From a virus (taxonomy: Duplodnaviria; Caudoviricetes): a stretch of DNA of 40,003 bases. Location: the IMG/VR virus record IMGVR_UViG_3300005611_000073, positions 1 through 40,003 of that record. One strand, 5' to 3'. Shown piece by piece: positions 1 through 40,003 of the stretch (its first letter is position 1; each line of letters opens with the position of its first letter). The position numbers and the translations under genes were made by a program. The notes under the pieces are model-generated. The model saw only the letters and a program-made list of their open reading frames with translations, was not told the origin of the DNA and did not search any database.

Positions 1-51
1 AATATCAATAGTCAACTCAAACAACACAAGAGACCCCTTTACTTACACGTT

Positions 52-255
52 ATGTCGGATAGACAAGTGGAGTTTGTGAAAACCTTATTAACTTGGTTGG
101 AGAAAAAACGAAATAATTTACCGTTGGCGTTCAAAGATAGTCGTGACAATGAAATTAATATGTTATATAAGATTTTACGTACCAAACAATACCAAACGAA
201 AGACAGAAAAAAATTAAACGAACTCAGAGAACAATATATTTCAGAAAAAATTTGA
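52..255 (+). CDS. Hypothetical protein, member of a 3-copy paralog family (with 3051..3332 and 4227..4541)
   Basis: Shares IL-x4-Y-x3-D[KR]-x2-LN-x-L-x3-Y. The frame is open back to position 1, so the true start may lie upstream of the window. Confidence 0.7.
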   Translation: MSDRQVEFVKTLLTWLEKKRNNLPLAFKDSRDNEINMLYKILRTKQYQTKDRKKLNELREQYISEKI

Positions 256-280
256 CATTGATTGCTAGAACCGTTATATT
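252..280 (+). promoter_or_regulatory. Early-type promoter
   Basis: TTGACA(252-257)-N17-TATATT(275-280), upstream of ORF 310. Confidence 0.75.
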
Positions 281-309
281 AAAGAGTAACTAATAAAAAT
301 TTATATATA

Positions 310-759
310 ATGACAATTAAATTAAATAAAACATACCACTTTGATTTGACTGATACAATGTCATTCGGTGATATCAAAAAAGAAAGACTTTATGAGTTTT
401 TTAAGGATGGGCGGAACGCATCTTTTATGTTGGAAGAACAATTAATACATTGGTTTCCTGAACTAACTCGTGTAGAAGGAAATAAAGACCACGACCATAT
501 TAGTGAAAATGGTGTTAAGTATGATGCTAAAAACTTTACTAAACGTGGTTTAAATTTTATGCCTTCCAATCAAATTGGGGCAGGTCGTAAGTTTGATTCA
601 GAAGTTGCTTATGATAAAGCTAACAAGTTAATTTATATTTGTTGTGATATAGTTGACTTCCCAATAGTTAGGGTTATATTTAAACACGGAAAAGACTTAG
701 TTAAAGATTTTCCGAATTGTAAAATTTCTAAATCCAATAGAGAGGTTTTATTTGGGTAG
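310..759 (+). CDS. Putative PD-(D/E)XK restriction-type endonuclease
   Basis: E...DH-x7-YDAK spacing resembles a PD-(D/E)XK core; overlaps the MTase start. Confidence 0.5.
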   Translation: MTIKLNKTYHFDLTDTMSFGDIKKERLYEFFKDGRNASFMLEEQLIHWFPELTRVEGNKDHDHISENGVKYDAKNFTKRGLNFMPSNQIGAGRKFDSEVAYDKANKLIYICCDIVDFPIVRVIFKHGKDLVKDFPNCKISKSNREVLFG

Positions 760-1540
760 AAAAAAAGATTATGGTTTAGACCAATTTTATACTAATACAA
801 GTGTAGCACAATACTGTATTAATACCATAGATGTTTCTAAGTATGATATAGTAGTAGAACCATCTGCAGGCACGGGTGCGTTTTATAATTTAATTGACCA
901 TCCAAATAAAATTGGTATTGATTTAGAACCTAAATGTGACGGTGTTATAAAACAGGATTTTTTAGAATGGCATTTAAATGAATTTCCGATACCCAACGTA
1001 TTAACTATTGGTAATCCACCGTTTGGTAGGCAGGGTAGTTTAGCCTTAAAGTTTATAAAACGCGCTGCAATATTTTCTAATACCATAGCATTCATATTAC
1101 CAAGAGGTTTCAAGAAAAGGTCAGTATATGACAAAGTTCCGTTAAATTTTTGGAAAGTTAATGAGATAAATATTCCTGAAAACTCTTTTATATACAATGG
1201 AAAACCATTTGATGTTCCTTGTGTTTGGGTGGAATATGAAAAGAAAAGTAAATTAAGAATAAAAGAAAAAAAAATAACGCCACAGACATTTACGTTTACA
1301 ACACAAAAAAATGCCAATATTAGTATTCGTAGAGTAGGGGGGAATGCTGGATTGGCATTTCCACATACGGAAGTGTCTCCAACATCTCATTATTTTATTA
1401 AAGTGGATAATGTAGACGAGTTTGTTAATAAAATAAATAACATAAAATTTAGTGACGGGGATACGACAGGCCCTCGTAGTATTTCTAAGAATGAATTGAT
1501 TACAAAAATAGATAAAAAAATGATGGAAGTCACAACGTGA
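752..1540 (+). CDS. N6-adenine DNA methyltransferase (gamma-type motif order)
   Basis: DQFYT (motif X), VVEPSAGTGAF (motif I), IGNPPFG (motif IV), AFILP. Confidence 0.9.
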   Translation: MGRKKDYGLDQFYTNTSVAQYCINTIDVSKYDIVVEPSAGTGAFYNLIDHPNKIGIDLEPKCDGVIKQDFLEWHLNEFPIPNVLTIGNPPFGRQGSLALKFIKRAAIFSNTIAFILPRGFKKRSVYDKVPLNFWKVNEINIPENSFIYNGKPFDVPCVWVEYEKKSKLRIKEKKITPQTFTFTTQKNANISIRRVGGNAGLAFPHTEVSPTSHYFIKVDNVDEFVNKINNIKFSDGDTTGPRSISKNELITKIDKKMMEVTT

Positions 1541-2043
1541 ACGATACAATCAGCTACTACCTTACTGAAATAATAGAAGACGTTGAACGTAGACTATCAA
1601 CGGTGAAAGAAGTATTGGATTGGAATTCATTTTCAACCAAGTTAAAGTCAGAGTTAATTTCATCTATGTGGGAGACTTCGTTCTCCTACATAGTTCCGAA
1701 CACTATATCTCCAAAACTAGATAGTGAGCCTGATTTGTACTTGGAAAGTCAACCACTAGAGTTAAAGACAAGTAAAACCACCACCACTTGGAGAGGTGGT
1801 GAGTTTTCTAAACGAGAGAGTAATTACTTGTTGATAGCGTGGAATGAGAATGAGTATGGGGTGTTTGATTGGTTCGTATGTTACACCTATCTTACAGAAG
1901 ACGATTGGAAGTCTAGTCAATCCAATAACTACTACGCCACCACCATTGACATAGGTGATGTATTAAAACTTCCAAAAACAGAGATACTGAAAGGTAAAAC
2001 ACAAGTCAAACGAATCAAAGAACACGTGATATTCAATGACTGA
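1537..2043 (+). CDS. Putative PD-(D/E)XK endonuclease
   Basis: EPDLYLESQPLELKTS matches PD-x(n)-E-x-K; GTGA overlap with the MTase stop. Confidence 0.6.
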   Translation: MNDTISYYLTEIIEDVERRLSTVKEVLDWNSFSTKLKSELISSMWETSFSYIVPNTISPKLDSEPDLYLESQPLELKTSKTTTTWRGGEFSKRESNYLLIAWNENEYGVFDWFVCYTYLTEDDWKSSQSNNYYATTIDIGDVLKLPKTEILKGKTQVKRIKEHVIFND

Positions 2044-2302
2044 ATACCTACTACTAATATCAACCAATCTGATATTTCAATCAAGTAGAACTTACAATAC
2101 AAGAGCGATTGCAAATGAGGATACATTCACAGTCATTTGGTCGTCCTTTGTTGTTAAGTTGAGTTGGATGATTTCTACCACAATAGGAGTCAAGTCAATC
2201 TTTGAGGGTGACTTGTATCTTGCTACCACCTATCTATTAACGGGTGTGTTGGGTGATTATATCGGAATGAAATTGAAATATAATGGAGAGATAAATGAGT
2301 AA
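2036..2302 (+). CDS. Small multi-pass membrane protein
   Basis: Three hydrophobic stretches; overlaps both neighbours. Confidence 0.65.
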   Translation: MTEYLLLISTNLIFQSSRTYNTRAIANEDTFTVIWSSFVVKLSWMISTTIGVKSIFEGDLYLATTYLLTGVLGDYIGMKLKYNGEINE

Positions 2303-2576
2303 CTTACAAAGTGAAATGGCTCTGACATTAATAGAAAATAGTATAACCAAATTAGACGAAAATACTCAAGACGCAATGAGAAGGGTTTCTTGGTATTTTG
2401 TCAATACTAGATTTGGCAAAACAAATATATTGAGACGAACATCAAAGGCTTTTAAAATATCTCAAAATAAATTAGACTCTCATATAAGAGAAATATTTGG
2501 AAATGATATTTGGATAGAAAGAAATAAAAAGTTTAACAAAGAATTTTACAAGAAGTTATATAAAGAATTTTACTAA
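2295..2576 (+). CDS. Hypothetical basic protein
   Basis: ORF overlapping the previous gene; GGAG upstream. Confidence 0.6.
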   Translation: MSNLQSEMALTLIENSITKLDENTQDAMRRVSWYFVNTRFGKTNILRRTSKAFKISQNKLDSHIREIFGNDIWIERNKKFNKEFYKKLYKEFY

Positions 2577-2583
2577 AAAACAC

Positions 2584-2650
2584 TTGACATTGATTAAATA
2601 ATTCAGTATCATATAAGTGTTGAGTTAATGATAAACAAACCCCTACTACT
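2584..2650 (+). promoter_or_regulatory. Repeated early promoter + leader cassette, copy 1
   Basis: TTGACA-N17-TATCAT, then TATAAGTGTTGAGTTAATGATAAACAAACCC (2612-2642), identical in 4 copies. Confidence 0.9.
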
Positions 2651-2833
2651 ATGATGACAAATATTGAAATTAATCAACAATTTATTGATACCGTTGAAGG
2701 TTACATATGGACTGTAACAAATGTAACAGACTCAACAATTACTTTAGAAGATGAAAATGAATATACAACCATATATCCTGACCATTTTAGTGATGGTGAT
2801 TTTGAGTATTGGTTTGAACCCTATCAACAATAA
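2651..2833 (+). CDS. Small, highly acidic early protein
   Basis: 13 D/E and no K/R in 60 aa; directly behind the promoter cassette. Confidence 0.75.
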   Translation: MMTNIEINQQFIDTVEGYIWTVTNVTDSTITLEDENEYTTIYPDHFSDGDFEYWFEPYQQ

Positions 2834-2851
2834 ACTAAACCCCTTACTGTT

Positions 2852-3064
2852 ATGACTTACGAACAATTACTTAATTTGATAGACAACCACAGTGAAGCTA
2901 TGATTTACACATCGGACGGTGATGAGTATTTGATTCACAATCCACATCTCAATAATGATGGAATAATGCCATTACCGTGGTATGAATATTCGGTGTGTGT
3001 GTTGGATTCGGACGGAACCCAAGAAGAGATAGAATATAGTGAGATTGTAGATGTCAGATACTAA
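2852..3064 (+). CDS. Small, highly acidic early protein
   Basis: 15 D/E and 1 R in 70 aa; AACCCCTTACTGTTATG leader. Confidence 0.75.
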   Translation: MTYEQLLNLIDNHSEAMIYTSDGDEYLIHNPHLNNDGIMPLPWYEYSVCVLDSDGTQEEIEYSEIVDVRY

Positions 3065-3332
3065 GATAGACCTAACAATACAACAACACGATTGGCTGAG
3101 AACAGTTTTGACTTGGATAGAAACTCGTGGAATAGAAAACCGAAATCGTCCTATATCGGTGGAATCTCCTGAAGGGTCGGGTAGAATAATCTTTATCAAT
3201 GAACCCTATGATTTGGTATTTAACATACTACTACATCAAGACTACAAGGTAGAGGACAAGACAGATTTGAACTTGTTGGGAAGAGCATACCTGTGGTATC
3301 AAAAGGAAGGAATTAAATGGAACGGACACTAA
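3051..3332 (+). CDS. Hypothetical protein, paralog family copy 2
   Basis: NILLHQDYKVEDKTDLNLLGRAY matches the family motif. Confidence 0.7.
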   Translation: MSDTKIDLTIQQHDWLRTVLTWIETRGIENRNRPISVESPEGSGRIIFINEPYDLVFNILLHQDYKVEDKTDLNLLGRAYLWYQKEGIKWNGH

Positions 3333-3343
3333 AAATAATATAG
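3323..3343 (+). repeat. 21-bp direct repeat, left copy (CGGACACTAAAAATAATATAG)
   Basis: Identical to 4195-4215. Confidence 0.95.
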
Positions 3344-3349
3344 AAAAGG

Positions 3350-3418
3350 TTGACATTAATGAAGTAATTCCTTATCATATAAGTGTTGAGTTAATGATAA
3401 ACAAACCCCTACTAAGTT
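3350..3418 (+). promoter_or_regulatory. Repeated early promoter + leader cassette, copy 2
   Basis: TTGACA(3350)-N17-TATCAT; 31-nt core at 3378-3408. Confidence 0.9.
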
Positions 3419-4204
3419 ATGAAATCAAAGTTAATACATAAGGCAAAATTTTGTACTCAATGTGGTGTATTAAAAGGTCTTATTGATTTTAGTAAAAATA
3501 GTAACTCACGAGACGGTAAAAGACCTAATTGTAAAAAATGCCAAAGTGTTAGAGAACAACACCTAATTAATTCCGATGAACGTTTGTTCATTAAACAACT
3601 TAACGAGTTAATACGAGAGGGTGAAAATAGTAAAATACTGGCTTTAATAAATGGAGACCCAATACTCGGAGCATATAGAGGGTATAGATTGGAATCAGTA
3701 AATCTCACCTATTTCAGAACACAATACTATGATTATTACGATGTAAAATCTATTGAACAAGAGGGTGTTCATTTGGCAAATTGGAACGAATTGTATAGTA
3801 AAGTAGTAGATGAGGAAGTTGATAGAAGAGTAGAAGAAGAACTAAAAAGAAGAAAAGAAGAAGAAAAAAGAAAAAAACAAGAAACAAGAGAAAGAAAACA
3901 TAGAAATAAACTAAACCGTCGTTTAAATAAGAAGGGTCAGAAACAAACTTACCTTATGAAAGATAAGTCAAAGCCAGGTATTTACAAGATAGGTAAATCA
4001 GTAAATCCAACTTATAGAGAGAAAACACTAGAAAGTCAAACTCCTTATGCTGAGAATGTCAAAGTGTGGAAAGAAAACATTGAAGACATATTACATAACT
4101 ACTATGATGAATATAGAGTAAGAGGTGAGTGGTTTAAACTCACACCAATACAAGTACGATATATTTGTACTACTGATTGGATTGAGTATTCTCTCGGACA
4201 CTAA
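3419..4204 (+). CDS. Putative endonuclease: N-terminal CxxC..CxxC zinc finger + C-terminal T5orf172 (GIY-YIG-like) domain
   Basis: CTQC...CKKC; YLMKD...YKIGKS-x-NP-x2-R-x3-L...LH...RVRGEWF. Confidence 0.8.
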   Translation: MKSKLIHKAKFCTQCGVLKGLIDFSKNSNSRDGKRPNCKKCQSVREQHLINSDERLFIKQLNELIREGENSKILALINGDPILGAYRGYRLESVNLTYFRTQYYDYYDVKSIEQEGVHLANWNELYSKVVDEEVDRRVEEELKRRKEEEKRKKQETRERKHRNKLNRRLNKKGQKQTYLMKDKSKPGIYKIGKSVNPTYREKTLESQTPYAENVKVWKENIEDILHNYYDEYRVRGEWFKLTPIQVRYICTTDWIEYSLGH

Positions 4205-4215
4205 AAATAATATAG
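4195..4215 (+). repeat. 21-bp direct repeat, right copy
   Basis: Identical to 3323-3343. Confidence 0.95.
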
Positions 4216-4226
4216 CAACTACTACT

Positions 4227-4541
4227 ATGCCAGATACTACCTATGATTTATCAGATACTCAAAAAGAGTTATTATATAAGATACAAGACTATCTAATAAA
4301 GAAAGACCATATAGGAGAAGTAATATGGATATCTCCTAATCCACCTACCGTTCATAAAGTAGTTCATCCATTAAAGAAAATACTAAGAATATTACATAAT
4401 GGGTATTACGATGAAAAAGATAAACCCGATTTAAATGGGTTACGAGGGTTTTATACGATAGTAATGACTAATGTAGATAAATCGTCGTATTATAAGAAAC
4501 AGTATAGTGACGATAATAGTTGGTTGAATACGGATAATTAG
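4227..4541 (+). CDS. Hypothetical protein, paralog family copy 3 (start moved from 4125 to 4227)
   Basis: ACTACTATG leader at 4221-4229; RILHNGYYDEKDKPDLNGLRGFY matches the family motif. Confidence 0.7.
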   Translation: MPDTTYDLSDTQKELLYKIQDYLIKKDHIGEVIWISPNPPTVHKVVHPLKKILRILHNGYYDEKDKPDLNGLRGFYTIVMTNVDKSSYYKKQYSDDNSWLNTDN

Positions 4542-4570
4542 AGTATCATTGTAGAGAGAGAGAGATAGAG

Positions 4571-4602
4571 AGGGAAGCTAAGAGATTAGTTTCCCTTTTT
4601 TT
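4571..4602 (+). terminator. Intrinsic terminator
   Basis: AGGGAAGCTAA-GAGA-TTAGTTTCCCT followed by a T run. Confidence 0.85.
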
Positions 4603-4938
4603 GTATGTGGTAAGAGCTACATACCATAGTGTATAGTAACTATGGGAAAATCTCCCACTATTCACCACGATGACCCACGGTGGTATATATATAGTAGAAA
4701 AACGTGTGGGATAAGAGCACAGTAACGTAAGCGTATTCATAACACAAAGTCAAATTTTTTTATATAGGGGAAATCACCGTATACCTACCGCTAACCTCAC
4801 TAAAAACAACTACTTACCCCTACCGCTCACCACCCCACTCACCCACAGGACACATTGTCAGTATGTGTGGTAGCTAACTATGAGAGTGGCTGATGAGTTA
4901 GCCGTAAGTGTAATAATAACAACCGTTGATAATAGGAC

Positions 4939-4967
4939 TTGACATTGGTTGTAGAATTTTGTATATT
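4939..4967 (+). promoter_or_regulatory. Early-type promoter (tandem 1)
   Basis: TTGACA-N17-TATATT. Confidence 0.7.
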
Positions 4968-4992
4968 CCACCACTCACCGACATATTGTCAC

Positions 4993-5021
4993 TTGACATT
5001 AGTAGAGCTATTTACTATATT
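4993..5021 (+). promoter_or_regulatory. Early-type promoter (tandem 2)
   Basis: TTGACA-N17-TATATT. Confidence 0.7.
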
Positions 5022-5026
5022 ACGAG

Positions 5027-5150
5027 GGGGGGTGCACTTGAGCAACGTGTGGTACTTCAAAAACGTCAACACCCATAGCTGTAAGCTATAAGGGGTGGAG
5101 ACTACTTTCACGACTACGGAGATAGACCCAATTACCACACACTAGTGCAA
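5027..5150 (+). ncRNA. Candidate structured small RNA
   Basis: Nested pairings 5033-38/5144-49, 5047-54/5133-40, 5070-74/5093-97 and 5075-80/5084-89, just downstream of a promoter; no credible ORF. Confidence 0.5.
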
Positions 5151-5168
5151 AATAGTTGAAAATAATAC

Positions 5169-5229
5169 TTGACATTGGTTTTCAGAATACCTATATTATA
5201 GATGTAATGTTAACTAACCCCTTACTATT
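5169..5229 (+). promoter_or_regulatory. Early promoter + leader (variant)
   Basis: TTGACA-N17-TATATT...AACCCCTTACTATTATG. Confidence 0.85.
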
Positions 5230-5316
5230 ATGATGACTATAACTGACGTAACAATTACTATTACTACCCACGAGACTGAAAGTGGAGAAACTTACCAAAC
5301 AATTTCAATTATTTAA
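5230..5316 (+). CDS. 28-aa Thr-rich acidic peptide (not in the ORF track)
   Basis: MMTITDVTITITTHETESGETYQTISII; ATG sits in the conserved leader. Confidence 0.6.
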   Translation: MMTITDVTITITTHETESGETYQTISII

Positions 5317-5329
5317 ACCCCTTACTATT

Positions 5330-5503
5330 ATGAACATAGAATATAAAATTACTGAGATTGAAACCCCCATCACTAAGGATGAGTTAAGAGTGCTAAAAAA
5401 GTTCTTAGGTGAATTCACACTAAAGACTAACGCTGGTGTGGATATCCATAGTTCAGAGCTGAAGGATGGTAAATGGAATGGTATAACACTTAAACGATTA
5501 TAG
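5330..5503 (+). CDS. Hypothetical early protein (start moved to 5330)
   Basis: AACCCCTTACTATTATG leader. Confidence 0.7.
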   Translation: MNIEYKITEIETPITKDELRVLKKFLGEFTLKTNAGVDIHSSELKDGKWNGITLKRL

Positions 5504-5538
5504 AGAGTATTTAACCCTAAAACAAAACCCTTACTATT

Positions 5539-5793
5539 ATGAATAAATCTTATGACTCTATTATTGGAAATTTAATCATCAACCTTTCAGACCTTCGTGA
5601 GTTTGTTGAAGAACACGAACCCTCTAAAGTTGGTTGCGTTTGTGAGATACAAGACCTCCTTAGTGAGTTGGACTCCTATATGGCTTACGGTGAAGAAGAA
5701 GTGGAGACTACGATAGGTGGTGTAGACTTCTCTGAAAGTATAAACGGCTTGAAAGTGATTGGTAGTATTAGACGTTCCATTGAACTAAAATAA
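5539..5793 (+). CDS. Hypothetical early protein
   Basis: AACCCTTACTATTATG leader. Confidence 0.75.
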   Translation: MNKSYDSIIGNLIINLSDLREFVEEHEPSKVGCVCEIQDLLSELDSYMAYGEEEVETTIGGVDFSESINGLKVIGSIRRSIELK

Positions 5794-5806
5794 TTTAAAA
5801 AAATAC

Positions 5807-5873
5807 TTGACATTGGTTTTCATAAACCCTATCTTATAAGTGTTGAGTTAATGATAAACAAACCCTTACTACT
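5807..5873 (+). promoter_or_regulatory. Repeated early promoter + leader cassette, copy 3
   Basis: TTGACA-N17-TATCTT; 31-nt core at 5835-5865. Confidence 0.9.
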
Positions 5874-6113
5874 ATGAAAGTATATTTAGCATATTCAGGA
5901 GACATAAACAAACACGGACATCAAAATTATGATTTAATTGGTGTCTATCAAGATAAGGATATGGCTATCCAAGCTATTGAACAATCAATGACTGATGTTG
6001 ATATGGCGTATGTAGAGGTAGAAACCAAACCAAGCGGTAATATGTTTTGGACTGAACACGGTATGGACATCGTGAATGTGGGTAAGGTAGAAGAACATAT
6101 CCTAATTAGTTAA
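5874..6113 (+). CDS. Hypothetical early protein
   Basis: Directly behind the cassette; MKVY...LIGVY-x4-A type N-terminus common in small phage proteins. Confidence 0.75.
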   Translation: MKVYLAYSGDINKHGHQNYDLIGVYQDKDMAIQAIEQSMTDVDMAYVEVETKPSGNMFWTEHGMDIVNVGKVEEHILIS

Positions 6114-6121
6114 AAAAATAC

Positions 6122-6189
6122 TTGACATTAATATTCAGATTGACTATCTTATAAGTGTTGAGTTAATGATAAACAAACCCCTTACTACT
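6122..6189 (+). promoter_or_regulatory. Repeated early promoter + leader cassette, copy 4
   Basis: TTGACA-N17-TATCTT; 31-nt core at 6150-6180. Confidence 0.9.
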
Positions 6190-6474
6190 ATGATACAAGA
6201 AACTCCAATCCCCTCTGTTAAACAAGTCAGTTCTCAAAAGTACTACACTCCTAATCACGTTTACCACCAAAGTGAAGTGCTATATTTTATTGAGTACTGT
6301 AATGAGTTTTATAATGAGTCTGATGGTATTTACCCCATCGCTTCTAAAAAAGAAATTACTGATGCTGTTGTTGAGTATTTGTACCAACTTGAAAGTGAAT
6401 GTCAGTTTGACTCCATTGACCGTGAAGGTGTGAGAGGTGTGATTGAACCTGGCTACACTTGGTTAGGTCTTTAA
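6190..6474 (+). CDS. Hypothetical acidic early protein (start moved to 6190)
   Basis: CCCCTTACTACTATG leader. Confidence 0.75.
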   Translation: MIQETPIPSVKQVSSQKYYTPNHVYHQSEVLYFIEYCNEFYNESDGIYPIASKKEITDAVVEYLYQLESECQFDSIDREGVRGVIEPGYTWLGL

Positions 6475-6507
6475 GAAATTTTATTAGTAACATTCATAAT
6501 TAAGTTC

Positions 6508-6538
6508 CATAGTGATGTGAAAGTCACTATGTGTTTTT
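6508..6538 (+). terminator. Hairpin + T tract upstream of the AAA gene (terminator/attenuator-like)
   Basis: CATAGTGAT-GTGAAA-GTCACTATG followed by TGTTTTT. Confidence 0.5.
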
Positions 6539-6563
6539 AACCCTTAACATAATCCCTTACATT

Positions 6564-7751
6564 ATGAGTACTATATACTACAAACCATTCCAAACAGAAA
6601 CTGGCCGTTATATGCTAGAAGCCACTAGTGGTGAAACATACAAACGGACAGCAACCGACCAACCCTCACCCTCACCTATCACATTACAGAAAGCTGTGAG
6701 TGAAGGACAAGCCCTTGAGTTTGACTCCTCTAGAGAAACCAATGGGTGGAGACGTGTTGATATGGAGATGTTCTTTAACCACGCTAACTCTAACCCTGTC
6801 AATGAGTTACAGAAACCGTTGGAAGTATCTGAAGAGACAGAAGAAATAAAACAGTTCATACATTCAGAATCATATAGTCTAAAACCTAATAACCTAGTAT
6901 TAGATGAACTAAGATGGAAGTACGCAGTCAGAAGTGTTATCCGTTCACAAAACGTGTTAGTGTGTGGGCCAACAGGAAGTGGTAAGACTATGATGGTCAA
7001 GTGGTTGGCTGAGTCGTTATCTAGACCATTACACATTTTCAACCTAGGTTCCACTCAAGACCCAAGAGCTACTCTAATAGGTAACACTCACTTTGACCAA
7101 TCACGTGGGACATTCTTTTCTCAATCCCCATTCATAGAAGCTATTCAACAACCCAACTCCATTATCCTATTGGACGAGTTGAGTAGAGCTAACCCTGAAG
7201 CCTTCAATATCCTAATGAGTGTGTTAGACCCCAACCAACGGTATTTGAGAATAGACGAATCCGTCAACTCACCTATCATTAATGTCCACCCAACGGTGAC
7301 ATTCATTGGAACGGCTAACGTTGGAATGGAATACACATCCACACGAGTGATAGACAGAGCCCTCCAAGATAGATTTGTGACTATCCAAATGGACTACTTG
7401 GACGAAGAAGGTGAGGTAGAGCTACTGTCCAATATCTTTTCGGAAGTAGAAGACACTAAAATAAAAACAGTAGCTAAACTAGTAACCCTAGTAAGAGAAG
7501 ATGTAAAGAGTGAAGATGGTCAACTAGAACGTAACCTATCCACTAGACATAGTATAGAGATGGTCAGTCTAATCAATGATGGCTTTACATTAGAAGAGAC
7601 ATTACAGATAGTAGTCTTTCCTAACTACTCATCAGAAGGTGGGTTGGAGAGTGAGCTAACGTATGTCAAACAACTACTCCAATCAGTAATGGATGATAGT
7701 GAAGGTGACCCTCAACCACAAGTAACAGAAGATGAAATACCAATGTTCTAA
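6564..7751 (+). CDS. MoxR/CbbQ/NorQ-type AAA+ ATPase (AAA_5; CobS-like)
   Basis: Walker A GPTGSGKT, Walker B IILLDE, TAN...DRALQDRF, STR; start placed at the CCCTTACATTATG leader. Confidence 0.9.
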   Translation: MSTIYYKPFQTETGRYMLEATSGETYKRTATDQPSPSPITLQKAVSEGQALEFDSSRETNGWRRVDMEMFFNHANSNPVNELQKPLEVSEETEEIKQFIHSESYSLKPNNLVLDELRWKYAVRSVIRSQNVLVCGPTGSGKTMMVKWLAESLSRPLHIFNLGSTQDPRATLIGNTHFDQSRGTFFSQSPFIEAIQQPNSIILLDELSRANPEAFNILMSVLDPNQRYLRIDESVNSPIINVHPTVTFIGTANVGMEYTSTRVIDRALQDRFVTIQMDYLDEEGEVELLSNIFSEVEDTKIKTVAKLVTLVREDVKSEDGQLERNLSTRHSIEMVSLINDGFTLEETLQIVVFPNYSSEGGLESELTYVKQLLQSVMDDSEGDPQPQVTEDEIPMF

Positions 7752-7772
7752 GTTAAACTAGAACAGTTACTT

Positions 7773-7811
7773 AGCCCTACTCTGTCTTGTAAGGGGGACG
7801 GAGGGGGCTTT
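7773..7811 (+). terminator. GC-rich hairpin after the AAA gene
   Basis: AGCCCT-A-CTCTGTCTT / GGGACGGAG-GGGGCT followed by TT. Confidence 0.55.
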
Positions 7812-8009
7812 GTAGCATCGTAGAGTTAGCCATACCCCTAACCCCCTTTCACGTAACCCTAGAAAAAACAATGACTTAGAGCGGTGGGGGGGTCGCTTTC
7901 AATACGGGGTCAATTTTTTACCCTTATAGACTTTTTTTTGATTAAGGATAAATCCTAATTAAATTATATTTATAGACATAGTATACAACCAACTGAATGT
8001 AACACCATT

Positions 8010-8951
8010 ATGGACAAACAAAGATTATTAAAACTAGCCAACATACCTTCTACCCTTAACGAAGGAACGGTTACTAAGACATTCCATTTTAAAGGAAAAA
8101 CTTCTACTGATATAGATGAGATTGATGCTGACTTTTCAAGACACGGTATTAAATCAAATCCTGACTTTAATAATATGAAAGTTACTGTAACAGGTGATGA
8201 GAATAAAATTAAGAAGATTGTTAAGTTTCATAGGGGAATTGAAGAATCCGTAAACGAATCAGATGATACAACATCATTAAAAAAAATACACGATAGTGTT
8301 TTTAAATTCCTTAAAACAAAAAAAGGAGTAGGGGAAGTAAAAGAATTGGCAGAATTTCCAAATAGATATGGAGATAATGTAAGTACTTTTAGTGTAAGGT
8401 ATAATATTGAAGATAAGTACAATTACGATTCACAAGGAATTAAAATAGAGTATTCAAGAAACGTAGTATCTATACCAGATAAAGGGTATTTTCCATTTAA
8501 AACATTTAATGATATAAAAAATATCATTAACAAAAAATCAAAACTTAAAGAATCCGTAAACGAAGGTAAAAGTGATTTAGATATGGTTGTTGATACAATT
8601 AGAAAAGAATACGAAAATGTCCCTATAAAGAAATTAGCATATCATTTAGCGAACAAAACAACCTATACCATAGACCAACTTCTAAAGGTTCTTCGTGTGT
8701 ATAAAGATATGAATGCTAGAGATAGAGATAAAACAGATTTAAAAAAGTTGTTTAAATCATACGGACTTAAAGAATCCCTAAACGAACGATACCGGCCAAA
8801 CCTAGAATCTAAAGGTTGGGAGGCTGCACAAAAAGTAATCAAACAACTACAAAGTTCGGTATTTAGAAAACTAGATGATGATGAGTTATTGGAGTTTAGA
8901 AAAGCAATGGCTGACGCGTTCAACTTAGATGGGGTTTTAAAAGAAAAATAA
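8010..8951 (+). CDS. Putative internal head/ejection polyprotein with ES[VL]NE repeats
   Basis: TLNE, ESVNE (x2) and ESLNE separate unrelated-looking modules; TATTTATA at 7967-7974. Confidence 0.55.
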   Translation: MDKQRLLKLANIPSTLNEGTVTKTFHFKGKTSTDIDEIDADFSRHGIKSNPDFNNMKVTVTGDENKIKKIVKFHRGIEESVNESDDTTSLKKIHDSVFKFLKTKKGVGEVKELAEFPNRYGDNVSTFSVRYNIEDKYNYDSQGIKIEYSRNVVSIPDKGYFPFKTFNDIKNIINKKSKLKESVNEGKSDLDMVVDTIRKEYENVPIKKLAYHLANKTTYTIDQLLKVLRVYKDMNARDRDKTDLKKLFKSYGLKESLNERYRPNLESKGWEAAQKVIKQLQSSVFRKLDDDELLEFRKAMADAFNLDGVLKEK

Positions 8952-8983
8952 TTTGGTAAATCCAAATAATTTTCGTATGTTTG
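8952..8983 (+). promoter_or_regulatory. Bacteroidota-type primary-sigma promoter
   Basis: TTTG(8952-55)-N20-TATGTTTG(8976-83), matching the -33/-7 consensus. Confidence 0.75.
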
Positions 8984-9002
8984 TAACAATTAAATCTACG
9001 TT

Positions 9003-9488
9003 ATGTCAAAAGGTAACATATATTGGTTTACAGGCCAACCAGCTCATGGAAAAACTGTACTTGGTAAAAAGTTAGTAGAACTCCTCCAAACCGAGAAAAG
9101 AAATTGGAGAAAAGATGTATTCCATGTAGATGGTGATGATTTAAGAAAATTAACCATCAATAAAGACTACTCCGAACAAGGGAGAATCAATAACATCCGA
9201 AGAGCTCAGTTAATCGCTGAGTACCTATCTACAAAAGGATGTGATGTAGTCGTATCTTTAGTAGCACCTTATGAATGGTTGAGAGAAGAATTTAAAGAAA
9301 GAATCGGTTTAGATAATTTTCAAGAGTTTTATGTACACTCCTCTACTCCAAGAGAAAGAGACCACTTCCATTCGGAAGATTATGTAGCACCTCAAAAGAA
9401 TTTCTTTGATGTGGATACCACCAAAGATACACCCGAACAATCGTTCACCAAAATCGTAAACTTCTTAAAAGAAGAAAATAAGTTATAA
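9003..9488 (+). CDS. cysC: Adenylyl-sulfate (APS) kinase
   Basis: WFTGQPAHGKT P-loop, VDGDDLR, YSEQGRINNIRR, VSLVAPY. Confidence 0.85.
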   Translation: MSKGNIYWFTGQPAHGKTVLGKKLVELLQTEKRNWRKDVFHVDGDDLRKLTINKDYSEQGRINNIRRAQLIAEYLSTKGCDVVVSLVAPYEWLREEFKERIGLDNFQEFYVHSSTPRERDHFHSEDYVAPQKNFFDVDTTKDTPEQSFTKIVNFLKEENKL

Positions 9489-9886
9489 TGGCAAATTTTC
9501 AAGCAAAAGCAGATAAAGAAAGTTCCTCTACGGAAAAGAAGTATTCAGTATTTTTCGGGAGATGGCAGCCGTTCCATAAAGGACATTACTGGCTGATTAA
9601 TGAAAGATTAAAAGAAGGAAAAAATGTGTGGGTAGCAATCAGAGATGTGAAACCTGATGAGAAAAACCCTTGGACAGCACGTGAAATCTTGATGAACCTT
9701 TCTGAAGAGTTGAAACCACTCATTGAAGAAGGTAGAATCTTTTTATCAATTGTTCCCGATATTGAATCTATCAACTATGGTAGAGGAGTAGGATACGATG
9801 TAATCGAACACGTACCACCACAAGAAATAGGTGAAATCTCGGCAACCTCCATCAGAGAACAAATGAGAAAAGATGGTAAGTTATAA
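9488..9886 (+). CDS. HxGH (cytidylyltransferase-like) nucleotidyltransferase
   Basis: FFGRWQPFHKGH, KNPW, ISATSIRE. Confidence 0.85.
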   Translation: MANFQAKADKESSSTEKKYSVFFGRWQPFHKGHYWLINERLKEGKNVWVAIRDVKPDEKNPWTAREILMNLSEELKPLIEEGRIFLSIVPDIESINYGRGVGYDVIEHVPPQEIGEISATSIREQMRKDGKL

Positions 9887-10088
9887 GAGACACTTATTAA
9901 AAACTGTAAGTTGGAGAGTAATAGGAACATTAGACACTATGATTCTTTCAGCTGTAATCACTGGAAGTTGGGAAATGGGATTAACCATTGGAGGTATTGA
10001 AGTAGTTACCAAAATGATACTTTATTTCTTTCACGAAAGAGCTTGGTATAAACTTTCTAAGTTTGGTGTAGAAAAAACTAAACGATAA
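9873..10088 (+). CDS. DUF2061 family membrane protein
   Basis: RHLLKTVSWRVIGTLDT...KMILYFFHERAW. Confidence 0.85.
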   Translation: MVSYKRHLLKTVSWRVIGTLDTMILSAVITGSWEMGLTIGGIEVVTKMILYFFHERAWYKLSKFGVEKTKR

Positions 10089-10312
10089 AGTAACCAACCG
10101 TTCATTAGTAAAAGGTGTAAAAACGGTAAGTTTTACTAACCAAACGATATGATTATAAATGGTTGTCTTGGTATAATATGTTGGAAACAAAAAAATGAGT
10201 GAGCAAAAAACTTCCTTACAAAAATTTTTCGTAGAACCACGGGGTATTGGGTATTATATTTGACTATCGGTGAATTGTTGTGTATTATGGGGTATAACCA
10301 AATTATATAGTT

Positions 10313-10609
10313 ATGGAAGATATAAACGTACTGAAAGAAATTATTGCTAAACAAACCATTGAGATTCACCAACTAAACAAACGATTGGAGTTGATGACCT
10401 CTACTGATTGGAGTGATGGTTGGATATACGAATCACCTGATGGTGGAAAAACCATATACCGTAGACGACCCGGCTCACCCGTAAACTCACGAGTACAAAT
10501 TAATGTTGAAGACCTACCTACCTTCACGTGGAACGATGGTCAATGGACAAGTAACAATTCACTTATGTACTTTGACAACAATGGTATAGTAGACGAAGTA
10601 CCATTTTGA
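10313..10609 (+). CDS. Hypothetical phage protein (IYESPDGGKTIYRR motif)
   Basis: Motif common in small phage proteins; TTGACT-N17-TATTAT near 10261. Confidence 0.65.
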   Translation: MEDINVLKEIIAKQTIEIHQLNKRLELMTSTDWSDGWIYESPDGGKTIYRRRPGSPVNSRVQINVEDLPTFTWNDGQWTSNNSLMYFDNNGIVDEVPF

Positions 10610-10610
10610 T

Positions 10611-10796
10611 ATGGAAAACGTAACGTGTCAATATAGTGGATTACCGTCGGTGAGTTCGTATGATATTCACTTTGATAAAAAAGAATTGAGTTTGTGGGAA
10701 CGATTTCAACAACAATTAAAAGAACCTTGGCCCATCAAAGACTTTGACCAATTCAAAGAATGGTGGAGTAAACAACCGTTACACAACACACAATGA
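10611..10796 (+). CDS. Hypothetical protein
   Basis: Operon spacing; CQYSGLPS motif. Confidence 0.6.
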   Translation: MENVTCQYSGLPSVSSYDIHFDKKELSLWERFQQQLKEPWPIKDFDQFKEWWSKQPLHNTQ

Positions 10797-11539
10797 AAAT
10801 ATTAACAACCGTTATAAATTATATGGGGAGTAGTGTCCCATACCTTAGACCCGTGATAGATGAACTATCTAAGATGTCAGATGTCGTTATATTTGGCACA
10901 GAAGAAATTGAAGGATATAAAACAATTGTATTTGACAAAAGTGTTGGGGAACATTTAGTATTTAAAAATAGACAATACTTGATAGACAACATAGACAATT
11001 ATGATTACTTTATATATGTTGAAGATGATGTGTTTATATCAAATAACTCATTGACAACTCTAATTGAATTAAATGAACGTATATCAAAAATTGATGTTCG
11101 TAACAATGTTGGGTTTCTTAGATACGAAATCCATAACGACACAAAATACTTTGATGACCTACACCCCGAACATTCTATACATATGGGTGGTGATGGCATA
11201 ACAGATGTAATCAGGGAGATACAAGTTATAGATGGTTTGGTTTGTCTAAGACCGTGGAATCATTTAAGTGCTAGTTATGTGTTGTCACGTAACCAATTAA
11301 AATATTTAATTGACAACAACTATTTTCCAACCGAACCTCATACTAAATATGTTTATTATTTAGAAAGTGGGTCTAGTGATATAAACTTATATTTAAATAA
11401 AGTCACGCCCTATGATTATATAGAAGAATTATCAACTCACCATATGAGTAATAAGTACATACCCCAATACGGTGCCCCTGCCACACAAATAGATGATATA
11501 GTAAGAGAATGGAAGTCTAAACAAAAAGATAATGAGTAA
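10793..11539 (+). CDS. Putative GT-A glycosyltransferase
   Basis: YDYFIYVEDDV (DxD-like); C-terminal HHMSNKY. Confidence 0.65.
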   Translation: MKILTTVINYMGSSVPYLRPVIDELSKMSDVVIFGTEEIEGYKTIVFDKSVGEHLVFKNRQYLIDNIDNYDYFIYVEDDVFISNNSLTTLIELNERISKIDVRNNVGFLRYEIHNDTKYFDDLHPEHSIHMGGDGITDVIREIQVIDGLVCLRPWNHLSASYVLSRNQLKYLIDNNYFPTEPHTKYVYYLESGSSDINLYLNKVTPYDYIEELSTHHMSNKYIPQYGAPATQIDDIVREWKSKQKDNE

Positions 11540-11783
11540 AGTATTTTTAGTAAACGAAACAGATGAAACCAAATCAATAGAAGGATACATTCATTGTTTT
11601 GGCGACGTAAATGAAAAACAAGATACCATTAAACGAGGGTTACACGTTATATTAGACAATAACATTACAACCTCACCAATAGACCAAGTGTATCAAACAT
11701 TAACAAATAACTTTTATACCATTTATAGATTTAAGACAATGGATTCAATGGTGTATAGATTGTTGGTGCCTAACAATGGATAA
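11532..11783 (+). CDS. Hypothetical protein
   Basis: Overlapping-gene operon geometry. Confidence 0.55.
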   Translation: MSKVFLVNETDETKSIEGYIHCFGDVNEKQDTIKRGLHVILDNNITTSPIDQVYQTLTNNFYTIYRFKTMDSMVYRLLVPNNG

Positions 11784-11967
11784 GTATTCAGTAATACCGT
11801 TTATACTTTCTTTTTTGATATTGGTGTCAAACTACATTGTAGGTTTTTATTTTGTTTATATTGAACAACCCGTTGGTATAATACTATTTGGTTTATTTTC
11901 TTGTTGGGTTGTTATACGGATGAACAATCACCACCAACACAACCACGATAACAGGTATGACCGATAG
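11776..11967 (+). CDS. Small 2-TM membrane protein
   Basis: Two hydrophobic helices and a His-rich tail. Confidence 0.55.
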   Translation: MDKYSVIPFILSFLILVSNYIVGFYFVYIEQPVGIILFGLFSCWVVIRMNNHHQHNHDNRYDR

Positions 11968-12631
11968 ATTAAAAAATGATGTTATTTTTGTTAATATCAA
12001 TGGATGTTTAGATTGGATTGACCCTAGTACTCAACTTAACTGTGTTAACCGATTAAATAAAACAACAAACGTTCAAACGTATTTATCACACTACTTAGGG
12101 TTACGGAGTTATAGGCTAAACCCAATAGATGGTGATATAACATACATGCCTTTCTTTAATGTTAACATCACTAGTAATTTCTATACATATCAAACATTTA
12201 TTCTGTTTGAATTATATAATGTTCTTGAAAAATACAACATTAACTATACACACTTAATAACATACCAACACGATGGGTTTGTAACCAATGTTGATATGTG
12301 GTCTGATACGTTTTTAGAATATGACTACATTGGTCATAAGACACCCGATGATAGAATAATGAATAGTGGATTTTCTATACGAACCAAGTCATTGATGAAA
12401 ACGATTACTGATACATTAACATTAGATGAATACCAACGATACTTTCAGAAAAATGGACATGGTAATGACGATGCAATCTACCACGATATGGGGTTTGTTA
12501 AAGAAACACCACCTCAGTCATTAATAGATAAGTTTGTAAGTAGTGAACCATCTAGTGGTAGTTTCGGATTCCACACCAACAAAGAGTTTGACTTTAATCA
12601 AGCTACTTCATTGTGGAATGTTACTGTTTGA
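11957..12631 (+). CDS. DUF5672-like putative glycosyltransferase
   Basis: YQHDGFV...W...FLEYDYIG...NSGFSIR...FGFH. Confidence 0.75.
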   Translation: MTDRLKNDVIFVNINGCLDWIDPSTQLNCVNRLNKTTNVQTYLSHYLGLRSYRLNPIDGDITYMPFFNVNITSNFYTYQTFILFELYNVLEKYNINYTHLITYQHDGFVTNVDMWSDTFLEYDYIGHKTPDDRIMNSGFSIRTKSLMKTITDTLTLDEYQRYFQKNGHGNDDAIYHDMGFVKETPPQSLIDKFVSSEPSSGSFGFHTNKEFDFNQATSLWNVTV

Positions 12632-12644
12632 TATTTATAGTTGT

Positions 12645-12752
12645 ATGAGTTCTTTAAAAAAGATAATTAAACAAACACTTTTATTTATACTGTTAGTATT
12701 ATTCTTAATATGGTTAAACGGTGTAGGTAAATCATTAATGGATATAGTATGA
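12645..12752 (+). CDS. 35-aa single-TM peptide (start moved to 12645)
   Basis: TATTTATA at 12632-12639; ATGA overlap with pspC. Confidence 0.5.
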   Translation: MSSLKKIIKQTLLFILLVLFLIWLNGVGKSLMDIV

Positions 12753-12928
12753 AAACATTTAAACGTTCTAAAGAAAAAAAAGTATTTGGACTATGTAGTG
12801 GTCTAGCAAACTATACAGACACCGACCCAATCCTTTGGCGTTTGTTGTTTGTATTTCTTTTTTGTATACCCGGCATACCTGCAGGTTTATTTTATGTGTT
12901 AGCTACTCTTATCACCGAATCAGAATAA
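12749..12928 (+). CDS. pspC: PspC-domain protein (59 aa, not in the ORF track)
   Basis: MKTFKRSKEKKVFGLCSGLANYTDTDPILWRLLFVFL fits the PspC pattern R-S-x5-G-x-C-x-GLA-x-Y-x3-DP-x3-R. Confidence 0.85.
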   Translation: MKTFKRSKEKKVFGLCSGLANYTDTDPILWRLLFVFLFCIPGIPAGLFYVLATLITESE

Positions 12929-12933
12929 GTTTC

Positions 12934-12973
12934 TTAACATTTAGTTGACATTAAGTTAACAATTTCTTAACAT
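12934..12973 (+). promoter_or_regulatory. Four 11-bp-period TTAACA-type repeats (Pho-box-like)
   Basis: TTAACAT/TTGACAT/TTAACAA/TTAACAT at 12934, 12945, 12956, 12967. Confidence 0.6.
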
Positions 12974-13004
12974 TAGGTATATTTATAATAAATGAGGAGT
13001 ACCT

Positions 13005-13397
13005 ATGTTTAATATGTTAATGAAAAAAAGGTTATTCTATTTAGTTTTTATTGTTGTTATACTTTTTATGGGTAATGTCAATGGGCAAACGGTTCAACAG
13101 GTAGAAAATCAAAAGAAAATAGAGTGGATTAGACTTAATAAAGTTGGATACTTTACGTTTGTAGATAAACACACCATACAACGAGGTAAGTTTTATGTTA
13201 AAGGACGTAAATATATTCGTGATGGTGAATGGGAACTACACGTAAATGACCAACTACGTACCGTTGTCAAATATGATATGGGTAGTGTGGTGTGGGTTAA
13301 ACATCCTAACGGAAAAACCATTACCCAACAGATGATGGAAATCCACCGACTTAAACAACGAATAGCTTTTCTAGAAAAAGAAATAAAAAACAGTTGA
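13005..13397 (+). CDS. Putative secreted protein
   Basis: GAGGAG SD; KKR + hydrophobic + VNG/Q signal peptide. Confidence 0.7.
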   Translation: MFNMLMKKRLFYLVFIVVILFMGNVNGQTVQQVENQKKIEWIRLNKVGYFTFVDKHTIQRGKFYVKGRKYIRDGEWELHVNDQLRTVVKYDMGSVVWVKHPNGKTITQQMMEIHRLKQRIAFLEKEIKNS

Positions 13398-13448
13398 CTT
13401 TAATGTATTGTATGTGTATATTGTAGAAATACAAACCTATTTATACAT

Positions 13449-13745
13449 ATGATACACAAATACCTTACCAAACAAAATACAGAGTTACTAAAACTGTCTG
13501 TTGTTATTGATGAGATTACACGTGATATTGATAACCAAGACTCACATATCAAATTAGCTCATATGGCTTTTGTTGAATTGTTGGAATCGTACAAATATAA
13601 TACAATGGACGATACAATGAGTGTTGGTGACTTTAAAACGATATGGTATTCAATCATATTTGATTTAATGGGAGAGAGTTCAAATGAACATCTCCCTCTC
13701 TCCGATAGGTTTATGAACGTCCCTAATAAAGTGTGGGTTAACTAA
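13449..13745 (+). CDS. Hypothetical protein
   Basis: TTGACT-N17-TATATT near 13394 and TATTTATA at 13438. Confidence 0.65.
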   Translation: MIHKYLTKQNTELLKLSVVIDEITRDIDNQDSHIKLAHMAFVELLESYKYNTMDDTMSVGDFKTIWYSIIFDLMGESSNEHLPLSDRFMNVPNKVWVN

Positions 13746-13807
13746 ATGTTAAGAATGACCGATATGGTTATTTCTTTTGGATAATACCTCACTTTTCCTT
13801 ACCTTTA
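13740..13807 (+). promoter_or_regulatory. TBDR promoter region: inverted copy of the Pho-box-like element + Bacteroidota-type promoter
   Basis: 13740-13755 is the reverse complement of 12931-12946; TTTG(13776)-N20-TACCTTTA. Confidence 0.55.
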
Positions 13808-13869
13808 AGTTCATATATATTCTATTTAATATGTGAACTATTAACCAAAACAATAACAACAATAATAAT

Positions 13870-16578
13870 ATGAAAAATATACTTATTGGCTTAGTGATGG
13901 TATTAACCTCACTAACAACACAAGCACAAGTCACGGGTATCGTGACAGATGCTGAAACAAATGAACCACTTGCAGCTGCAACGGTTGTTGAAAAAGGAAC
14001 CACGAACGGTGTTAGTACCGGCTTTGATGGTTCCTTTTCTATTTCTGTCAGTCAAGGTGATTCAATCCAAGTATCCTTTGTGGGATATTCAACAGTAACC
14101 TTAGCCGCAGTTGATGGTATGGTAGTTTTACTACAACCACAAACAGGTGTATTGGGTGAAGTGGTAGTAACGTCCGGCGTTATTGATGTAGCAAAAGTAC
14201 GTGAAACTCCTGTTGCTGTTTCCACAATCTCCCCTGTTGAGATTGGACTTAAAGTAGGGAACCAAGAATTCCCTGAAGTAATGAACCGAACACCCGGCGT
14301 GTACGCTACCAAACAAGGTGGTGGTTATGGTGACTCAAGAATCTCTTTAAGAGGGTTTGACCAACGTAACACGTCTTTCCTTATTAACGGACAACCCGTT
14401 AACGATATGGAAAATGGGTGGGTCTATTGGAGTAATTGGCAAGGTCTAACCGATGTAGCTTCGGGTATTCAAATCCAAAGAGGATTGGGTGCTTCTAGAT
14501 TAGCAGTTCCATCAGTAGGTGGTACGGTATCTATTTTTACCAAAGCAGCGGAGAGGGAACAAGGTGGTTCCGTTTCTCAAACGGTTGGTAATGATGGGTA
14601 TACCAAAACATCTATCGTATATAACACAGGTAAAAACTCAAACGGTTGGGCGTCTTCATTCCTTCTATCTAAATGGAGTGGTGATGGGTATGTTTATAAT
14701 ACTTCAGGTGAAGGTTGGACATACTTTGGAGCAGTTGGATATGAACCCGAAGGGTCAGCACATTCCTTAAACTTATCTATCTTAGGTGCAGGTCAATGGC
14801 ATCACCAACGAGATGTATGGGTATCTATTCGTGACTTCCAAAACTTCGGTGAAGAAGGTATTGACCAACGTTGGAACTCTAATGGTGGTACATTGAATGG
14901 AGAAGAATTCTCTATGAGAAGAAACTTCTACAACAAACCTCTTGCTACTTTCAATTGGGATTGGGATATTAACGAATCACTCAAACTTGCTACATCATTA
15001 TATGGTTCAGCGGGACGAGGTGGTGGAACCGGCCCAAGAGGTAACAACTACCGAAACGGTGATATGGATATTCTTCCATTCAGAAAAGACTTAACAGAAC
15101 ACTACCTAGAAAATGGTAGAGGTTCACGATTACCTGATGGTTCAATTGACTTTGATGCTATTGTGGCATTAAACCAATCAACTACCGACCCATATACAGG
15201 TGACATTTCTAAATTTGATGGACTACGTATTGGTTCTAATGGATTTAGAGCAGATGGTGTTAACCGTTCAGTATTGGTTCGTAGAGCTTCTATGAACTCT
15301 CACGATTGGATTGGTGGTATCTCAAACTTAGAGTTTGAAAGTGATAACTTAAAAGCTTCTATTGGAGTTGACTTACGTAACTACAAAGGGTATCATTACC
15401 GAGTACTTAATAACCTAATGGGATTAGATGGGTACTATTCAACAGGTAACAAAAACTCTGCAGGTCAGATTATTGAAACTCTTGTTGACGCGTCTCCATT
15501 CCAAAACACAGGACTAAGTGGCCCAAAGATTGACTATTATAACATTGGTTATGTAGGTTGGTATGGGTTAAACTCTTTGGTTGAGTATAGTGATGATAAG
15601 TTCACCGTTGTACTTCAAGCAGGTGGGTCTAATCAAACATACAAACGAGAAGATTTATTTGACCAACCAACACTTCCTGTTTCCGAAAAAGTAGCAGTAG
15701 GTGGTGGTTATGTAAAGGGTGGTGCAAACTACAACATTGATAGTAGAAGTAATGTGTTTTTTAACGCAGGTACTATTTCACGTCAACCTAACTTTGACGC
15801 CATATTCCCTAACTACGCTAATATCAAGAACGACGATATTCAAAACGAACAGATTACTTCTGTTGAATTGGGGTATGGGTATTTAAGTCCACAAGTTCGG
15901 TTAAACGTAAACGCGTATTCAACTACGTGGGGTAATCGTTTTGTATCACGTTCTCTAACAAACTCACAAGGTGTTGATGGGTTTGCACAATTCCGTGATA
16001 TTGATGTACGACATAATGGTGTTGAGATTGAAGGTGATTATCAACCAATCAATACTCTTAAAGTATCAGGTATGTTATCGGTAGGTGATTGGCGATATAC
16101 CAAAGACTTTGACGCAGAGTTGTTTGATGAGAATCAACAATCAATTGGTACAGGTACACTTTATACTAAAGACGCTAAAGTTGGTGACGCTGCACAATTG
16201 ACTGCATACACCGCTGTTGATTACCAAGTTGTTAAAGGAGTTAATGTAGATTTAGGATATAGATTTGTAGATGGGTTATACGCAGACTACTCTATTACTG
16301 ATTCTGACTTTACACAACCTGATAACGATGGTGCATTAAAACTTCCATCTTATGGATTATTAGACGCGGGTATAACCACACGGTTTGACTTATTTGGTCA
16401 GTCCGCTTCTTTACGAGTAAATGTAAACAACGTATTAGACAATACGTATATTGCAGAATCTAACTCCAACATTCACGCGACAGACGGTTCCACTACTTGG
16501 AACGGTGTTGATGTCCGTAACTATGTTTGGTTTGGATTTGGTAGAACTTGGAACGCTTCTTTGAAGTATGAGTTCTAA
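13870..16578 (+). CDS. TonB-dependent outer-membrane receptor with N-terminal CarboxypepD_reg-like domain
   Basis: Signal peptide; VTGIVTDAETNEPL...DGSFSI; EVVVT; plug TPGVY...ISLRGF...LING; barrel ending NVNNVLD...GRTWNASLKYEF. Confidence 0.95.
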   Translation: MKNILIGLVMVLTSLTTQAQVTGIVTDAETNEPLAAATVVEKGTTNGVSTGFDGSFSISVSQGDSIQVSFVGYSTVTLAAVDGMVVLLQPQTGVLGEVVVTSGVIDVAKVRETPVAVSTISPVEIGLKVGNQEFPEVMNRTPGVYATKQGGGYGDSRISLRGFDQRNTSFLINGQPVNDMENGWVYWSNWQGLTDVASGIQIQRGLGASRLAVPSVGGTVSIFTKAAEREQGGSVSQTVGNDGYTKTSIVYNTGKNSNGWASSFLLSKWSGDGYVYNTSGEGWTYFGAVGYEPEGSAHSLNLSILGAGQWHHQRDVWVSIRDFQNFGEEGIDQRWNSNGGTLNGEEFSMRRNFYNKPLATFNWDWDINESLKLATSLYGSAGRGGGTGPRGNNYRNGDMDILPFRKDLTEHYLENGRGSRLPDGSIDFDAIVALNQSTTDPYTGDISKFDGLRIGSNGFRADGVNRSVLVRRASMNSHDWIGGISNLEFESDNLKASIGVDLRNYKGYHYRVLNNLMGLDGYYSTGNKNSAGQIIETLVDASPFQNTGLSGPKIDYYNIGYVGWYGLNSLVEYSDDKFTVVLQAGGSNQTYKREDLFDQPTLPVSEKVAVGGGYVKGGANYNIDSRSNVFFNAGTISRQPNFDAIFPNYANIKNDDIQNEQITSVELGYGYLSPQVRLNVNAYSTTWGNRFVSRSLTNSQGVDGFAQFRDIDVRHNGVEIEGDYQPINTLKVSGMLSVGDWRYTKDFDAELFDENQQSIGTGTLYTKDAKVGDAAQLTAYTAVDYQVVKGVNVDLGYRFVDGLYADYSITDSDFTQPDNDGALKLPSYGLLDAGITTRFDLFGQSASLRVNVNNVLDNTYIAESNSNIHATDGSTTWNGVDVRNYVWFGFGRTWNASLKYEF

Positions 16579-16602
16579 TATAACTTTATATTTATAGTTA
16601 AG

Positions 16603-16630
16603 AAAGGGGGAATGAATGTTCCCCCTTTTT
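16603..16630 (+). terminator. Intrinsic terminator
   Basis: AAAGGGGGAA-TGAATG-TTCCCCCTTT followed by TT. Confidence 0.85.
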
Positions 16631-16657
16631 AGTTATTAAAAAAAAGATATAATATAA

Positions 16658-18310
16658 ATGCAGAGTTTATCTCAAATAAAAAAATCTGATAATAAATTAA
16701 AAGCACAACTAACTAAAAGAAAAACCCCTGTTGATTTAAAGATTGATTTGTCACAATACATCAATCACGCCCATCTTGTCAAGAATGATGATATGGAAAT
16801 CACTCATAGGTTTTTATTAGAAGACATTGAAGAACAGGATTGTATCTTACTACAAATTCCAAATATAAATGAATCAGGTTATTATTCAGGGATTGTTGGG
16901 TTAAAGTCATATATTGATAAGTTTTATGATATTTTAAACGTAGCAGTCATTGACCCTGTGATTGATTATTTTTTCTTAAACCCACCTGACAAACAAGGTG
17001 AGTTCTTTAATCTATTTAATACATACACCAAACAGGGTCAGTATTGGTTGTTATATGACCATCAAGAAATATACGATATAGTAGATGGATTTATATCAAA
17101 ATATATAGAAAAGACAAAAGCATCTTATATAGGATTTAGTATTATTGATGGTAATATAGATGCTACATTGGCTATTGCAAAATTAGTCAAAGAACGTTTC
17201 CCTGATATTAAAATACTAATGGGTGGTAATGGTATTCAAGTTCTTGACTTTGGAACTCTACCGAATACAAAATACACAACAGACCAATATGATTTTATAG
17301 ATGTGTTCGTTATGGGTGATGGTGAAGAAACTTTTGTTGAACTTTTAATGTCTGACTTTAGTAATGAATCATTACAAGATATTAAAGGTATTGTGTGGTG
17401 GAAGGATGGTAAATTGACTCACAACGAACGTAGGGGTAATATAGATATGGAAACCCTACCTTTTCCAAATTACGAACCATTAGAAGAGAATTATTATTAC
17501 AACAGCACATACAATACTAATGTTCCATTGGTATTTAGTAGAGGGTGTCCTTATAGATGTTCTTTTTGTTCAGTCCCCGACTTTATACCGACATTTAGAT
17601 ACAGAACAATTGATAGTGTTATTGATGAAATGGAACATTGGATAAATAAAGGAAGGTATCACTTCTTCTGTCACGACTCTATTATAAATGGAAAGCCTAA
17701 ATGGTTACAGGAGTTCTCCCGTAGAGTGATTGACAAGGGTTGGGGTGATGGTATGATTTCGTGGGGGGGTAATATGAGACTTCAAGAACATATGAGAAAC
17801 ATTGAACATATGGAGTTATATTATAAGGCGGGGATGAGGAAGATGATTACAGGATTTGAATCTGCATCAGAGCCTGTATTACGACATATGAAAAAATATA
17901 CCAAAACCGATGGTGTTAGGGAAATCTTTGAGAACGTTAGAAAAATAAACGAAGGTAAGGAGTATCCTATGCAGTTTGCAATGCAAATAATTGTTGGTTA
18001 TTTAAACGAGACCGAAGAGGATTTTCAACGAACGATAGACTTCGTAAAAGAGTATCACGACTGTATGTCAGAAATACTAACTTGTTCTGCGTTCTTATTA
18101 CACGAACCACTAAAGAAACGATGGTTGGCAGAAGGTGAAAAGTTTTATAACTTTGAAAATAACGTGGTGTATGATACCGATTACAACACCACTAAACAAA
18201 GAATTGAATGGTTAGACAAAATAGAAGAAACATTTAAAGAGATAAAAATACCATATAGTATTTACAACCGTGGTATTGTTTTAGATTTTTACGGTAGAGA
18301 AAAAAGATAG
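16658..18310 (+). CDS. B12-binding radical SAM enzyme
   Basis: KILMGG, DVFVMGDGE, SRGCPYRCSFC (CxxxCxxC), GFESAS, IVGYLNETEEDF. Confidence 0.9.
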   Translation: MQSLSQIKKSDNKLKAQLTKRKTPVDLKIDLSQYINHAHLVKNDDMEITHRFLLEDIEEQDCILLQIPNINESGYYSGIVGLKSYIDKFYDILNVAVIDPVIDYFFLNPPDKQGEFFNLFNTYTKQGQYWLLYDHQEIYDIVDGFISKYIEKTKASYIGFSIIDGNIDATLAIAKLVKERFPDIKILMGGNGIQVLDFGTLPNTKYTTDQYDFIDVFVMGDGEETFVELLMSDFSNESLQDIKGIVWWKDGKLTHNERRGNIDMETLPFPNYEPLEENYYYNSTYNTNVPLVFSRGCPYRCSFCSVPDFIPTFRYRTIDSVIDEMEHWINKGRYHFFCHDSIINGKPKWLQEFSRRVIDKGWGDGMISWGGNMRLQEHMRNIEHMELYYKAGMRKMITGFESASEPVLRHMKKYTKTDGVREIFENVRKINEGKEYPMQFAMQIIVGYLNETEEDFQRTIDFVKEYHDCMSEILTCSAFLLHEPLKKRWLAEGEKFYNFENNVVYDTDYNTTKQRIEWLDKIEETFKEIKIPYSIYNRGIVLDFYGREKR

Positions 18311-18369
18311 TTGTGTCTTTTAAATAAATGTTGTATATTGTAGTTCAACAATAAACAACCATAAATGTT

Positions 18370-18831
18370 ATGAAAGAATTACGACCCCTGATTTATTTAT
18401 TAATAGTAGCCATTGGAATGGCCTTAACAGGTTGTTCAACACCAACTTCTATTGACGAAGAAACGATTGATATAACCTTTAATATCAACTTACCAACTGA
18501 CTTAAATGGTTATTACGTTTTACAGATGGATACTTCTACTAATCAAACCTTACACCGAGTATCGGGGGTTGTTACACCACCCGTAGAACACAAACGAATT
18601 GAGTGGCGGTCTAATCTGTATTCATATTACAATACCATTAGAATGGCCACTACCAATGAACGAAGTTACACCGATGGTGATGGTGTGTTTTATAATATGA
18701 TAGGCCCTTTACGTTCTATGAGGGGTGATACAATGATGTTGGACGTTCAATGGGATGATAAGTTATTACAAGACTCCATACGAGATTATGAACCCAACCA
18801 CGCAAAAAGATTTTATATTATTTTAAAATAA
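18370..18831 (+). CDS. Lipoprotein
   Basis: Lipobox LTGC after a hydrophobic signal. Confidence 0.75.
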   Translation: MKELRPLIYLLIVAIGMALTGCSTPTSIDEETIDITFNINLPTDLNGYYVLQMDTSTNQTLHRVSGVVTPPVEHKRIEWRSNLYSYYNTIRMATTNERSYTDGDGVFYNMIGPLRSMRGDTMMLDVQWDDKLLQDSIRDYEPNHAKRFYIILK

Positions 18832-18834
18832 CCC

Positions 18835-18911
18835 TTGACATTAATAAAATAATTCCTTATCATATAAGTGTTGTGAGAGACAACGAAACCCTTAATTAAA
18901 CCCTTACTATT
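18835..18911 (+). promoter_or_regulatory. Early promoter + leader (variant)
   Basis: TTGACA-N17-TATCATATAAGTGTTG...AAACCCTTACTATTATG. Confidence 0.85.
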
Positions 18912-19181
18912 ATGTCTATTTCAAATGAAATGTTAAACCAAATGTCAATGTCAGAATTACGTAGTCTGAATGAAAAAGTTGTAGAACTTATCAGATGGAA
19001 ACGTAAGATGGAAACCATTGACGTTAGAAACGAGTTATCTAGAGGGATGACTGTTACAGTAAATCATCCTAAAGCGACAGGAAAAGTATTCTTAGTTCAT
19101 AAAGTTAATAGAACCAAAGCCGTTCTAAAAGAAGGTAACAAACAATGGAATGTTCCAATAAACTTAATAAATCTAAATTAA
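18912..19181 (+). CDS. Hypothetical early protein (SH3/KOW-like C-terminus)
   Basis: GMTVTV...GKV...KVNRTKAV...WNVP. Confidence 0.7.
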   Translation: MSISNEMLNQMSMSELRSLNEKVVELIRWKRKMETIDVRNELSRGMTVTVNHPKATGKVFLVHKVNRTKAVLKEGNKQWNVPINLINLN

Positions 19182-19205
19182 ATTAAAAAAAAATTGATAA
19201 AGAAC

Positions 19206-19266
19206 TTGACTTTAATTGCCAGGTTCTTTATCTTTCTTATGTAATGTTAATCAAACCCTTACTATT
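19206..19266 (+). promoter_or_regulatory. Early promoter + leader (variant)
   Basis: TTGACT-N17-TATCTT...AAACCCTTACTATTATG. Confidence 0.8.
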
Positions 19267-19848
19267 ATGTCTAAAAAATTCAAATTCAATCTAAACGGAA
19301 TGACCTTCCAACTTCCTCAAAAACACTTACGTACTCACGGTTGGAACGGTAAAAAACTTGACTCTCCTGAAATTTATATGAGTCACGTTGCAACTGCTAG
19401 TGTCATTAAACAGTATGTAAAGAAAAACTTTCCAAACATCACAGTCAGTTCCACTTCGGATTCCTTTTCAGGTGGTAACTCCGTTTCCATTTATCTTTCT
19501 GATTCATATGGATACGAAGTAAATGAACAGATTTACGACGATGTCCACTCATTCGCTAAAATGTTCCAAATGGGAACGTTCAACGGAATGATTGATTTAT
19601 ATGAGATGGATGATGACCGAGATATGGTTACTGAAAATGGAACCAAGATTGATGTTTCTACCAAATGGGTTTCAGTCAACAACCGACCAAAGTTTGGTTC
19701 TCTACCTGATGTGGTGAGAATGTTACGAGAAATGACCACTACTGAGAATTATGTATTTGGTCAATTGACTATTGAAAAGGCAATTGAACAAGTTAAATCA
19801 TATGGTGTTTCTGAAAACAACATTAACAAAGCCGTTCAACTCCTGTAA
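19267..19848 (+). CDS. LPD29-like domain protein (start moved to 19267)
   Basis: IKQYVKKNFP...S..FSGGNSVSI...GTFNGMIDLYE resembles large polyvalent protein domain 29. Confidence 0.65.
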   Translation: MSKKFKFNLNGMTFQLPQKHLRTHGWNGKKLDSPEIYMSHVATASVIKQYVKKNFPNITVSSTSDSFSGGNSVSIYLSDSYGYEVNEQIYDDVHSFAKMFQMGTFNGMIDLYEMDDDRDMVTENGTKIDVSTKWVSVNNRPKFGSLPDVVRMLREMTTTENYVFGQLTIEKAIEQVKSYGVSENNINKAVQLL

Positions 19849-19967
19849 TGAGTAATCAAAATCAAAATGGTAAAGGGGACAAATCACGTCCCCTTTCTAT
19901 ATCTAAAAAAGAATTTGATAAGAAGTGGGATAAGATTTTTGGAAAGAAAAACAAAAACAAAAAATAA
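19848..19967 (+). CDS. 39-aa basic peptide (not in the ORF track)
   Basis: MSNQNQNGKGDKSRPLSISKKEFDKKWDKIFGKKNKNKK; TAATG coupling with the previous gene. Confidence 0.65.
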   Translation: MSNQNQNGKGDKSRPLSISKKEFDKKWDKIFGKKNKNKK

Positions 19968-19978
19968 TTGGATACTAT

Positions 19979-20176
19979 ATGATTTTTTTATATATTCTAG
20001 AATACACACTAATTGGTTTCTTATATCTAAGATTCATTGAATGGATGGTTGATGATGATGAAAAAATAAGAGAAAGTAAAATGAGTAAAACATTAACTAT
20101 TCTTTTTTGGCCTATTCCACTCATCTCATTCGTTGTAGGTGTAATAAACGGACTTTACAAAGCAATAACAAAATAA
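19979..20176 (+). CDS. Small membrane protein
   Basis: Two hydrophobic segments; ILFWP motif. Confidence 0.65.
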   Translation: MIFLYILEYTLIGFLYLRFIEWMVDDDEKIRESKMSKTLTILFWPIPLISFVVGVINGLYKAITK

Positions 20177-20183
20177 CAACATT

Positions 20184-20420
20184 ATGGCAAAACTAACATA
20201 TACACGTGATGACAGCGAGTTTATCACCGAAGCAAGTAAAATAGAATTCACAATAAGTGAAGATATGGACATTTATGAATTTCATACAATGTGTATTAGA
20301 TTAGCACAATCGGTTGGGTATCATTACCAATCCATTGAAGATGCGTTTGGTCAAACACACGATTACCCCCAACCAACACGAGAAGAAATAGAAACTGTAA
20401 AACAACTACTAAAGGGATGA
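20184..20420 (+). CDS. Hypothetical protein
   Basis: Operon geometry. Confidence 0.65.
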   Translation: MAKLTYTRDDSEFITEASKIEFTISEDMDIYEFHTMCIRLAQSVGYHYQSIEDAFGQTHDYPQPTREEIETVKQLLKG

Positions 20421-20761
20421 TAGAAGAAACAGCCGTAGAATACTGTGAACGACTTTATCCCGAAATGATGAATGAGTTTAGACAGATACAAAATGAAATG
20501 TATGAAACGTTTTGTAAAAAACAACGAAACTATGGGCCGGGTAATATATCACTTGGGACTCCGTTGGAAACAAACGAAGATAAAAAAGTATCATTAACAG
20601 GATTATTTTTTCGTATGAATGATAAGATACAACGTATCAAACAACTTATAGTCTTAGGCCAACCCGATGAGGTTGGTGAGAGTATTGATGATACGTTAGA
20701 AGACTTATCAGTATATGGAGTAATCGCACAACTTGTAAAACGAGGTAAATGGGCAAAATGA
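20417..20761 (+). CDS. DUF1599 / nucleotide-modification-associated domain 1 protein
   Basis: KKQRNYG...RMNDKIQR...ESIDDTLEDLSVY. Confidence 0.8.
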   Translation: MIEETAVEYCERLYPEMMNEFRQIQNEMYETFCKKQRNYGPGNISLGTPLETNEDKKVSLTGLFFRMNDKIQRIKQLIVLGQPDEVGESIDDTLEDLSVYGVIAQLVKRGKWAK

Positions 20762-21090
20762 AAGAACAATTAGAATTATTTGACGGTGTATCATTTGATA
20801 CACTAATACAAAAAACACTTGAGTGGGCAGACGACAAAGGTATTCTCCAACAAGAAAACGCACCAAAACAAATGTTAAAAGTTTTGGAAGAAGTTGGAGA
20901 GACTGCAGGTGCTCTATTGAAAGACAATCAAGAAGAACTTAAAGATGGAATTGGTGATTCTTTTGTTACTCTAATTATATTGGCTGGTCAGTTAGGATAC
21001 ACACCAACAGAATGTCTTTTAGCTGCTTACAATGAAATCAAAGGACGAACAGGAAAACTTGAAGGTGGGGTCTTTGTAAAAGATGAGTAA
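20758..21090 (+). CDS. MazG-like nucleotide pyrophosphohydrolase
   Basis: QMLKVLEEVGE...LKDGIGD...AYNEIKGRTG. Confidence 0.85.
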   Translation: MKEQLELFDGVSFDTLIQKTLEWADDKGILQQENAPKQMLKVLEEVGETAGALLKDNQEELKDGIGDSFVTLIILAGQLGYTPTECLLAAYNEIKGRTGKLEGGVFVKDE

Positions 21091-21298
21091 AGAATACTAT
21101 TCACCACATACATACAAACAAAACACGTGGGAAGGTGATGATGACACCATAGAACAATCGGCGATGGATATCGCGTACGAAGAGTACCGTAGAACATATC
21201 TTTGGGATTTAGATACTCCACTACCACGTGATAAGTTTGAAAAAAGGTTAGAGGTGGATGAAGATTTTAGAAATATATGGGGGCCGGTTGAGAGTTAA
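21083..21298 (+). CDS. Hypothetical protein
   Basis: Overlap with the MazG gene. Confidence 0.6.
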   Translation: MSKEYYSPHTYKQNTWEGDDDTIEQSAMDIAYEEYRRTYLWDLDTPLPRDKFEKRLEVDEDFRNIWGPVES

Positions 21299-21394
21299 TT
21301 TTTTTTGTAAAAAATAAAATAATGACTCCGACAATCCTAATATATATTCTATTTATTTACTCATTCAAAACAAAACCTATAATCAACGAGATAT

Positions 21395-22642
21395 ATGCTA
21401 CAATACGTTATTAAACGAAACTCCGAAAAAGAATTATACCAACCTACAAAAATAACCAATGCCGTCCTCAAATCTATGGAAGAGGTAGGTGATGTCAATA
21501 AAGAAATGGCAGAGGACGTGTCGTCAAATGTGACCGTTGAGTTATGGAACGGTGGGATAGATAACCCAACTGTTGATGATATTCACGACTTGGTTGAGAA
21601 CGAGTTAATGAATATGGGACTTAATGATGTAGCAAAATCATATATCCTTTACAGAGACAAACACAGACCAAACGTATTTAACAAAAGAACCAATCTTAAA
21701 CCATACGAATACCCACAGTTGAATGAGTATGTTGATGCGATTAGACATTCATATTGGGTTCATACCGAGTTTAACTTTACATCAGATATTCAAGACTTTA
21801 AAGTAAACTTATCACATAAAGAAAAAACATCAGTACAGAGAGCGATGTTGGCTATATCTCAAATTGAAATAGCGGTTAAAACGTTTTGGGGTAAGATATA
21901 TGATAAGATGCCTAAACCCGAGATTGGAAACGTTGGTGCTACATTTGCAGAATCAGAAGTCAGACACGCAGACGCCTATTCCAACTTAATTAAAGTATTA
22001 GGATTAAACAAAGAGTTTGAAACTCTTATGGAAGTCCCAGCTGTTCGTAAACGAGTTAAGTATTTAGAAAAGTCTATTGCCAATTCAAGTGTATTGGGTA
22101 ATAAAGAATATTTTGAAACCGTTATACTTTTTTCAATGTTTGTAGAAAACGTATCACTCTTTTCTCAATTCTTAGTAATTATGGCGTTCAATAAACATAA
22201 GAATGTTTTAAAAGGAATGAGTAACGCAGTTGAAGCTACATCTAAAGAAGAACGAATTCACGCAGAGTTCGGGTTTGATTTAGTCAATCTAATTAAATCA
22301 GAAAATCCAAGTTGGTGGACAGAGGAATTAGTGTCTGACATTGTTGATGCTACCATTGATGCATATGACGCAGAGTCCGACATAGTAGAATGGATGTTTG
22401 AGGAAGGTGATTTGGACTTCCTCACCAAAGACGAAACTTTAGAATTCATCAAAGACCGATTCAATAGGTCACTAGAAAGTATTGGCATTGATGGGATTTT
22501 TAAAGTAAATGAACAGTTATTAGAAAATACTGAATGGTTTGATGATGAAATATTAGCAACCAAACACACAGACTTCTTTAACAAAAGAAGTATCAATTAT
22601 TCCAAACGACAAAAGTCTATTACATCAGACGATTTATTTTAA
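21395..22642 (+). CDS. nrdB: Ribonucleotide reductase beta subunit with N-terminal ATP cone
   Basis: VIKRN...IHDLVENELM...AKSYILYR ATP cone; EVRHADAY, VENVSLF, EERIH; DFF C-terminus. Confidence 0.92.
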   Translation: MLQYVIKRNSEKELYQPTKITNAVLKSMEEVGDVNKEMAEDVSSNVTVELWNGGIDNPTVDDIHDLVENELMNMGLNDVAKSYILYRDKHRPNVFNKRTNLKPYEYPQLNEYVDAIRHSYWVHTEFNFTSDIQDFKVNLSHKEKTSVQRAMLAISQIEIAVKTFWGKIYDKMPKPEIGNVGATFAESEVRHADAYSNLIKVLGLNKEFETLMEVPAVRKRVKYLEKSIANSSVLGNKEYFETVILFSMFVENVSLFSQFLVIMAFNKHKNVLKGMSNAVEATSKEERIHAEFGFDLVNLIKSENPSWWTEELVSDIVDATIDAYDAESDIVEWMFEEGDLDFLTKDETLEFIKDRFNRSLESIGIDGIFKVNEQLLENTEWFDDEILATKHTDFFNKRSINYSKRQKSITSDDLF

Positions 22643-22662
22643 CAATTTAATTATTACATACG

Positions 22663-24369
22663 ATGAGTGAACGAAAACCATTTGAATGGGTGACAGAAGA
22701 ATCTATAACCTTTTTACAACGAGGATATTTAAGTGAAGGTGAGTCTGCAAACGAAAGAATAAAAACTATTGCACAACACGCCGAAAAGATATTAGGTATT
22801 GAAGGATACGCTGATAAATTTTATGATTATATGGGTAAAGGTTGGTATTCTCTATCTTCACCTGTGTGGGCTAATTTTGGTAAAAAGAGAGGTTTACCTG
22901 TTAGTTGTTTTGGTTCAAACGTACAAGATAATATTGAGTCCATACTTTATACATCAGCAGAAGTTGGTGAAATGAGCAAGATGGGCGGTGGGACATCAGG
23001 TTATTTTGGAAACATCAGAGGTAGAGGTACACCTGTAACTGATAATGGACTTGCACCCGGCGCCGTACATTTTATGAATTTGTTTGAAGCGGTGGTAGAT
23101 AACATCTCACAAGGAGCAACTCGTAGAGGTAGATTCTCACCTTATTTACCAATTGAACACCCCGATGTAATGGAGTTTTTAGATATTGGAACAGAAGGTG
23201 CTCCTATTCAAGATTTAACCCACGCCGTTACCGTAACCGATAAGTTTATGGAAGAAATGATTGGTGGTGATGAGGAGAAACGTGCGAGATGGGCTAAAGT
23301 AATTCAACGAAGAGGTGAGATTGGGTATCCGTACATTATGTTCCACGACACGATGAACAAAAATACTGTTGATGTGTATAAGGATAAAGGAGCAACAATC
23401 TATAACTCTAACCTATGTTCTGAGATTGCCCTTCATAACTCAGAAGAAGAATCATTCGTATGTGTACTTTCCTCAATGAACTTATTACATTACGATGAAT
23501 GGAAGGACACAGATGCAGTAGAAGTTCTTACTTTCTTTTTAGACGCAGTCAACGAAGAGTTTGTCACAAAATTAGAACAAATACGTGACAACGGAACTAA
23601 AGAGGGTAGACGTGCTTTTGACTTTATGGAGAAATCTTATAACTTTGCTAAAAGACAACGAGCATTAGGTTTAGGTGTATTGGGTTGGCATTCTTTGTTA
23701 CAATCCAAAGGACTTCCATTTGATACAAGAGAAACTGCACGATTAAATGTAGAGGTGTTTAAATTGATACAAGAAAAATCATATAAAGCATCAGAAGAAC
23801 TAGCAAGAATGTTTGGTGAACCTGAATACTTAGTTGGGTATGGTAGAAGAAACGTTACTCTTAATGCAATTGCACCGACAACTTCATCAGCATTTATATT
23901 AGGTCAAGTTTCACAATCCATTGAACCCTTATTTAGTAACTGTTATGTAAAAGATTTAGCAAAAATGAAAGTAACAGTTAAGAATCCCGTTCTTAAAAAA
24001 CTATTACAAGATTTAGGTAAAGATACCAAAGATGTTTGGAATAGTATTAAAGAACAAGATGGGTCGGTTCAACATTTAGACTTCTTAACAGATGAACAAA
24101 AAGATGTATTTAGAACGTTTGCAGAAATCAACCAATCATCTATCATCAACCAAGCCGCAATTAGACAAGATTTCATTGACCAATCACAATCGTTGAACTT
24201 AATGATTTCACCTGATATGCCAACTAAAGATGTAAATAAGTTATTGATAGACGCGTGGAAGTTAGGAGTAAAAACCCTATACTACCAACACTCAATGAAC
24301 TCAGCACAGGCATTTGCTAGAAAGAAACTTAATATGAATGATTTGGTTTGTATTGCATGTGAGGGTTAA
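22663..24369 (+). CDS. nrdA: Ribonucleotide reductase alpha subunit (short, no ATP cone)
   Basis: SCF, GGGTS, SNLCSEI, IAPTTSS, KTLYY, C-terminal CIAC. Confidence 0.95.
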   Translation: MSERKPFEWVTEESITFLQRGYLSEGESANERIKTIAQHAEKILGIEGYADKFYDYMGKGWYSLSSPVWANFGKKRGLPVSCFGSNVQDNIESILYTSAEVGEMSKMGGGTSGYFGNIRGRGTPVTDNGLAPGAVHFMNLFEAVVDNISQGATRRGRFSPYLPIEHPDVMEFLDIGTEGAPIQDLTHAVTVTDKFMEEMIGGDEEKRARWAKVIQRRGEIGYPYIMFHDTMNKNTVDVYKDKGATIYNSNLCSEIALHNSEEESFVCVLSSMNLLHYDEWKDTDAVEVLTFFLDAVNEEFVTKLEQIRDNGTKEGRRAFDFMEKSYNFAKRQRALGLGVLGWHSLLQSKGLPFDTRETARLNVEVFKLIQEKSYKASEELARMFGEPEYLVGYGRRNVTLNAIAPTTSSAFILGQVSQSIEPLFSNCYVKDLAKMKVTVKNPVLKKLLQDLGKDTKDVWNSIKEQDGSVQHLDFLTDEQKDVFRTFAEINQSSIINQAAIRQDFIDQSQSLNLMISPDMPTKDVNKLLIDAWKLGVKTLYYQHSMNSAQAFARKKLNMNDLVCIACEG

Positions 24370-25293
24370 ATGGATGTATTGGTAGCCAACCATTCATTAT
24401 CAGGTATAGATGGTAGTATTAAATACAACTATTCTATTATAGAAGAATTATTACGTAGAGGTCATAGTGTAGATGGGTTCGGTGTTGGTAATGATGGTGG
24501 TGGGTCTACTGTAACAGAACAACGTTTAAGAGAAATGAATGTACCGTTGTACATAGGAGCACCACCAACTAAAAAGTATGATTTAATATTATCGTCAGGT
24601 AAAACATCAATATATCATCTTGACAGGGTTGATGATATTTGTATACACACGAACCACGGTATTCATGTAGAAGAAGAAGAACCATTTGCACACCCTCTGA
24701 TAAAACAATTAGTATCAGTAAGTAAAGAAGTAAAAGATTTTACAGCGAGTAAAGGGTTTACGAGTGAAATAATATACAACGGTATAAACACTAAAACATT
24801 TAAGATAGATAATCCAATAAATAAAAGTTTAAAAAAAATATTATCATTGACACATAATCAATTACTAAATGATAGGTTGAGTAACATATGTAATAAGCTT
24901 GGAATAGAGTTTATATATAATCATAAAAAAGATAATCCTGTATTTGATATTGAGAAAAAAATAAACGAAGTAGATTTAGTTATAACTATTGGTCGTGGTG
25001 TTTACGAGGCTATGAGTTGTGGGAGAGTTGTTTTTTGTTTAGACAAACGAGAATATGTTGGTGGTGATAGTATTGGTGATGGAATTGTGACTGACGCAAA
25101 TATTAATTATATTATACAAAACAATTGTAGTGGTAGATACACTAATAAAGTATTTACCGACACCGATATCATAGAAGAACTATCAAAGTATGATTACCGT
25201 TTGGGTGAATTTGGTAGAGAGTATGTAACAACAAATTTAACAATAGAACAGTCCGTGGATAAATACTTAAACCTTTATGAACAATTTAGATAA
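24370..25293 (+). CDS. GT-B (family 4-like) glycosyltransferase
   Basis: RRGHSV, IYNGIN, DLVITIGRGVYEAMSCG. Confidence 0.8.
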   Translation: MDVLVANHSLSGIDGSIKYNYSIIEELLRRGHSVDGFGVGNDGGGSTVTEQRLREMNVPLYIGAPPTKKYDLILSSGKTSIYHLDRVDDICIHTNHGIHVEEEEPFAHPLIKQLVSVSKEVKDFTASKGFTSEIIYNGINTKTFKIDNPINKSLKKILSLTHNQLLNDRLSNICNKLGIEFIYNHKKDNPVFDIEKKINEVDLVITIGRGVYEAMSCGRVVFCLDKREYVGGDSIGDGIVTDANINYIIQNNCSGRYTNKVFTDTDIIEELSKYDYRLGEFGREYVTTNLTIEQSVDKYLNLYEQFR

Positions 25294-26320
25294 ACAATAT
25301 CAAAACTTACTCACAACTATTTTAGAATTTGGAATAAATAAATCAGACCGAACAGGTACAGGTACTAAATCTATATTCGGTTACACCATTCGTCATAAGA
25401 TGAAAGAAGGATTTCCACTTCTTACTACAAAGAAAATGGCATTCAAAACAATCGTAACAGAATTACTTTGGTTCTTACGAGGTGATACCAACATTAAGTA
25501 TCTAGTTGATAACGGATGTAATATATGGAACGGTGATGCTTTTAAAAACTTTAAAACAAAGTTTAATGGCCCTGCTATTGCAAAAGGAAAACTATTTGAT
25601 GAGAAAGTATTTATTGAACTAATCAAAACAGATGATGAGTTTGCTAGAGATTGGGGAGACTTAGGCCCAATATACGGTAAACAATGGAGAAAATGGGATG
25701 GTATAGACCAAATAGGTGAACTTATCCATAATCTAAAAACAAACCCTGATAGTAGAAGATTGATGGTCAATGCTTGGAATGTTGGAGACTTAGACCAAAT
25801 GGTTCTACCACCTTGTCATTATGGATTTCAAGTTTATACAAGAGAGTTGAACCTAGCTGAAAGATTCACTTGGTATGGAAACAAAATAGGTTCACATATG
25901 CACCACGACCACATTGAACAAGAGATGAATGAGAATAATGTACCGACACGTGCAATTTCACTAATGTGGAATCAACGCTCAGTAGATACATTCTTAGGAC
26001 TTCCATTTAATATTGCATCTTATGGATTGTTACTACAACTGATTGCAAATGAAGTAAATATGATACCTGATGAATTAATTGGTAATTTGGGTGATACTCA
26101 TTTATATTCCAATCACATAGAACAGGCAAAAGAACAAATAAGTAGAACCTCATTTGACTTACCACAACTTTCGTATTTAGATGAGTATCATTATTTAAAT
26201 GATAAGGAATTAGTAGGAGATATACCCTTTAGTAAAAAAATTGAAGAATTTAGACCCGATTTCTTCATAATTAAAGACTACCAATCACACCCAACAATTA
26301 AAGCACCTTTATCTAATTAA
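25277..26320 (+). CDS. thyA: Thymidylate synthase
   Basis: DRTGTGT, ELLWFL, YGKQWR, LPPCH, QRSVDTFLGLPFNIASY, GDTHLY. Confidence 0.97.
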   Translation: MNNLDKQYQNLLTTILEFGINKSDRTGTGTKSIFGYTIRHKMKEGFPLLTTKKMAFKTIVTELLWFLRGDTNIKYLVDNGCNIWNGDAFKNFKTKFNGPAIAKGKLFDEKVFIELIKTDDEFARDWGDLGPIYGKQWRKWDGIDQIGELIHNLKTNPDSRRLMVNAWNVGDLDQMVLPPCHYGFQVYTRELNLAERFTWYGNKIGSHMHHDHIEQEMNENNVPTRAISLMWNQRSVDTFLGLPFNIASYGLLLQLIANEVNMIPDELIGNLGDTHLYSNHIEQAKEQISRTSFDLPQLSYLDEYHYLNDKELVGDIPFSKKIEEFRPDFFIIKDYQSHPTIKAPLSN

Positions 26321-26324
26321 ATAC

Positions 26325-26353
26325 TTGACATTGATATTTATTTTTTGTAACTT
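26325..26353 (+). promoter_or_regulatory. Promoter for the small ORF + tRNA operon
   Basis: TTGACA-N17-TAACTT; predicted +1 near 26360. Confidence 0.7.
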
Positions 26354-26359
26354 TATATT

Positions 26360-26515
26360 ATGACACGTAAAAATAAATATCAACAAAAATCAACTTGGTC
26401 TCCTATGACAATGGGTGAAGTTAGACATCACATCGGTAAGAAGATGACTCAACAAACTCACACGTCCAAAAAGATATACAGTAGAAAGAGAAAACATAAG
26501 AAAAAAGAAATATAG
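26360..26515 (+). CDS. 51-aa basic ArfA-like protein (not in the ORF track); stop codon overlaps tRNA-Met
   Basis: MTRKNKYQQKSTWSPMTMGEVRHHIGKKMTQQTHTSKKIYSRKRKHKKKEI; TAG at 26513-26515. Confidence 0.65.
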   Translation: MTRKNKYQQKSTWSPMTMGEVRHHIGKKMTQQTHTSKKIYSRKRKHKKKEI

Positions 26516-26588
26516 CGGGGCAGAGCGTGTGGTGTTCGCCAACGGTCTCATAAGCCGTTAATCGTGGGTTCAACTCCCACCCCCGCCA
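26514..26588 (+). tRNA. tRNA-Met(CAT), atypical, initiator-like
   Basis: GCGGGG/CCCCGC acceptor with an A1:C72 mismatch; ACGGT-CTCATAA-GCCGT; GTGGG-TTCAACT-CCCAC. Confidence 0.85.
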
Positions 26589-26595
26589 CTCAGAT

Positions 26596-26667
26596 GTTCG
26601 GTTCATCTAGTGGTTAGGATGCCACCCTTTCACGGTGGTCACAGGGGTTCAAATCCCCTACCGAATA
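26596..26667 (+). tRNA. tRNA-Glu(TTC)
   Basis: GTTCGGT/ACCGAAT; CCACC-CTTTCAC-GGTGG; AGGGG-TTCAAAT-CCCCT. Confidence 0.93.
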
Positions 26668-26672
26668 CAAAT

Positions 26673-26746
26673 GGCTCGGTAGTTCAATTGGTTAGAGCAC
26701 TTGCCTGTCACGCAAGAAGTTGAGGGTTCAAGTCCCTTCCGAGTCG
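26673..26746 (+). tRNA. tRNA-Asp(GTC)
   Basis: GGCTCGG/CCGAGTC; CTTGC-CTGTCAC-GCAAG; GAGGG-TTCAAGT-CCCTT. Confidence 0.95.
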
Positions 26747-26748
26747 CT

Positions 26749-27103
26749 TATATATAAAAGTGGTGATGTTCTTTGACATAAAAAAAGGAGAAAACATATG
26801 GAAACAATAGCATTTGTTCAAGGTATACTTTCGGTCATCGGAATTTTGATGGTTGGGGGTATGGTTTGGGTAATAAGTAAAATACTAGATTTAAAATCTT
26901 ATATAGACGGTCTACAATTACACGTAGATAATCTTGAAAGAGATATACATACAGAAGTTCAAATTCAAAATCAGAATTTGAAAGAAACCATAGAACAAAC
27001 ATACCGAGATATGGACTCACGCTTTGATAAGTTTGAAACCCGTATTTCACAAAAACAATTACTTAAAGATTAACTAATAAAGAACATCACCTTTTTATAT
27101 ATA
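26749..27103. repeat. Imperfect ~25-bp inverted repeat enclosing ORF 26798..27073
   Basis: TATATATAAAA-GT-GGTGATGTTCTTT (26749-26774) vs AAAGAACATCACC-T-TTTTATATATA (27079-27103). Confidence 0.85.
26798..27073 (+). CDS. Single-TM coiled-coil protein
   Basis: AAGGAG SD; N-terminal TM then heptad pattern. Confidence 0.75.
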   Translation: METIAFVQGILSVIGILMVGGMVWVISKILDLKSYIDGLQLHVDNLERDIHTEVQIQNQNLKETIEQTYRDMDSRFDKFETRISQKQLLKD

Positions 27104-27129
27104 CAAATATAAATATATACATATATACT

Positions 27130-27318
27130 ATGAGTTACATTATTGTCAAATACGTAAAAATAAACAACCAAGAACTACCCGTTATTCTTATTGACGAGTT
27201 CGGTGAAGTATTAACTTTTGGTGGTGAAGAGGATGCAGAAGATTACAAAAAGCTATTTCAAAATAATTCTGATTCAGGACACCGATACGAAGTAAAACAC
27301 GTTAGTGAAAAAATTTAA
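27130..27318 (+). CDS. Hypothetical protein
   Basis: Clean ORF between the inverted repeat and the next promoter. Confidence 0.65.
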   Translation: MSYIIVKYVKINNQELPVILIDEFGEVLTFGGEEDAEDYKKLFQNNSDSGHRYEVKHVSEKI

Positions 27319-27327
27319 AAAAAAGTC

Positions 27328-27388
27328 TTGACATTGATATGGGGATTCAGTATCTTTCTTACGTAATGATAATTAACCCCTTAATCAT
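27328..27388 (+). promoter_or_regulatory. Early promoter + leader (variant)
   Basis: TTGACA-N17-TATCTT...AACCCCTTAATCATATG. Confidence 0.8.
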
Positions 27389-29332
27389 ATGAACTCACAA
27401 TTATTCTCTTCTTATTGGTTAGATGATTCACATATGACAGATTTGTCCACTAAAGACAAAGACCCTGTTAAACTAGCCAAATACCAACGAGTTATTTCAA
27501 ACTTTACTCGTATCCTAACTAAACAATCAATACCTGTTGAATATAGAAACTCAGGTGACTCTTATACTGACTCTCATAAGATTGTCATTGGGTCTACGAT
27601 TGATGAAAAAAACTTTGATAGTGTTGTGGGTCTTGCTCTTCACGAAGCTTCTCATATTAAACTAACTGACTTTACTATCTTACCTAATCTATTTGATAAG
27701 ATACAACAGATGGGGTTACTAACAGATGAGTTACGTGAACAGTTACTTATCTACCGTGAAGAGTTTAGAGGGTTATTAAACTACGTAGAAGATAGACGGA
27801 TTGACCGTTATGTTTATACCACATCTCCTGGCTATAAAGGGTATTACCAATCTCTTTATGATAGATACTTCAATGACAAAGTTATTGACAAAATGTTACT
27901 ATCATCTGAATATAGAGATAAAACAATGGAGTCTTACTTCAGTAGAATTATCAACTTGGTCAATGAGAATAGTGACTTAACCGCCCTTCCTGATTTACGA
28001 ACTATTCATAATCTAATTTTCTCTGAAGTTCCTAAGATGAAATCAACCACCGATGCCCTTACGGTAACAGTTAAGGTATTTGAGTTGATTATGAAAAACA
28101 TCTTAACTGATGAACAAGAACCTGATACTGAAAATGATGAGTCAGGTGAAGAAGAACAATCAGATGAGAACAAAGAAAACGGTATTGAAAAAAGTGAGTC
28201 AGGTAATAGTACAGGTGGTGACTCTCCTAATTCAGACTCAAGTGAAACTCAAGATGGTGATGACTCAGGTGAAAAAGAATTAGAGGAATTAACTATCAAT
28301 CAAAAACAACAGCTTCAAAAGAAAATACAGAAACAAAAGAAGTTCTTAGACGGTGATATTACCAAAGGTAAACTATCCAAAGAACTATCACACACAGTAA
28401 AGTCTTTACAGGGTAGTGATTCTGATGTTGTTGAGGTTGAATTTGAGGACAGATACGGTGATAAAGAAAAGACAAATGTGATTGTCTTACGTGGCCTATC
28501 GGAATCTAACTTTGATTTCTTCTACAATATGATGAATAGAAGAAGTGAGGGGGCTCACGATGATGAGGTTAGAAAAGGTATTTTACTCGGTAAGAAGTTG
28601 GGTAAAAAACTTCAAATCAGAAACCGTGAAACTCAAACTGATATTAACCGACAAAAAAAGGGACGTATTGAAAAAAGAAGATTACACGCCATTGGTGCGG
28701 GTGACTATAACATCTTTAACCAAAGTATTATAGAAAAACATTCAGATGCGTTTCTTCACTTGTCTATTGATGGTAGTGGTTCTATGGCGGGTACTAAGTT
28801 CAAAGACTCTTTGATGTCCGCCGTTGCAATTGCACAGATGGGGTCAATGACCAACATTGATGTTCAAATTTCATTTAGATATAGTGAAACGGTTGGTCAA
28901 CAGGAAAGGGCGTTTATGTGGGTCGCGTATGACTCACGTAAACAGTCAATGAAAGACATCAAAAAATACTTTGGGAGATTCTATCACAATGGTCTAACTC
29001 CTGAAGGTCTGTGTTTTGAATCCATTATGAAACAACTACCCATAGGTAGTGACGCTCTCAAAACCTATTTTATTAACTACTCAGACGGTGCTCCTTACTT
29101 TAAAGAGTACGGTGGAGATGGTGCGGTTCAACAGACAAAAAAACAAGTTGACACGTTGAGAAATAATGGTTATACTGTTCTATCGTTCTTTATTACCGAT
29201 GACGATTATGTGAATGAAAGAGAAAATTCTCAATTCAAAACTATGTATGGTAAAGACGCCTCGTCAATTGACCCGACATCTTTAACAAAACTTACCAAAC
29301 AACTACAAAATATGTTCTTAAATGAAAAATAA
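27389..29332 (+). CDS. HExxH + acidic linker + vWA (MIDAS) protein, CobT-like
   Basis: LHEASH, NYVEDRRID, D/E/S-rich linker, IDGSGSM, SDGAP. Confidence 0.85.
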   Translation: MNSQLFSSYWLDDSHMTDLSTKDKDPVKLAKYQRVISNFTRILTKQSIPVEYRNSGDSYTDSHKIVIGSTIDEKNFDSVVGLALHEASHIKLTDFTILPNLFDKIQQMGLLTDELREQLLIYREEFRGLLNYVEDRRIDRYVYTTSPGYKGYYQSLYDRYFNDKVIDKMLLSSEYRDKTMESYFSRIINLVNENSDLTALPDLRTIHNLIFSEVPKMKSTTDALTVTVKVFELIMKNILTDEQEPDTENDESGEEEQSDENKENGIEKSESGNSTGGDSPNSDSSETQDGDDSGEKELEELTINQKQQLQKKIQKQKKFLDGDITKGKLSKELSHTVKSLQGSDSDVVEVEFEDRYGDKEKTNVIVLRGLSESNFDFFYNMMNRRSEGAHDDEVRKGILLGKKLGKKLQIRNRETQTDINRQKKGRIEKRRLHAIGAGDYNIFNQSIIEKHSDAFLHLSIDGSGSMAGTKFKDSLMSAVAIAQMGSMTNIDVQISFRYSETVGQQERAFMWVAYDSRKQSMKDIKKYFGRFYHNGLTPEGLCFESIMKQLPIGSDALKTYFINYSDGAPYFKEYGGDGAVQQTKKQVDTLRNNGYTVLSFFITDDDYVNERENSQFKTMYGKDASSIDPTSLTKLTKQLQNMFLNEK

Positions 29333-29456
29333 TAAAGTAAAAATCAAACAAGAAATGGAGTTTAGTGCCAAGACACTAAGACTAATGGCTAAAATGGGAC
29401 ACACTCGTCTCAATAATGTCGCAAAGAATGTAACAAAACAAAACAAAAAGAAATAA
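29322..29456 (+). CDS. 44-aa basic peptide (not in the ORF track)
   Basis: MKNNKVKIKQEMEFSAKTLRLMAKMGHTRLNNVAKNVTKQNKKK; fills the intergenic gap. Confidence 0.5.
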   Translation: MKNNKVKIKQEMEFSAKTLRLMAKMGHTRLNNVAKNVTKQNKKK

Positions 29457-29469
29457 TATATACATATAT

Positions 29470-30060
29470 ATGAATTACTCAAACCACGGTTATACTACAA
29501 CGTATCTACCACGTAGAGAACAAACATCTGTTTCTAATTCTTACAATCAAAAAAATACTGACTTATCAAATAGTTTTAAGTTAGACAGTTTGTATGATTT
29601 ACAACGATGGATTGATAATGCCAATTCTGAAATAGATAATTATGTTTTTAAAAAAGTTTGGTATGATTACGAACGAACACTAAAGAGTGATGAGGAACTC
29701 AAAGACTTACGATTGGAGTGTACAGATATCAGAGGCTTTTTAGTTGATATGCGTAAAGGTATAGATTGGTATAAGATGAACTTTGATTCACAACCACGTG
29801 TACTTATAAATTTCTATGAAAAAATTACCCAACGAGAAAAACGATTACATAAAATAAAAAAGTATTTATCTACCCGAACTCGTAGATATGCTGCATTCAA
29901 TGCAATCAATGATACTAACATATCACTAGAGACAACCAAGTTAATACAACACAAAATTAAAACTGAATTAAAGGCTCTTGATATATTTTTATCAAACCAT
30001 AAACGTTATGTAAAACGAAAGACTATGGACGAAATTATAAGAGGTGGTAATGGAGATTAA
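29470..30060 (+). CDS. Hypothetical helical protein
   Basis: ORF only. Confidence 0.65.
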   Translation: MNYSNHGYTTTYLPRREQTSVSNSYNQKNTDLSNSFKLDSLYDLQRWIDNANSEIDNYVFKKVWYDYERTLKSDEELKDLRLECTDIRGFLVDMRKGIDWYKMNFDSQPRVLINFYEKITQREKRLHKIKKYLSTRTRRYAAFNAINDTNISLETTKLIQHKIKTELKALDIFLSNHKRYVKRKTMDEIIRGGNGD

Positions 30061-30175
30061 ATTTACAGACCGACAAGATATAATCAATGACATACTTGAT
30101 TCACTATCCGACAATGGAACGTTGACTGATGAACAGATACAGATATTACAAGACCTAAGTGATACCGATGAGTAA
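30050..30175 (+). CDS. 41-aa acidic peptide (not in the ORF track)
   Basis: GAGGTG SD; overlaps both neighbours. Confidence 0.5.
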   Translation: MEIKFTDRQDIINDILDSLSDNGTLTDEQIQILQDLSDTDE

Positions 30176-30374
30176 TGTAAAGACATACTTACCCGACCCT
30201 GATGTTTTACGTGAACAATTAAAAGAACATCAATGGGTTGACTTTTACACAAAAATTCCTAATATTGTAGGTAGTGTGGAATCACACTTAATCTTACAAC
30301 AAAAAATAGAACAGTTACAATGGCAAGAACAACATACAATTGGTGGAGACGAAACGACAAACGAAAGAAGTTAG
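30168..30374 (+). CDS. Hypothetical protein
   Basis: Operon geometry. Confidence 0.55.
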   Translation: MSNVKTYLPDPDVLREQLKEHQWVDFYTKIPNIVGSVESHLILQQKIEQLQWQEQHTIGGDETTNERS

Positions 30375-30778
30375 ACAAAAAGACTCCACTAATTGATAAA
30401 ATCAAACACGGTGACTTTGAGTACTCACAATATTATGATGAGGCACAAGAAGAACTCAAGACCATAGAACGTATCACACAAGAACACAAAGAACGTGGTA
30501 AACGTTTGGCGTTACGTGGAGTTACGGTTGATGAGAACATTAGAAAAGACATTGACCAATACCACAGACGATACACCCGACTAATGAAAGACCATTATGA
30601 GGAAGAAGATAGATTGTTACGTGATTTACGAAAAGAGTTAAAAAAAGAATTTGGTAAACATTGGGACTATTTATATGAAAGTTGGTTAAACGGCAAGACT
30701 GATGACTTGTCGGTTGAAGAACTATACAACACATATAAAAAGTTTTCAAATGGAACTAAGTCAAAAAGTAAAAGATAA
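30320..30778 (+). CDS. Hypothetical phage protein
   Basis: YNWWRR...KIKHGDFEYS. Confidence 0.7.
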   Translation: MARTTYNWWRRNDKRKKLDKKTPLIDKIKHGDFEYSQYYDEAQEELKTIERITQEHKERGKRLALRGVTVDENIRKDIDQYHRRYTRLMKDHYEEEDRLLRDLRKELKKEFGKHWDYLYESWLNGKTDDLSVEELYNTYKKFSNGTKSKSKR

Positions 30779-31064
30779 AATAAAAACATTTAGAGTGAAT
30801 GTATTAGACACCACATTTGATGTAATTAAACGAAACATCAATGACGGTGTAATTAAAAATCAAATGTACGTTGTTTCTCAAGATGACATACCAATCTATG
30901 TGTATGTGAAAGAGAACGAGTATAATAAAGTTTTAGAACAAATAAAAAATCATTATATTGAAATGGAACGATACGAAGATTGTTCCGAAATAATTAAATA
31001 CCAACAAAAAATAAAACAGTTACAACATGCAACTAACACCCGAACAATTGAAAGCGAACTATGA
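30750..31064 (+). CDS. Hypothetical protein with a C-terminal E-x-YE-x-C (UVR-like) motif
   Basis: YIEMERYEDCSEI. Confidence 0.6.
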   Translation: MELSQKVKDKIKTFRVNVLDTTFDVIKRNINDGVIKNQMYVVSQDDIPIYVYVKENEYNKVLEQIKNHYIEMERYEDCSEIIKYQQKIKQLQHATNTRTIESEL

Positions 31065-31716
31065 TTCTTTAATCGCAATCATAGAAGAAAACATTGAATC
31101 CCCCCGAAAGGAACAGTTGATTGAGTTATATGATTCTATGGCAGAACATATGATTATGGCTCCTGCAAGTGGAGTAAAACATTTTCACTTAGCATTTGCA
31201 GGTGGATATTGTATTCACGTCCGAAATGTTGTGAACGCATCTTTATTGGTTGCTAAAACATTTAAACAACTAGGTGGGACGATTGACTTTACCAAAGAAG
31301 AACTTGTGTTCTCTGCTCTTAATCACGACCTAGGTAAAGTGGGTGATGGGGTTGACCCATACTATGTACCTGAAGAATCTGAATACTACCGTAAACGGTA
31401 TGACAGAACATACACAAGAAACAAAGACATCACTAATATGGACGTAACTAACAGAGCGTTGTTCCTATTACAGAAAGCAGGGATAGTGGTTACTGAAAAT
31501 GAATTTCTTGCAATCTATAATTCAGATGGAATGTTTGATGAAAAGAATCACTACTATCTAAAAAATTGGGATGAAGACAAAAAACCACGAACATTTTTAC
31601 TTGAAATTCTACATTGGGGTGATGCTATGGCGTGTAAAGCTGAATATAGTGGTTGGAAGTATGACAATTTGACAAACATTGACCCACCCAAAGAGAAAAA
31701 AAGTCAGACCAAGTAA
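31027..31716 (+). CDS. HD-domain phosphohydrolase
   Basis: APAS...H...GG...H...LNHDLGK...LHWGD. Confidence 0.85.
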   Translation: MQLTPEQLKANYDSLIAIIEENIESPRKEQLIELYDSMAEHMIMAPASGVKHFHLAFAGGYCIHVRNVVNASLLVAKTFKQLGGTIDFTKEELVFSALNHDLGKVGDGVDPYYVPEESEYYRKRYDRTYTRNKDITNMDVTNRALFLLQKAGIVVTENEFLAIYNSDGMFDEKNHYYLKNWDEDKKPRTFLLEILHWGDAMACKAEYSGWKYDNLTNIDPPKEKKSQTK

Positions 31717-31717
31717 C

Positions 31718-31734
31718 TTGGTATAGACTTTGTA
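31718..31734 (+). promoter_or_regulatory. Sigma54-like -24/-12 element upstream of hsp20
   Basis: TTGGTATAGACTTTGTA (GG-N10-GT). Confidence 0.4.
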
Positions 31735-31776
31735 AATAAACTAGTAAACTTAAACATAAACTAAACCAAAATTATT

Positions 31777-32103
31777 ATGACTAGAGCACGTTTATTTGAT
31801 GACCTATTTGATGTGGTATTTACGCCAGAAAGATATTCAACAACAGAACTTTCCGATGACTTGGATTTACATATTCAGGTGCCGGGTTGTGATGAAAAAG
31901 ACGTTGATGTAGAACTTGGTGAAAAAATTATCACAGTCAAAGCAGAAGCATCCGTTGATGGATTTGACTTTACCTTAAATAAAAACTATTTTATCCCTAA
32001 CAACGTAGATAGAGATAATATTAAAGCTACCGTACAAAACGGTTTACTATCTATCTCGTTGAAGAGAAAAGTAGAAAAGTTAAAGGTAAAAAAACTACTC
32101 TAA
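31777..32103 (+). CDS. Small heat shock protein (Hsp20 family)
   Basis: VPG...DVDVE...IP-x2-VD-x3-IKA-x3-NGLLSISL. Confidence 0.88.
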   Translation: MTRARLFDDLFDVVFTPERYSTTELSDDLDLHIQVPGCDEKDVDVELGEKIITVKAEASVDGFDFTLNKNYFIPNNVDRDNIKATVQNGLLSISLKRKVEKLKVKKLL

Positions 32104-32125
32104 ACGAGTAGAGGTTACGAGGGGT

Positions 32126-32159
32126 AAAAGAGAGAAATTGGTAGTTTCTCTCTTTTTTT
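32126..32159 (+). terminator. Intrinsic terminator
   Basis: AAAAGAGAGAAATT-GGT-AGTTTCTCTCTTTT followed by TTT. Confidence 0.85.
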
Positions 32160-32171
32160 ATATTTATACCT

Positions 32172-32366
32172 ATGAAAACTATTGAACAAAAGGGATATTT
32201 ATTTCAAGTATTAAGTGAAATAGATAAAACACTTGTTAAAGATTACGAACAAATCAAAAACAAGTTAAGGGCTGATATGGTACTTTGGAATAAAGATAAA
32301 ACTAAATATATCTTTATCCGTTATATCCCTGATGCTGAAATAATTGAGGAAACAAATAATGTTTAA
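32172..32366 (+). CDS. Hypothetical protein
   Basis: TATTTATA at 32161-32168. Confidence 0.65.
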   Translation: MKTIEQKGYLFQVLSEIDKTLVKDYEQIKNKLRADMVLWNKDKTKYIFIRYIPDAEIIEETNNV

Positions 32367-33285
32367 ATGGGTAGTAGGGTTAAGTGCGTTAATAATCGCT
32401 GGTTGTGCCGCATTCTTTTCTGTAACGGGTATCGCTCTTCTGTTTAGTGGTGCAACGTTAAGTGTTGCTATAATGGCTGGGTCATTAGAATTAGGTAAAT
32501 TAGTAGCGGCCTCATATCTCCATAGAATGTGGAACAAAATAAATTGGTTGTTCCGAATATACTTTACATCAGCAGTTGTCATACTTGTATTCGTGACTTC
32601 TATGGGTATCTTTGGATTCCTTTCAAATGCGTATCAAAAAACGTCTCTGGCGGTTCAAAATGTAGATAGTCAGGTCAATATACTAGATGTACAGAGAAAC
32701 GGTCTTAGAAACGATATTTCAAGGTTTGAGAACCGTATAGATGTGTTAACTGACCAACGTTCATCACAAGAGACTAGATATGATAGTTTAGTGGTCGGTG
32801 AAAATTGGGTAAACGCTAGACGAACCTTTGAATTGATTGAATCAGCAGACGAAGAAATTAGAGGACTCAATAGTCAGATAACAGAATCACGACAACAGTT
32901 AAATGAATTAAATATAGAAATACTTACCATTCAAACCGACAACATAGATTTGGCTAGAGAGATTGGTGGGTTTAAGTTTATAGCTGATGCATTTAATGTT
33001 CCCATTGACACTGCTGTAAAGTGGTTTATTATTATGTTGATATTTGTATTTGACCCATTGGCTGTAAGTTTGGTTATAGCTTGGAACAAGTTGGTGGATG
33101 ATAAAGATTATGAAATGTATGTAAAAAAAGTAAAAGAAAAACTTGTATCTGATAAAGAAACTTCTTATGTTTCATCTGAAGAAAGTCAGGATAAACCTGA
33201 CAGTTCTGATATAATTGATGAATCAAAAAAACTTGGTATGGTTGCACCAACCCCCCAAAAAGCACCAAATACTAAGAAAATATAA
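32359..33285 (+). CDS. Multi-TM membrane protein with a central coiled coil
   Basis: AAFFSVTG...ELGKLVAA...TSMGIFGFLS...IFVFDPLAV. Confidence 0.75.
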   Translation: MFKWVVGLSALIIAGCAAFFSVTGIALLFSGATLSVAIMAGSLELGKLVAASYLHRMWNKINWLFRIYFTSAVVILVFVTSMGIFGFLSNAYQKTSLAVQNVDSQVNILDVQRNGLRNDISRFENRIDVLTDQRSSQETRYDSLVVGENWVNARRTFELIESADEEIRGLNSQITESRQQLNELNIEILTIQTDNIDLAREIGGFKFIADAFNVPIDTAVKWFIIMLIFVFDPLAVSLVIAWNKLVDDKDYEMYVKKVKEKLVSDKETSYVSSEESQDKPDSSDIIDESKKLGMVAPTPQKAPNTKKI

Positions 33286-33349
33286 GACCTTTTGACCAAA
33301 AATTTGGAAATACATTTTTTAACACGTAATATCTAAACAGTAAATAACT

Positions 33350-33895
33350 ATGTCACTAAAAGACTCTATAACTTTTACTTCTATACTATTATTAATATTA
33401 GTATTTCATTCTTTTAATAATAGAATAAATGATTTAGAATATTCTTTAAAAGATTCTAAAGAAAAACAGTTAGAACAAATATCTTCTATTTCTAACTTAA
33501 CTAGTCAAATTCAGGATAACGAAGATTTAATACAGAATGTATTTAATTTAAGATTTTATGATAATGTAGTTGCTACTGTTTATCACCCTGTACCTGAACA
33601 AACCGATGATACTCCTAACATTACGGCAGATGGAACTGTGATAGAAATTGACAATGCGTCAGATTATCGTTATATTGCAGTAAGTAGAGATTTACATAAA
33701 CGATATGGTGGGAGTTTTGACTTCAATGATATTGTTTATATTAACTCAGATGAGTTATCAGGTTTTTACATTATTAAGGATTTAATGAACAAAAGATTTA
33801 CTAGACGTATTGATTTTTTACATTCACCTGAAACACCTGCGTTTAAGTTAGATAACGTGGAATTGTATCAGACAAATATTAAAACAATTTTATAA
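33350..33895 (+). CDS. Membrane-anchored 3D-domain (lytic transglycosylase-like) protein
   Basis: ATVYHP...QTDDTPNITADG...IAVSRDL...DLMN...RIDF. Confidence 0.75.
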   Translation: MSLKDSITFTSILLLILVFHSFNNRINDLEYSLKDSKEKQLEQISSISNLTSQIQDNEDLIQNVFNLRFYDNVVATVYHPVPEQTDDTPNITADGTVIEIDNASDYRYIAVSRDLHKRYGGSFDFNDIVYINSDELSGFYIIKDLMNKRFTRRIDFLHSPETPAFKLDNVELYQTNIKTIL

Positions 33896-34158
33896 TGGAA
33901 TTATTCATTATTATTTTATTATCAGTTATTGTACTAATATTATCTTATTCAGTTTATACTCTTTACAGAAAAATAATGTTTTTTGAAGATGAGTTTTTAA
34001 GAATTGAAGAAGGTATTAACACTGCAATGGAAACTATGAGACAAGTTGATATTGGTGGTGCATTTGAAAGTGATGATGAAGTAGGTGATGTATTCACTCA
34101 GATGAAACGTGTAGTTGATAATCTAGGAGAATACATATATGCCGAAAGAGAAGAATAA
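33895..34158 (+). CDS. Single-TM protein
   Basis: N-terminal TM; FESDDEVG. Confidence 0.7.
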   Translation: MELFIIILLSVIVLILSYSVYTLYRKIMFFEDEFLRIEEGINTAMETMRQVDIGGAFESDDEVGDVFTQMKRVVDNLGEYIYAEREE

Positions 34159-34840
34159 ATCTAATTATTACTTCACACAGGAAACTGAGGATTGGATTGT
34201 AAAATATAACTTTGAAGAAAATTCAAGAGTCAGAGATAAAATATACAATGAACATTTAAAATACCCACTTGAAAAGTTAGTGGAGAACGTATTCAATACA
34301 TTTAAGTTTGAGTATTTTTTAGATGACCCAATGGACGTTCAACGTGAAGTGTTATCTTTTATTATTTTAAATCTCCACAAGTATAAAGGGGATAAAGGTA
34401 AAGCATTCTCATACTTTTCTATTGTTGCTAAAAACTATCTTATCTTAAACAACAATAAAAATTTCAAAGTAAAAAAGATGTACACGGGTATTGATGATAC
34501 CGAAGAGGTGTTTGAAATACAAGATGAAAAAGAAAACAGACGACAGAAAGATTTCACAGGTGAGTTCGTTGAGTTGATGTATGAATTTTGGGAACAAAAG
34601 ATACCACAAGTTTTTGATAAAGACAGAGACTTACAAATAGCATTTGCAATCATTGAACTATTTAGATACATTGATGTGATAGATGTATTCAGAAAAAAGA
34701 CATTGTATTTGATGATTAGAGAAATGACGGGTTACACAGGACAACATATCACACCTGTGTTAAATAAAATGAAACCAATACAGTATCGTATCTACGATGA
34801 CTTCTTGACTATCGGTAAGATACGACAAGAACGATACTAA
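34139..34840 (+). CDS. Phage sigma-factor-like protein (T4 gp55-like, late transcription)
   Basis: NLHKYKGDKGKAFSYFSIVAKN resembles sigma region 2 / gp55 NPFAYFT; adjoins structural genes. Confidence 0.6.
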   Translation: MPKEKNKSNYYFTQETEDWIVKYNFEENSRVRDKIYNEHLKYPLEKLVENVFNTFKFEYFLDDPMDVQREVLSFIILNLHKYKGDKGKAFSYFSIVAKNYLILNNNKNFKVKKMYTGIDDTEEVFEIQDEKENRRQKDFTGEFVELMYEFWEQKIPQVFDKDRDLQIAFAIIELFRYIDVIDVFRKKTLYLMIREMTGYTGQHITPVLNKMKPIQYRIYDDFLTIGKIRQERY

Positions 34841-34865
34841 TTTTCAACCTTGTATATTTATTAGT

Positions 34866-35273
34866 ATGGATAAAGATGATATTATATTTGGTGATAAATC
34901 ACTATCAGGAATTCTAGAAGACATTTATACTAATAGTAAAAAGAAAGATAAGACTATTGAAAATGTTATGGGTAGTTTTCTGACTAGTCTAAAAGGTGGT
35001 AAGGATATTGCGTATATTGGCCCTGTGGTAAAAGACTTAATACACGTGGGAGTCCAAAATGATGAACAACTTGTTAAGATTGCTACAATCATACAACGAG
35101 TTATGAGTGTTAGTGGTGGTAGTGATGATGAAGAATTAGGATTGACTGATAAAATGAAAGAAGAGTTGTTGGCCACCATAGAAGAAGCTGAACAAAAAGA
35201 TGAAAACCTCACCAAACAAATTGAAGATATAAAAGTTGAGGACTTGAGGGAAAACGATGATTCGGGAACATAG
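34866..35273 (+). CDS. Conserved hypothetical phage protein
   Basis: TATTTATT at 34855-34862; helical. Confidence 0.7.
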   Translation: MDKDDIIFGDKSLSGILEDIYTNSKKKDKTIENVMGSFLTSLKGGKDIAYIGPVVKDLIHVGVQNDEQLVKIATIIQRVMSVSGGSDDEELGLTDKMKEELLATIEEAEQKDENLTKQIEDIKVEDLRENDDSGT

Positions 35274-36339
35274 AACCGTCACCACCAATGATTTATTTCA
35301 ATTAAAGGCTTACATTGATTCTAAAACTACAAATGCAACATTGGATATTGTGTATGTTAGTGATTCAAATCATAATGATACTACAAGACCCGACTTATCA
35401 ATTGGGTCTATATTAGGGAAAAATGAATCACAATCGGGAAAAAGTGAAAATACTGACATAGTATATAAACCGATTGATGTTAATATTAAAAAATACCCTA
35501 TACCTGGCGAATATGTTTTAGCTTTAAGAAGTCCGTTAGGTAATTACTATATTAGTTCTCTAAACCTAAATGACAACCTAAACAACAATATAGACACATC
35601 TAGGTTGCTTGGTAATACAAAATATAGTGATGATAATATAACTACATCATCAGTAATTCGTAATAGTAAAAAAATAACGACTGCTGATAGAATATCTAAA
35701 GACTTCAAAATAAGTAGGATTGGTAAAAGAAAAATAAACTATGGTGATGTTGTTTTTGAGGGTAGACTTGGAAACTCTATACTATTGACACATTCTCCCA
35801 ACAATGAACCATTGCTTGAAATTGAAAATAGCAACTCGTCTATTGTATTCTTTAACGATGAAGGTGGGTATTCTCGTATCACGGATACTAAATTTAATGA
35901 TGTTGTAGAAAAACAATTTAATGATAATAAAAACGGAGGACATTTACTTTTAAATTCTGACAGAATTATAATGAACTCTCAAGTGAATGGTATATTTCTA
36001 CAAAGTAGAGGTGGTTCAGTTGGTGTTTCATCCGATAAAGATATTGATATTGCAGCGGGTAGACAATTATCGTTAAATGGTAATTTTATATTCATTGGTA
36101 CAGATAAAACAGACCAACCATTAGTACGGGGTAAAGAGTTTGCAAGTCAATGGACTTCTTTAATAGAAATATTACACGAAACTGCTTTAAGTTTAAAACA
36201 ATTAGATAACCCTGACCTGAATGGTATTGGTTCTTTACTCGAAAAACGTATTAGTGATTCAATAAGTCCAAAAGGTACCACTAATATACAACAAACATCT
36301 GTGAGTAAAATATTATCAGAGGAGGTGTATATACGGTAA
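35257..36339 (+). CDS. Putative baseplate spike/hub (gp5/gpV-like)
   Basis: YPIPGEYV (OB-fold end), GDVVFEGRLGNSI, beta-repeat C-terminus, QPLVRG; position before gp25. Confidence 0.6.
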   Translation: MIREHRTVTTNDLFQLKAYIDSKTTNATLDIVYVSDSNHNDTTRPDLSIGSILGKNESQSGKSENTDIVYKPIDVNIKKYPIPGEYVLALRSPLGNYYISSLNLNDNLNNNIDTSRLLGNTKYSDDNITTSSVIRNSKKITTADRISKDFKISRIGKRKINYGDVVFEGRLGNSILLTHSPNNEPLLEIENSNSSIVFFNDEGGYSRITDTKFNDVVEKQFNDNKNGGHLLLNSDRIIMNSQVNGIFLQSRGGSVGVSSDKDIDIAAGRQLSLNGNFIFIGTDKTDQPLVRGKEFASQWTSLIEILHETALSLKQLDNPDLNGIGSLLEKRISDSISPKGTTNIQQTSVSKILSEEVYIR

Positions 36340-36989
36340 TGAGTAGATTGTCAAACGAAATAGGTATAGTTTCATTAGTTAGTTTATTGAATGAGGTATT
36401 ATCAGGTTCTTCTGCTAGAGTTAGAAAACAAAAAGAAGATATAGATAAGAGGGTTGCGGAAATAAGTGTTGAGTTAGCACGATTAAAAGAATTGGCTAAT
36501 TTTAGTGAGTTAAAAGATAAAAACTTACAAAATAAACAACAATCAAAAAAGAATCAGTATGGTGATGCCGACGACGTGACCCGCGCGGAAGAACAGTTAG
36601 ATGAGTTAAACTCATTGATAAGTGCAGGTAATGATTTAGCTTGGATAAGTAAACGATGGGTTGTGTTGAAAGAGGAACAACTACTATTAGAAAAAATTGA
36701 AAAACCAAAATTAGAATTATATGAAAATATACATAGTGTTAATGTAGGGTTTATTTCAAAGTTGTTTGATAAATTGTTAGGGTTACGCGATAGATTAAAC
36801 GAAGGTTTAGATGGGTTAGACGACCTAGAACAACAAGCATCAAATATACCATTTCCATACGGGCCGGTACTAGTGTTTTTAATTAAACAGATACGTAATC
36901 TCATTGAAACTAAAATATTTAACCCACTACTTATTGCAATTGGTTCGTTAGGTACTGCATTGATAATAAACAAAACACTTAATGGGTAG
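36339..36989 (+). CDS. Hypothetical coiled-coil protein in the baseplate cluster
   Basis: TAATG coupling. Confidence 0.65.
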   Translation: MSRLSNEIGIVSLVSLLNEVLSGSSARVRKQKEDIDKRVAEISVELARLKELANFSELKDKNLQNKQQSKKNQYGDADDVTRAEEQLDELNSLISAGNDLAWISKRWVVLKEEQLLLEKIEKPKLELYENIHSVNVGFISKLFDKLLGLRDRLNEGLDGLDDLEQQASNIPFPYGPVLVFLIKQIRNLIETKIFNPLLIAIGSLGTALIINKTLNG

Positions 36990-37041
36990 TTGTAAATTTA
37001 TGACAAAGGATATTTATATAATAATAACAAAATAAGAAGAG

Positions 37042-37491
37042 ATGAAAAGTTCAACTGAAAAATTACTTAAAGTTTTAGAATCTAAAATAGATAAGATTGT
37101 TGAAAGACGAGTTCAAAAACTCTTACCTATGTTAGTAGAACACGAAGTAAACAGATTGTTAAAAGAGGAAACAAAAAAACCAACACCTAGTCCTGTTACC
37201 GAAACACGTGAACCTAAGAAGGTATCACTAGAAAAAGGTAATGTGATGGAAAGTATTAAAGCATTAGTGGGTGGAGAACCAATGAGTGAGTATAGAAGTA
37301 TGAACTATACAACTCAGACAGGAATACCCAATTACCCATCACAAAACACACCAATTACAGGTATGGAAGGTAAACCTGTTGATACAACCAATCCTGCAGT
37401 CGCAGGTGTATTGAACGCAATGAATAGTAATCTTGGTGATAGGTTTAAGAAAATGGATAAGTTGGCAAAACAACGTGGTGGCTTTAGATAA
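37042..37491 (+). CDS. Hypothetical late protein
   Basis: TATTTATA at 37011-37018. Confidence 0.7.
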   Translation: MKSSTEKLLKVLESKIDKIVERRVQKLLPMLVEHEVNRLLKEETKKPTPSPVTETREPKKVSLEKGNVMESIKALVGGEPMSEYRSMNYTTQTGIPNYPSQNTPITGMEGKPVDTTNPAVAGVLNAMNSNLGDRFKKMDKLAKQRGGFR

Positions 37492-37871
37492 TGAAACCAA
37501 TAGGAATAGACTTACCAATACGGAGAGGTAGACAAGGAGGTTTTCAACAAACCTTTACTACCCAAGAAGCAATTAAGTCTAATCTAAAGAATACATTACT
37601 AACTAATTTTGGAGAACGACCACTCAATCCAACATTTGGTAATAATCTAAGACGATTTGTTTTTGAACAAGATACTGAAATAACAAAAATAAAAGTAGAA
37701 GAAACTGTTAGAGATATAATATTAGATAAATTTCCATCTCTTATTATTAATGATTTTATATTTGAAAATATAAATGATGATAATAGAATAAACTTTACAA
37801 TTACTTTTTCTCTAACACAGTATCCTAACTTATTAGATAGAGTAAGTTTTGATTTAAAAATAGGAAACTAG
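37491..37871 (+). CDS. Baseplate wedge subunit gp25/GPW-like
   Basis: IKSNLKNTLLTNFGERPLNPTFG. Confidence 0.9.
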   Translation: MKPIGIDLPIRRGRQGGFQQTFTTQEAIKSNLKNTLLTNFGERPLNPTFGNNLRRFVFEQDTEITKIKVEETVRDIILDKFPSLIINDFIFENINDDNRINFTITFSLTQYPNLLDRVSFDLKIGN

Positions 37872-37872
37872 C

Positions 37873-39720
37873 GTGGCAATTAATTCAATAAATAAAGATT
37901 ATAGTAAAAAAACTAAGGATGTGAATCTTCTAGCAAAAGATTTTAGTTCATATAGAGCACGTTTGATAGAGTTTGCTAAAACATACTTCCCTAACACATA
38001 CAATGACTTTACTGATACAAGTGTTGGTAATATGTTTATTGAATTGGTTGCATATGCAGGAGATGTATTATCATATAACATTGATTACAACTTTAAAGAA
38101 AACTTATTAACTCACGCATCTGAACCAAAGAATATTATATCACTTGCACAGTCATTGGGGTATAAAGTTCCATTGTCTAGTGGTGCTGTTGGGTCTATTA
38201 AAGTATATCAATTATTACCTGATGATGGTTCAGGTAACCCCGACTTCACCTACGCTCTTAAAGTAGCATCAGGTATGAAAGTAAGTTCTGAATTAAACTC
38301 TGATGTAGTATTTAGAACACTAGAACCAATTTACTTTTCTGAAATGTCTAATTTGGGAACAGATAGTAAATTTATTACATCATTCCAACAAGAAGCAGGA
38401 AGTACAACGTTTTGGTTGATTGAATATAATAAAGAAGTACCTATTGTTGCTGGTGTTGAAAAAACATTAGAAGTATCTGTTGGTGACCCACAACAATTTT
38501 ATACAATTGAATTACCCGACGAGGACGTAATTGAAGTTTTATCAATACAGGATTCAGATGGGAACACGTATTATGAAGTTGATTATTTAGCTCAAGACAA
38601 CATCATAACATCGGAACGATTAACCACCGCGACATCAGAACCATTCTTTCAGACAAAACTATTAAAAGTACCTAGACGATTTATAACAAGGGTTAACAAG
38701 AACTTAAAACTAGAAGTTCAATTTGGAAGTGGTACAACAGAAAGTGAAGATAGTGAAGTTATATCCGCATTAGAACAAATTAATAATAACACAAACTCTA
38801 CCGAACTATCAATTGACCCAACTTCATTTAGTACAAGTAAAACATATGGTAAAGTTCCATCTAATACGACTCTTACGGTAAAGTACACAGTTGGTGGTGG
38901 TGTTGAAACAAACGTACCACAGAATGACTTGACTAATTTAAATGAAGTTGTATTTGAAAATGATACTACGTCGTTTAGTGGTAACCTTGCTACACTCAAT
39001 CAGATAAAAGCCACATTAAGTACGACTAACGATAACGCGGCAAGTGGGGGTAAAGGATTACCAACGACAGATGAGATTAGACAAAACGCACTACAATTCT
39101 TTTCATCACAAAAAAGATGTGTGACTGCCGAGGATTATAAAGCTAGAGTGTTGTCTATGCCAACTAAATTTGGTAGTGTGTCAAAGGTAACAGCACAAAA
39201 ACACAAACAAGGAATAGTTCAGTCATCACCAACATCAACTATTGATTTATATTTATTAGGTTATGATGGGAACGGAAAGTTAGCAACACTAAATACACAG
39301 ACTAAGAAAAACCTATCTAGATATTTAGAAGAATTTAGACTACTTACTGACGGTGTAAATCTATTAGACGGGTATATTGTGAATATAGGTGTTGACTTTA
39401 GTATATCGGTGTTTAAAGGATATAATAAAAACGAAGTATTATTACAGACCATTGAAGTGGTAAAAGAGTTCTTTGACATAACTAAACAAGATTTTAACTC
39501 TCCTATTTATTTGTCAGACTTAGAACTTCAAATTGCAAATGTTGATGGAGTTAGAACTGTAAATTCCGTTGAGTTACGAAATATAACAGAGGGTAGTTAC
39601 TCTAACAAATACTATCCAATTTCAAATGCTACTAAAAATAAAATAGTATATCCATCGGTGGAACCATCGGTATTTGAAATCAAGTATCCTAACCAAGACA
39701 TTAGAGGGAAAGTAGAATGA
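37873..39720 (+). CDS. Baseplate wedge subunit gp6 / baseplate J-like
   Basis: DFSSYR...YNDF...FIELVAY...AQSLGYK...VQFGSG...YTVGGG...RCVTAEDY. Confidence 0.9.
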   Translation: MAINSINKDYSKKTKDVNLLAKDFSSYRARLIEFAKTYFPNTYNDFTDTSVGNMFIELVAYAGDVLSYNIDYNFKENLLTHASEPKNIISLAQSLGYKVPLSSGAVGSIKVYQLLPDDGSGNPDFTYALKVASGMKVSSELNSDVVFRTLEPIYFSEMSNLGTDSKFITSFQQEAGSTTFWLIEYNKEVPIVAGVEKTLEVSVGDPQQFYTIELPDEDVIEVLSIQDSDGNTYYEVDYLAQDNIITSERLTTATSEPFFQTKLLKVPRRFITRVNKNLKLEVQFGSGTTESEDSEVISALEQINNNTNSTELSIDPTSFSTSKTYGKVPSNTTLTVKYTVGGGVETNVPQNDLTNLNEVVFENDTTSFSGNLATLNQIKATLSTTNDNAASGGKGLPTTDEIRQNALQFFSSQKRCVTAEDYKARVLSMPTKFGSVSKVTAQKHKQGIVQSSPTSTIDLYLLGYDGNGKLATLNTQTKKNLSRYLEEFRLLTDGVNLLDGYIVNIGVDFSISVFKGYNKNEVLLQTIEVVKEFFDITKQDFNSPIYLSDLELQIANVDGVRTVNSVELRNITEGSYSNKYYPISNATKNKIVYPSVEPSVFEIKYPNQDIRGKVE

Positions 39721-40003
39721 TATATTTTGTAACAAGTTCTAAAGATGCTTCAATTTATACTGATTTTAAAAACCAAAATACAGGTATAGACCAAATATTA
39801 GATTTATTCAAGTATAAGACAGACACGATTGATAAGTTTTCAAGGGTGTTGATACAGTTTGATTTGACAGATGTTTCTAATTCCGTTGTTGTTGGTACAA
39901 TTACAAACCCTACATATTCACTAGATTTAACAACCACGTCATTAAAAGAATTAGCTTCTAGTTTTACATTAGAATGTGCACCTATTTCACAAAGTTGGGA
40001 GAT
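39717..40003 (+). CDS. Partial structural protein (DNRLRE-like N-terminus), runs off the window
   Basis: MIYFVTSSKDASIY...NTG...SRVLIQFDL...PISQSWE; ATGA overlap with gp6. Confidence 0.7.
   Translation, partial: MIYFVTSSKDASIYTDFKNQNTGIDQILDLFKYKTDTIDKFSRVLIQFDLTDVSNSVVVGTITNPTYSLDLTTTSLKELASSFTLECAPISQSWE

Follow-up and report, generated by a model that had tools for sequence, protein, structure and literature searches.

A phage gene family for short basic proteins with an ArfA-like tail, a few members of which end inside a tRNA gene

The small basic protein encoded directly upstream of a tRNA cluster in the window (the whole 40,003-nt stretch analysed here, a linear 40-kb piece taken from a virus record that is 22% complete) belongs to what is likely an ArfA-tailed phage family. 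Judged from its sequence, the chances are about even that this short protein works in the manner of ArfA and BrfA, being encoded in a ready-shortened form and normally terminated, with the overlap of its stop codon with a tRNA gene likely incidental; its predicted release-factor-dependent rescue activity is likewise put at an even chance. The preliminary description had proposed that the phage deletes the stop codon through RNase P processing of its own tRNA and thereby senses tmRNA capacity. Such a control circuit is not supported by the conservation of the junction, and comparison with control genes likely explains the overlap as ordinary packing.

Table 1. Features of the ORF and tRNA cluster in the window
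Feature	Position	Strand	Basis or remark
Thymidylate synthase ThyA	25277..26320	+	Upstream neighbour, context; PF00303, E 2e-91
Predicted Bacteroidota sigmaA-type promoter	26325..26355	+	Pattern match; box position per PMC9723704; kept in closest kin
51-aa basic ORF, DUF7230-related, ArfA-like tail; also 5' leader of the tRNA cluster	26360..26515	+	Homologs, alignment, Pfam
TAG stop codon (tRNA positions -1, +1 and +2)	26513..26515	+	ORF and ARAGORN tRNA limits
Predicted RNase P cut	between 26513 and 26514	+	Cut site from general knowledge of RNase P
tRNA-Met(CAT), initiator-like, atypical D arm, C at position 8, no encoded CCA	26514..26589	+	ARAGORN; Rfam RF00005, 30.6 bits
tRNA-Glu(TTC)	26596..26668	+	ARAGORN, Rfam
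tRNA-Asp(GTC)	26673..26747	+	ARAGORN, Rfam

The features of the locus are collected in Table 1. The earlier claim that the TAG shares the first two nucleotides of tRNA-Met was borne out: ARAGORN starts the tRNA within the codon, and the acceptor stem, A1.C72 followed by six G-C pairs, sets +1 at A26514. RNase P cuts at tRNA position +1, and the leader is predicted to end in ...GAA AUA U after such a cut. Rfam places the start at 26515, one base later than ARAGORN; the stop codon is incomplete whichever of the two starts is cut. This tRNA-Met is atypical and scarcely exceeds the Rfam cut-off of 29 bits. Of two traits of bacterial initiator tRNAs it has the 1:72 mismatch; in place of the other, an anticodon stem with three G-C pairs at its base, it has two G-C pairs and one U.G. 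The initiator-like tRNA-Met of close kin keeps the acceptor stem and anticodon arm, its D and T arms being wholly different, and in one relative (L175) a copy missed by ARAGORN lies about 100 nt past the stop codon. Genes of the window read normally under table 11, and an alternative genetic code was rejected. Around the cluster (window 21395-26320, 27389-29332, 31777-32103) there are genes likely for class I ribonucleotide reductase subunits, together with those for a glycosyltransferase-like protein, ThyA, a VWA-like protein and Hsp20. An AT-rich repeat of the TATATA(C/A) type at 27070-27130, situated 5' of a 62-aa gene and found also 5' of many tRNA genes in relatives (L118, L128, L236 and others), is possibly a phage promoter.

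The promoter preceding the ORF was recognised as TTG at 26325-27 (the -33 box), a 20-nt spacer and TAACTTTA at 26348-55. The same pattern occurs nine times on the + strand of the window, which makes the match weak by itself; it is retained in the closest kin of the ORF. According to the accessible text of PMC9723704, the flavobacterial -7 box of this type sits at -12 to -5, so that the transcription start is predicted at A26360, the A of the ATG, and the mRNA of the ORF is predicted to be leaderless. The preliminary description had likewise postulated a leaderless start, after a -10 box; the start agrees with the present prediction, while a sigma-70 -10 box was rejected as the Bacteroidota-type -7 box fits better. 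The promoter type, together with one homolog in a Flavobacteriales bin, makes Bacteroidota the likely host group. RNA contigs (one RNA run, share 0.04) covered only the thyA end and tRNA-Glu/Asp and none lay on the ORF, which is no evidence either way.

That the 51-aa ORF is a real gene follows from its conservation in 59 homologous protein clusters and 168 loci; the searches gave 36 representatives as well. The loci were drawn from viral contigs (31, then the best 80 of 87) and metagenomes (the best 80 of 352) and gave with the window 119 distinct junctions, 118 of which were counted after one incomplete junction was left out. G19, E20, H23, H24, R42 and K45 are invariant in a 55-sequence alignment, the most conserved part being the stretch before the tail (G19, E20, H23, H24); the tail of the window protein (P0001) reads Y40-x-R42-K43-x-K45-H46-K47. 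The family is almost confined to viral or metagenome contigs: a search of genome contigs matched only two MAG contigs, one of which (L254, of the same extent as viral record L107) is likely phage DNA in a bin. Searches with P0001 found no match in PHROGs or, by tblastn, in GenBank phages; the ESM Atlas returned unnamed clusters and one with 16% DUF7230. No family gene was present within 2.5 kb of 80 thyA relatives. In L088, L096, L135 and others the stop codon lies in a repeated TTAACA motif just 5' of the Bacteroidota-type promoter of the next gene, and this motif sets the last residues of the protein.

The preliminary description had likened the C-terminus to the basic segment of E. coli ArfA lacking its GKG. 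Both parts of this description stand: the Lys-His pair (K45-H46) is present in the window protein and at least 90% conserved in alignment A2, with KH found in 67 of 107 distinct C-termini of family loci, and a GKG(S) segment before Y-x-R is absent from the family alignment. The Pfam ArfA model PF03889 matches neither P0001 nor any of the family members in sets of 55 and 33; the tail resembles residues 30-50 of E. coli ArfA weakly (hhalign probability 2.6%), the family reaches 14.9% against a 10-sequence ArfA alignment, and a PDB search with the family profile (177,635 sequences) returned no ArfA or BrfA chain at E<=10, its sole match being SYF2 at E 5.8. The similarity to ArfA is limited to about 20 K/R-rich residues, and the likeness of the tail may be convergent. 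An AlphaFold monomer model of P0001 is of low confidence (pLDDT 64, pTM 0.19) and contains only a helix at 18-24.

A link between the family and ArfA is provided by DUF7230 (PF23876), because one phage ArfA, that of Pseudoalteromonas phage J2-1, passes both models. This protein is also devoid of GKG, yet it passes PF03889 (41.3 bits, cut-off 25.5) as well as DUF7230 (28.6 bits, cut-off 27). DUF7230 matches 31 of 55 family members at E<=0.5 (best 8.4e-7), the relative P0063 with 32.1 bits and the window protein with 10.7 bits. The family profile aligns with J2-1 ArfA over the tail at an hhalign probability of 83%, which may be inflated by the many K and R residues. The ArfA-like reading is thus favoured by the KH tail, the size of the protein, the DUF7230 bridge and the enrichment before tRNAs, and disfavoured by the failed Pfam ArfA model.

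The features by which ArfA is made from a non-stop message, an internal hairpin and a hydrophobic, unstable full-length tail, are not found in the family. The hydropathy of the last ten residues has a median of -2.12 (ArfA, +1.27), so that no hydrophobic tail is seen; folding near the stop codon is weaker (median -7.2, range up to -20.5, versus -31.3 kcal/mol in arfA); and there are no terminator-like sites in 26200-27400, hence no intrinsic terminator inside the ORF.

The same kind of tail is carried by many other small phage proteins. A scan for the tail motif that was blind to the family returned 120 of some 4,300 IMG/VR stretches (an estimate from 2 of 64 parts); 115 of 117 distinct matches lie in small ORFs, near the C-terminus, the ORFs having a median length of 43 aa and ending a median of 5 residues past the motif. 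None of these 115 genes ends inside a tRNA, and their loci hold no tRNA on the same strand. The tail K-K-x-Y-x-R-K-x-K-H-K is common to phage proteins of 36-80 aa (L511-L630) with at least 19 different N-termini, some of which match ArfA or DUF7230 weakly. Of 88 small phage genes of the GKG type, 3 have their stop codon within a tRNA and another 12 have it shortly upstream of one. Nine phage proteins tested pass PF03889, those of J2-1 and RXM among them; ArfA-like ORFs passing it in phages RsoM2USA, pf16, Cr30 and CRP-212 (L498, L500, L502, L503) are unannotated or annotated on another strand or in another frame. In sequence, most phage versions resemble an ArfA that has been trimmed in advance to its active length and has an ordinary stop codon. 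Phage ArfAs are known as annotations named from sequence, as far as the accessible parts of PMC8953757 and PMC12753301 go, HTVC027P gp30 being assigned an ArfA domain by its paper; the accessible part of PMC6514570 does not mention phages. In the literature covered, mostly open-access text, no phage ArfA had been put to the test, DUF7230 had neither a paper nor a described function, and removal of a stop codon by RNase P was not described.

The stop codon lies inside a tRNA in 5 of the 118 distinct family junctions, with two separate origins: the window group with L174 (tRNA-Met), and L121, L125 and L127, in which the TAG occupies nt 8-10 of tRNA-Ala. In 15 further junctions a tRNA begins 1-40 nt past the stop codon, 96 have none, and 2 are too short to tell. 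The check for homologs that also end in tRNAs therefore went against the preliminary description: 113 of 118 junctions (two of them with less than 120 nt of downstream DNA) have no same-strand tRNA holding the stop codon, including those of four sisters. In the phylogenetic tree the two overlap groups stand apart, and the window pair falls in a well-supported clade (100/97) with four junctions that have their own stops: L175 (94% identical), with a TAA directly before tRNA-Thr; L176 (94%), with no tRNA; L085 (89%), with tRNA-Glu 9 nt downstream; and L177 (70%), with no tRNA. The DNA from the family gene to the next conserved gene, which was found in four of seven kin, measures 32, 124, 292 or 614 nt and holds different tRNAs or none. 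The overlap in the window looks recent and seems to follow the turnover of this cassette. The three tRNA-Ala loci are diverged, with tails differing by whole codons, and the overlap persists in them.

The rate of overlap was compared with that of unrelated genes upstream of phage tRNA-Ala genes, a scan for which gave at least 120 matches, 94 of them distinct and with enough upstream DNA. A non-family ORF ends inside the tRNA at 12 of these 94 loci, or at 10 when two ORFs starting in another tRNA are set aside (L409, possibly a third such ORF, was kept); thus, in about one in ten sampled phage tRNA-Ala genes the upstream ORF ends inside the tRNA. With 28 control ORFs ending 1-40 nt upstream of tRNA-Ala, the control rate is 10/38. 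Given a tRNA neighbour, the family overlaps it in 5 of 20 cases (Fisher p=1.0 against the control), or 8 of 35 with GKG-type genes added (p=0.79), a comparison that has little power owing to few independent events, mechanical ORF calls and related phages, and that would allow a modest enrichment. An overlapping ORF is found at 6 of 75 distinct tRNA-Met loci, several of them doubtful, and 15 of 78 tRNA-Met genes start with A; in L302 the same T|AG junction on tRNA-Met is formed by an unrelated reading frame of 124 or more open codons. Per gene, overlap is more frequent in the family (4% versus 2 of 850 ORFs in four related records), an excess owed to the position of the gene before tRNAs: a family gene is the one preceding the tRNA in 20 of 118 junctions, as against about 9 of the 850 ORFs. 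Since close relatives keep their own stops and unrelated genes overlap about as often, the overlap likely arose incidentally, from the tight packing of a tRNA cassette that changes fast.

Other phage genes run into tRNAs as well. A gene for a DUF6580 membrane protein (PF20221) ends 22 nt inside tRNA-Glu in eight diverged junctions of the phages that carry the family (L116:1646-2143, L120, L132, L193, L230, L233, L236 and L239), an overlap better conserved than that of the family; in L116 it directly follows the family gene. An HNH-like gene (L410, L474, L494) runs into tRNA-Ala in two different frames, stopping at nt 10 or at nt 23.

In the mechanism proposed for the window, host RNA polymerase would start at the ATG, and one RNA would be both mRNA and tRNA leader. 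Ribosomes reaching the UAG on the uncut precursor would release the complete 51-aa protein. Because the last two bases of the TAG are nt 1-2 of the tRNA and RNase P cuts there, a stop-less leader RNA is probably made; it would be 154 nt long, and ribosomes would stall on it and be cleared by tmRNA. The cut would shorten the useful life of the message and could not switch the gene off, since translation of the uncut precursor yields the identical 51-aa product, polar end included, so that RNase P would only limit the productive time; translation into the acceptor stem and folding of the tRNA would compete. By analogy with ArfA and BrfA, the tail would insert into the vacant mRNA channel of host ribosomes that have stalled and bring in a release factor of the host, and ribosomes would stay free during infection.

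The view that RNase P removes the stop codon on purpose, with tmRNA tagging the product and the ArfA-like protein accumulating only when trans-translation is overloaded, appears quite improbable. By geometry, a cut at +1 of the tRNA does leave the leader without a stop codon, the overlap has two origins in the family besides the three cases among GKG-type genes, and P0064 and P0088, judged by eye, seem to run on into a tRNA. None of 19 related records, most of them incomplete, has a tmRNA of its own over the cut-off, which would leave host tmRNA as the sensor, and both ArfA and BrfA are controlled via non-stop mRNA (accessible parts of PMC8012679 and PMC6881298). What speaks against a selected circuit is the rarity of the overlap and the own stops of the sisters, the equal conditional rate in unrelated genes, the T|AG junction of the unrelated L302 ORF, the lack of any tRNA overlap among the tail-motif genes and the atypical tRNA-Met. 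Control of ArfA, in the accessible text of PMC8012679, closes both routes, the product of the shortened message being tagged and the full-length protein being unstable; here the uncut precursor encodes the same protein with no degron or destabilising tail. The broader proposal of a large superfamily of ArfA-tailed phage rescue factors in which several lineages were independently wired as tRNA-operon leaders, RNase P deleting the stop codon, is judged equally improbable.

Two further readings concern the protein itself. The basic tail might bind the mRNA channel with no release factor involved, plugging it, competing with tmRNA-SmpB or modulating translation; this is unlikely, although only the tail is common to the 19 groups of tail-bearing proteins with differing N-termini and the family has no ArfA profile match, because conservation is highest in the stretch preceding the tail, a sign that there may be a second partner, and some tail-bearing phage proteins match ArfA upstream of the tail too. 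It is also rather unlikely that the protein has no role at the ribosome and is one of the generic small phage proteins that bind nucleic acids, its likeness to ArfA being K/R-rich convergence. The low hhalign scores, the low-confidence model with one short helix and the 40 of 107 C-termini devoid of the KH pattern would agree with this, while the fixed spacing K-x-x-Y-x-R-K-x-K-H near the C-terminus of many unrelated small ORFs, the DUF7230/ArfA double match of J2-1 and the place of the gene before tRNA genes speak against it.

If the protein does release stalled ribosomes, as the preferred reading of an ArfA- or BrfA-like function predicts, it would serve as a rescue factor, dependent on a release factor, in a host group that yielded no ArfA in a search of 151 Flavobacteriales genomes. 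DUF7230 was likewise absent from the 151 genomes, but the control of that search also matched nowhere; the RF-1 domain was found in none of 15 related records, most of them incomplete. Such an activity would also assign a function to DUF7230, as well as to the thousands of tiny, unannotated phage genes that share this tail. Were the RNase P wiring true, it would constitute a third route to a tmRNA-sensing switch, beside RNase III cutting and internal termination, and Bacteroidota phages would gain a rescue factor of the release-factor-dependent kind, apparently missing from their hosts. Phage tRNA clusters may produce stop-less leaders as a matter of course, and this could explain why phages have such a rescue factor beside them.

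The sharing of a stop codon between a gene and the start of a tRNA has a parallel in animal mitochondria, in which mRNAs with incomplete stop codons are cut out by tRNA processing; the terminal U of the window leader plus A-tailing would likewise give UAA. Unlike the mitochondrial cases, the leaders of the tRNA-Ala loci end in AU or AA, which A-tailing would not complete, so this is not a family trait and was rejected as its mechanism. With E. coli ArfA (YhdL, PF03889) the family shares a small basic protein in which a short helix is followed by an extended basic tail Y-x-R-K-x-K-H, and a length near that of the active shortened form of ArfA; it differs in failing the Pfam model, in its N-terminal half, and in having no GKG, hydrophobic C-terminal extension or strong hairpin. 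ArfA recruits RF2 to non-stop ribosomes, and its loss is synthetically lethal with that of ssrA. Similar in layout are the phage ArfAs of J2-1 (ATN93434.1), Citromicrobium phage RXM (gp10) and pelagiphage HTVC027P (gp30), likewise short genes with their own stop soon past the basic tail; those of J2-1 and RXM pass PF03889, and that of HTVC027P has the domain by its paper, unlike this family with its likely Bacteroidota host. DUF7230 is matched by many family members, P0063 exceeding its cut-off, whereas the window protein stays under it. BrfA (YqkK) of Bacillus subtilis, whose N-terminal helices are accompanied by a beta-strand joining the RF2 sheet, also has a basic C-terminus with Lys-His, a pair whose contact to 16S rRNA is common to ArfA and BrfA (accessible parts of PMC6881298 and PMC8012679); the family, unlike BrfA, has no profile match to solved chains and no internal terminator and is almost only viral or metagenomic. 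As described in the accessible text of PMC6881298, BrfA has no sequence homology to ArfA and is thus a precedent for a convergent rescue factor.
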